From Malacoraja senta (lineage: Eukaryota): a stretch of DNA of 64,000 nt. Positions 1-64,000 of the stretch are shown here, piece by piece (positions within the stretch are counted from its first letter, which is position 1; every line of letters begins with the position of its first letter). The position numbers and the translations under genes are program-made. The stretch is taken from the NCBI GenBank assembly GCA_038087875.1, contig CM075991.1, forward strand, positions 13,270,001 through 13,334,000. The letters run 5' to 3'. The notes beneath the pieces were generated by a model that worked only from the letters and a program-made list of their open reading frames with translations, did not search any database and was not told where the DNA came from.

Positions 1-900
1 CAACTGGAGTGTATGGATTAGAAAGGGGGCGAGGATAGCGAAGAAGAGATGGACTTTGTCAGGCTCCGTCTCACTTCGTCGGGCTTCTTTGGAAGTGGCG
101 ACCTTCGAGTTTGCCAGCAGGCAAGAGGCTACAGCCTCTAACCTGGTGGGGTTGTACTGGGCAGGAGCAGCTGAACCAAGATGACGAAGGAAAGTCCAAG
201 CCTTCCTGCTGGAATGTGTAAAGTTCCCGCTACCTTCAGGTAGAAGGTACAGGAGCCTGAAAACTGCAACGTCCAGGTTCAGAGATAGCTACTTCCCCGC
301 AGCCATCAGGCTATTAAACTCAAACGAAACAAAACTCTGAACATTTGCACCGTATCTATTTATTCATGTGTGTATATATTTATATAATGGTATATGGGCA
401 CACTGATCTGTTCTGTATTCATGCCGTCTATATTCTGTTGTGCTGAAGTAAAGTAAGAATTTCATTGTCCTATCTGGGACACATGACAATAAACTCTCTT
501 GAATCTTGAAAGTTCGAAATCAACAGTCTCTTGCCAGTGCTGATGTCTGGCTGCATCCAGGGAATCTAGCAGTTCTGTGGCAGTATCTGGGTCGCCTGTG
601 GCCTCATACTGCTTCAAGAGATCTTCTGAGTCAGGGAGCCAGCAAGGAGTTGTTTTTGCGAAAGCCTCTAGGGACGTACTTCTTTGCTGCAGCCTTCAGG
701 ATCGTGCAGAAGGACTTGTAGTTCTTGGGGACAGGTTCAAGACATGATCTTTTCCTCAACTTCTCGTGTGAAACCTGTCCAATCTGCTTTCCTGAAGTTC
801 CAGCGTGGGAGAGGCTTGGATGAGATCACCAGGATCTGTACACCGATGTGGATCAGAGGAGGTCTATGTTGACTGAGGGAAGTGCGAAAGGATCTTACGT
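1..900 (-). mobile_element. Degenerate Ingi/Vingi-like (I-group) LINE fragment
   Basis: Minus-strand peptides SQHRP...PRWNFRKADW, AAAKKYVPRGFRK and FTHSSRKAW, typical of the EN-RT linker in these LINEs; interrupted at 227-508. Confidence 0.65.
227..508 (+). mobile_element. Rex1/Babar-like LINE 3' end with 7-bp TSD
   Basis: LPSGRRYRSLKTATSRFRDSYFPAAIRLLN, then AATAAA and a TCTTGAA repeat tail; TSD AAAGTTC at 220-226 and 509-515. Confidence 0.75.
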
Positions 901-1689
901 CATGCATGGAGGGGGTGGCCAACGTCGGTTTTCGATGTGAAGCAGAGGTCTGGGTTGTAGTCTCTCCTCCATCTGCTTGAGTGGAATCTGCTGACATGTG
1001 GAATGAGACTTTGGGTTGGAACCCTTCATCTGGACTGAAAGAGAAGTGGGGAGATAGTCAGAGAGTCAAAAGGCTGAGAATACAAAGGAGTCAGTGTTGA
1101 GGTTTCACAAAAATCATGGCTAATTTAAAGTAGAGAATGGTGAGGTTAATAAAGCAAGCACTCAGAGAGGATCTGTGCAACTAATGATGCAATTAATGAT
1201 GTGTGACCTTTGTGCTCAAAGCAAATAGGTGTCAGCAGTGGAGAATAGAGCCTTCCATTTCAGCAGGTGCTGCCTCTCAAAGTAAAGCTTATCCAATACT
1301 GGCCCATTGAACATTTCTGGTGCAGCCCACCTTACAGAGAGGGTAAAGTTGTGTTTACACTGCCATATCAAACACTCCCAGTGAAGTTGTTGTGCAGGTT
1401 AGAGAGAGAATAAAGCTGTGTTTACACTATCCTGGCAAACACTCACAGGGCAGTTATGGTTTAGTTAAGATAAAATGTAAAGCTATATTTATACTGCCTT
1501 ATCACATGATCTCAAACCATGTACAACATATAAACTGCTAGAGGAACTCACAGGAGTTACGCAGCATCTGCGGAGGTAAATGGACAGATGACACTTTGGG
1601 TTGGAAACCTTCATCTGGACTGAAAGAGAAGTGGGGAGATAGTCAGTGAGTCAAAGGGATGTACTGTATAAGCTCAAGCTCTGCTTCCC

Positions 1690-2116
1690 CATGATCGAAG
1701 TGTGCAGGTGAGATGCTGTCTCAAGAAAGCAGCAACTATCATCATGGATCCCCAACATCCAGGCCCTGCTCTCTTCTAGCTGCTCGCATCACGCGGGAGG
1801 TGCAGAAGCCTGAAGCCTCACATCACAAGGTTCTGGAACGATTACCTTCCCACAACTATCATATTCTTGAACCAGCCTGCACACTGTAATGCTACCCTGG
1901 CAATGGAACACCACAGATCACCTCTTGCACGACCGTGGATTGTTTTCATTTGTTTTGTACAGCTCTTTCCTTTTTCAGTCTTGTAGAATTAAGGTGTTAT
2001 TTATATATATAATTTGTGTTTTGTGTGTTGTCTGAGCCTGTGTGCCTGTGATGCGGCTGCATTGTGCCTGTACATTACTGTACCTGTGCATATGACAATA
2101 AATTTGACTTGACTTG
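1690..2116 (+). mobile_element. Degenerate Rex1/Babar-like LINE 3' end
   Basis: RCCLKKAATIIMDPQHPG... followed by GACAATAAA and a TTGAC repeat tail. Confidence 0.6.
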
Positions 2117-4939
2117 GCAGCAGTGTGGAAATGCTGGGGCAAGATGGTGCTCCAGTAATTCTATAGCAGTCCAAGTTAAGTCAAATGTATTGCCTTATTT
2201 ACAAGTGCAGAAAATCTAAGTGCAGAAGGGAAAGAGCACAGTAATTTGTAGCAGCCTCTTGAAAGAACAGGCTCCAGAGTGTTTTCCAGCAGCAGTGTTA
2301 GTCATGTGAATGGCACTTTAAAGCGTGCAGCTGCATTGAATGGAACTGTATGTAAGATGATTCCCTGTGAGAGGCTGGGAAAGTGCCGAAACCAAAAATA
2401 AACACAGCAGATTACTCCCGGCAACACTCCAGAGTCGTGTTACATGCTGACTGCTGTCACTCTGTGTGTGTCCTGTGCTTCATATATTTGTTGTAAGGGC
2501 AGAAAGAAGATGAAAAGCTGAATTAAATGCTGGCTTTTATGGTGTTTCCCTCTATAAACAAACTGCTCTCCTTGGAGGAGAGTCATGTGACACGCCTAAT
2601 CTGCCATTGTAACTGGGTCAGCCAGCCTGTGCTTGGAACTTGGAACTCAAATCTAAAGGTGTTTTGGAGTTATGATCTTAATGGTCGGGTTGGTTAGTAA
2701 ACAATTATTCTTTGTTCTCCGCCGCGTACACATGGATGTGTTAGCATCACGCAAGCCTTCATTTACAATGGACTGCATACAGCTATATAGCTATACAAAG
2801 CCCTTGTTACACCTGGAGCAGGCCAGGCAGCATTTCTGGAGAACCTGGATAGGTGACGTTTTGGATCAGGACCCTTCTTCAGACTAATTACAGGGAAGAT
2901 GGGAAAGAAAACTGAAAGGATGGGCAGGACACAACGTGACTGGAAATAGGTGAACACAGACCAGGGAGGGGGGTTTGATAGGCAGATTATTGGACAAAGG
3001 CCAGAGATGAAAAGACAGGTGTGAGCCCAAAAGAATAAAAAGTTGAGAATTGTAAAGCTCAAAGATAGAAAAGTAGCAAATTGTGAAGCTGGTGGAGGGG
3101 AGAAACCAGCATAAGGTTAGCTGGGGTTCATGGGAAGGGGGAAGCAAGGGGGGGGGGAGGGGGGCTGTTTGTGAGTTAGAACCTACAATCGGAGAATTTA
3201 ATATTCCTAGGTAGAAGTACATGCTCAATGTGGATGTGATGACTAAAGCAGTGTATGAGTAGTTTGAGTAATCCAGCAAAAACTTGGCAAATGCAGCATA
3301 ATGTGGGAAAGTGAGGTCATGCACTTCGGAATCAAAAGATAGATTATTATCTAAATGGAGAGCAAATACGAGTGACTAGAGAGGGATCTGGGTGTTCAGG
3401 TGCAGCAAGTAATTAAGAAGGAAAATGTTATATTGGCCTTTACTGCAAAGAAATAGGGCAATTTGTTTTCTGTTGTACAGGATGTTGGCAAGGTCAAGAG
3501 TATTGTGCATAAATGTTGTCCCCTGACCTAAGACAGCATAATTCGCATCATAAAACTCTTCAACCCTATCTCATACCTTCTGCTTTTTTCTCTGGCCTTT
3601 GTTCCAACCATCTGCCTATCAACCCCACCCCCCCCCCCCTCACCTGTGTCCACCTATTACCTGCCATGCTTTGCACTGCCTCTCTTCTCTTTGATTTCTC
3701 TCTCTCCCCCCGCCTCCCACTCCTCGCCCTAATCAGTCTGAAGAAGGCCCTGACCCGAAACGTCACCTATCCACGTGCTCTAGAGATGCTGCCTGACCCG
3801 CTGAGATACTCCAGCACTCTGTGTCCTTAAGTTCATAATTTCTTAGTGGAAATGAGGAGAAATGTCTTCTGCCAAAGAGTGGTGAACCTGTGGAACTCTA
3901 CCACGGAAATCAGTTAAAGTCAATCATTAAACACATTTACAAAGGAATTAGGTGTGTTTCTCATATCTAGAGGGATCAAGGGTTAAGGGGAGGAAGCTGG
4001 TACAGAGTACTGAATTCGCCTGTGATCACATTGAACAGTAGAGTGGGCTCAGGCTGAATGATCTGCTCCTGCTCCTATTTGATTGAACCAATTAGTCTGG
4101 TGATTCCTCATTGTTTAGGTTTCCAATCTACTATCTTCTTAGTTCACATTTTTTTACAAACCATGTTTCCCGTTGAGAGGAAATGTACAGAATGTAGTTG
4201 AGGCCAGTTCATTGGCTATATTTAAGAGGGAGTTAGATGTGGCCCTTGTGGCTAAAGGGATCAGGGGGTATGGAGAGAAAGCAGGTACAGGATACTGAGT
4301 TGGATGATCAGCCATGATCATATTGAATGACGGTGCAGGCTCGAAGGGCCGAATGGCCTACTCCTGCACCTATTTTCTATGTTTCTATCAGAGCATACCC
4401 GGGAGGGTTTGGGATGGGCACCTGTTAAGGCTGTATTGTGAGTGCATTATTAATGAGACATCAGTCTCTGCACTCCTCTGTCATTACATCTGATTATATC
4501 TGGAGCATTAAGCTGGTGCCTTGTTATCAAATAATGCAATGCGACTCCTCAAACCACTCCACAGCTGGAATTCTGCTCTCGCCAACTGTTCCACTTCCCC
4601 GGATTGGTGTGTTTGCTCAAATAAGCTTATAATCCTCCAGCAGATAAAGCCACATGCAGGGACAGCACCACTGATCTCAGAGTTACTGCATAACGTGGAA
4701 CAATTCATTTAATTTTGTTTTGGCAACTCCTTTCAAACGATGTCAGTATGTGGGCATAATTGGAGTGGTTTTTAGTATCCCAACACAATGACTTGCATTT
4801 ATATGACACCCTTAACTGAGTAAAATATTTGAAAACATTTCATAGTACAACCAGATGTAAATAAGTTCTGCTGTGCCAACAAAGTGAACCTTGAAAGGGG
4901 GGTGACCAGAATGTTGACCATGAGTAGCTAATTTTGTTC

Positions 4940-5351
4940 CTTTATTTAAGAAAGGAAGTAGAAAGAAACCAGGGAATTATAGGCTGGTGATTCACCCGTC
5001 AGTGATAGGGAAGCTATTGTGGAGGATTCTTCGGGATAGGTTTTACTCTCATTTGCAAGTGGATGGGTTCATTAGGGACAGCCAGCACCAGGTAATTTCT
5101 TACTAACTTGATTTGAGTTTTTTGAGTAGGTGATGAAGATGATCGATGAGGATTGGGTATGTGGACTTTAGTAAGGCATTTGATAAGGTCCCGAATGGTA
5201 GGCTGATCCAGAATATTAAGATGCAGGGGATTAAAGGGCCTGTCCCACTAACACGACTTTTCAGCGACTGTCTTCGACCTTTAAGCTCGAGGGAAAAACC
5301 TTGAGCTGGATCGACTGTCAGCGATGAAACCGCGAGCTGGATCGACTGTCA

Positions 5352-5382
<31 letters not shown>

Positions 5383-6600
5383 TCGCAATGGCAGGGGCCA
5401 GGGAAAGCTGGGGAGTGCCGTCTGAAATTCACACCCGCGAAGAACAGGAAGGTGAAAGACGGTTGGCACAGTTACGGTAAGTCCTTTAGAGAGCGCGGAG
5501 GGGGGGGGAGAGAAGGGGGGGGGCGAAGGAGTGGAGACACTTTTAAGAAGCCAGACAACTTTTAATAAAGCTTAGCGGGCATTTAACATTACCGGTCGGT
5601 TTTCCTTGGTTCTGAAAACTCCAACGCCAATTAAAATGCCTGGTCAGCAAAGAAGATTGCCTAAGGCTACCTTGGCTGCCTAGCGACCCCACTCCACTGC
5701 ACTCCGAGTTCAAAAGAACCTTGCCGACCAATTTTTGCTCGCGGAAAATTGTTCAGCATGCTGAAAAATGTTCTTCGACCAAACTGAGGCCCTCGAGCAT
5801 GGAGGAGAGTTCCAGTGACCTCCTAGGACCACGTGTTGACCATGCTGTGAGTTTGAATCAAGAGCAAACTCTTCTAAACTCGCAAATTAGGTTGCCGCAG
5901 TGGGACAGGCCCTTAACAGTGACTTGGTTGTATGGATTCAGAACTGGCTTCCTGATTGAAGACGGTTATGGTGGAAGGACAATATTCAGGCTGGAGGTCT
6001 GTGAGCAGTAACGTTCAACAGGGATAGACTCAAAAAGCTGGAGTAACTCAGCGGGCAGACAGCTTCTCTGGAATTAAGAAGGGTCTCGACCCGAAATGTC
6101 ACCCATTCCTTCTCTTCAGAGATGCTGCCTGTCCCGCTGAGTTACTCCAGCATTTTGGGTCTATCTTCGGTTTAAACTAGCATCTGCAGTTCCTTCGTAC
6201 ACAAAGTTCAACAGGGACCTTTGCTGTTTGTGATATATATAAATGATTTGGATGTAAACATCAACAGATTGGTTAGTAAGTTTACAGTTGACACCAACAT
6301 TTCTGGGGTTCTGGGCAGTGAGGAAGCCTGTCAAGGTATAGGCGGGATGTAGACCAGCTAAGAAATGGACAGAGAAATGGCAGATGAAGTTTAATCCAAG
6401 CAAGTGTGAGGTGCTGTACTTTGGGAGATCAAATGTAAAGGGAAAATATACAATTAATGGCATAATCCTTAACAGCATTGATGTACAGAGGGATCTTAAC
6501 GTTCAAGTCCATAACTTCTTGAAAGTTGCAATACAATTAGATAGAGTGGTAAAGAAGGCATTTGCTTTGCTTGTTTTCATAGGTCAGGGCATTAAGTGGA
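4940..6600 (+). mobile_element. Degenerate CR1 LINE ORF2 (RT) with nested insertions
   Basis: PGNYRL, DFSKAFDKVP and KFNPSKCEVLYFG motifs with stops and frameshifts. Confidence 0.75.
5235..5913. mobile_element. PIF/Harbinger-like non-autonomous element
   Basis: TIR AGGGCCTGTCCCACT / AGTGGGACAGGCCCT with TAA TSD; same termini as 7923-8122; splits a CR1 remnant. Confidence 0.85.
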
Positions 6601-7922
6601 CCAAAGGGCCTGTTCTCATGCTGTACTGGGTTTGACCTTCTATGTATTAGCTTAAGAATTGTAGAATTGTTGCAGCATAGTGACCAATTAGCTCATTGAA
6701 TAGACTGGTTTCCTATTGAGAACCATACGGATTCCATTCTCCTGCTCTTTCCATCAACACTGCGTTACGTCCCAGGTGCGACTATCAGGGTCAAATTTCC
6801 AAGCCTAGACTGTTCCTGTCACCCTTACAGGCAGTGGGTTCCATGCCAGCACCTATACCTATCATGTATAAGGTTTAAGTTGAGAGTGGAAAGGTTAGGA
6901 ACTTGAGGGGCAACTTTTTCACACAGAAGGTGATGGGTGTATGGAACGAGCTGTCAGAGGAGGATGTTGAGGTAAGATGTAGCTACTAAAATAATATTTA
7001 AAAGACATTTGGACAGGTACATATAGTTTCAAGGTAATTCGAATTTCACTGTACCTTAATTGATACGTGACAATAAACTGACCTTGAAACCTTGAAGCAG
7101 CGTACCGACCTAAAATGTCACCTATTCATTTTCTCCAGAGATACTGCCTGACCCGCTGAGTTACTCCAGCATTATGTCTATCTAAGGTTTAGTGGGAGAT
7201 GGGCCAAACGTGAGCAGATGGGGCTAGTATAGATGGGGCATCTTGGTCGGCATGGGCAAGTTGTGCCAAATGGTCTGTTTCCATGCTATATGACTCGATA
7301 GCTTTTAACACCAGTTTATTCTTGCACTATATTGTGTAGTTCTGCTATACATGGCTGCGACTGAGCCCTGCTGCACAATCCGCCCTGGCTCTTTGGGAGT
7401 TCCGAGTTTTGACGGCAGATGCCACAGACGCCTGTTTGGGGAGGCATCGATGGACCAGGCCCCTCTGCAACGACTTTCACCTGCACCTGTTCTGTGCAAG
7501 GCTCCCAAACAAACATTTCCTTATCTCAGCTAACACACATTTGGTTCCTGATGGCACATTAATCCTTTAAAATTTACTGAAGTGTAAATATTTCTTATGT
7601 TATTATTTCAGCAAAAAGAGATTTTAAATCTGAAAGATTCCCAACAGCTGCTAACCACAGAAGAGTGCATTTTAAAATGGCTCCTGCCCACCATTAGTTA
7701 TATTTATTATCATATCTTGTGTCTGCATCTCTCTCTGACAAACATGCTGGAGTTTCAGTTGAGACCTTGTTATGCGTGATTTTTTCCCGAACAGTCTGTG
7801 ACCCATAGCGCAGTAGCCGGTAGCACTATATTTAAAGCCCATAGCGCAGTAGCTGGTAGCACTATATTTACCCCCTATAGTTCTGCAGCCGACAGCACTT
7901 TGTTTAAATTGCCATGCACTAA

Positions 7923-8122
7923 AGGGCCTGTCCCACTTGGGCGTCATTTGCGCGTCACGCAGATGGCGCGCGAAGATTTTGTACATCCCAAAATCCTGGG
8001 GAGCCGCATGCGACTGCGCATCACTGCCTACGTGACCACGCAACGTGCGTGCGTAATGCACACCATGCTCTCATCACGTGCGTGTCATGTCGCGTAAATG
8101 ACGCCCAAGTGGGACAAGCCCT
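7923..8122. mobile_element. PIF/Harbinger-like MITE nested in the 5' LTR
   Basis: TIR AGGGCCTGTCCCACTTGGGCGTCATTT / AAATGACGCCCAAGTGGGACAAGCCCT; TAA TSD; the 3' LTR shows the empty site (CACTAAGCCG near 9969). Confidence 0.88.
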
Positions 8123-8481
8123 TAAACCGACAGCGCTGTTTAAACCTTTGCGCGCCAAACCAGCGGTGCCATGTCTGTAGGTCTGTGTGTATTCATTTGC
8201 GCGCCAAGTCTGTAGCGATGTGTATTGCTATACGCGCCAGTCTGTGACTGATAGTGCCTAGTTCCCAAAGGAGGGGGCCTCGCTCGGATGCAGTCCCCTA
8301 CCATTGGTTATAGTTTGAATTTGGGAGCAGTGCTATTGGCCAGGACGTACCGGCGGTTATTTCAACAGCTGATTTCTTACCTGTAGAAAGGCAGGCGCCA
8401 GTAAACCAGAAGTTAGTTTATGCACGAGAGGTGTCCGCCGACAGACTGAGTCGCGATCAACGCCCCGGACGGAGGCCGAGA

Positions 8482-8806
8482 GAGAGTCCACAACCAGGGG
8501 CCACAGTTTAAGAATAAGGGGTAGGCCATTTAGAACGGAGATGAGGAAAAACGTTTTCACCCAGGGAGTTGTGAATCTGTGGAATTCTCTGCCTCAGAAG
8601 GCAGTGCAGGCCAATTCTCTGGATTCTTTCAAGAGAGAGTTAGATAGAGCTCTTAAAGATAGCGGAGTCCTGGGATATGGAGAGAAGGCAGGAACGTAAT
8701 GTGAACCTTGGGGTACTGATTGTGGATGATCAGCCATAATCACAGTGAATGACGGTGCTGGCTAAAGGGCCGAATGGCCTACTCCTGCACCTATTGTCTA
8801 TTGTCT
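8482..8806 (+). mobile_element. CR1 LINE 3' fragment nested in the 5' LTR
   Basis: Encodes RGHSLRIRGRPFRTEMRKN..., followed by the CR1 3' UTR ending in the CTATTGT repeat; absent from the 3' LTR. Confidence 0.85.
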
Positions 8807-8940
8807 CTTTCCAATAAAACTGATTTATTACTTGTGAGCCTTTTTCTGTTCTACTAGTCAGATCCTTGAACCTGTTCCCTTGAAACATTTGGCGTAGATC
8901 GGACGAATAGAATATGTTTGGTAAAAATAAATATTCAAAC

Positions 8941-9607
8941 GAGATGGCGCTGGTGCAGGCCAAGCACCCCTGCAACAAGCTGCTGCTCTCAGTGCAGGGG
9001 AGCCCGCAGCAGGCCGTGCTGCAGGTGGGACCAAGAACCCTTGAGTCTTCAAGCTCCTCTAATGTTTTTACTGAGTCACAAGGGAGAACTTTATTGTTAT
9101 AAATTTCACTCAAATGGATCAACACTGGCATCTGCAGGATTTGATCGACTCCTATTGTTTTGGAAGATATATGGTGACTGCGATAATTATCCTGCATTGG
9201 AAGGTCACAGTGGATCAGTGATGGAATTACATTATAACACAGATGGCAGCATGTTTTTTCCAGCATCAACAGACAAAACTGTAGCAGTGTGGGACAGTGA
9301 AACAGGTGAAAGAATCAAGAGACTTAAAGGTCACACATCCTTTGTGAATTCATGTTATCCAGCCCGACGGGGACCACGGTTGGTCTGTACAGGAAGCGAG
9401 GATGATACAGTGAAGCTATGGGACATTCGGAAGAAGGCTGCAATCCATACGTTTCAAAACACATACCAAGTAATGCCAGAAACGTTTAATGACACAAGCG
9501 ATCAGATTATCTCTGGTGGTATTCATGACGGCATTAAGGTTTGGGACCTCCGACAAAACATGTTAATTTGTACCTTGCGTGGTTATACAGACTCGGTGAC
9601 TGATTTA
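8941..9607 (+). pseudogene. SNRNP40: Processed (intronless), 3'-truncated retrocopy of U5 snRNP 40-kDa WD40 protein
   Basis: Translation EMALVQAKHP...SLQAPLMFLLSHKGELYCYKFHSNGSTLASAGFDRLLLFWKIYGDCDNY...GHTSFVNSCYPARRGP...KLWDIRKKAAIHTFQNTYQV...KVWDLRQN...RGYTDSVTDL matches vertebrate SNRNP40/WDR57 continuously with no introns; one frameshift near 9040; C-terminal third missing. Confidence 0.93.
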
Positions 9608-9614
9608 ACCGAGT

Positions 9615-9761
9615 GGGGTAAAAGAGAACATCACCAACCTCGCTGACCACATCCAGGAAGCCGTAGAGAAGATTCGAAGGGTTGGAGAACAGTACCACGA
9701 CTACAATCCATCGGGAGGATGGTGGACAAGTGATGAACTGGGGACCGGCCATTGGACATAA
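9615..9761 (+). pseudogene. Retroviral env transmembrane-subunit-like remnant
   Basis: Open frame VKENITNLADHIQEAVEKIRRVGEQYHDYNPSGGWW: an N-glycosylation sequon, an amphipathic heptad helix and a Trp pair, located just before the PPT, as in TM ectodomains. Confidence 0.55.
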
Positions 9762-9856
9762 TATTACGACGTTTCACTACAGCCTGTGGGCCGGATGTAA
9801 CGAGGTAACGCCTGTAGGACGGATGTGATGGTAACCAGACTGTTCAAGGGGTGGAA

Positions 9857-10498
9857 TGTTATACGAGTATTTTGCCAGAACAGTCTGTGACCCATAGCGG
9901 TGTAGCTGGTAGCACTATATTTAGGACCCATAGCGCTGCAGCCGACACCGCTTTGTTTAAATTCCCACGCACTAAGCCGACAGCGCTCTATTTAAACCTT
10001 TGCGAGCCAAACCGGCAGCGCTGTATTACCTTTACGCGCCAGGTCTGTAGCGCTGTGTGTATTGATTTGCGCGCCAAGTCTGTAGCGATGTGTATTACCT
10101 AGTTCCCAAAGGGGAGGGGGGTGGGGGGGGGGGCCTCGCTTGAATGCAGTCCCCTACCATTGGTTATAGTTTGAATTTGGGAGCAGTGCTATTGGCCAGG
10201 ACGTACCGGCGGTTATTTCAACAGCTGATTTCTTACCTGTAGAAAGGCAGGCGCCAGTAAGCTAGAAGTTAGTTTATGTACGAGAGGGGTTCACCGACAG
10301 GCTAAGTCACGATCAGCGCTGCGGACGGAGGCCGAGAGAGAGAGAGAGAGGTGTGCTGCTGTAAACCGGACCCCGCGCATACCAAGACAAGTATTGTGTT
10401 TGTTCTCTCTTGCCAATAAAACTGATTTGCAACTAAACAGACGAGTGAGCCTTTTTCTGTTCTACTAGTCAGATCCTTGAACCTGTTCCCTTGTAACT
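9857..10498 (+). repeat. 3' LTR (~640 bp)
   Basis: TGTTAT...TGTAACT (terminal A appears mutated); preceded by the PPT and followed by the TSD; ATTGG/TATA-like segment near 10159-10170; AATAAA at 10415-10420. Confidence 0.9.
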
Positions 10499-11674
10499 GA
10501 CCTCAATGTATTTTTCTAATTGATTTGTGGGTGAATTGTTCTGCACCACTGTGACCTATCCACTCATGATGCTTCTGTCTAAAGGCTCCAGCCAGCGATG
10601 AGTTAAAACAAGCCCTGGTGTGTTATTTGATTCTACTCTGAGTGATAAAGGCCTGGTACATCTATCAACTGATTATCACCAAGCATTCGGTACTTGGTGC
10701 CCATATTGGAAAGCAACAAATCGCCCTGTCTCTCATCATTAACCAGTATCCCTGCTGGTATATGTTGACTGAACACATGATCAGGATTAAGTGATCCCAA
10801 TGTTCTTCAAGTTAGAACATCTGGTTCAAACACTGTACCAGAAATTCAATTGCCCATTAAAACCCGTAGTAAAATGGCAACATACAATGATCTGAGGTCA
10901 GTTTAATCCTGTGTCATTAATACTTGATTTACATGCCTATATCCTGTGTTAATTCTGTGTGCCTCTGTGATGCTGATCACAATGGCTTTCTCATAAACTT
11001 GTTAGGCATGAGTGAATTTGGGAGTCGATCACCAGGTGAAATCAGAGTGAAACTCCTGTAATCCACTTTCCCGCTGTTTGGAAACCCTGACGCTTTGTTA
11101 CTGGGCCTGATTCCTGCGCTCTCTTAGAACACAGGGGCTCCTGTTCTTGCGCACCCTCTGACACACCAGGGAAAAAGTGAAAACCCCATGTGCCAACACC
11201 TTTGCTATTTCCAGATATTTAATCCAGATATGCAGGCACACCATGCAAGAACATTGTAACACCCATTAACACCCATCTCTCTTGCAGAAACTGGAAGTAA
11301 CTGGATTAGCCTACACAGGGAGCTGCGACTGAGCTCACAGGCCCCATCACCTGGAGAATAAGGTGCAGTACATCAGGGATTCAAGTGCCACAGACCAATT
11401 GCCCACGAGGATAACATATCTGTATATACATTCCTCTCATGTTCCTCTCCCCACTGTCTCTCCTGCATTCCGAGGTTTTAGGTTTTTGTTAATTTTAAAG
11501 ATATAGCATAGACACAGGCCTTCCAGCCCACCGAGTCCACGCTGACCATCGATCATCCATACATACTAGTTCTATGTTATCCCACGTTATTATTCATTCC
11601 CTAAACATTAGAGGCAATTTTACAGAGGCTAATTAACCTAAAAACCAGCACGTCTTTGGAAACCGGAGCACCCT

Positions 11675-12700
11675 TCTTTAGGCTGCTAAAGAAGATAAGA
11701 GCCCATGGTATCAGAGGGAAGATACTAGCATGGATAGAAGTTTAGCTGAATGGTGAAAGGCCGAGTGGCAATAAAGAAAACTTTTTCTGGTTGGCTGTCA
11801 GTGACTAGTGGTGTTCTGTAAGGGTCGGTGTTGGGGCCACTACTCTTCACGTTGTATATCAATGATTTGAATGAGGGAATTGTAGGCTTTGTGGCCAAGT
11901 TTGCAAATGATCCAAAGATAGGTGGAGGGGCAGGTAGTGTAGGGGAAATAAGGACTTGGACAGGTTGGGAGAATGGGCAAAGTGACATATAAAATACTGT
12001 AGCAAAGTGTGGAGTCATGCAGTTTGGTAGTTGAAATAAATAACTGTTGAAATAACTATTTTCTAAATGGGGAGAGGTTTGGAAATTGGAAATGCAAAGG
12101 GACTTGGGAGTGCTGGTGCAGGATTTCCAAAAGGTTAATTTGCAAGTTGAATTGGTAGTAAGAAAGGCAAATGTAAAGTTAACATTTATTTTGAGAGGAC
12201 TAGAGTAAAAACAGGGATGTAATGCTGAGGCATTATGCGGCACTAGCCAGACCGTATTTGGAGCATTGTGAGCAGTTTAGGGCCCCTTATCTGAGGAGGG
12301 ATGTGCTGGCGGTGGAGAGTGCCCAGAGGAGGTTTACGAGAATGATCACAGGAATGATTGCATTAACGTTTGATGAGCGTTTGACAGCACAGGGCTTGTA
12401 CTCGCTGGAGTTTAGAAGGATGAGGGGGAACCTCATTGAAACTTACCGAATAGTGAAAGGCCTGGATTGAGTGAATGTGGAGAGGATGTTTCCACGAGTG
12501 GGAGAGTCTAGGACCAGAGGTCACAGCCTCGGAATAAAATCATGTTTATTTAGAAAGGAGATGAGGAAGAATTTCTTTAGTCAGAGGGCGATAAATCTGT
12601 GGAATTCATTGCCACAGACAGCTGTAGAAGCCAAGACATTGGGTATTTTTAAAGTGAAGATTGATAGATTCTTGATTAGTAAGGGTGTCAAATGTTAAGG
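11675..12700 (+). mobile_element. Degenerate CR1 LINE ORF2 3' part
   Basis: GSVLGPLLF, RPYLEHCEQF, YSLEFRRMRG and RGHSLGI motifs. Confidence 0.8.
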
Positions 12701-15700
12701 GGTTAACTCAGTTAATTGGTGAAAGATGTGAGAACAGGCAACGTACTGATACGGAATCCAGCAATGCCAATGAGGGTCCAACCTTATACAGGAAAACCTG
12801 ACGTTGCTGCTCTGCAAACCTTACTCTTTACGCAACATTCACAAATAGTAAAAGGGTGACCCTCAATGTTATTTTAATGCCAAAAAAGATTGGAGCATGT
12901 GTTTGGCCTTTGTATTCCTCTCCTCACTTACCCATCAACATATGCATCACCAGAACCACTTTACATAATATATCTGCTCCCCTCCCATCAGTCATTAATG
13001 TAGATTATAAACAGCTGATTGTAAACTGATCTAGTTATAGTTTAACGGCCTGAAAAATGACTGAATATTAATCGTCTCTGTTTTCTGTCAGTAAACCAAT
13101 CTTCCATCCATCTTAATATATTACTCTCAATGCCACTGCTCTTACCATCCACATTGTGCCAATCCAATGTGCTTTAAAAATTAATTTCATTTCATCCACT
13201 AACATGGTTTACAAAATTTGTCAGATAACGTACCTTTCATAACACCGTTGTCTTTGCCTGATATTATACATTTCTAACAGTTCTGTTACCACTTCCTTAA
13301 AAAATGATTCCAGAATTTCCCAACAATGGATGTTAGACTATCAGAGAAGAATAAAATTTAAGCCACATTAGGTGATATTAAAATATTTAAGAAAGAACAT
13401 TTATAAAGAAAATTCCAGTTTGAGCCCTGCACTCTGTTGAAAGCAAGGAAAATCAGCGATGAACAGGGTTCTAGAACTGGAGGAATCTTCAACTGTTATA
13501 GGCTAGGAAGTTTGTGGAGATAAAGTTCACGTATTGGAAGGATTTGATAATAAGGGTGAGAATTTTAACTGAAAATGCTTGTAGGTTAGTGATCACAGGA
13601 ATTTATGTGAGTTCAGATAAAGTCAGCAAGGTTTTGGATGAAAAAAATTGAGGTAAATGAAAATTGCTGATTCATTATATAACAGGCTCTTAGTAATAGA
13701 AGAGATAAATATTGATTTTGCTGTTTCTTTAGCAGTGTATGTTGAACTCTTTTTAGTATGATCCACATATTCTCAGAAATGCACAGCAATTCTCTGCATC
13801 AACCCTGTCCAAAGCCATGAGCAAAGAACAGTATACTGTGCCAGATCACATATGGTCTGAGCTTTTTTGGATGCTCTTAAAATTTATCGTGTGTGTTGGG
13901 CAACGGTGCCCCTTTGTGTACAGGAAGATGCACTTTAAATCAATCCTTTTCTCAAATGAATCAGTGGTTAATGGGGCCTGTGGCAGCTCAGAATGAGTTC
14001 CATCTACAGCTTCCTTTATTTCTCACTGAAATCTTGCTTGGAAATTTCTTGCCTTGCTATTCAGATTGCAGTGTGTTGAAGAGTGTGGCAAGTCTATTCA
14101 TAGTTATAGTCCATGAAAACAGGCCCTTCGACCCAACTTGCCTACGCCAACTAACGCATCCCATCTATACTAGTTCCACCTTCCCGCGATTGGCCCATAA
14201 CCCCTTTAAACATCCTATCCATTTACCTTTCCAAATATCTCATCAATGTTATGATAGTACCTGACTCAACTACCTCCTCCAGATTTTCATTCCATACACC
14301 CACCACCCTTTGTATAAAAAAGTCACCCCTTAGGTTCCTATCAAATCATTCCCCTCACCTATGTTCTCTGGTTCACAATTTCCCTACTCTGGGCAAAAGA
14401 CTCTGTGCATTTACCCTATCTATTCCTCTCATGTTTTTGTACACTTCTATAAGATCACCCCAACACTCCAAGGAAAGCAGCTTGTCCTAGCCTTTCAACA
14501 TCTCCCTATAACTCAGGCCCTTGAGTCCGAGCAACATCCTGTAAATCTTCTCTGCACCCTTTCCAGCTTGACATCCATTAACTGGGTTGTGTCGGATTGG
14601 AATCTTCCTGTTCAGTTCATGGTACCGTGGGCATGACCTCTGTATGGCCATTTGCTGGCTGGGTGCTCCCCTCCCTCCAGCACTAATCTGCACCAAGTTT
14701 TCCAAATGCAATATGAGTACTACACTGGAGAGAGCAGGCTGGAAATAGGGTTTTCAAATGTCTAAAATGGCTGGAGTAAGTTGGGGAGCAGCGGATAACT
14801 GGTTAGAGGCAGATATTTGTGAGTGTGTCCGTGTCCACACCCAGAGACACATGGGATACAACTATAGGTTCGTGAAGAAGGCATTTTGGATGCTTGGCTC
14901 CATTGAACATGGCTTATAATTTACGACTGGGAAATCACGGTACTTCATAAAACATTGGTTAGACTATACTTAAGAATATTGTGTGCAGTTGTGATCACCG
15001 CAAACCACACTTGGATGAAATGTTAAGAATCTGGGAACCCATTCACGAGTATTGAATTGAGACAGAGGGAGATGGCTGTGATAGTTAATGACCAGGGTAG
15101 TCACAGTCACATGCCAGCCAGAGGTGGGGACTGAACAAACCCTTGCAAGTGATAGGTGGATACAGGCGATGGGGAACTGATTGGCAGATGAGAAATGTTG
15201 ATTGAAGGCATGGATAGGGCAGAATCATCTGCCAATCAAACCCAGGCTTTGTCCTGCCCACATTATTTTCCAGCTTTCAAGAACAATCATTCTAAAGGGT
15301 TCCAGTCCGAAACATCACCTATCCAGGTGGTCCAGAGACGCTGTCTGACCCGCTGAGAAACCCCAGCACTTTGTGTTTTACTCTACTTCATTGATTTTCT
15401 TTAGAGGAAAACCTGCTGTCTTTATGTGTCTGGTAAGTATGTGACTCTAGACCTATCAATGTGGTTGTCTCTTACCTGTTTCCTGAAGACTTTCAAAAGA
15501 CCTGTAGATTTCTACCTATACCATACATAGATGCAATCAATTCAAACTCAAGTACAATATATCGAGACCAAAGGGGAAGATACAGAGTGCAGCAATTGGG
15601 GGTAAGAAATAGATATCAGCACAGAGAGCAGCATCAACACCCCATGAATGAAAATAAAAAGTCTCTCAGAGAACAAAATTCCATACTGGCTGAAATGTGA

Positions 15701-17474
15701 CTTAGATTTGTTTATTATTGTCACATGTACCGAGGTAGAATGAAAACCTTTGTTTTGCATGTTATATGAACATATCAGATATACCAAACATAGATACAAT
15801 CAATTCAAACTCAATATACAGAGGAAAGTGAAGATGCAGAGTGCAGAATATAGTTCTCAGCATCGTAACGCATCTGTTCCTTAGACAAAGTCCAATGTCT
15901 TCATTGGGGCAACCGTGAATCGAACAGTCCCCAAGGCTATGGAAGGACCGTTCAGGTTTAATAATAGAAGGAAGGTGGGATGGATGAGGATGGATTGTCT
16001 GGCTGCTGCGGAGCTGCAGGCATTCTCTGCCGGGTGGGAGCAGAGCATCTCCGCTTGCCGTCTCTCACCGAGCTACAATGATCAAGGTCTGGGACAAACC
16101 GAGCAGCGCTGGGAGCGCAGAGCCGAGTCTTTCACTGGGTCAGTGAGGCTGGTTGTTGGCCGCTCTTCCCGCGTCTGGATGCTCTCCCATCACAGCTGTT
16201 TCTGTGATCTCTCTCCGCACAATGTTCTCGTTCATTTCCAACATGAAAATTTATGGTTACGATCAGTTCTCAGGAATAGAACCCTGTTATAACCAAGGGA
16301 CTTCCTGTGATTGCACTCTCTAGACATGCTGAATATAAAACATCAACTGTATTCTCGAGGTTCATTTTAATTGTAAGTGCCACAGTCCAAACTCATTGGA
16401 TGAAAAATATTTATTCCTGCACTTTCCTCTAATTCTGTTAGCAAGTTACCCTATATATAAAAAGACAAAAGTCTGTAGAAGGGTCTCGATCCTAAACGTC
16501 ACCAATCCATGTACTCCAGAGAAGCTGCATGACCCAGAGTTACTCCAGCATCCGCAGTTCTTAGTTTCCATGTTCTATACCCTATATAGATATGTCCTTT
16601 ATTTATTGACCTCTCTGTTAAGGAAAGTACGCTCTCCCTTCTCATTCAACTGAGGCCTCTCATATTTTATTCCACTGTGAAATCCTTCATAATCCATTGC
16701 TACTTGAATGTCTTTCCTTGCCAACCTATTTGTACAGAAACCTATGTATGTTGCCAAGAAAGGGTAGAGGACTCAGGCCATGCCAGAAATGGCTGAGCAA
16801 ATCCCCTAAACAAAGATGTTATACAGGCATCAGGAGGGAGATTTCTCACTCTTTCAAAATCAAACTGCAGATGCTGGAAATCTGAAAGAAAGACAGAAAC
16901 TTCTGTAATATGTCAGCAGGTGAAGCAGCCTCTATTGAGAAAGTGTCAACATTTTGGGTTGTGACCCTTCATGAGAACTGGGAAAAAACCAAATGCAAGT
17001 TAGTTTTAAGTCAGAAAGTAAGTGGGGAAGGAGTGTGCAGGATAAAGGGGATGCACATGATAGGATGAATATGCAGACAGATCACAGTCCTCATTAAGCC
17101 ACTTTGGCTCATCCTGATTTCTCATTAACGCTGTGAGTGGGAACAGTGCATGTTATCCATTGTAATGGCCTGGCACTATTGAGGATCAGATTCTTATCGT
17201 GTGACAAAGCCTTTTCTCGAACTTACTGAAGAGCAGCTACCTGTGATATACAAGATCTGATAGGCAAACCTATTGTGGGGTGCGGTTTCTGGAAATCTAC
17301 TGGCTTCTCAGCAGGGCTGAACATTAAGAAAGTAATACAGGCCCAGTGCTGTCAAACGCCTGTTTCCACGCTGTATCTCTAAAAAACTAAAGATTATCGT
17401 TAAACTTGTGGCAATTCCTTGTCACTGAGACAAAAATGCCTCAAAAAAACTGATTACCTCTGGGGATAGATATA

Positions 17475-18541
17475 TCTATCTATAACTAAAATTCTTCTCT
17501 TGTTTGTGTGCATATGTGTGTGTCATCTGGGCACAATCTGGTTAATTCCTACTTTCTTCCAAATGCTAGGCCACAGGCTTCCCATTTTCACACATTCTAC
17601 TCACATTTTTCCTGTCGAAGCGATAAATCTTCCCGTCGAATTCCCACCTATATTTCCGAACATTTTAATCTTTTAAAGTTTTAAAAACGGCCCGAAAACT
17701 CACCCATTTCGGGGGGAAAAAACCCAATTGACGCCACAATGACCTCGCAAGGCAGGACACTCCGGGAGGGAGGGGCACTCCAGCGCACCCCAGTGACGTC
17801 ACAATGCACTCGCAAGGTAGGAAGGGACACTCGTTTTTTTAATACAAATACTTTTATTCAAAAAATAAAAATAAACATAGAGTATTAACACAATCAAAGA
17901 CTGCCTATGTTGACAGTTTACAAACAAACAATCATCAAATTAATACAACGGCAGCTTTATCAACAAAACACTCGACCTCCCACGGCGACCAGCGTTCACG
18001 GAAGGCCTCCAAAGTCCCCGTGTCCCTGGAGAGGGAACACGCGGGCACGGACGCAGGCCCGGAAAAGGGGCAGGTAGTCAACTCCGGTGCGGCCGTCGAC
18101 TACTCGCGGATGGGACACTCCGGGAGGGAGGGCCCCTCCAGCACTCGTGTGGTGGCTGCCGGCGTCCGTAATCTGGTGGCGAGGGTGGTGCCGTGGGCCC
18201 TGGCTGGAGCCGAGCCTGGTGCTCGAGCTGGAGTGAGTGCCGGGGCTTGGGATGGGGCCGTGACCACTGACGCTCGACACCTGGTGGCAAGGGTGGAGCC
18301 ACGGGCCCTGGCTGGAGCCAAGCCTAATGCTCGAGCTGGAGTGAGAGCCGAGCCCGGGGCTTGGGATGGGGCTGTGACCGGGGCCGAGAAAGAAGCCGCC
18401 GCTGGAACAAAGGACGAGCCTGGGTCCGTGGCCAGGGACGAGCCCGCAGATGAAGTCGTAACCTGCGCAGTTGGGGGCTATGCGTGAGTGGTGGAATCTT
18501 GCGTTGGGGGAGCAGACCCAATGGGTCTGCGCTTGGTCTAA
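17475..18541 (+). mobile_element. Helitron-like non-autonomous element
   Basis: 5' A|TCTATCTATAACTAAAA; 3' hairpin GCAGACCC-AAT-GGGTCTGC followed by CTTGGTCTAA|T; no TSD; internal tandem duplications. Confidence 0.65.
17833..18111 (-). mobile_element. Tx1/L1-like LINE 3' fragment inserted in the Helitron-like element
   Basis: A-rich tail (T-run at 17834); ORF2 C-terminus-like LPLFRACVRARV; 9-bp TSD GGGACACTC at 17824-17832 and 18112-18120. Confidence 0.75.
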
Positions 18542-18589
18542 TATATATACACACATATATAATAATATATACACACACATATATATAGA

Positions 18590-18830
18590 CTAGACCAAGT
18601 GGGACCCGTTGGGTCCCGTCCCCTCAACGCCAGGTTGTGGGGGGGGGGGGGGGGTGCGGCCTTCGGCATCCCACACTCTAACCCCCCCCTTGAAATTATA
18701 TTAATATTATTAATTCGCTCCTTTTCCCCCATCCCATCCCAATCCACTCACGCATAGCCCCGAACTGTGCAGGCGCGGCTAGAGAGGGGGGGGGGGGTAG
18801 AAAGGATGGGGTAGAGGGGGAGGAGGGGTA
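18590..18830 (-). mobile_element. Helitron-like 3' end (second copy, opposite strand)
   Basis: Minus strand reads GGGACCC-AAC-GGGTCCC-ACTTGGTCTAG|T; shares GGGGCTATGCGTGAGTGG with the + copy. Confidence 0.65.
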
Positions 18831-18831
18831 G

Positions 18832-18862
<31 letters not shown>

Positions 18863-19264
18863 ATACACACACACACACGCATATATATATATGTGTGTGT
18901 GTGTGGATATGGACCAATGTGTTACAGTTGAATCAATTCTGATTGGTGCAAGAATAATTGGGAATGCTACATTATATTTCTACCATCACCCTCTACTGGG
19001 TTAGAGAGGGTATAACTAACCAGAATCCTGTTTTCTGTTAGCCAGTGTATTTTGGATGGAAAGCCTCGATCTCTCCAATGTAACAGAATTTACAAATTAT
19101 AAAGTCAGTGAAATTTACAGGATATTCATTCCACTGCCCCAGCTATTTTCAGTAATCCACTCACAACTCCCGCTTTGTCGCCCTGTCTACTGTGGCAAAT
19201 GATAGAGTGTGAGAGATTTCAGCCCCTATTTAAATATCTGAAGGGGCTGCTACTCAAGTTTCAG

Positions 19265-19520
19265 TTGCATTCAACCCCACGCTTTTGATCTTTGGTCACC
19301 CAGTACGGAGGGGGCAAGGTTGGTTGGGGAGGGCCAAGGCCATTCACGGGTCCAGGCAGCAGGCAGTCAAGGATTCTGCCGAGTCGACTGCCATCTCTCA
19401 GGCTTACGTCCGTGCCCGCGTGGAGAGGGAACACGCAATGTCCACGAGGACTCTGGAAGCCTTCTGTGAACACGGCATGGATAAGGATGAGAACATAATT
19501 TGATGATTGATTAATTGATG
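19265..19520 (+). mobile_element. Tx1/L1-like LINE ORF2 C-terminal fragment
   Basis: LLIFGHPVRRG...YVRARVEREHAMSTRTLEAF; same family as 17833-18111. Confidence 0.65.
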
Positions 19521-21004
19521 TTTGCAAACTGAGCAGTTTTGATCTTTCCAGTAATTTGGAACTGCTTTCCCAGGACCAGGTGGCAATTAAAGATCATTTT
19601 TATCTGCACTTTCTCTACAGCTATAACATGTGCAGCTCTGCACTGTTTCCTTTCACATTCTGCACCATGCATGGTTTGATTATACTCATATATGGTTTGC
19701 ACATTCACCCTAAGGTCGTGTGGGTTTCCTCCTGTTTCCTCCCATATCCCAAAGATGTATGGGTTAATAGGCTGCTGTAAATTGCTCCTTGTGTGTAGAA
19801 GGGTGGTAGGAACTAAGGAAAGGGTCTCAACTCAAAGGCTCGAGGGTCAGTTATTTGCAGTAGCGATGCTCCCAGGTAATCCTGGTAAACTGATGAGCCT
19901 GGGGAAGACATGGTTGGCTTGTGCTATCAGCATCTCTGTGTTTCCATATTGCTTATTTCCTTCACAATAGAAGTGCTCACAAGGTCCCCTCTTGCCTGCA
20001 GCTTTTGTTGAGTTTCAATTATATTCAAAATTTGGCAAGTATTTGTTAATATAGGCATACATCCTTGAGCAGGTTCAGTAGCGATGTCTAAAGTCCTTGA
20101 ACATACATGACTATATTTCTCACAGTAACAAGCCTCTGCTGGTTAACAATTTAGTGTTAAGTGTCTGCTGGAATACCATAGGTTAGGCTCTTGAACTACC
20201 CTGAGCATCCCTAACCACAACCCTACCTCAGCAACAAACTATGATGGACTTAGTAGTAAGTTGCACCACGTATGTTGGCTTGCACTATTGTGGCCTTGAT
20301 TATTATGTTGTATAACTCAGAATATTCATTTGCTGAATTGTTGCATTTAATGTGTAAAGCTACAGCAAGTAAGAATGTCATTGTTCCAGTCCTAGGATTC
20401 TTGATGACTTTTATTCTTTGGGCCCAAAGGCAATGCAAACTGTCTAGAAGACAACCTGTTAAGGGGCCATATCCTTACTTTGTGCACATGTTACTGTAAA
20501 TATGCAAAATGTAACCAAAAAAACTACATGCTAATTTAAAATCAGTCTCTTTAAGTGGGTCGACATAATACACATCTGACGTGTATTTAGTGATGTACCG
20601 TATCGTTGAGGTGCTTATTCTGCAGGAATAACAAGGACAAATTTGGTTTACTTGTGTCAGGCCATTTAAGTAATGTATTGGAACTTTATTACTGTTATTG
20701 TTATGATTAACTATCTATGTGGACGGAGGGGTGTGGGAGGGGGGAGGAGTGATCTGGGGGGGTGTGGGAGGGGGTGTGTGTGTGTGTGGGGGGGAGAGGT
20801 GTGTGGGCAGAGGGGTCGTTGGGGATGGGTGTGTGAGGGCGGGGGGGTTGTGGGGGTATGTGGGCAGCGGGGTGTGGGTGTGTGTGGAGAGGGTGTATGT
20901 GGGCGGGGGGGAGTGGGATGTGTGAGCGGGGGGGAGTGAGCTCAGAGAAAAGCCGGGGAAGAGCGATGGGGGAGAGGGGGGCATCAAGGGGGAGGAGCCA
21001 GCGA

Positions 21005-22125
21005 GGGGGTTCAGTATTGATGTGGATAGAGAACTGGCTGGCAAACAGGAAGCAAAGAGTAGGAGTAAACGGGTCCTTTTCACAATGGCAGGCAGTGACT
21101 AGTGGGGTACCGCAAGGCTCAGTGCTGGGACCCCAGCTATTTACAATTTATATTAATGATCTGGACGAGGGAATTGAAAGCAACATCTCCAAGTTTGCGG
21201 ATGACACTAAGCTGGGGGGCAGTGTTAGCTGTGAGGAGGATGCTAGGAGACTGCAACGTGACTTGGATAGGCTGGGTGAGTGGGCAAATGTTTGGCAGAT
21301 GCAGTATGTGGATAAATGTGAGGTTATCCACTTTGGTGGCAAAAACGGGAAGGCAGACTATTATCTAAATGGTGGCCGATTAGGAAATGGGGAGATGCAG
21401 CGAGACCTGGGTGTCATGGTACACCAGTCATTGAAAGTAGGCATGCAGGTGCAGCAGGCAGTGAAGAAAGCGAATGGTATGTTGGCCTTCATAGCAAGAG
21501 GATTTTAGTATAGGAGCAGGGAGGTTCTACTGCAGTTGTACAGGGTCTTGGTGAGACCACATCTGGAGTATTGCGTACAGTTTTGGTCTCCAAATCTGAG
21601 GAAGGACATTATAGCCATAGAGGGGGTGCAGAGAAGGTTCACCAGACTGATTCCTGGGATGTCAGGACTTTCATATGAAGAAAGACTGGATAGACTTGGC
21701 TTATACTCGCTAGAATTTAGGAGATTGAGAGGGGATCTTATAGAAACGTACAAAATTCTTATGGGGTTGGACAGGCTAGATGCAGGAAGATTGTTCCCGA
21801 TGTTGGGGAAGTCCAGGACAAGGGGTCACAGCTTAAGGATAAGGGGGAAATCCTTTAAGACCGAGATGAGGAAAAACGTTTTCACACAGAGAGTGGTGAA
21901 TCTCTGGAACTCTCTGCCACAGAGGGTAGTTGAGGCCAGTTCATTGGCTATATTTAAGAGGGAGTTAGATGTGGCCCTTGTGGCTAAAGGGATCAGGGGG
22001 TATGGAGAGAAGGCAGGTACGGGATACTGAGTTGGATGATCAGCCATGATCATATTGAATGGCGGTGCAGGCTCGAAGGGCCGAATGGCCTACTCTTGCA
22101 CCTATTTTCTATGTTTCTATGTTTC
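21005..22125 (+). mobile_element. CR1 LINE 3' portion (duplicate of the intron-2 copy)
   Basis: RT motifs GVPQGSVLGP and KFADDTK; premature TAG at 21506-21508; TTTCTATG repeat tail. Confidence 0.92.
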
Positions 22126-22769
22126 CATACAAAGTTAATCACTCAAACCAAAGTTTAAAATGTAACGAAAATTCAAACATAAGCCGACAACAAAGAAATG
22201 TCCCATTTAGAGCTTTGAGCAGTCCAAAAAGGTCTTCAAAAAATGGTATTCGCTAGTTTAAAACTACCATATAATGGATTTTCTTCTGTGCAAAATCCTT
22301 TTTCCCGTCGCAGGGAAAAAATACTTGCTTGCTCTCAGCTGGCCTACAGCCCCCCAATCCCCAACAACTGCTAGGAATGATGGCAAGAAGGTGCTGCAGA
22401 TGTTCTACCAATCGGTTGTAACCTGTGCCCAATCGGTTGTAACCTGTGCCACCTTCTTCGCTGTGGTGTGCTAGGGCAGCATGGCGAAGGCCGTGGACAC
22501 CAATAAGACTGACAAAATCATCTAGAAAGGTGGCTCCGTCCTGGGGCGGAGTTGGATTCATGTGAGGTGGTAATGGAGGGGAGGATGCTCTGCAGTTTGA
22601 GGAGCATCTTGGACAATACAGCTCACCATGACACTGGCCAACCTGAGGAGTACCTTCAGCAACAGACTGGTTCCAAGATGCAGCACAGAACGCCACAGGA
22701 GATCCTTCTTCCCTGTGGCTATCAAACTGTGCATCCTCTCCCCCTTCTGTCGTGGGGTAGACTGACCCC

Positions 22770-22849
22770 AGCCATGATCATATTGAATGGCGGTGCAGGC
22801 TCGAAGGGCCGAATGGCCTACTCCTGCACCTATTTTCTATGTTTCTATG
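22770..22849 (+). mobile_element. Short CR1 3' tail at the duplication breakpoint
   Basis: AGCCATGATCATATTGAATGGCGGTGCAGG...TTTTCTATGTTTCTATG. Confidence 0.85.
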
Positions 22850-23313
22850 ACTCACAGCGAGCGCTGGTCGTCCTCCTCCGCCGGGATCAGAGTCTCTGCT
22901 TTGTTTGGCGACATCGCCAACTCTGGGCTTGGTCTCCTGCGCTGGGCTGCTTGGGGCGGGGCTGGACTGGTTGGGGTCCATCCGAACGTTCGGTTGGAAA
23001 CCTCCGCTGGCCATCCTCAGCTCCAATAAAGACGCGATGGCGTAGGAAGGGGCGGACCGACCCAGGAAGTGACAGAAGAGATTAATCCACGCGGCGCTGA
23101 CTGATAGAAGAGATCGATCTGCGCACGCGTGGTTTTAAGATTTTTTTTTAACCTCGCTAACTTTTACGACATTCAACCGATCGCAATCGCAGCACAGAAC
23201 AGTGAGTGAACTGGCGAAAAATCGTGGCGCTATCGCAAACCGTTTTTGCGCAACTAGAATGACCGCCAAACTGGAAGATAACAAGATCAGAGTTTTAGTT
23301 ATGTATAGATAGA
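22850..23313 (-). mobile_element. Helitron-like 5' portion
   Basis: Minus strand begins ATCTATCTATACATAACTAAAACTCTGATCTTGT, similar to the start of the element at 17475; probably continues in the G-rich 20715-21004 segment. Confidence 0.5.
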
Positions 23314-24289
23314 TTGGTACTCTCTTCCCATGTGCTGGTTTAGTTAAAACTTTCCAAACTGCAATTGATAGATCATGTTTCGTCAAGGGAAAGGTAGGTA
23401 AGCACAGGCGTAGATCTGACTGCAGTAATTGATAGAAGCTACAGGAAGGTTCATGGGAACCCTTTATTTTGAGATGCAAACAGGAAATTAAAAACAGAAT
23501 GAAAGTACCATTTTGTGAACTTTCAAAAAATCATGTTTAAACGCGTCAAGAAATTCACCAGTCCCTGCCTTTGGAAAAAGTGTGGTTATGGCGCAATTTG
23601 AAAACCTTATGCTTAACGTATACAGCTCCCAACTGGGAGGACCAGATGGTGCAAACTGTCTAAGACATGATGGGCCATATGTGTTAAAGAAGGAACTGCA
23701 GATGCTGGAAAATCGAAGGTACACAAAAATGCTGGAGAAACTCAGCGGGTGCAGCAGCATCTATGGAGCAAAGGAAATAGGTAACGTTTCGGGCCGAAAC
23801 CCTTCTTCAGACATATGATGGGCCATATGTTTACTTTGTGCATATGAAGTTAATACAAATGCAATTAAAAAATATGCCATCAAAGCGAATTTAAAAATCA
23901 ATCTTCCTATGCTGGTCAACTTTATAAACAGCTAACATATTAAGTAATACGTAGCGATCATTGGGGGAATGACATGGCCAGATTTGAAAGCAATCTGAAA
24001 ATAACCAGCCATGCAACGCGAATGGAAAGATGCACATATTGTTGTTTTTCAAAAATGAGTTTCAAACTGCGATGAAGATTTAATTCTGCTTTGCACTGGC
24101 TGGTGCTGCTGTCAATCAGCGGTCCTCGCCGCCGGGCTGCCCCTCACATCTCCTCTCCTCTCCCGCCAAACCCACTCACTGAAGGAACTTTACTTTCCCC
24201 AACTTCACAAAAACGGGATGAGATCGTCGAAGTCGGCTAGTTTAAACAAATACACCACACACCGTGTCATCAGTAACTGGTAAAGAACG

Positions 24290-25350
24290 CCGAGTGGGCG
24301 GGACTAGTGCGCAAGGCCTGATCTAATTGGCGGCACTTCACACGTTCATTTATTTAGTCGTGGTTTGTTGAGAACGGGGGGCGGGAAGGAAAGAAAGAGT
24401 GTGGTTACCGTGTGTGTATATATATTATATATATGAGATTTACCTGAGCCCCTGCTGTTGGTGCAGCCGCCGCCGCCGCCGGGCGAGTGGACGGACGCCT
24501 CCGCGCGCCAACTGGGGCCCGACAGCCGTTGGGCGGGAGGCGGGACGTGGGAAGAAGCGCGGCGGCGATTGGGCGGCCGGCGGGTTTGAATGAGCAAGCG
24601 CGGCGGCGATTGGCGGGACGTGGGCGCGCGCGGCGGCGGGGTGACGGTTATTGTTTGAGCGGAGAGTGGGCGCGAGGCGGCGGCGGGAGAGAGAGCGAGA
24701 GCGGACAGCAGCGGACATGGTGAGTGCTCCCGCCCGCCATCTATCTATCTCCCTCCCTCACACACACACACACACAGATACCGCCGATCCACCACATCCA
24801 CAACCCGCGCCCTCCTGCCGGCCGGGTCGGTGTTTTTTTTTTTTTGGCGGGGCGGCTAAAGGAAGGCGCGCGTTTGGCTGAGCAGCCCGCTGCTGCCGCC
24901 GCTCCCCGGACACCCACAGCCGCCGCTCGGGTCGGCGTCCGTGCACCGGTTACCGCCGTTTGCTTCACGCCGCTGCCTTTATCTCCGGGCTTGGAGTCGG
25001 GGGGGGGGGGGATATATTTAACCGGAACCGACCTCTCCCCCCCGGGGCGTCAATTCACCCCGAAACCCCCGCGAGCGCGGGGTGTGTGGCATTGCCCCCG
25101 TCAATGGGGAAGAGTTGGGGATGAGGGAGGGATGCCCGGCGGGGTGGGGGGGGTGAGGAAGGGATACCCGGTGAGGAGAGGGGCCGAAGGGGCGTCTCCC
25201 CACCCCTAGGGCTTTCCCGGGCCCGGGGCTGAGTGACAGCTGAGTGGCGGGAAACGCTGTCCTGCCCCGGCCGGCCCCGCAGCTCCAGAGAGCGGGATGT
25301 GCAGAACTGCAGCCTAACTTTAGCAACTCGCCCCGAGTTTGGGGTGGGCA
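24290..25350 (+). promoter_or_regulatory. CpG-island promoter of H2AZ2
   Basis: Very CpG-rich stretch around exon 1; inverted CCAAT boxes (ATTGG near 24326, 24568, 24609), GC boxes, CHR-like TTTGAA at 24585-24590 and E2F-like TTGGCGGGA at 24610. Confidence 0.85.
24717..24719 (+). CDS. H2AZ2: Histone H2A.Z.2, exon 1 coding part (ATG only)
   Basis: ATG immediately followed by the donor GTGAGT inside a CpG island; H2A.Z genes characteristically have only the initiator codon in exon 1. Confidence 0.93.
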
Positions 25351-27026
25351 TTTAGGCATGCAAATCTCGCTTTATAGTTAAAGTGTTTTCTACAATTGCC
25401 GTGAACGTCCTAAGTACTTTGTAGAATATTTGGCAATAATTAAGTCGTAGCGCAATCTCAATTTTTTCACGGATTCAATAGAGATTTTATTTTGGTTTCA
25501 GTGAGATTAAAATGTGTGTTGCAAAGTATCGAGTGTTCGACTGTTTTGCCCATAAATTGTACTGCCATATGTTTCATGTTTTTGAGATTAATAAACCAGA
25601 CGTCATGAATTAGAATTTAAATATCAGTGTTAACTTGTGGGAATGGATGGCAATCTGCAACTTTAGGTATGTCACTCAAGGGATTACTATGAGAGGATAA
25701 ATTGCTTTTACTTGTCAATGTTTGTGAATTGTTCCAGGCTACATTGACTTATGGAACGGATGCTTATTGGTTAGATCATTATTGGTGATGAATTTAAGCA
25801 GCTGAATTAAATTGTCCCATTTCCAGGCTTACTGCTGTGCACTTGGGTGTATGAGGCTGGCATTGGCTCATGATGGGGTGTGAGTCTGGATTAATGCTAA
25901 ATGATTTGTTAAGAGCATCAACAACAATACATTTAGTTGGGTTTATTTATCTGGATTTACTGCCAGAATACTCTTAAAACAAAAGTTAATCGAGTATTAA
26001 ACTTAGTCTAGGCATGGAACAAATGTTACTAGTTGGAAATAAATGTTTTGTGGCATCTTTAGTGATCAGCTGGCAACCCAGAACAAATGTGTGACAATAT
26101 CATAAGTTTGTGCTTTTATTCAACATTTAACATCTTATTGTTTGCAACCCATATGTGATGAGATTGTTAGCTAACTTTTGAGGCTAAGGATTGCTTCAAT
26201 GGGAAATCTTGCACATATTTATTCATCTTGGTGTCTCAAAACAATATGTAGGCTAAATTACTTGAAACTATAGTCATTGGTATAATGTAAAACACAGTAG
26301 AATTCAGAATATTTTGAGCAAGGAATTGATTTTTAACCAAACCTACATCATTTGGGTGAAATTGCATCTTGTAATGTGGATCAAATACAATTAGTTACAA
26401 TAATGTCAAGAATGAAAATAAATACAAATTTGAGAAAAGTTTGTACATGTATTTCTTGAATACCTAATTTGGGAGATCAGGCACATGTATCATATGTGCC
26501 TGGTCTCCCAAATTGTAAATTGTACATTAACAGTGACTACATATCTTGAATTCAGTTGAGAAAAAAACATTTTTCATCCTCTCTCCCTTTGCTGAACTAC
26601 TTGTTCAGTCCAATAAAGGTTTAGCTGGGGCTGCACAATATTGCATGAAATGCTTTCCAGTTTGGTTTCTTGGTACTGCTTTAGTTAGAAGTGTTCAATT
26701 TCCATGTGATGTCACAAGTAATCATTTAAATGTTCCTCTCTCAAACTCTTCATAATGTCTCAATTTAAATTCACCAACTCAATTTAAATATTAAATCTGC
26801 ATGTTCTTAATTTCAGCATGTACAACTTCACAGTTCTAGGTTATACAAAGGGGACATTATCATGAGACACTATTTGATAATCAAATAAGTATAAGAGGAA
26901 ATCTCCATTCACTATTAACTGCCACGAACATTTTGGTACACTTAGCCTTTAATTCTGCAAGTATTACATATTGTATTGATATGGGGGGAAATTTTGTGTT
27001 CTCATCTTCCCCTCTTTCTTTGACAG

Positions 27027-27104
27027 GCTGGCGGGAAAGCTGGGAAGGATTCGGGAAAGGCTAAAGCTAAAGCAGTTTCCCGCTCTCAAAGAGCAGGATT
27101 ACAG
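27027..27104 (+). CDS. H2AZ2: Histone H2A.Z.2, exon 2 (AGGKAGKDSGKAKAKAVSRSQRAGLQ)
   Basis: Acceptor tttgacAG and donor GTatgc; 78 nt; translation is the H2A.Z N-terminal tail with Ala14, diagnostic of Z.2 (Thr in Z.1). Confidence 0.97.
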
Positions 27105-28629
27105 GTATGCCTTTTTATTAAAAATTGGATAACAAAATAGCTTTTCAGAACTGAGTACATATCCAAATAATTGAGTTGTTACTTATAGTATGAGAAAAAT
27201 GTTGTCCTATGAGGCTTTGTTTTGAAATAGTCAATGAACAGACCTACTTGGGAGCAGCTGATGATAATTTGGGTTTTTTTCTGTGGAACTTGCAACAGTT
27301 CCTGGACTGCATTGATTGGCCTCCAACAAATAACTACTTTGTGTGTCAGGTACTACACCAGTCACTCTGGTTTCCTTCTATCTGTTTTGCAAAGCCTCTG
27401 TGTTATTTACCACGGGCTGTTTTTGTATCCCAGTTCACATCAGGATTGAATGTGGTAAGATGCTGGGAAAATTATAATAGAACAGGGCAATGTTATCATA
27501 GATTTATGCGAAGGATGCATTTAATTTTGTGGTTGTAACCAGCAGAAATTATAAAGGTGGCCCATTGGATGTGATGTGTTTTAACTATTCAGAAGGGCTC
27601 TAAGATGTCCCATGTAAGTTATTAAAATTAGACCACATGGGAATGGGACATGGTATTGGTTTGGAGTGAGGATTGTTAACAGACAGGAAAGCTTTTTTTT
27701 TGAGGATGGGAGTAACTAATTGGGTGTTACAAAGATCAGATCTTAAGCTGCAGATATTGAGTGATTTTGGACACCAAATATGCCACGATACAAGCTTGCT
27801 GTTGATGTGTGGGAGTTATGAGAAGGACACAGAAGCTGCAATTGGATGTAGACACGCTTGGTTAATGGACAAGGATGTGGCTGATGGAATTATAAGGAGA
27901 AAAAAAATGTGAATGGAGAAAGGTGGCTTGTGGATTTACCATCTTGGATATATTTTGTGTTCATTTTCATTCTAAAAAGACAAGCATATTCTAAATATTT
28001 ATTCTTTAGGACTGGACACTACTGGTAACGCCACATTTATTGTCCTTGAGCTAAGTCTTTTGCTCAGCTGTGTCAGAGGTATTTGAGAATTGCATATAAA
28101 CTAGACCTGGGAAGGTCAACAAATTTCTTCCCATAAAGGGTATTGATATTCCTGTAATAGTAATACTTCAGCCCAAATTCTTCTTTGTGACTGCTCCAGC
28201 TGGCTGCTCAATGTTAGTTAAATGATTTTCTGGAATTTGCAACCTAGCAGGAAGGAGATTTTTTTTTAATGTTCATTAACTGGTTTTGGTTAAATATGCT
28301 TGCATGTAGTATGTTTTTTATGCTATTAGACCCAATACTAAATTTATTAGATTGGTATTCACTTCAGATTGATGTACCCTTCTACACACCCCATGAGTTA
28401 GTGAAGAATCCTCTGATATCTTAAGAAACCTTAAGGTTTGAAGAAGGGCCTCGACCTGAAACATCACCCATTCCTTCTATTCAGAGATGCTGCCTATCCC
28501 ACTGAGTTACTCCAGCATTTTGTGTGTATGAGTTCCTTCCTACACCTTTGATTTCTTGTTGAGCTTGTGGGCTTCTAGATCAGTCCTCTATTTGTTTGCC
28601 ATGTAGAATACCCTCGTTGTGGGGCAGGA

Positions 28630-29650
28630 GCATCATCACAATGTATTTTTAAGCAGTTCCTTGCAATTGAGGACTGAATTAGTTTTGAAAGTAAGGCAGT
28701 TATGAGGCCAACGTGGGAACTGCAGACTCCTCTTCAGATGGGGCCTTGTGTTCAGTAGTTTATGAAAGGTGTAATTTGTGCTTATGCTGGACTGTGTCGC
28801 TGGTGCATAATTTTCAGCCCCAACCTGGATGCTCTTCCTCTTTGAGGGATTATGGCCCAGAGTTTCCCAAGCGTTGAAATGGATTTTGAGCTTTGAGCAC
28901 ATTTTTGAATTTTGTCTGCCAGGTAATCTCCCATAACAACTTGTGTATTGTCTCTTTAAGGAGTCGCAGACATGTGATTAGCCCAGTGTAGCTGACCTAG
29001 ACTAGCTGGGAATCTGGTCTGGTTATTCCAGTGAACTTGGAAAATTTGGTAGAGACAGTCGTGGATTTGTTTTTGTCATGTATTGAGATGCCTGCTGTCC
29101 AACTCTCAGAAATTAGGGTCGGGATTCATGCTGCCCATTAGATTGTTTTGTCTAGTTGAAGTTTTGATCTTCAAATGCCCTTTTCCTCATTGACCAATCG
29201 CAGTGTTGTCTGCCTTTGCTGAGCAGTGGTTCCAAAGAAGTGGGTTGTGCTTTCCAAGATTTCAAAGTGGACCTTCAGAGATGGAAGGCAGTGTTTTGTA
29301 GGGATGGCAGGTCAGTAGGGGACTGGGCGTTTACTTCTTGGGTATGAAGCCCAAAGCCTTGCATGTTTCAGTGAGCAAGTCAACAATGTCTTGGAGATCT
29401 GCCTCCACGTGTGAAGCACAAACATACTGATCATCTGCATATTACAGTTTACATGGAGGTTCTAGTAACCTTGGATATGGGGCATAGTTGCTATAGGCTG
29501 AACTATTTCTCACCCGCTCTGAAGGTTAGCTCAATTCTTGCAAGAAGGTTCATTACAATCCTGGAGTTTTGGGAAAGGCGCTAGAGAAGTTGGCAGAACT
29601 CCTTGGTTTACTCCTTTCTCAAGTCTGAAAGTTCTGAGAATCCTCCAGGA
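28630..29650 (-). mobile_element. Old RTE-like LINE RT fragment
   Basis: Minus-strand YADDQYVCASHVEADLQDIVD near 29350-29445; heavily degenerate. Confidence 0.5.
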
Positions 29651-29708
29651 AGCAGCGGATAAATTAAGTGAGTTAAATTACACAACATTGAAAGGAGTCG
29701 TCTATTTA

Positions 29709-30014
29709 GGCTGTGGGCCGAGCATCAAAAATGTGCCTAGAATCCAGTTTTCGTGACCCAAGTCACCAAACTACATGAAATTTTCCACAGATTTAGATGT
29801 AATATAAGTGAGAAGGATGTCATAACTCGTCATTGCCAAAAGCTGCACATTAATTAATTAAACTAATTAGAAAATAAGATCGGAAAAGTAAGCGCCATCT
29901 AGTGGCCAATGCCCATATTACACCATGGGCAGCCTATTTCCGTGTTGCAGTCCATTTAAACTATATATGATTCTACCTATATATATTTATATTATATATT
30001 TATATATATTTATT

Positions 30015-30047
<33 letters not shown>

Positions 30048-31690
30048 GTAGTTCATGTACTTCATGAATGAATGAGTGAATGAACGAGTGAGTGAATTGT
30101 TGTTGTATTCAATTTATTGTCATCTCATTTTAGAGACAACGAAATGGATTTTCCTTACAGTCAAGTAACATAAAAAACAAATAATAAATAAATAAACATT
30201 TATTTTTTTTAAAGCACAAACACAGAAGTCCACACACAACATAATCCCACATCGGCACCAAAGTTAAGGAAGGTACCATAGTCCAGCCAGCCTCCCCGCC
30301 GATCTTCCCAGATGTTCACCCGTGGTCTCCGCCACGGGCGACCCGATGCTCAGGCCCTCTCGCCGGGAACGGTGGAACCCCGACGGAGAACATCCTCAGC
30401 AGCCCGGACCTCCAGATCATCCGGACTCCGCGATGTTGGTCAGCGCCGCCCGCGTTGGGAGCTCCGCGAACCACAGCTCCGTGCTGTCGGTGCAGCAGAC
30501 CCACCACTCCGGAGCTCCCAACGCAGGCGGCGCTGACCAACATCGCGGAGTCCTGCTACTCCACCCAGCTCGGCCTGAGGACTCTGGTGGGAGGTGGCTG
30601 ATCTGGAGGTCCGGGCCGCTGAGGATGTTCTCCGTCGGGGGTCCACCGTTCCCGGCGAGAGGGCCTGCACCTCCAGATCAGCCACCTCTCACCGGAGTCC
30701 GCAGGCCGAGCTGGATGGAGTCGCAGGACTCCGCGATGTTGGTCAGCGCCGCCCGCGTTGGGAGCTCTGCGAACCACAGCTCCGCGCTGTCGGTGCAGCA
30801 GGCCCAACACTCCGGAGCTCCAAACGCCGATCCCCGGTAAGGCATCGCCCGCCTCGCGATGTTTCCAACGTTGCTCTGCTGCTGCAGGAGTGGGGGGGGG
30901 GGGGGCGAGGACGAGGACGTGACTCGAATAATAGTCGTATCCTCTCAAGGAAGCGACTGAAGGACGGTATCCCCCTTATCGTACCCTCTTTCCCCACATA
31001 AAAACATTTTAAAAAACGCACAAAAAACGCTCTTCAAACATAACAAAAAAAACCAAAAAGACTGAAGGCGGAGGCAGCTAGCAACAGGTGAATGTATGAA
31101 TGAGTGAATGTACAGCCTCCAAATCTCATTTTTTCACATTATAAAGGTGGAAATAAATTAATTAAAGTGCATACAGATTAATTTTCATAAATTCAGACTT
31201 TAGATCTTACCTTTTCAGTTCCAGTTGATTCACAAAGTTTGACAGCAGCACCTCAGGCAGGGACATTGCTTTCAAGACTTTATTCCACTTAGCTGCACTT
31301 TCTTCAGACTTCTTCATGCTTTTCTCACTAAATTCAATTACCCTGCTGCAAGTTTCCACGACATGTATTCCACAGAACTAGAAAAAATCTTCATCGGAAT
31401 CTCCAGTTAAACAGGCATCAGTGAAGCCCTCAGTGCTCCCTGCCTAGCTAGCCTGAAACAAAGCGCGTGATTGGCCAACTGGCATACAACTCAATGTTAG
31501 ACGTGCTTTGATTGGACTAAAAATACCCGAAATTTTTTGTTTTTTCTCTAATTTAATGAAAATGTGCAAGTCTTGTTCATGACGCGTTTCAGGGGTGATT
31601 TATATGATTTTTTTTACACAATATGTGAAAATTTCATGTAGTTTGGTGACTTGGGTCACGAAACACTGGAATAAAGCTCGGCCCACAGCC
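29709..31690. mobile_element. Non-autonomous DNA transposon with long imperfect TIRs and TA TSD
   Basis: GGCTGTGGGCCGAGC...TTTCGTGACCCAAGTCACCAAACTACATGAAATTTTC at the left and its reverse complement at the right, flanked by TA; carries a nested insertion at about 30100-31090. Confidence 0.8.
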
Positions 31691-31880
31691 TAATTGTCAA
31701 TTTGAATTTTAAAATCTTGCCACGGTCCGTGCATTTTCAAATAATGTTGTCAGTTTTCTGTTCTTGGTTCAGTAATGATAATTGTGGATCAGATATCCTG
31801 GTATGGGCTAAAAGGATAATACAAATAAGTTTGTTTTCAGAAACAGCATCTTAAACTTTGGGGGGGGGGGTTCTTTAAAC

Positions 31881-32619
31881 CAGGGGTCAGCGACCTACGG
31901 CCCCCGGGCCGAATGCGGCCTGTAACCAAAGATCATCCAGCCCGCAGGCGTATTCCCCCCCCCCCCCCAATATTTGTGTGAGCCCGTCAACTTCCTTCAT
32001 CCCTGAGACTGCGGTGACGCAAGGAGGCCTGCGCTGGCGGCCGCAATGGCGGAGCGCCGAGCTCTGGCTGTACTGCATCCTGCGCAAAGCCACCGACACG
32101 GCCACGCACCTTCTATGTCTGGGCTTCACTGTCGGGATCGGAGGTAGACAAAGCTGGAGAAACTCAGTGGGTGAGGCAGCGTCTATGGAGCAAAGGAATA
32201 GGCGACGTTTCAGGTCGATGCCCTTTTCTTCAGAAGCGGCTGACGTTGCTCTGAGACCAGTCTGAAGAAGGGTCTCGGCCCGAAACGTCGCCTATTCCTT
32301 CGTTCCATAGATGCTGCCGCATCCGCTGAGTTTCTCCAGCTTTTATGTCTACCTTTGATTTTTCCAGTATCGGTTTATTTCTTAAACACACTGTCGGGAT
32401 CGGGGTTGTCAATAGGCCGGGGACGAGTGAGTGTGAGTATTTGAGCCACCTTCTTCAGGACAGAGCCAAGGCTAGGGGCCAGTACTCCGGGTGGCGTCCT
32501 CGAAGGGGCCTGTGACTTGATGCCTGCCATCCGGGGTAGGGTACATGTGATATATGTGGCTCGCCAGCCGCTCAGACATGCGTCCCGGCCCCTATGCAGA
32601 ACAAGGTTGCCGACCCCTG
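31881..32619. mobile_element. hAT (Charlie-like) non-autonomous element
   Basis: TIR CAGGGGTC(A/G)GC(G/A)ACCT; 8-bp TSD CTTTAAAC at 31873-31880 and 32620-32627. Confidence 0.9.
32142..32388. mobile_element. Penelope-like inverted pLTR pair nested in the hAT element
   Basis: 15-bp TSD CACTGTCGGGATCGG at 32127-32141 and 32389-32403; inverted pair of the PLE terminal repeat. Confidence 0.75.
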
Positions 32620-33819
32620 CTTTAAACAATTTGGGTGAGATTTAATTTTGTTGAATTGCTTGTTTAAATTAAAATTATTAAGCTTTCCTGTTTTTTCCCC
32701 TACATGGCTACAAGATTATTGTTATTACTAAGTGTTTAAAAAAACTCCAAATGCACAATCAGATTTATGAAAAGTTTTTTAAAATGTCACTAGAAGGCAG
32801 ACTGCTTTAATATCTGTAGGAAAGAACTGCAGATGCTGTTTTAAATCGAAGGTAGACACAAAATGCTGGAGTAACTCAGTGTCTTTGGAGAGAAGGAAGT
32901 AGTGACGTTTCGGGTCGAGACCCTTCTTCAGACTGGTCTCAGAGCAACGTCAGCCGCTTCTGAAGAAAAGGGCCTCGACCTAAAACGCCGCCTATTCCTT
33001 CGCTCCATAAATGCTACCTCACCCACTGAGTTTCTCCAGCGTTGTCTACCTTGACCCGAAACGTCAGCCATACCTTCTCTCCAGAGATGCTGCCTGTCCC
33101 ACTGAGTTGCTCCAGCATTTTGTGTCTACCTGCTTTAATATCTCTTCAATGTGCAGCAGGATATGTTGGAAACCTTCGCCACTAATTTTCCCCCCAATAT
33201 TTTAGTGAGTCTCGTAGCCTCTGGTTATAACAGGCTTACTGTCTTTTGCCCTTAAAAACTCTCAGTGGGATAATCCAGTTTTAAACAGGTTAATTTTGGG
33301 AAATCCTAGTGTAAGGGTTTGAATCCTTCAGGAGCAAGACTGGGTAATACATTATCTCGATTCAGTCTGGCATTCACTTCACGCATGACTGATCTGTCAC
33401 CCCTTTCTAGTGATCTCCCTTTATCCATAATGGACAAAATGATTTTCTTAAACTTTAGTTGACATAAGGAAAGATTTTTATAATTATAGAATTGAAGCAT
33501 ACAGTACAGGAGGGTCCTGTATCTCAATTGTGTGTTGATCTCTTGAAATCATCCCATCCGTTGTTTCTCGGCTGTCCTTCAAAACTTTAATTTGTCAGTT
33601 CCTTTGGTAGTTGCAGTCAAATTTGTTTCCACCAATCTTTCTGCAGTACATTCTAGATCGTGATCGTGATTTGGGTTCTTATTTGCTACCTTTTCGCTGA
33701 TTATTTTAAAACATGACCAAGTTCTTAAATTTTGTACAGTGCCTTTTAACCTTCTCAAAGGAGAATTCCAGCTTTATGACTGGTTCCTCATGATGTCATC
33801 ACTCTTTAGGATCATATGA

Positions 33820-34335
33820 TACGATAGAACTTTATTTATCCCAGGAAGGAAATTGATCTGCCAACAATCATAAAACACAAAATACATGAAACATAAAATT
33901 AGTGATGAGTTGACGTGATTGGGATGTGCAAAGATTGAGGGGGGGGGGGTCAGTCTACCCCACGACAGAAGGGGGAGAGGATGCACAGTTTGATAGCCAC
34001 AGGGAAGAAGGATCTCCTGTGGCGTTCTGTGCTGCATCTTGGAACCAGTCTGTTGCTGAAGGTACTCCTCAGGTTGGCCAGTGTCATGGTGAGCTGTATT
34101 GTCCAAGATGCTCCTCAAACTGCAGAGCATCCTCCCCTCCATTACCACCTCACATGAATCCAACTCCGCCCCAGGACGGAGCCACCTTTCTAGATGATTT
34201 TGTCAGTCTTATTGGTGTCCACGGCCTTCACCATGCTGCCCTAGCACACCACAGCGAAGAAGGTGGCACAGGTTACAACCGATTGGGCACAGGTTACAAC
34301 CGATTGGTAGAACATCTGCAGCACCTTCTTGCCAT
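33820..34335 (-). mobile_element. Rex1/Babar-like LINE 3' fragment
   Basis: KKVLQMFYQSVV... and SFFPVAIKL-like peptides, AATAAA and a short-repeat tail near 33820. Confidence 0.6.
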
Positions 34336-34588
34336 CATTCCTAGCAGTTGTTGGGGATTGGGGGGCTGTAGGCCAGCTGAGAGCAAGCAAGTATTTTTTC
34401 CCTGCGACGGGAAAAAGGATTTTGCACAGAAGAAAATCCATTATATGGTAGTTTTAAACTAGCGAATACCATTTTTTGAAGACCTTTTTGGACTGCTCAA
34501 AGCTCTAAATGGGACATTTCTTTGTTGTCGGCTTATGTTTGAATTTTCGTTACATTTTAAACTTTGGTTTGAGTGATTAACTTTGTAT

Positions 34589-36398
34589 GGAAACATAGAA
34601 ACATAGAAAATAGGTGCAAGAGTAGGCCATTCGGCCCTTCGAGCCTGCACCGCCATTCAATATGATCATGGCTGATCATCCAACTCAGTATCCCGTACCT
34701 GCCTTCTCTCCATACCCCCTGATCCCTTTAGCCACAAGGGCCACATCTAACTCCCTCTTAAATATAGCCAATGAACTGGCCTCAACTACCCTCTGTGGCA
34801 GAGAGTTCCAGAGATTCACCACTCTCTGTGTGAAAAAGTTTTTCCTCATCTCGGTCTTAAAGGATTTCCCCCTTATCCTTAAGCTGTGACCCCTTGTCCT
34901 GGACTTCCCCAACATCGGGAACAATCTTCCTGCATCTAGCCTGTCCAACCCCATAAGAATTTTGTATGTTTCTATAAGATCCCCTCTCAATCTCCTAAAT
35001 TCTAGCGAGTATAAGCCAAGTCTATCCAGTCTTTCTTCATATGAAAGTCCTGACATCCCAGGAATCAGTCTGGTGAACCTTCTCTGCACTCCCTCTATGG
35101 CTATAATGTCCTTCCTCAGATTTGGAGACCAAAACTGCACGCAATACTCCAGGTGTGGTCTCACCAAGACCCTGTACAACTGCAGTAGAACCTCCCTGCT
35201 CCTATACTCAAATCCTCTTGCTATGAAGGCCAACATACCATTCGCTTTCTTCACTGCCTGCTGCACCTGCATGCCTACTTTCAATGACTGGTGTACCATG
35301 ACACCCAGGTCTCGCTGCATCTCCCCATTTCCTAATCGGCCACCATTTAGATAATAGTCTGCCTTCCCGTTTTTGCCACCAAAGTGGATAACCTCACATT
35401 TATCCACATTATACTGCATCTGCCAAACATTTGCCCACTCACCCAGCCTATCCAAGTCACCTTGCAGTCTCCTAGCATCCTCCTCACAGCTAACACTGCC
35501 CCCCAGCTTAGTGTCATCCGCAAACTTGGAGATGTTTCTTTCAATTCCCTCGTCCAGATCATTAATATAAATTGTAAATAGCTGGGGTCCCAGCACTGAG
35601 CCTTGCGGTACCCCACTAGTCACTGCCTGCCATTGTGAAAAGGACCCGTTTACTCCTACTCTTTGCTTCCTGTTTGCCAGCCAGTTCTCTATCCACATCA
35701 ATACTGAACCCCCAATACCGTGTGATTTAAGTTTGTATCCTAATCTCTTATTTGGTACCTTGTCGAAAGCCTTCTGAAAGTCCAGATACAACACATCCAC
35801 TGGTACTCCCCTATCCACTCTACTAGTTACATCCTCGAAAAATTCTATAAGATTCGTCAGACACGATTTACCTTTCGTAAATCCATGCTGACTTTGTCTA
35901 ATGATTTCACCACTTTCCAAATGTGCTGCTATCCCATCTTTAATAACTGACTCTAGCAGTTTCCCCACTACCGATGTTAGACTAACTGGTCTGTAATTCC
36001 CCGTTTTCTCTCTCCCTCCCTTCTTAAAATGTGGGGTTACGTTTGCTACCCTCCAATCCTCAGGAACTACTCCAGAATCTAAAGAGTTTTGAAAAATTAT
36101 CACTAATGCATCCACTATTTCTGGAGCTACTTCCTTAAGTACTCTGGGATGCAGCCTATCTGGCCCTGGTGATTTATCGGCCTTTAATCCATTCAATTTA
36201 CCCAACACCACTTCCCGACTAACCTGAATTTCACTCAGTTCCTCCATCTCCTTTGACCCGCGGCCCCCTGCTATTTCCGGCAGATTATTTATGTCTTCCT
36301 TAGTGAAGACGGAACCAAAGTAGTTATTCAATTGGTCCGCCATATCCTTGTTCCCCATGATCAATTCACCTGTTTCTGACTGCAAGGGACCTACATTT
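34589..36398 (-). mobile_element. Young 5'-truncated CR1 LINE in H2AZ2 intron 2 (uninterrupted ~570-codon RT)
   Basis: ORF 34685-36406 with KSPGPD, NYRPVSLTS, YLDFQKAFDKVP, GVPQGSVLGP and FADD motifs and no stops; TTTCTATG repeat tail. Confidence 0.95.
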
Positions 36399-36707
36399 GG
36401 TAGCATAAAGATAAATGAAATTCAGCGGTGAAGTCTACTGAGCAATTACCGTAGCACGAGTTATCTCCAGGAGAGAAATTTGACATGAGATTTAAGCCAG
36501 GTAGCCGGAGATAAATGGTTAAATTTAGACACTTTTTCAAGGGAAAGGCATGGATCTCATAACTAATATGGTCTTTAAACATTTTCTATATTTTAGCAGG
36601 ACTGGAGGAGTATGAATATATAAAGTAACAATATTAGCTTACCAATAGGATTCTTGATTTTTTTTTGGACCATGTTGACAGTTGTCGCTTGGTATTTTTT
36701 CTTCTAG

Positions 36708-36821
36708 TTTCCTGTAGGTCGTATTCATAGGCATTTGAAGACTCGTACCACCAGCCATGGACGGGTGGGTGCTACAGCTGCCGTGTACAGTGCAGCAATC
36801 TTGGAGTATCTCACTGCTGAG
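36708..36821 (+). CDS. H2AZ2: Histone H2A.Z.2, exon 3 ([38 protein letters not shown])
   Basis: Acceptor cttctAG and donor GTaggc; 114 nt; Thr38 diagnostic of Z.2. Confidence 0.97.
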
Positions 36822-37273
36822 GTAGGCCATGCGATTGATATGTGTTTCATCGCATAAATACTTTTGTATTAGGATAAGTATGTATAAAGTCTGGTTCACT
36901 CATTTTTATGTAGATGTTTTTATCTATCTTGATCTAAACTGCTCCATGTGATTTTTTTTTTCTCAAACTTGTATTTCGATAGCATTATGCAAGGAGTGTT
37001 TAAGTGGTTTTTCATTGAGGATGATGATGAAAAATAGAAGAGCAAAAAACTGGAGATACTCAATGGGTCAGGCAGCATCTGGGAAAGAGAATTATTGATG
37101 CTTTTGGTTGATGACATTTCATCAGTTGGCAAAAATTAAGGGGAATCATAGGCTATATAAGGGATTTTTATGAACCCGGGTACTGCGAGGCAGAAATAAT
37201 TCAACAAACAATTCCAGATGGCAGGAGCTTAATGGCTGCTTGCCAACAGACTCTTAGGAGCAACCATTGTTTC

Positions 37274-37322
<49 letters not shown>

Positions 37323-37524
37323 CACTTTTTATACTGAGTGTGAGATATCTAGATTATTTCAATAGAGGACAAAATGTCAACATTGTAAAGACTAGTACAT
37401 GGATAGGGTTGGTTTTTGGGGGTATGGGCCAGACACAGGCAGGTGGGTCTGGTGTAGATGGGGCATAGTGGTCGGTGTGGTCATGTTGGGCCAAACAGTC
37501 AGTTTCCACGCTTTAAGACTAAAG

Positions 37525-38007
37525 GGACATAGAAAATAGGTGCAGGAGTAGGCCATTCGGCCCTTCGAGCCTGCACCGACCGCCATTCGATATGATCATG
37601 GCTGATCATCCAACTCAGTATCCTGTACCTGCTTTCTCTCCATACCCCCTGATCCCTTTAGCCACAAGGGCCACATCTAACTCCCTCTTAAATATAGCAA
37701 ATGAACTGGCCTCAACTACCTTCTGTGGCAGAGAATTCCAGAGATTCACCACTCTGTGTGAAAAATGTTTTCCTCATCTCGGTCCTAAAAGATTTCCCCC
37801 TTATCCTTAAACTGTGACCCCCTTATTCTGGACTTCCCCAACATCTAGAACAATCTTCCTGCATCTAGCCTGTCCAACCCCGTAAGAATTTTGTACATTT
37901 CTATAAGATCCCCCCTCAATCTTCTAAATTCTAGCGAGTACAAACCGAGTCTATCCAGTCTTTCTTCATATGAAAGTCCTGACATCCCAGGAATCAGTCT
38001 GGTGAAC
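37525..38007 (-). mobile_element. CR1 LINE 3' fragment in H2AZ2 intron 3
   Basis: FTRLIPGMSGLSYEERLDRLGLYSLEFRRLRG and the CR1 3' UTR. Confidence 0.88.
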
Positions 38008-38326
38008 GATGGGGAGGGATCTGAATGGAGAATTCCAGATCTGAAATCTAGTGACTGAAAGCAAAATAGTTTGTGCACAGATGCAGCTTTGATATGAGGC
38101 TAGAAAAGATTTGGAAACATGATTCACTGTGGCATGGAGAGAGTGGAATTTGAAGAGATTGAGTGCCCGGTGTTGGGTTTTTTCTTTCCATTCCAGCCCT
38201 TCCAAAAAGTGAAAATTTCACAATGTTGGATTGTTTTAACATATTCACCGTAACATTAACAAAGAGCTGAAAATTGTTTAATTTGTATCTTCAAAAGTTA
38301 GATAGAATTTTGTTGATATTCTCCAG

Positions 38327-38456
38327 GTGTTGGAGTTGGCAGGAAATGCATCGAAGGATCTGAAAGTAAAGCGCATTACGCCACGTCACTTGCAGTTGGC
38401 CATCCGAGGTGATGAAGAGCTGGATTCACTGATCAAGGCAACCATTGCTGGTGGTG
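38327..38456 (+). CDS. H2AZ2: Histone H2A.Z.2, exon 4 ([43 protein letters not shown])
   Basis: Acceptor ctccAG and donor GTatgt; 130 nt; H2A.Z histone-fold sequence. Confidence 0.97.
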
Positions 38457-39829
38457 GTATGTATTGATGCAACAGTCATTGTTCTTCATGCAAGCAATCG
38501 TTTGTCAGAATAAGAATGGGAAGGGCATTTGATTTGCATAAACCATTGCTTCCTAGATTAATGGTATAGTTTGTAAGTGTAAATGAATGTAAAAAGCTGC
38601 TAGTACAACTTGATGGCAGGAGCTTAATGGCTGCTTGCCAATAGACAAGGGTACGTGCTCTTAAGATCTGTTAGCTTGGTTGGGAGAATTGACAAGGTGG
38701 TGCACACTGCATACTTTGAAGCCATTACCCGACTCTTACCTTTGCATTGTATTAGACAAGATATTAGTTCTGCTGTTTATTTTAAGATATTGTCTGCCGT
38801 GTTGGAATTATTAGGGTTGGTGAGGGTAATTTTTTGAATCCATTGCTTGGCTTCGTGTTGATCAAATGGAAGAATATTATTTAAAAAGCATTCTGCACTT
38901 AAGGGGCCCTTATTATATACTCTTTAAAGTAGATGCCCTATTGCTCTTGAACTGGCCTCCAATGTGAATTCAGCTTTTGGTTTTCATACAACTGCAAGTG
39001 AGGTGTCCGGCGTCCTTCAACTGGAAGCTTTGGCGCTTACGCATACAAGCAGTGTGCCATGCTCTTTTGGATAGATCTTATTTAGAGCATATCTCATCTA
39101 CTGGATATTGTTCAATTGAAGTTTTGGGGGTTGAAAAAGTATTCGAAATTTGAAGTGCCAGGATTTATCTTGGTGCTGAAAGAACAAAGTTGTATCATTA
39201 GATCAGCTTATTGATTGTAGCAGTTGAAAGACTCCTGACTACAGCTCATTCACAGGACATAAAAATCATTGGTATGGTCGGTTGATTGCCAATTCCTAGC
39301 TGTTGCGGAACTGAAATAGTCAAGTCAAGCTTGTCATGTGCACAAGCATGTTGAGGTACAACTGAAAAACTTGCAGCAGCAACCTCATAAGTACTCAATC
39401 TCGGGCTACACAGAAAAATATAACTTGTAGATAAGTAACATGAAATTAGTACAGTTGTTAAAAATTAGTTAAGACGAAAGACATTGGTGGATTGTGTCTT
39501 GTAGGCTAGCCTGTGATTTTTTAATGGTCAACATTTACACCTTTTATTACAGACATTAACTGAACTAAATGTCACATTGCAATTGGTGGGTTTGGAATAT
39601 CTCTAAAGATCCAGGCCTCTGTGTGCTCATCCAAAAATGTAATATGGGTACAATACTAATAGCTCTGAATCTGGACCTTTGACTCGTCGGTCGGAGCAGT
39701 GTGACCTCTATTTCTATATGTTCATCCATTTAGCATGCAAATAATAAATGCCCAAACCTTTGTGCTGGAGCAGAAGTTCTCAGGCTGAAACTGTTGCTGG
39801 TGTTTCTATCCATGTCACATAGAGCTAGC

Positions 39830-40880
39830 CAATTGGATTCAAAATTGACATGGGGGGGAGTGATCATGGGTCCTTTGGAGGATTGTTTATCTCATTGGAT
39901 GTCTGATTAGTGATGTGCTGCAGGGGTTAGTCCTGTCCACTGTTTGTTGTCTGCATTAATGATTTGGATGACAATGTTGTTAACATTGCATGTAGATTTG
40001 TAGGTGATGCCAAAATTGGCGGTATAGTGGTTAGTGAGGAAAGATATTTAAGTCTACAGCAGGATCTAGATCAGTTGGGAAGTTGTGCCAAGGAAAGGCA
40101 AATATAATTTAACTCTGACAAGTATGAGGTGATACACTTGAGTATGTCAAACCAGACCAGGCATTGTACAATAAAAGGTAAAACCCTGGAGTGGTTCTCA
40201 AGAGATTTGGGAGTACAGGTACATGGTTCTCTGAAAGTTGTGATTCGGGTGGGCAGGAAGGTGAATACGGTTAGATACTTTTTATAGGGAAGGATAATGT
40301 GTACAAACATTGGGATATCATGATACAGCTGTACAAGATGTTGGTGTTACCACATTGGAATACTGTTTACGGTTCTCATTACTTGGCAACAAGAAGGATG
40401 TCATTAAGTTGGAAAGGGTGCAAAGGGACATTAACCAGGGTGTTAATCTAAACTTGTGCTAGAGTTGTAGGGATAGACTGGAACTTGTTTGTTGACCCGT
40501 AGGAGCCTATGGGGTGATCTTATTGAAGTATACAAGATTATGAGGAGCTAAATGATAAAGCAAACGCTGGCTTTTATCATTGTACCGCTGCTGGCAAATT
40601 AATTTCACTTGTACTTTATGTGCAATGTGATGAATAAAACTATTGTAAAGCAGAAGATTCTAAAACTGCGGGAATAGGCTTGAGGGGAGGGATTAAAGAA
40701 AACCTTGGTAGTATCTCCTTCACTCAGAAGGTAGTCTGAATCTGGAATAAACTCCCCGATTAAGCTATTGAAGCAGATACAGTTACAACTTTCAAAAGAG
40801 ATTTGGATGTAGGGATTGGAAGGGTGTGGGCCAAATGCAGGCAAATGGGCCAAGCCCAGTATGTCAACTTGGTTGCATGC
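39830..40880 (+). mobile_element. Old degenerate CR1 in H2AZ2 intron 4
   Basis: Remnants of INDLDDNV, AKIGG and KYEVIHL motifs. Confidence 0.65.
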
Positions 40881-41430
40881 CCTTTGTCTCTTGCACATTA
40901 ACACCTGATCTCTCCAAATACAAATTGTCACTGCTTCCCCATAATTTGATTCCCATTCCTTCTTTAGCCCTTTGCACCTAAAAATTAAATCTTGCAAATA
41001 ACATTTGTACAATTTCTATAACTGCTTTGCTGGGGTTTGGTTTTGCACTGGTTGTTGGAGAGAAGTGTCGGAAAAACGTCAATTCTACTGATTTATCCCT
41101 ATAACGAGGACAAAATTAAGCAATTCAAGGAACCCTTCGAATCAAGTAGTCCCATTTTTGTACGTCATAGCACTGTAGTGAATCTATACTGTTTCTTGGA
41201 GCATTCCCATCAGTCTTGTTCCCTCATCTATTCTGTTGTTTGCCCATCAACTCTACTCTTGCTGCTCCCCATTCTCCAGACACCCACCTACACTGTTCAG
41301 TGTCCAATTTTTACTGCGATACATTGGGCTGGTATCTCAAGGATGGACAGACCATTTTCAATTAAGTGCAGTTCATAAAGTAGTTGCATTAAGCTGCTGC
41401 ATTTGTATGTTATTTTGTTTTCTGTTACAG

Positions 41431-41492
41431 GTGTGATCCCTCACATTCACAAGTCTCTGATTGGAAAGAAGGGCCAGCAGAAAACTGCATAA
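41431..41492 (+). CDS. H2AZ2: Histone H2A.Z.2, exon 5 coding part ([20 protein letters not shown])
   Basis: Acceptor tgttacAG; ends TAA at 41490-41492; C-terminal Ala diagnostic of Z.2. Exons sum to 3+78+114+130+62 = 387 nt = 128 aa plus stop. Confidence 0.97.
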
Positions 41493-41751
41493 AGCTCAGT
41501 TTTGAACCTACCCTCTTCCTCCCTGCTGTCGTACTGTAATTTGGACAGAAGAAACCTGGGGATACTTGGCATATTTTTTTTTAAAAGAGTAGTTAAAATG
41601 AAATGGGAGTTTTAGCAAATAAATTTAGTGTTCAATATAATCTGAAAGATCTGTTTGTATGTCCTACAGTTTAGATTTGAAGCTGTAAGAAAATATAACA
41701 AGAAAATACAGCTGTTCGTCAACAACTAGGTTACATAAGTGTGTTTTATAC

Positions 41752-41757
41752 AATAAA
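41752..41757 (+). terminator. Likely polyadenylation signal of H2AZ2 (AATAAA; another at 41618-41623)
   Basis: AATAAA about 260 nt after the stop, followed by a GT-rich tract near 41788-41805. Confidence 0.6.
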
Positions 41758-41982
41758 ACAATTCATAAAACCATTTTATAAAAATATTGTGTTTGCTGTG
41801 TCTTCTTTCAAAAGATTATTGAAGTTGTGTAAACCAATGTGGGTTGTCCAATTGTTCTCAATTAATATTTTCTATTCCTTTGGTTGGTAAACTAAACAAT
41901 GGGCTTTTTCCTTTCTGGTTTCTTCCCCTTTTATCATATTTGGAGATGCATGCCCCTGATAACTAGATGTATCATATTCATG

Positions 41983-42580
41983 TGTGGGAAAGAACTGCAG
42001 ATGCTGGTTTAAATCGAAGGTAGACACAAAATGCTGGAGTAACTCAGTGGGACAAGCAGCATCTCTGGAGCGAAGGAATGGATGACGTTTCGGGTCGAGA
42101 CCCTTCTTCAAACTAATGTCGGGAGTGGGCGGGACAGAGATAGAATGTAGTCGGAGACAGTAAGACTGATGGGAAAAATGGGAAGGGGGAGGGGGTGAAG
42201 AGAGAGGTAAAGCAAGGGCTATTTGAAGTTAGATAAGTCAATGTTCATACCACTGTGGTGTAAGTTACCCAAGCGAAATATGAGGTGCTGTTCCTCCAAT
42301 TTGCACTGGGCCTCACTCTGACAATGGAGGAGGCCCAGGTCGGATTGGGAATGGGAGGCGGAGGGGGAGTTAAAGTGCTGAGCAACCGGGAAATCAGGTA
42401 AGTTAAGGCGGACTGAGTGGAGGAGTTCAGCGAAACGGTCGGCAAGCCTGTCTTGGTCTTGCCGATGTACAGAAGTTGGCAGGTGTTGCATCTCCTGCGG
42501 TTGCCGGGGAAAGTACCTGGGGAGGGGGTGGGAAGGGAGGAGTTGCTGAGGGAACGGTCTCTGGAAAGCAGAAATGGGTA
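41983..42580 (-). mobile_element. Penelope-like element 3' part (GIY-YIG endonuclease C-terminus plus pLTR)
   Basis: RLADRFAELL...PVAQHFNS...RKLEEQHLIFRLG-like and GMNIDLSNF peptides. Confidence 0.8.
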
Positions 42581-44933
42581 GATAACAAGTCAATGTCCCT
42601 TCATTTTTGGTTTCTTGAGCATGTATGTAAAGGTAAAATAATTTAACCATTGAGTGGTGCCAGTATTGTGTGTTAGTAGGAGTAGTCTGGGTTATAAAAG
42701 TACTGATTTATGAATTTTTTACTATTGAAGTTACTAAATTAATTTTGAATACAGATTATAAAACAAGTTAACCTTTCCTAACTTTATAGCACTGCTTCAA
42801 ACGTGAGTCTGAGGCAAATCAAGTGATTTAAAGTGAGCTGGTGCAGTTAGAGTCGGACCTTCATGCTGCCAAGGTTGAGTATTTCTAGGGGGGAATTGGT
42901 GATTTGAGCTGATGTGCACTGTTTGGACAACTATCAGGATGGATTTACTGCCGGTTGTAGGCAGTCTTTAGTGGGTACTTCCTTGTGCATTTGGGAGACC
43001 AGTATGATGGATGGAAATGCATCTTCTGCCAGATGGAAACATGGTGTATCTGCCTGTCTTCTCTTTTTGCCCCAAACAGCAACAATTGGGGACTGGGGTG
43101 AAGGGAGTTGGGACAGCTGATTGGACACATTGGCTCACTGAGTCAATGAGGCTTACTGGCTCTCTTGTTACTGGTGTTTCTGTGATCCTTTCCCATATTT
43201 GATTTCCAACTAACAAAAATTCAGGTTACAAACATTTCTCAGGAATGGAACCCTTTTGCACACTGGACTTTGAATAGCAAGGGAGTCAGGTTATGAGGAG
43301 AATGGGGTTGAGAGAAAAATAGATCAGCCATAATCTAACGGAGTAGATGTGATGGGCTGAATGGCCTGACTGCTCCTGTGTCATATGGACTTCCTGCATA
43401 TATTTTCCTGTAACTTGTAATTACTGAAATACTTGAAGTGTCAAGACATCTTTCAAAATTTAGTTAGGAAAATGTGGATTAGTTTGGCAGCAGATTTCTA
43501 GTTTAGGCTTTTGTTAGATTGAGAGTTTTATCTGCTTTTCTCCTGAGCAATCGAGTCATCCATGCAATTTTAATGTTCATTCTCAGCTTATGTTTCCATA
43601 AATATGCTTAACAGTTTGAGCATGTTTGCTAAAATACACTGAGTTAAAAATTGACAACACTTAAAAATAAGCTTTACAATAGACAACTTTCATAAATATG
43701 TATTTGGCGACAGTTACAGAAGAATTGTCAAAAACAGAAATTGGAAAATTAAATGAGTCCTTGAAATGTTAAATTCAATTGAACAGCACCTGAAAGTACA
43801 TTTGATAGTTTTGCAGTTTTTATTTTAAGGAACGATACAGGAAAGAATTACTGAGAATAAAAGCGTACTATTGCCATTGAAAGGGGAGCCTCGTGATGCA
43901 TGTCATGAGTGCAGAATTGAGATGAAGGAATTTACTGATTGCGTAAGTAATTGTGCTAGGTTTGAATGTGAATATCAGTTTAGTTTATTATCGCATGTCT
44001 ACAGTGAAAAACTTTTGTTGCGTGCTAACCAACCAGCGGAAATACAATATGTACATGATTACATTTGCAGTGTATGGATACATGATAAGGGAATAACATT
44101 TAGTGCAAGGTAAAGTCCAATCAAAGATACTCTGAGGGTCACCAATGAGTAGAGGATTGCTCTCGTTGCAGTAGGATGGTTCAGAATCTTGTCAAGGCCC
44201 CATAGAATTTAGTGAGCATATAAGGGCAGAATGCAGCATTCCAAAAGTGCTGCAGTTTGAAGATGGAGGTTCATATGGCTGCCTCAAGAACCAATATCAT
44301 GACCCGATACTAATGGAAGGATTTATTACAATTAAAAAACTTCAATTGAGTACTTCCAGATTTGGTATCATCTGAAATTAAATTGCAATAGGAACTAGGG
44401 CTTTTGTAATTTTCACACCATTGCAACTTTCAAATGGTTGCCTATTTTCACTTTTCTGACCTAATGAATTAACTTGTTACACCTAAAAAGACATTTGGAC
44501 TTTATTTTATACCTGGTTAAGATTTTGTTAGGTACAACTTACTATTACAAGCTATTGGGTTGTAGTATGAAATGGGTTCTAATTCAGCATCGTGAATGAA
44601 AAATAAATGTCCCCATCTGTTATATTTACATTGGGAATACTTAAAATGAATTGCAAATCTAAGGAAGCTGGAACCAAATTTGCAGATTACAGAAAAACAA
44701 TTATTGGTCTGGGAAGAATGCAAACTGTTTCATAAGAGATAGGAGCATCTATTTTCCATCCTAATCACATTCTCCTGCCTTCTCCCCATAACCTCTGACA
44801 CCCAGACTAATCAAAACGCTATGTCATGAACCATGATAATGGTTCCCCATTATACAAGTGCAGGCTATTTTTCCTGATTTTTCTTTACTACAGCAGGATG
44901 AAGCAACCATTTGCCCTAGGAAATTATGATGTA

Positions 44934-45205
44934 GGGCAGCACAGTGGCACAGCGGTAGAGTTGCTGCCTAACAGCACCAGAGACCCAGGTTCGATCATGA
45001 CTGGGTGCTGTCTAAATGGAGTTTGTATGTTCTCCCTGTGACAGCATGAGTTTTCTCTGGGTGCTCCAAAGACGTGCAGGTTTGTCAGTTAATTGGCTTC
45101 TGTAAATTGTCCCTAGTGTGTAGGGTGGAACTAGTGTACAGGGGATGTTTGGTCTGCATGTATTCAGTGGGCTGAAGGGCATGTTTCCACGTTGCATCTC
45201 TGATA
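44934..45205 (+). mobile_element. tRNA-derived SINE (further copies near 11500, 47040-47275, 50107-50360, 52235-52475, 54180, 56590, 60775-61085)
   Basis: A-box-like GTGGCACAGCGGTAG and B-box-like GGTTCGATC head, central TGGAGTTTGTATGTTCTCCCTGTG core and a CR1-like tail. Confidence 0.75.
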
Positions 45206-47694
45206 TTGAAACAAACTTGTATTTGTCTTATTTCCTGAATCCATATGTTTTTTACACATTTATTATTTTTCCTCTGGTACAAATTGTCAATTCTGACATG
45301 CCAAATAGATTATTTTTTTGTGTCATCTGTGATAGGGCTATAGATGCCGAACTCTAATGATTTGCAAAATGTTGTGCATAAGATGATAGCATGATAAAGG
45401 GATATAGTGTGGAAAACAGACCATCAGTGCACTGAGTCTGCCAACTATCAAGCACTAATCATTTCTATTCTCTCAAATTTTCCACTAACTTATCTGCCAA
45501 CCTCATCTTGTGGGATTTTAACGACTTACCCATATATCAAGGGCCTTATTCACCAACCACTCCTATTTTGGGGATGTGTGAGGAGACTGGAACACCTGGA
45601 GCAAACGCACAATGGTGGTAGGAGTACCTGCAATACGCACATCAACCGCTCCATTATGATGTGCAGCTCGAATGTTGTTTCTTACCAATTACTGGTGTAT
45701 TCAAACAAATGGCCGGCTAGATCAACTTTAAACTGCCATTTGATATCTTGCAATCAATGCTCTGGTTTCAGGTAACCTCTACTCAATATAAGGGCATGTC
45801 AAGGTGTGGTCAGAACCGTGGTGTCAACCTTTATAAGGAAAAGCATTTTTGAAGCACAGGAGTGTCTAAAAAATAAAGAATTTATTTAAGAAGTTGGGTA
45901 CTTTTATTGAAACTGTTTTCTGAAGCTAAACAAAATCTTAAATTCACTGGGTGAAGTAAAGGTAAGATTGTTGCTGAATCTTTGGTCTCACTTTCTAACA
46001 AAGTGAGAATATTGGCCTCTGTATTTGCCTCGAGTTCATTCTGTTTAGTTTAAGACAGTACCCCCCAAACACAAATGCTTGTTCAAATGCCCTCACAGGT
46101 AGGACTGCTAATGCCTGTAAGGATGGTATGAGAAACTAGTGAGGTGAGAAGCTGAACAAAGACTCGAAAAGGAGATCTGAGAATGGGTGAGACAATTAGT
46201 TTGGTCCAGAAATTAAGCTTGGAGAAATGGTTTAGAAATATACTTAACTAAATTAGTTTGTGCCTGTTCCTGTCCCTTATCCATATAAACGTCACCTATC
46301 CATGTTCTCCAGAGATGCTACCTGACCCACTGAGTTATGCCAGCGCTCTGTCCTTTTATGTATTAACCAGCATCTGCAGTTCTTTGTTTTTACAAGAGGA
46401 CTGTGGGGTGTTTTTTGAACTAGTATTGGGGTTATTAATTTGTTGCATTTTTGTGATATTATCTAAATGTATTGTGTTTACAGGTGCGTTATGCTGTTGC
46501 AAGTAAATTGTTAGTACATAAGACAATTAAACACCCTTGACCTGTTAAAGCCCAAGGTCCATCAGATCTGACCGCTACTTCCAGTGACCAGCAGGTGTCA
46601 GGTTTTACCACGATATACACACCTCTATATATACCCTTCTTGCCTCCGTCCTTTCCAAGTCCTTTGCCCAAAGCTACTCTAGTATCTTTGCCTTTGCCTT
46701 TCTGCTGACAGATTTCAGTCGGGAAGCCAAGGATCTGTGGACATTGTATGATTAAGGAATAAAATGAAGAATGGGATACAGAAACGGATCAAAGCAAAAA
46801 TTGCTTGCTATTTAAAGGGAAGTTAAGAAAAAAATGCAATATTAAAATAAAACACGAAATATTGGAGTAACTCAGCAGGGCAGGCAGTATCCCTGGAGAA
46901 CATGGATAGGTGACATTTCAGGTCGGGTCTCTTCAGTTGGAATCCTTCTGTGACTTGGATATGTTTAGTTCATTATTGTCATGTGTACTGAAGTACAGAC
47001 ATGTTGTCTACTCAAATCAGTTAATACTATTTTCATTTAATTTAGAGATACAGCGCCAACTATCGATCACACATACACTAGTTCTATCCTAAACACTAGG
47101 GACAATTTGTAGAATCCAATTAACTTACAAACCTGTACATCTTTGGAATGGGAGTAAACCGGAGCACCAGAAAACCCACGTGGTCACAGGGAGAATGTGC
47201 AAACCCCGTATAGACAACACCCATGGTTAGGATCGAACCCGGGTCTTTGGCGCTGTGAGGCAGCAACTTTACCGTTCATGGCAGATACCAAGAGCTGAGA
47301 AGTACAGAGGACGAGCAGGGTGAAATTAACAAAGCCAAGAGGGAGCAAGACGAAAAGAGAAAAGGGCACAATCAAGAACTTTGGTCCTCTCACTTTAAAC
47401 CTATGCCCTTTAGTGGTTGTTTTTTTCATCCTGGGAAAATGATTCTGACTGTCTACCCTATCTACACCTCTCATAATTCTATATACATACTGAACGTTAG
47501 ATACTGATGGAGGAGAAATCTAGGGACAGAGAGCTTGCAAAGGAATCTGAAGGGATTCCCCTACTCTGGGTAAGAGACTCTGCATTCACCATATCTATTC
47601 CCATCATGATCGTGTACACCTGTCTCTATAAGATCACCCCTCATCCTCCTACACCCCTCCCCTCCCCCAGAGTCCTGGAAATATCCTTGTAAAT

Positions 47695-48245
47695 ATGTTT
47701 AAGAAGGAACTGTAGATGCTGGAGAAACTCAGCGGGTGCAGCAGCATCTATGGAGTGAAGGAAATAGGCAACGTTTCGGGCCGAAACCCTTCTTCAGACT
47801 GATGGGGGGTGGGGAGAAGAAAGGAAAAGAAAAAAGGCGGAGGAGGAGCCCGAGGGCTGAGCGATGGGAGGAGACAGCCCGAGGGCTAAGGATGGGGAGG
47901 AGACAGCAAGGGCTAGCTAAATTGGGAGAATTCAATGTTCATGCCCCCAGGATGCAGACTACCCAAGTGGAATATGAGGTGCATTTCCTCCAATTTCCGG
48001 TGTTGCTCGCTCTGGCCATGGAGGAGACCCAGGACCGAGAGATCGGATACGGAATGGGAGGGGGAGTTGAAGTGCTGAGCCACCGGGAGGTCAGGTTGGT
48101 TATTGCGGACCGAACGGAGGTGTTCGGCGAAACGATCGCCAAGCTCCGCTTGGTCTCACCGATGTAGATCAGCTGACATCTAGAGCAGTGGATGCAATAG
48201 ATGAGGTTGGAGGAGATGCAGGTGAACCTCTGATGCACCTGGAAA
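47695..48245 (-). mobile_element. Penelope-like element 3' part (GIY-YIG plus pLTR)
   Basis: FTCISSNLIYCIHCSRCQLIYIGETKR is the GIY-YIG signature of PLEs. Confidence 0.85.
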
Positions 48246-48384
48246 TCTTCTCTGCACTCTTTACAGCTTTCTCCTCACAAATATTGCCTGGCCTACTGGG
48301 TTATTCCAGCACTTTGTTGCGGAGTTGTTGTGTTTGCCAGCCTGGGCCATTGGTCATGTCATGGGATAGGTGTGGGAGGCAGCC

Positions 48385-48700
48385 CCGAGCTCCAGCCCCA
48401 GTGCACCCCGCTCCAGGCCTCACCTCCAGAACTCACCTCCAGCCCCAGACCTCACCTCCAGCCCCAGACCTCATCTCCAGACCCCACTTCCAGACCCCAG
48501 GCCTCACCTCCAGCCCCAGGCCTCACCTCCAGCCCCAGTGAACCCCGCTCCAGGCCTCACCTCCAGCTGACCCCACTTTCCAGCCCCAGGCCTCACCTCC
48601 AGCCCCAGGCCTCACCTCCAGCCCCAGACCTCGTCTCCAGACCCCACATCCAGCCCCAGGCCTCACCTCTAGCCCCAGACCTCACCTCCAGCCCCAGGCC
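48385..48700. repeat. Minisatellite, ~20-bp unit GGCCTCACCTCCAGCCCCAG
   Basis: Direct tandem copies visible in the sequence. Confidence 0.9.
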
Positions 48701-48739
48701 GGAGCCTTAGTCCCTAGGCCAGCCCCCCTCCTTGCTTCT

Positions 48740-49030
48740 CTCACAAAATGGCCGCCGCGCCGCCATTTCGCGTCCTGGTTTAACGCTGAACCCGGGCCCC
48801 GGCACCAACTGTGGCGCCGGTAGCGGCCCGCTCTTCACCTTCAGAAGCAAAGCTCCGATCCTGGAGACGTAGTTTGAACCTTAAACCCTGGACCGGGTGC
48901 GGGAGACGCCCCGAGCCGGTGTCCCCGGAACAACACTGCGCGGACTGGAGCCGGTAGGTCCTCGGGGATAACGGCTCCTTACCCGGGGTGCGAGGCGGTA
49001 GAGTCACGGTCCCCGGAGCCGCCTGGGCCT
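48740..49030. promoter_or_regulatory. Small orphan CpG island with paired YY1-like motifs
   Basis: High CpG density; AAAATGGCCGCC and GCCGCCATTT in opposite orientations at 48745-48768. Confidence 0.55.
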
Positions 49031-49051
49031 CACTGGATGGGGACAGAGTGG

Positions 49052-49578
49052 TGGGAGGTACAGGTGAGGGGCGCAGGGTGGGGAAGTACAGGTTCAGGGT
49101 GTGGAGGTACAGGTGAAGGGTGCGGAGGTACAGGTGAGGGTTGCAGGGTGCGGAGGTACAGGTGAGGGGTGCAGGGTGGGGAAGTACAGGTGAAGGGTGC
49201 AGGGTGGGGTACAGGTGAAGGGTGCAGGGTGGGGAGGTACAGGTGAAGGGTGCAGGGTGGGAAGTACAGGTGCAGGGTGCGGAGGTACAGGTGAGGGTTG
49301 CAGGGTGCGGAGGTACAGGTGAGGGGTGCAGGGTGGGGAAGTACAGGTGAAGGGTGCAGGGTGGGGAGGTACAGGTGAAGGGTGCAGGGTGGGGAGGTAC
49401 AGGTGAAGGGCGCAGGGTGGGGAAGTACAGGTGCAGGGTGCGGAGGTACAGGTGAAGGGTGCGGAGGTACAGGTGAGGGTTGCAGGGTGGGGAAGTACAG
49501 GTGAGGGGTGCAGGGTGGAGAGGTACAGGTGAGGGGTGCAGGGTGGGGACGTACAGGTGAGGGGTGCAGGGTGGGGAG
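49052..49578. repeat. Minisatellite, ~28-bp unit GTACAGGTGARGGGTGCAGGGTGGGGAR
   Basis: Direct tandem copies with 20-28 bp variants. Confidence 0.9.
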
Positions 49579-50524
49579 GAATTGGGTTCCTGTGTGCCAG
49601 CAAAAACAAAAACCCAGAATGCTGGGAGAACTCAGTGAGTGGAGCAGCATCTGTTGGAGGCAAAAGGTGTTTAGTGTCACGTGTACGGAGGAACAGTGAA
49701 AAGCTTTTTTGTTGTGTGCGAATCCAGTCAGCGCCAAGACTATACATGAATCCCCACGTGAACACATACAGGATAAAGGGTATAATGTTTACCAAATAAA
49801 GATTTAAAAGAGTGGAACGATTGATTGAGCAGGAATCTGGTAAGTGGGGAGATAAAGAGCCATTGGGGGAGGTGACAGTCAGAGGGAACCAGAACCAGGA
49901 GGGTCTGAGGGTGGTGTGTGGTGGGTGCATGGAAATAGCACGGGGGGGAAATGGGTGATGAGGGCAGGAAGAGGCTATGGGAAAAGGGGCAAAACATGCA
50001 AGGACTAGGGGAGATAGGAAGGGGGAGGTGAACAGAACAGAGGGGAGGTTGCCTTAAATTGGAAAAGGCCATGCTCATCCTATTGTGTTGTCGACTATTG
50101 TGGTTTGGGTGGCACAGTGGTGCAGCAGGTAGAGCTGCTGCCTCACACCAGAGACCCAGGTCCAGTCCTGTCTGTGTGGAGTTTGCATGTTCTTCCTGTG
50201 ACAACATGGGTTTCCTCCTCCATCCCAAAGATGCAGGTGTTTGTAGGTTAATTGGCTCTGTAAATTCTCCTTAGTGTAAAGTATGGATGAGGGAACAGAG
50301 ATCTGTTCCTAGAATTAGTGTGAACAGTTGATGAATAATCGGCGTGGACTTGGTATCTAGATTGGGATGCCCTTGTATCTTGGCAACTTTATGCCATGCA
50401 GGGCACAAGACAGTGCTGCCCCACCCTCTAACACAACAAGACAAGAGACACCAGAATCTTTTAATTCAACATGTCAAACATTTTTAATGTGGTTACTGTT
50501 TTTATGATACACATAGATACAGGT

Positions 50525-50530
50525 TTTATT
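50525..50530 (-). terminator. Candidate polyadenylation signal of the HS3ST1-like gene
   Basis: AATAAA on the minus strand about 770 nt past the stop; ATTAAA also near 50483. Confidence 0.45.
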
Positions 50531-51296
50531 GAACATAACTGAGCTGTAACTACAGTCACTTGGACTGCCTGACAGTAACAGTGTGCAAGTGCAATGTGAT
50601 TTCAACGTGTTCAACCTCAGCTAAGATATCGACAACTACACAACAATCACATTATCAACGGACTTGTTCAGAAAATTTCCAAATTAGTCAAATCATTACA
50701 TCTTACTCAGTGCAGTTTTATTTACGTTAACAAAAACGGCTTTCCTGCCTTCATGGAAAATGATTTACTACCTATAGTCTACAAACTGCAAATAATCTTC
50801 ATAGGAGAGTATGTAAAGATCAGGCCCAGGTTTCGCTGATAAAAGTATGTAATAAATAGCACACAGCATCTCTTCCAGGGTCTGATGTGAAAAGGGTCCT
50901 GACCCGAACATCGCCTGTACATTCCCTCCACAGATGCTGCCTGACCCGCTGAGTTCCTCCAGCACTTTGTGTTAATCTCAAGATTCCAGCACCTGCAGTT
51001 CCTTGTGGAATATTGTGACCTGTCTGGGCATTTGTCCAACGGCATTTTCCAGGTGCAGTTATTGAGTACAATAACAGAGAGAAAAGTCCCAACCCGAAAC
51101 ACCTTCTGTGCTTTTTCCTCCACAGATGCTGCCTGGTCTGCTGAGTTCATCCACAACTTTGTGTCTTTTATTAAAGATATCTAGTAGTTCAGTCTTAAGA
51201 CCAGAAATGTGGTTTGTCCATCTCCTCCACAGATGTAGCCAGACTCGTTGAGTTCCTCCAGCACTTTTTTTTTGTTCCAGTACCTTGTTTCTAAAA

Positions 51297-52083
<787 letters not shown>

Positions 52084-52867
52084 TTAGAGCAGCAACACTA
52101 AAGTGGCACACAAAGATGGTACCAACCACAGAGATTAGTACTTCTATAGGAGACAGTGCCTCCAACGGGCAGCCAGTGGCAGAGACAAACATCACCCTGG
52201 CCACGCTCTCATTTCATTCCTTCCATCACAGCACAGCGCCAGAGACCCGGGTTCAATCCTATCTGTGTGGAGCTAGTACGTTCTCCCTGTGACTGCATTC
52301 TCCAGATGCTCCGGTTTCCCCTGACATTTCAAACACATACATGTCTGTATGTTAATTGGTTTCTGTGAATTGCCCCTAATATTTAGGATACGAAGGTGGG
52401 ATAATATGACTGATGTTCGGCATTATCTTGGTGGGCCGAATGTCTCTTTCCACACTGTATCTCTAAACTAAACTCAGATGGTGCAGGAGTCTGAAAATGG
52501 CGACCACCAGATTCAAAAATAGTTTCTTCCCAACAACCATCTTGAACAGTACATTGACCTCAACGATGTACTTCTATGAACCATTATTGGTTGCACCAAC
52601 CTCCAGTGTGGGACCTTATGGAAGATCTTCACTGTACCTCGGTACATGTGACAATATGACTAAACTCACAGTGGTCCAGTGTAAATGATTTCCAACCAAG
52701 TGGTAGTAAGTTTTAGTTCAAACTCTAGTTGAAGGATAAAATTTGATCATTGCAAATTCAGGGGAGCCTTTCTATCAAGAGTGGTAAGGAAGCAGAGCCG
52801 GTCCCAGATGATTCAGGAGGTCATCAGTCTAGATGTTTCACGGGACAACTGGACAACAGGGACGTAC

Positions 52868-53020
52868 CTTGCGAGTGGCATCAGCACCCAAGGCCGGAAG
52901 GTTCTTTCTCCGAGCTGCCACCTCTACTCCCTGCAGCCAGAAACCCGAGTCCCGTGCTTTGGAAAGGAACAGAGGGACTTCCAGTAGAAGCATGAGGACT
53001 CCAGTCAGTACCGGCGACAT
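52868..53020 (-). CDS. HS3ST1-like sulfotransferase, first coding exon (signal peptide and stem, MSPVLTGVLMLLLEVPLFLSKA...GADATRK)
   Basis: Hydrophobic N-terminus; ends at phase-0 donor AAG|GTACGT, which joins in frame to [14 protein letters not shown] of the next exon; upstream acceptor tttgacAG at 53134-53135. Confidence 0.8.
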
Positions 53021-53467
53021 TGGGACGAACCTTCACCCAGACACACGTCAGCACGGAACACCTCCAAACAAGATCATGGTCTCACTGCCCAAACACATCA
53101 CACTCCTGGTGACAGAACAGATTTGAGTTTCATCTGTCAAAGGTAACAGTTAAAATAACAGGTTAATGGATGTGCTTTGTCATTAAATGTCTGGACTATG
53201 CTCATGCATGCAACTACAATTCTAGAGATGGAGTGTTTCTAATTATAAATGAGGCTTTCACAATGGCGGGATTTGTGGACTTGTAGCTGCCATTTCAAAC
53301 CCAATATCACAAGTTTTCTGTATAAACAAGGAACTGCAGATGCTGGTTAATACACAAGGACACAGAGTGCTGGAGTAACTTAGGGGGTCAGGCTGCAGAG
53401 GCTGCATCTCTGGTAATCATGGATAGATGACACTTTGGCTTTGATGTCTGAAGAAAGGTCCCGACCC

Positions 53468-53797
53468 GAAACGTCACCTATCCATGTTCTCCAGAAATGC
53501 TGCCTGACCCACTGAGTTACTCCAGCACTCTGTGAAACGTCACCTATTCATGTTCTCCACAAATGCTGCCTGACCCGCTGAGTTACTCCAGCACTCTGTG
53601 AAACGTCACCTATCCATGTTCTCCAGAGATGCTGCCTGACCCGTTGAGTTACTCCAGCACTGTGTGAAACGTCACCTATCAATGTTCTCCACAGATGCTG
53701 CCTGACCCGCTGAGTTACTCCAGCACTGTGTGAAACGTCACCTATCCATGTTCTCCACAGATGCTGCCTGACCCGCTGAGTTACTCCAGCACTTTGT
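53468..53797 (+). repeat. Five tandem 66-bp units derived from the Penelope terminal repeat
   Basis: GAAACGTCACC recurs at 53468, 53534, 53600, 53666 and 53732. Confidence 0.9.
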
Positions 53798-54507
53798 GTC
53801 CTTTTGAGTAAACAGGAGATTAATTTGTTCCCCACTCGAAAAGCTATGATGTCATTGTGTTGACTGCATCAGGGATTTGCAAATGATTCTTGGCCTTAAT
53901 TGAAGTCCTTTCTCTGTGATCATTCATTATCACACAAGCACTTCCTGCTACCTGCCCCTTAATTAACACCCTGGGTAATTCCATCATTGTTGGTCTCATG
54001 CGGGATTTGTGGGGAACGGTCCCCATAGCTCTCTCTCCAGCATCATTTTAAAGTAATCCACAGCCTGTTGATTAGGCTGGTGAATACAACAGCACACACA
54101 GTAGCTGGAGAACGAGGCCTGTTGCAATCCCACAGCTCATTTGTAACAGCAGGTATATCTATGAAAAATTGTTGAGTTTAGAGATACAGTGTGGAAACAG
54201 GCCCTTTGGCCCACAGAGTCCATGCTGACCAACGATCACCCCATACACTAACTCTATCCTACACACTAGGGACAGTTTACACTGTACCCCGGTGCAACTG
54301 ACAAACACTAAAGTAATCTAAGCTAAACATACTATTGATGGCTTCACTGGTTTCTTGATGGGACTTCAAGACTTGAGAAAACAAAACTAGTGTGAACGGA
54401 TGATCGATACAGTGGGCCGAAGGAGCTGTTTCCTTCAATTCAATTGAATTCCAGGCACAAAGACATGGTATTATCACATCTCCCTAGTCTATTCTGAATG
54501 TTTCCAA

Positions 54508-55092
54508 TATAGACAATAGGTGCAGGAGGAGGCCATTCGGCCCTTCGAGCCAGCACCGCTATTCAATGTGATCATGGCTGATCATCCCCAATCAGGACCC
54601 AGTTCCTGCCTTCTCTCCATATCCCCTGACTCCGCTATCTTTAAGAGCCCTATCTAGCTCTCTCTTGAAAGTATCCTGAGAACCTGCCTCCACCGCCCTC
54701 TGAGGCAGAGAATTCCACAGACTCACAACTCTCTGTGTGAAAAAGTGTTTCCTCATCTCTGTTCTAAATGGCTTACTCCTTATTCTTAAACTGTGACCCC
54801 TGGTTCTGGACTCCCCCAACATCGGGAACATGTTTCCTGCCTCTAGCGTGTCCAAACCCATAACAATCTTATATGTTTCAATAAGAATCCCTCTCATCCT
54901 TCTAAACTCCAGAGTGTACAAGCCCAGCCGTTCCATTCTCTCAGCATATGACAGTCCCGCCATCCTCGGAATTAACTTTGTAAACCTACGCTGCACTCCC
55001 TCAATAGCAAGAATGTCCTTCCTCAAATTAGGGGGCCAAAACTGCACACAATACTCCAGGTGTGGTCTCACTAGGGCTCTGTACAACTGCAG
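54508..55092 (-). mobile_element. CR1 LINE 3' fragment
   Basis: ORF 54592-55086 YRALVRPHLEYCVQFW...GYGEKAG and a CTATTGT tail. Confidence 0.9.
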
Positions 55093-55724
55093 AATATCTG
55101 GTTAGGTTGGTAAATTTCCTGTTTACCTTATTTCCAACTATTAACCCTTTCTCTCCCACCCACAGAAGGATATCACTGATCATTTGTGTAAGGGACTGCA
55201 GATGCTGGTTTAAACCAAAGATAGACACAAAATGCTGGAGTAATTAAGTGGGACAGGCAGCATCTCTGGAGAGAAGGAATGGGTTTGAAGAAGGATCTCG
55301 ACCCGAAACATCACCCATTCCTTCTCTCCAGAGATGCTGCCTGTCCCACTGAGTTACCCCAACTTTTTGTGTCTATCTTCGATTTAAACCAGCATCACGG
55401 TTCTTTCGTACACAATTGTTTTAAACTGATGAAATATAAAATGCTGGGAACCCAACGGGTCAGGCAGCATCTTTGGAGAGAGAGAAAGAGAGAGAGAGAC
55501 AGAGAGAGAGACGCGGAGAACCGGGGCAGTCTCTCAATCTAAGATTCAAGAACTTTCAAAATCACCGCGGCAGCGACAAGTTGTTGGCGAGACGGAGACA
55601 CCGGTAACGACGGCCGCCCGCAGACCCCCGACACAACTCTCTCTGTCTCCGCCCTCCCTCCCTCCCTCCCCACCACAGCCCCGCGTCCGCACCGTGGGGG
55701 CGAGGAAAGAATTAGGTGAAGAGC

Positions 55725-56070
55725 AGAGGGTGGGTGTGAGAGGTGGGGGGGGGGGGTGTGTGAGAGAGGTGAGGGGTGTGAGAGGTGGGGGGTAGGGTGG
55801 GTGTGAGAGGTGGGGGGGGGGCGGTGGGGGAGGGGGTGTGAGAGAGGTGGGGGGTGGGGTGGGTGTGAGATAGGTGGGGGGGTGGGTGAGAGGTGGGGGG
55901 TGTGAGAGGTGGGGGGGGGTGAGAGAGTGGGGGGGGGTGTGAGAGAGGTGGGGGGGGGGAGAGAGGTGGGGGTGGGTGTGAGATAGGTGGGGGGGGTAGG
56001 GGGGGTGTGAGAGGTGGGGGAGGGGGGTGTGAGAGAGGTGGGGGTGGGTGTGAGATAGGTGGGGGGGTAG
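55725..56070. repeat. G-rich minisatellite (GTGAGAGGTGGGGGG variants) between two CpG-rich segments
   Basis: Tandem G-run units. Confidence 0.85.
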
Positions 56071-57242
56071 GTGCAGGTACCTGTGTCGCGGAGCTGGAAT
56101 CTGTCACCAACAGTTTGAGCGCCGTCCCCGGGACCCGCAGACACAGAGTGAGGCTCCTCGCACACAAACCCCCCCCCCCTCCCCCTTTTACATCCCCGCC
56201 CAGCCACCCCTCCCTTCTCACCGCCAACATCAGGTGCTGGAGTAACTCAGAGGGACAGCATTCAGCAAATGTCACCCAGCCATGTTCTCCAGAGATGCTG
56301 CTCGACCCATCTCTAAACTGGAAACTCAATTAAACAAAATAATCCATTCACTGTTGCTTCTCTGGCAACGCAGTGATTTATGTTACATCATTGTGCACGT
56401 TGTTAAACGAGGGTGACTTCGGGGAGGCAGGTTTATGAATTGAGGGGTTTGGCTGATCAAAACAAGGGGAGCAGGAGCGAGCAAAGTGTGTAACTGAAGC
56501 TTACAGACTAAAGATACAGAGTAACGATGCAGACACAAATTAGTTTGACATAATAACTAACACAAGTTACCAACACCCTGACTTTGGGATGTGGGAATAA
56601 CCAGTGCACCCGCGGGAACCCAAGAGTCACAGGGAGAGCGTGCAGACTCCACACAGACAACACCCGAGTCAGGATTGAACCTTGCAAATTAATGTGCCGC
56701 TCTAACAGTCTCTGGATCACCACTATAACAAAGCTTTATTGTTGCGTCCTATCCAGTCAGTGGAAAGACTATACATGATAACTATTAAGCCGTCCACAGT
56801 GTACAGATACAGGATAAAGGGAGTAGTGGTTAGTGCAAGGTAAAGTCCAGTAAAGGTTTAGAAATATTTGGGCTAAATGTGGACTGGTGTAAATGGGGCA
56901 TCTTGGAAGGCATGGGCAAGTTGGGGCCTGGGTTAACAAAGGGTTAATGTGGATGGGTCCACATCTCCAGCTACACAACACACTGGCCAGTGGACAAACA
57001 ACAAGCCCATAAATCAAAGCCAATAAACATCGTCATTATTAAAACATGAATAACTACATGAGTTTAATGGCTCACCTTCCCACAGCACCCGCTCAATTTC
57101 AGAAACTGCAGTGATGCTTTGCTGATAAAGTCCTCTTCAGTCCTCTTCCACAGCGGGTCAGTCAGGGGACAGTCGATGTACCACCACCTGGATAAGGAGC
57201 GGACACACAGGGGGGAGTGGGTGGTGGACAGAGGAGAGATAT

Positions 57243-57660
57243 CAAGTCAAGTCAAGTGAGTTTATTGTCATGTGTCCCTGGTAGGACAATGAAATTCTTG
57301 CTTTGCTTGAGCACAACAGAACATAGTAGGCATTTACTACAAGGCATTCTATAAATATATACACAATGGTCAATATACTGATAAAGTGCAAATAACAGTA
57401 TTGGCTAGTAAAGTTCAGTGTTATGTCCGAGCCAGGTTTAATAGCCTGATGGCTGTGGGGAAGCAGCTGTTCCTGAACCTGGTCGTTGCAGTCTTCAGGC
57501 TCCTGTACCTTCTACCTGAAGGTAGTAGGGAGATGAGTGTGTGGCCAGGATGGTGTGGGTCCTTGATGATGCTGCCAGCCTTTTTGAGGCAGCGACTGTG
57601 GTAGATCCCCTCGATGGAAGGGAGGTCAGAGCCGATGATGGACTGGGCAGTGTTTACTGG
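57243..57660 (-). mobile_element. Rex1/Babar-like LINE 3' end
   Basis: TAQSIIGSDLPSIEGIY...HHPGHTLISLLPSGRRYRSLKTATTRFRNSCFPTAIRLLN and a CTTGA repeat tail. Confidence 0.8.
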
Positions 57661-58054
57661 GAAGATATGATGCAGAGGCAATGGAAACACAAGGAAATGC
57701 TGATGCTGGTTCACAAAACAAGACACAAAGTGCTGGGGCATCTTTGGGTTTGCAGTTTGGAGACTGGGATAGGAGGAGGGGAAGGAGAATGGGAGGGTAG
57801 GGTGGGAAAAGTCAAGCAGGGAGGGAGATGATGGCTAGCAGAAGAAGTAGGCAGGTGGGAGGGGGACAGAGGCAGAGACAGAGCAGTTTAAACTGCACAC
57901 AGGCAATAGCTGTGACCATGGCACTGCGAGGCAGCAGCTCTACCTGCTGCACCACACTTCCTGTCACATTTGTACCACTTTCCTAAGTCACCAAGAGCTG
58001 TTCAATTCTGATAATCAGCAAAATATTCAGAAATCCTCGATGCCTCATCAGGTA

Positions 58055-58545
58055 ATCATAGGAACAGAATTAGGCCATTTGGCCCATCAAGTCTCCTCCA
58101 CCATTAAATCATGGCTGATCTATCTCTCCCTCTCAACCCCATTCTGTCTTCTCCCCACAACCTTTGACACCCAATACTAATCAAGTATCTGTCAATCTTT
58201 GGTTTAAAATACCCAAATGACTTGGCCTCCACAGCCTTCTGTGGTAAAGAATTCCACAGATTCACCGCCCTCTGACTAAAGAAATTCCTCCTCATTTCCT
58301 TCCTAAAGGACGTCCTTTAATTCTGAGGCTGTGCCTTCTGGTCCTAGTCTCTCCCACCAGTGGAAACATCCTCTCCACATCAACTCTATCCAGGCCGTTC
58401 ACTATTCGGTAAGTTTCAATGAGGTCCCATGCCGTCAAACGCTCATCATATGTTAGTTAACCCACTCATTCCTGAGATCATTCTCGTAAACCTCTGGACC
58501 CTCTCCCTCTCCTCAGATATGGGGCCCAAACCTGCCCACAATGTA
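58055..58545 (-). mobile_element. CR1 LINE 3' fragment
   Basis: MRRNFFSQRAVNLWNSLP motif and CR1 3' UTR. Confidence 0.8.
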
Positions 58546-59689
58546 ATGTTCATTGTGCTTGTTTATCACTGTTGAGGGCCCAGCTCCCATCCAATTCTCC
58601 AGGCCTCTGGTTACAGGTTCCCTTCTGGGTCCTACGCTCTCTTTACATTTACCACATTTACTGGGAATTTTATTGTAATAATGCATAACGTCTAAAAACA
58701 GAATTTAAAAAAGGTAGACACAAGGAACTACATAAAAAGACACAAAGTGTTGGAATAACTCAGTAAGTCAGGCCGCATCTCTGGAGAACATGAATAGGTG
58801 ACGTTTCGGGTCGAGACTCTTCAGACACATAAGAAAACGTGTTGAGTATTAATGCTGGTCCCATTACCAAAGGACAAAATACGCTGGATAATCAGAGTTT
58901 TACTGTTGTTGGTTAGACCAACTATAGGTTACAGTCAGTGTGGGGTTAGTGGTGTGGTGGTGAATGCTTGTTCTGTGCCCTGCCTGAGACAGGCTGCCAG
59001 AGGCTGGAGCGTTGCTGGTAACCCCGGCCTCACCCTCCATCAGGCCCTCCCCAGACTAACATCTCCCTTCACCAGCTCCCAGTTCAGGGCTGAGCCTGCT
59101 GGTATTGAACATGACAGCAGCAGAGTCAGAACAAGCAGGAACGTAGAGATTCATGCCCCAGTGCCTTGGAAAACAATCAATCAAAAATTAATCAAAGGGT
59201 TAAACAGAACTTTGGATCTGTATACACTGGAAACCTAATGGTTACTGTCGACTTAGAACATAAACTTAGGACATAGGACATAGAACATACAGCACAAGAA
59301 CAGTGTCACAATGTCCTTGCCATGTAAAGGCCATCTCTTATCCACCTGCTCATAACCCATATACCTCAATTCCCTGCATCTCCATGTACTTATCCAAAAG
59401 TATCTTAAAACACCACTATCGTATCTGCCTCCACCACCACCCCTGGCAGCGCGTTCCAGGCACCCACCACCCTCTGTGTAAAAACCCTGCCCCGCACATC
59501 TCCTTTAAACTTTGCCCCTCTCGCCATAAAGCTGTGCCCTCTGGCAAGGTTCTGGTAAACCTCCTCTGCACCCTCTCCAAAGCCTCCACACCATTCCTGC
59601 ATGGGTGACCAGGTGTGCACGCAGGTAGCTGCACGACTCCAACACTCTGGTGGCCGATTCACACAACAATCCCATGTCTTTTTTGAAAT

Positions 59690-60500
59690 GTGGGAGGAAA
59701 TGCTAGCATTTATTTCAAGAGGGCTTGTATACAAAAACAGGAATGTAATGCTGAGGCTCTATCAGGCGCTGGTCAGGCCACATTTGGAATATTGTGAACA
59801 ATTTTGGGCACCATATCTGAGGAAGGATGAGCTCATCCAGCAATCAACAGCAGAATGTTAGGAACAAATGAGATTGGAAAGCAGAGGTGAGCTCTGGGTC
59901 AATGAGAAGAACACTTGCCACCAGCCTTCCTGCTGGATCTGATGGGAGGTGGCTGACAGCTGGGATACCTGCCCTCATCTGGTCGCACCGCATTTGGAGT
60001 ACTGTGAGCATATCTGAGGAAGGATATGCTGGCTCTGGAGAGGGTCCAGAGGAGGTTTACGGGAATGATTCCAGGAATGAGTGGGTTAGCATATGATGAG
60101 CATTTGACGGCACTGTGCCTGTACTCGCTGGAGTTTAGAAGGTCGAGGGTGACCCTCATTGAAACTTACAGAATAATTAAAGAGTGGATGTGGAAAGGAT
60201 GTTTCCACTGGTGGCAGGGTCTCAGATCAGAGGTCGTAGCCTCAGAATTAAAGGGCACCCTTTAGTCAGAGGGTAGTTAATCTGTGGAACTCATTGCCGC
60301 AGAGGGCTGTGGAGGCCAAGTTCGTGGATATTTCTTTAAGGCAGAGATAGACTAATTCTTGGTTAGAATGGGTGTCAAGGGATATGGAGAGAAGGCAGGA
60401 ATGGGGTACTGATTGTGGATGATCAGCCATGATCACAGTGAATGGTGGTGCTGGTTCGAAGGGCAGAATGGCCTAATCCTGCACCTATTGTCTATTGTCT
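59690..60500 (+). mobile_element. Rearranged CR1 LINE 3' fragments
   Basis: MLAFISRGLVYKN...RPHLEYCEQFW and LERVQRRFTGMIPG; CTATTGT tail at about 60485-60500. Confidence 0.8.
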
Positions 60501-62634
60501 AAACTCAGGGAGTTTACCACAAAGCACTGGGTGCTCTGGCACTCAGCTCCAGCCCAATCACCCCCAGAGGCTGACTCACGGACGGACGTGTGTATGTTGA
60601 CAGAAGCTGTACTCCACACAAGCAGACCTGCTCAATTAATAAAGGCTTCAGCACTTCTCATGAAATGGAAATGATCATAAATGTTTCAGCAGTCAAAATC
60701 TCCCACATCAGTCATCTGCATCCTTCCACTATCAGCAGACCTTTCCATTAAGGTGACTGATTGAAGGGATCGTTTGAAAGATACAGCATGGCAACAGACC
60801 CTTCGGTCCACCGAGTCTACGCCAACCAATGATCACCCATTCACACTAGTTCTACGTTATCCCACTTTCTCATCCACTCCCTACACACTAGGTGCAATTT
60901 ACATAGGGCCAATTAACCTACAAACCCTTGGGCTGTGGGAGGAAACCAGAACACCCGGAGTAAACCCACACGGTCACAGGGAGAATAAACAAACTCAGCA
61001 CAAGACAGCACCTGAGCTCAGGATCAAGCCTGGTCTCTGGCGCTGTGAGGCAGCAGCTCTACCCGCTGCACCACTGTGCCGCCCTTTACTCCAGCAGTTT
61101 GTGTTTTGCTCAAGATCCCAGGGTACGGGATGCAGCGGAGACTGAAACAGGGGCAGAGTTTCAGAATTAAGGAGCACCCTTTTAAGATGGAGTTGAGTAG
61201 GTAACCTTTCTCGTAGAAGTCTCTACCTGTGTGGCAGGTGGTCACTGCAAGACCAGGGTAGGTTCGTGGGGGAGGTGTGTAATGGTGAACCAGGGGGAGG
61301 GTGGGGCAAGATAAGAGCAACCAGGAGTGTTTTATATGCACCGAAACGGAACAATTAAAATCTTACTTACATGAACATTAAATGTTTTCTTTCTAATTGT
61401 TTTGCTCTAATATCTTGGGGTTTTTGCACGCTTTATCTTTTACTGCCTTGCAGACGTTTATATGTAATTTATGTTTAGTGGGTTTGTCTGGGTCTGTGCT
61501 GTACCTCACCACACTGTGCATCTGACAATAAATAAGCTGACATGACTTATGTGGACAACTTCAAAGGTTGATACAGCCGACCCCTGCTCCTATCTTGTGC
61601 GTTCAGTGAGAGTTCTGGAACATTTAATTCCCCGCACCTCATGGTGGTCCCCAGAACCAGCCCACATCTCACCCTCATCTGAATCTTGGCTGGATCCTGG
61701 ACAACAGACAGATTCACGCATTGGAACGTAGAAGGCAGGGTTAAAAACATCAAAGACAAACACAAAATGCTGGAGTAACTCAGCGGGACAGGCAGCATCT
61801 CTGGAGAGAAGGAATGGGCGACGTTTCAGGTTGAGACCCTTCAGACTGAGAGTCAGGGAAGAGGGAGACTAGTGAAATAGAAAGATAAGGTGTGAATACG
61901 ACAAAGCAGGTCAGGAACACCAATATCTTGCTACTGTGTCAATCATATCTTGGAAAACGTTTTCCATTCCATGATATCTGGCGACATTACAGGAGATTAA
62001 ACAGTTGTTTCAAAATATTCAAACTTGTCATATTCATCATTAAATCAAGGAGAATATTCGTGTTGTGAAAGGTCAAGTAAAAGCCACATTTCAATTTGCA
62101 CTTAACAAAAGCTGTATGCTTTCTGAACAAATTCTGTCATAAATATTAAATATAAGGAAGAGGTCAGACAGAGAGGCATATCAAATATTAATCTGCACTT
62201 AGCCATTTCAATCACAAGAGTAGCAGTCACCTACTTTTTTTGTGAAACTAATTTGTTTTTAAGTTACTGATAGATCAATGTGTGTTAAAGGGCGTACAGT
62301 CACACTGGAGTGGGAATGATACATGATGAATAAGGAAGGATTGAAGAGCACATTGTGATTTAGAGAGAGATCAGTCTCCTACTCCACTCTGGGATCCTCA
62401 ACACAACACAAGTACTGAAGTTACTGAAACTCCCTGACCCATATCTCCGCACCTGCCCAGTCCATCACAGGTACTGACCTCCCCACCATCGAGCAGCTTT
62501 TGTGAGGGAAGGAATTCAGTTTTAGTTTATTGTCACGTGTACCGAGGTACAGTGAGAAGCTTTTGTTGCGGCTGACCAGTCAGCAGAACGACAGGTTTAT
62601 AATTCAGCCGTCCACAGTGTATAGATACATTGAT

Positions 62635-64000
62635 ATAGATACAGGGAGAGTGAGGAGGTCATAGAAAGGAGTTATAGGGAGGTGGCCACTCCAAGACCAC
62701 GGGAGGCAGACAAGTGGGTCACGGTTAGGAAGGGCAAGGGGCAGAGGCAGGGACTAGTGAGTACCCCGGTGGCTGTACACCTTGAAAATAAGTACTCCTG
62801 TTTGAGTACTATTGGGGGGGACAGCCTTCCTGGGGGTAGCGACAGCGGCCGGGCCTCCAGTACAGAGACCGGCCCTGTTGCTCAGAAGGGTAGGGAAAAG
62901 AAGAGGAGGGCAATAGTAATAGGGGACTCTATGGTTAGGGGGTCGGATAGGCGATTCTGTGGACGCAGTCAGGAGACCCGGATGGTAGTTTGCCTCCCTG
63001 GTGCCAGGGTTAGGGATGTGTCTGAACGTGTCCAAGATATCCTGAAATCGGAGAGGGAGGAACCTGAGGTTGTGGTACATATAGGTACCAATGACATAGG
63101 CAGAAAAAGAGAATAGGTCCTGAAAGGAGAATTTAGGGAGTTGGGAGGAGAATTAAGGAGAAGGACCGCAAAGGTAACAATCTCAGGATTACTACCTGTG
63201 CCACGCGACAGTGAGAGCAGGAATGGAATGAGGTGGAGGATAAATGCGTGGCTGAGGAACTGGTGCAGCGGGCAGGGATTCAAATTTCTGGATCATTGGG
63301 ACCTCTTTTGGGGAAGGTGTGACCTGTACAGAAAGGACGGGTTGCACTTGAACCCGAGGGGGACCAATATCCTGGCGGGGAGATTTGCAAAGGCTACTGG
63401 GGAGACTTTAAACTAGAACGGTTGGGGGGAGGGACTCAAATAGAGAAAGCTATTAGATAATGTGGGAGGCAGGAGGCAGAGAAGGGAAGCACTCGGACCC
63501 AAAATGTAGGGGAGAAAGAAGAAAAAGAAAATAAACAGAGAATAAGTGGTGGTGGGTTTCTTAAATGTGTATATTTTAATGCTAGGAGCATTGTAAGAAA
63601 GGTGGATGAGCTTAGAGCCTGGATTGACACCTGGAAGTATGATGTTGTGGCGATCAGTGAAACATGGTTGCAGGAGGGCTGTGATTGGAAACTAAATATT
63701 CCAGAATTTCGTTGCTTCAGGGGTGATAGAATTGGAGGGGCAAGAGGTGGGTGTGTTGCATTGCTTGTCAAGGAAGATATTACAGCAGTGCTTTGGCAGG
63801 ATAGATTAGAGGGCTCGTCTAGGGAGGCTATTTGAGTGGAACTGAGAAATGGGAAAGGTGGAGCGAGAATTGGAAGAGCAAATATGTAAGGAGATAGCAG
63901 ATATTAGTAGTAAGCACAAGGTAGTGATTGTGGGAGATTTCAATTTTCCACACATAGACTGGGAAACACATTCTGTAAAAGGGCTGGATGGTTTGGAGTT
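62635..64000 (+). mobile_element. CR1 LINE ORF1 (SGNH esterase) and start of ORF2 (APE endonuclease), with stops; runs off the window
   Basis: RRAIVIGDSMVRG, VHIGTNDIG and DGLHLN (SGNH/GDSL); YFNARSI, VVAISETWL and VGDFNFP (APE); stops at about 63114 and 63833. Confidence 0.9.

Follow-up and report, generated by a model that had tools for sequence, protein, structure and literature searches.

A spliced SNRNP40 mRNA fragment carried between retroviral LTRs and dispersed as a mini-element in a skate genome

The window analysed here, a 64,000-nt stretch of Malacoraja senta DNA, contains at 7763..10503 a provirus in which a fragment of spliced host SNRNP40 mRNA lies between retroviral sequences, and the same chimera was found at many other sites in the genome. 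We estimate with roughly 85% probability that the mRNA was captured by template switching of reverse transcriptase (RT), and that the product was then mobilised in trans as a non-autonomous mini-element with the host sequence as passenger cargo. The capture mechanism is already known; the extent of the spread is unusual.

Results

Anatomy of the chimeric element

The TSDs, LTRs and PPT of the provirus outlined in a preliminary description were read directly in the sequence, and all features given below are on the plus strand unless otherwise noted. The left TSD, GACCT (7763..7767), is repeated on the right at 10499..10503. The 5' LTR (7768..8887; TG...CA) is long because two later insertions lie within it. 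One is a MITE (7923..8122, no strand assigned) with 36-nt inverted ends and TAA on either side, which we take to be PIF/Harbinger-like and for which the empty site is a single TAA in the 3' LTR (about 9973-9975). The other is the 3' end of a LINE, presumably of CR1 type (8487..8806), recognised by the by-eye likeness of the frame at 8373-8699 to the end of an RT frame at 34685-36421. Read depth in public runs was very high at 8801-8806, with loose ends.

A tRNA-Ser PBS remnant (8890..8897) is present at the position first proposed, and is about 8 nt shorter than the PBS of sister copies, in which the full 18 nt is found. The complementary tRNA 3' end lies in a tRNA-Ser(CGA) gene called by ARAGORN at locus L057. 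The leader that follows (8898..8940), initially described simply as some 50 nt of leader, also takes in the start of the first viral frame (8911-9102), with its ATG at 8914 and nine codons. This frame runs on for 65-79 codons in relatives L049 and L051-L053 and is probably gag; it gave no notable Pfam match and no Atlas match, and did not resemble the frame at the gag position of ERV locus L047.

The captured SNRNP40 sequence (8941..9607) is followed by an env TM remnant (9608..9845), identified by sequence comparison, which includes the second heptad, a tryptophan-rich stretch and a 3' untranslated part but has lost its membrane anchor in this copy. The PPT (9846..9856) lies directly 5' of a 642-nt 3' LTR (9857..10498) that has an AATAAA and an altered final base (it ends CT). 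The LTR pair showed 11% mismatch over 603 aligned nt. No pol or gag match below E 2.6 was detected in 7763-10503, and the layout is non-autonomous, with LTRs, PBS and PPT retained and RT and integrase absent.

Spliced origin of the insert

The insert corresponds to host CDS nt 28-696 and is 90% identical to its parent. Its top natural PDB match was human U5-40K (3jcr_D, residues 54-242, E 4e-111); a designed WD40 protein outscored 3jcr_D slightly, only through the sum of ten weak stretches. The parent gene was located on contig C3857, where six exons, all with AG/GT borders, match the insert at 87-92%. Exons 1-6 are joined in the insert and five introns are gone; the reported intronless SNRNP40 segment is borne out by both comparisons, and the alignment to the parent gene places five exon junctions within it, as had been anticipated. 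The insert spans host codons 10 to 232, and in the window copy it is frameshifted near 9030-9040. The host SNRNP40 protein is identical to that of Amblyraja at 221 of 223 residues, as fits a skate-like batoid. Capture from another host species was considered and is not supported, since no consistent donor emerged: just 3 of the 16 replacements shared among copies occur in any outgroup, besides neighbours of the sole host-side change.

A dispersed family with common junctions

The SNRNP40 piece was found at no fewer than 60 loci in the genome when 150 of 173 candidates were scored, and four further loci (L040, L042, L043 and L054) were found by other routes; the chimeric loci are spread over 18 contigs. 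All 30 loci that were fetched have the order LTR, leader, SNRNP40 and env-TM. The 5' junction is identical in 28 of these, and the 3' junction is clean and common in 26, with local indels at the junction in the other four. By comparison of inserts, a 3-nt deletion was detected in 27 of the 28 loci covering the site and a bigger deletion there in the 28th. The family has a single origin, and its members are independent integrations: TSDs differ among chimeric loci (GACCT, GAAGG, ATATG, ACCAG/CCCAG and, by eye, CATGT). TSDs were readable in 5 of the 30 loci (4 independent) and in L040; others could not be read because later insertions shift the LTR ends past the 1.5-kb flanks. Amplification of the chimera itself, suggested in the preliminary description, was thus evident from further copies with the same junctions and other TSDs. 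Contigs spanning the junctions were recovered in public runs from three organisms.

Four of five close pairs (L004/6, L007/8, L025/26 and L027/28) share flanks at 97.7-100%. The flanks of L005 and L020 do not match, and this pair was rejected as segmental duplicates; L001 and L021 were rejected as a subfamily, having 0 rare changes in common compared to a mean of 0.67 per pair. Counts on 25 copies exclude L020, L006, L008, L026 and L028. The RefSeq model XP_055494434.1 of Leucoraja erinacea was found to be the same chimera; the search for its orthologue (142 of 376 candidates scored) yielded none that was near-identical, the best matches being 60-81%.

The parent retrovirus family

Cargo-free relatives have LTR, tRNA-Ser PBS and leader in common with the chimera and retain pol/env remnants. 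One of these, L048, has its own TSD together with RT, integrase and env remnants, its pol remnants being 38-43% like the pol of L047; in L058, leader and env are present and a pol match is absent. A 5.3-kb CR1-type LINE insertion was observed in L055. The env tail of the window copy matches the env frame of L047 (50%, E 4e-10) and alone gave no Pfam match. The longer tail of chimeric copy L027 matches TLV_coat (E 1e-7) and syncytin-1 TM (E 9e-9), which upholds the reading of this segment as an env-TM-like remnant and marks the TM of the parent family as gamma-type; it includes a motif that we take to be that of the immunosuppressive domain. L047 pol matches p80-type RTs (E 1e-137) far better than foamy Pol (E 1e-60). 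L047 was rejected as direct parent, as its LTR and primer site differ. The parent family is best explained as a class I-like ERV of skates with a tRNA-Ser primer and a 5-bp TSD. The search for a helper ERV recommended at the outset uncovered decayed cargo-free relatives, but an intact helper with the LTR of the chimera was not found among L048-L053 and L058.

Junctions of the insert

Because LTR, PBS and leader are common to the chimera and the relatives that lack cargo, both junctions are directly readable. Comparison of the insert with four to five of these relatives and with the host revealed neither a TSD nor a poly(A) around it, in agreement with the original account of a retrocopy that lacks both and ends within the CDS. 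A check for junction microhomology had also been suggested. Four relatives match the host imperfectly at the 3' switch, with 6-8 identities in 12 nt at a site picked post hoc; at the 5' switch 1 nt is shared and 3-5 of 12 nt agree after it. In random windows, 7/12 was reached in 1.4% of trials and 8/12 in 0.3% (background range 0.3-5%). None of the 30 loci showed an intermediate form in which a longer stretch of mRNA or virus is retained at the joins.

We propose that a skate class I-like ERV co-packaged spliced SNRNP40 mRNA and that its reverse transcriptase changed template twice, such that host sequence would enter a few codons past the first viral ATG and exit within env TM. Almost all viral coding sequence would in this way have given way to about 0.67 kb of host CDS, leaving a product of about 2.3 kb in which the LTRs, PBS, PPT and a leader of 65 nt were kept. 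This mini-element may have accumulated mutations and a 150-nt env deletion before being copied in trans by the Gag-Pol of a presumed helper to at least 60 sites in approximately one burst, after which each copy would have decayed neutrally with its cargo as passenger.

Reading frame

Neither the 3' junction nor either of the two deletions (3 nt, and 150 nt in env) disturbs the reading frame, which is not required of a pure passenger and counts against the preferred explanation. A rather unlikely alternative accepts the same capture and holds that selection during spread acted on the openness of the frame and not on the protein it encodes: a frame from host Met11 to the env stop would stabilise or export the RNA and so help the chimera to outnumber its parent. 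In accord with this, six natural copies (L004, L005, L006, L019, L027 and L028) and the Leucoraja model read in frame across the SNRNP40-env join, five copies hold the env register through the hydrophobic anchor, the first viral ATG continues into SNRNP40 in the window and L021, and the 60 or more chimeras compare with about seven cargo-free loci with the same start. By contrast, the viral ATG frame is closed after six codons in 22 of the 24 loci read. The naive chance of three frame-keeping events is 1 in 27, and codon-register repeats at switch points account for two of the three; moreover, short non-autonomous elements commonly exceed their helpers in number.

It is unlikely that the family represents a fossil helper-dependent transducing retrovirus in which viral frame, host fragment and anchored env TM formed one frame, and which reached about nine times the number of its parent since the captured piece helped its RNA (against decay, in export or in packaging). 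If true, a host mRNA fragment would be a cis-enhancer of retroviral spread in the vertebrate germ line, and a 65-nt leader would be enough for packaging.

Decay, selection and expression

The tree of copies is a star with a median end branch of 0.056, each copy being about 6% decayed, and the median difference of LTR pairs (12.5%, 21 loci) agrees with this branch length. Decay was neutral: copy-to-copy dN/dS was 0.79-1.41 under four settings, and none of the 26 copies tested displayed a significant shortage of replacements. Sixteen replacements each occur in 12 or more of 25 copies; at nine of these sites, all or all but one of the 9 outgroups have the host residue (WD40 codons 50-220), and the source element was therefore already damaged.

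These results bear on whether the SNRNP40-TM fusion was functional, as a dominant-negative spliceosome fragment or through a v-onc-like advantage, with one or more copies being retrogenes. The insert begins 3 nt ahead of an in-frame host Met, the little-skate copy is annotated by RefSeq as a low-quality protein, and 2 of 25 independent copies have an insert without stop or frameshift. However, about 1.1 such copies are expected by chance, the replacement/silent (N/S) counts of L005 (25/7) and L027 (21/8) are neutral, and the shared changes at conserved residues were in place at the source. This explanation is very unlikely and is largely refuted.

An RNA run (X23, 6% read) had a depth of 0-12 over the insert; at 9030 the host form was found in two of three reads, and at 9610, where depth was very low, there was no read. 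Bridging contigs were obtained from run X15, the RNA nature of which is a guess. The earlier suggestion of a useful WD40 fragment under an LTR promoter is unsupported, as the cargo evolves neutrally.

Other origins of the family

We consider very unlikely a LINE-made retrocopy that landed in a provirus and spread after viral genes and retrocopy ends were lost by recombination or deletion. LINEs of CR1 type are abundant, and the family has received insertions of them (window 5' LTR; L055), but both ends of the insert are inside the CDS, the insert is in sense orientation without poly(A) or TSD relative to cargo-free elements, the microsimilarity coincides exactly with the 3' join, and none of 30 loci has a longer intermediate. 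Derivation of the copies from a single locus, by segmental duplication or as artefacts of assembly, is valid for the shared-flank pairs only and is refuted for the whole family by the differing TSDs, the 18 contigs, the star tree, the bridged junctions in runs of three organisms and the same chimera in an independent assembly, which leaves it next to no probability.

Discussion

Transducing retroviruses of the v-onc type and TRIM-type mini LTR elements are helper-dependent and retain only cis signals; in v-onc transduction, host CDS replaces viral genes and may fuse to viral frames at both ends. The skate element differs in carrying a housekeeping subunit of the spliceosome, for which no signal of selection was seen, and in being germ-line fixed at many sites.

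The chimera is intronless across exon junctions, has parts of a single LTR element on both sides and lacks a poly(A) and TSD of its own, features by which LTR-mediated retrocopies are recognised. Such retrocopies are known from zebrafish, chicken, mouse and human and are similarly described as partial spliced mRNAs between halves of an LTR element, without poly(A) or own TSD, with microsimilarity at switch points and with further rounds as non-autonomous elements (Tan et al. 2016, PMC5131818). CrocERV29 (KIT-ligand) and CrocERV31 (nectin3) are likewise ancient ERVs with host mRNA in several copies and multiple species; they number 9 and 6 copies, keep most viral genes and have cargo under purifying selection (PMC4299795), whereas in the skate element hardly any viral coding sequence is left, copies are far more numerous and the cargo is neutral. 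A survey of birds lists 107 domains captured in 254 ERVs of 121 birds, so capture is not rare, and its ERVs were grouped by RT. An RT-less element such as the skate chimera is probably missed by RT-based ERV screens. In a literature collection without most subscription papers, none of the papers listed described this capture, judged by title and the start of the abstract; a repeat-library entry may exist.

Taken together, the skate chimera represents LTR-mediated retroposition, a known process, in a variant of high copy number; it shows neither a new mechanism nor a new functional gene. One skate genome documents retroviral transduction unusually fully, with the parent gene, the parent ERV family and both junctions preserved together with the early (long) and derived (deleted) forms and 60 or more insertions. 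LTR machinery alone can build a large processed-pseudogene family from one capture, and its copies enter annotation as false paralogues (XP_055494434.1). The mini-element also bounds the cis sequence required by this fish retrovirus, and its insertions could act as presence/absence markers in skate phylogeny.

Anatomy of the window copy and source of its cargo

The window (G000:C15:13270001-13334000 of a 1.94-Gb genome) was read directly, and all parts of the element that the preliminary description had called a provirus with a captured SNRNP40 mRNA were found where it had placed them: a 5' LTR (7768-8887), a PBS (from 8890), an SNRNP40 insert (8941-9607), a PPT (9846-9856) and a 3' LTR (9857-10498), flanked by the TSD GACCT. 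The two LTRs mismatch at 11% of 603 aligned bases. The 5' LTR is the longer because it holds a 200-nt insertion and the 3' end of a LINE, which we take to be a MITE and CR1-type, respectively; TAA lies on each side of the 200-nt insertion, and the 3' LTR has a single TAA. About 8 nt of the PBS are missing compared to sister copies.

The insert was identified as SNRNP40 by homology. The parental gene is located on contig C3857, with exon 1 at 165912-166025 and exons 2-6 between 177690 and 184790, each bordered by AG/GT. The insert corresponds to host CDS nt 28-696 (codons 10-232) and crosses five exon junctions; it starts 3 nt upstream of the host's second Met, ends within exon 6, and is 88-93% identical to the parent gene over 30 loci. 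The host protein is identical to that of Amblyraja at 221 of 223 residues, to stingray/manta at 215/223 and to bamboo shark at 207/223, which makes the animal a skate-like batoid.

The chimera is a multi-copy family

A DNA search of the genome yielded 123 candidates, 40 of which were scored. By protein search (150 of 173 candidates scored; hits clustered after exclusion of the parent gene and of three sites with weak WD40 hits), at least 60 loci on 18 contigs were found to carry the SNRNP40 piece. The proposed structure is real and well supported, and the family is larger than had been seen from the window. Of 48 matches to a leader pattern, 46 lay no more than 3 kb from one of the 60 loci (reversed control pattern, 0), the other two being deletion derivatives.

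LTR and SNRNP40 were present in all 30 fetched loci, with the env tail and second LTR in most. Of these loci, 28 have an identical 5' junction; the exceptions are L022, which carries a small deletion, and L029, which is interrupted. The 3' junction was clean in 26, and the remaining four (L009, L010, L025 and L026) have local indels there. A 3-nt deletion was common to 27 of the 28 loci covering the site. Wherever a TSD could be read (L001, L011 with 4/5 matching, L023, L027/L028 and, by eye, L040), it was a different one; at the other loci an LTR end was absent from the 1.5-kb flank. Four pairs of copies with common flanks are duplicates, and 25 copies were counted as independent. L005 and L020, 2.6 Mb apart on contig C1, are close kin that share 22 private changes and no flanks; gene conversion and a late second round of copying are the two candidate readings.

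Smaller internal-deletion derivatives were also observed: L040 (leader and two short SNRNP40 pieces), L041 (leader only), L054 and the cargo-free L051, whose internal part is 0.7 kb. In copy L055, the SNRNP40 insert is interrupted by a LINE of 5.3 kb (1370-6695) that has long open frames.

Junctions and reading frames

At the 5' junction, the viral part includes the first ATG plus eight or nine codons and gives way to host sequence at codon 10, with one base common to virus and host. This first viral frame is open for 65-79 codons in four relatives, and domain and similarity searches of the relatives' frames did not establish it as gag. It reads into SNRNP40 in the window copy and L021 and is closed after six codons in 22 of 24 loci read. 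At the 3' junction, L-S-G is encoded in register by both host and virus, and over the 12 nt that follow, four relatives match the host at 6-8 positions, a level reached by 0.3-5% of random windows; SNRNP40 joins env in frame. When both junctions were compared with the host and with cargo-free relatives, neither poly(A) nor a duplicated target was found around the insert.

A longer env piece is kept in L027/L028 and L042 and is absent from the other 28 of the 30 fetched loci. The absent part (150 nt in L027) lies between two near-identical short repeats; copies with longer and shortened env tails therefore represent at least two structural forms. The env register is open through the hydrophobic anchor in L003, L011, L013, L014 and L017, and the window copy has lost this anchor. 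Between the env stop and PPT, L011, L044 and L055 carry a tandemly repeated unit of about 28 nt in variable copy number; speculatively, it is a candidate RNA export or packaging element.

According to PMC5131818, reverse transcriptase (RT) moves between the RNA of an LTR element and an mRNA packaged with it at places where short stretches of the two are alike, and the resulting sequence can be recopied as a non-autonomous element. The anatomy of the chimera, as read from sequence, fits this template-switch model.

Parent virus and cargo-free relatives

Six cargo-free relatives (L048-L053) share the LTR end, PBS and leader of the chimera and then continue into viral sequence. L048 is flanked by the TSD TTACC; it retains traces of RT, integrase and env, and L053 has a weak protease match, all under Pfam cut-offs. 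A tRNA-Ser(CGA) gene of the same genome ends in a sequence that complements the 18-nt PBS, and the longer env tail of L027 matches TLV_coat and syncytin-1 TM. Cargo-free loci with the same start number about seven, versus at least 60 chimeras, and no intact helper was found among relatives with the chimera's LTR. Among chimeras and relatives, the spacer between LTR and PBS takes two forms, with either AT or TT following the LTR end, and recombination with the genomes of different helpers may account for this.

The pol and env remnants of the parent family are 38-55% like L047, by sequence a class I-like ERV. The separate class I-like family of L046, L047 and many other loci has env frames of about 430 codons at many sites; the LTR parts of L047 are identical, which marks it as recently integrated, and LTR and primer site differ from those of the chimera. 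At least 18 copies of another env-bearing relative (L045, contig C293; 93-98% alike) were seen, mostly on small contigs, with an inverted env piece inside the 3' LTR; they may represent another amplified deletion derivative or a tandem duplication.

Timing and selection

The inserts form a star-shaped tree whose end branches have a median length of 0.056; a bootstrap that had not settled gave good support to 3 of 26 inner branches, each between close pairs. LTR-pair divergence is 0.060-0.068 per copy. Transitions outnumber transversions among inserts (1098 vs 440). Sixteen replacements are common to 12 or more of the 25 copies. At 14 of these sites Amblyraja carries the host residue, and many of the sites are invariant across nine outgroups; the source element had thus begun to drift before the burst.

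Capture of an SNRNP40 mRNA into a viral genome would have occurred by RT template switching, and the chimera would then have been mobilised in trans with its cargo as passenger, a reading to which we give a probability of about 0.85. One observation sits less easily with it: three structural events preserve the frame, whereas point changes are neutral. Selection of the open reading frame as an RNA-level trait would be compatible with the main reading, but we consider it unlikely. Copy-copy dN/dS is 0.79-1.41, private changes comprise 547 replacements and 196 silent (replacement fraction 0.74 vs 0.71 expected), a significant deficit of replacements was found in none of 26 copies tested, and neither a stop nor a frameshift interrupts 2 of 25 inserts (chance expectation, 1.1). 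A functional SNRNP40-env protein is not supported and we regard it as highly improbable.

Other genomes and other features of the window

Homologue searching retrieved XP_055494434.1 of Leucoraja erinacea, which has the same start, missing codon and env join (deleted form) as the chimera; of the 16 replacements common to the copies, it carries 14. Among candidates scored, its best matches in the Malacoraja senta genome are at 60-81%, as between any two copies. Contigs that cross the 3' junction occur in the public runs X1, X3 and X15 (coded organisms A, B and H, in that order), and one that crosses the 5' junction in X3; none of these runs' contigs spans the whole stretch.

Two LINE copies of CR1 type in the window (34685-36421, minus strand, with a 578-codon open RT frame, RVT_1 E 2e-30; and 20837-22030, plus strand) are nearly identical by eye, and the family is therefore probably young. 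The only host gene piece noticed in the window was a sulfotransferase frame (51389-51937, minus strand; Sulfotransfer_1 E 1e-16), which resembles a heparan sulfate 3-O-sulfotransferase.

Comparison with known systems

The SNRNP40 chimera belongs with the LTR-mediated retrocopies and resembles v-onc transduction and TRIM-type mini elements in the way it works. A literature search, in which subscription journals were poorly covered, found no paper on an SNRNP40-bearing skate element. Bird ERVs carry many host domains (PMC12287698). Crocodilian captures (PMC4299795) have 9 and 6 copies and are under purifying selection, whereas the skate chimera occupies at least 60 loci with neutral cargo. The mechanism proposed for the SNRNP40 chimera is known, and the scale and completeness of the case are unusual.
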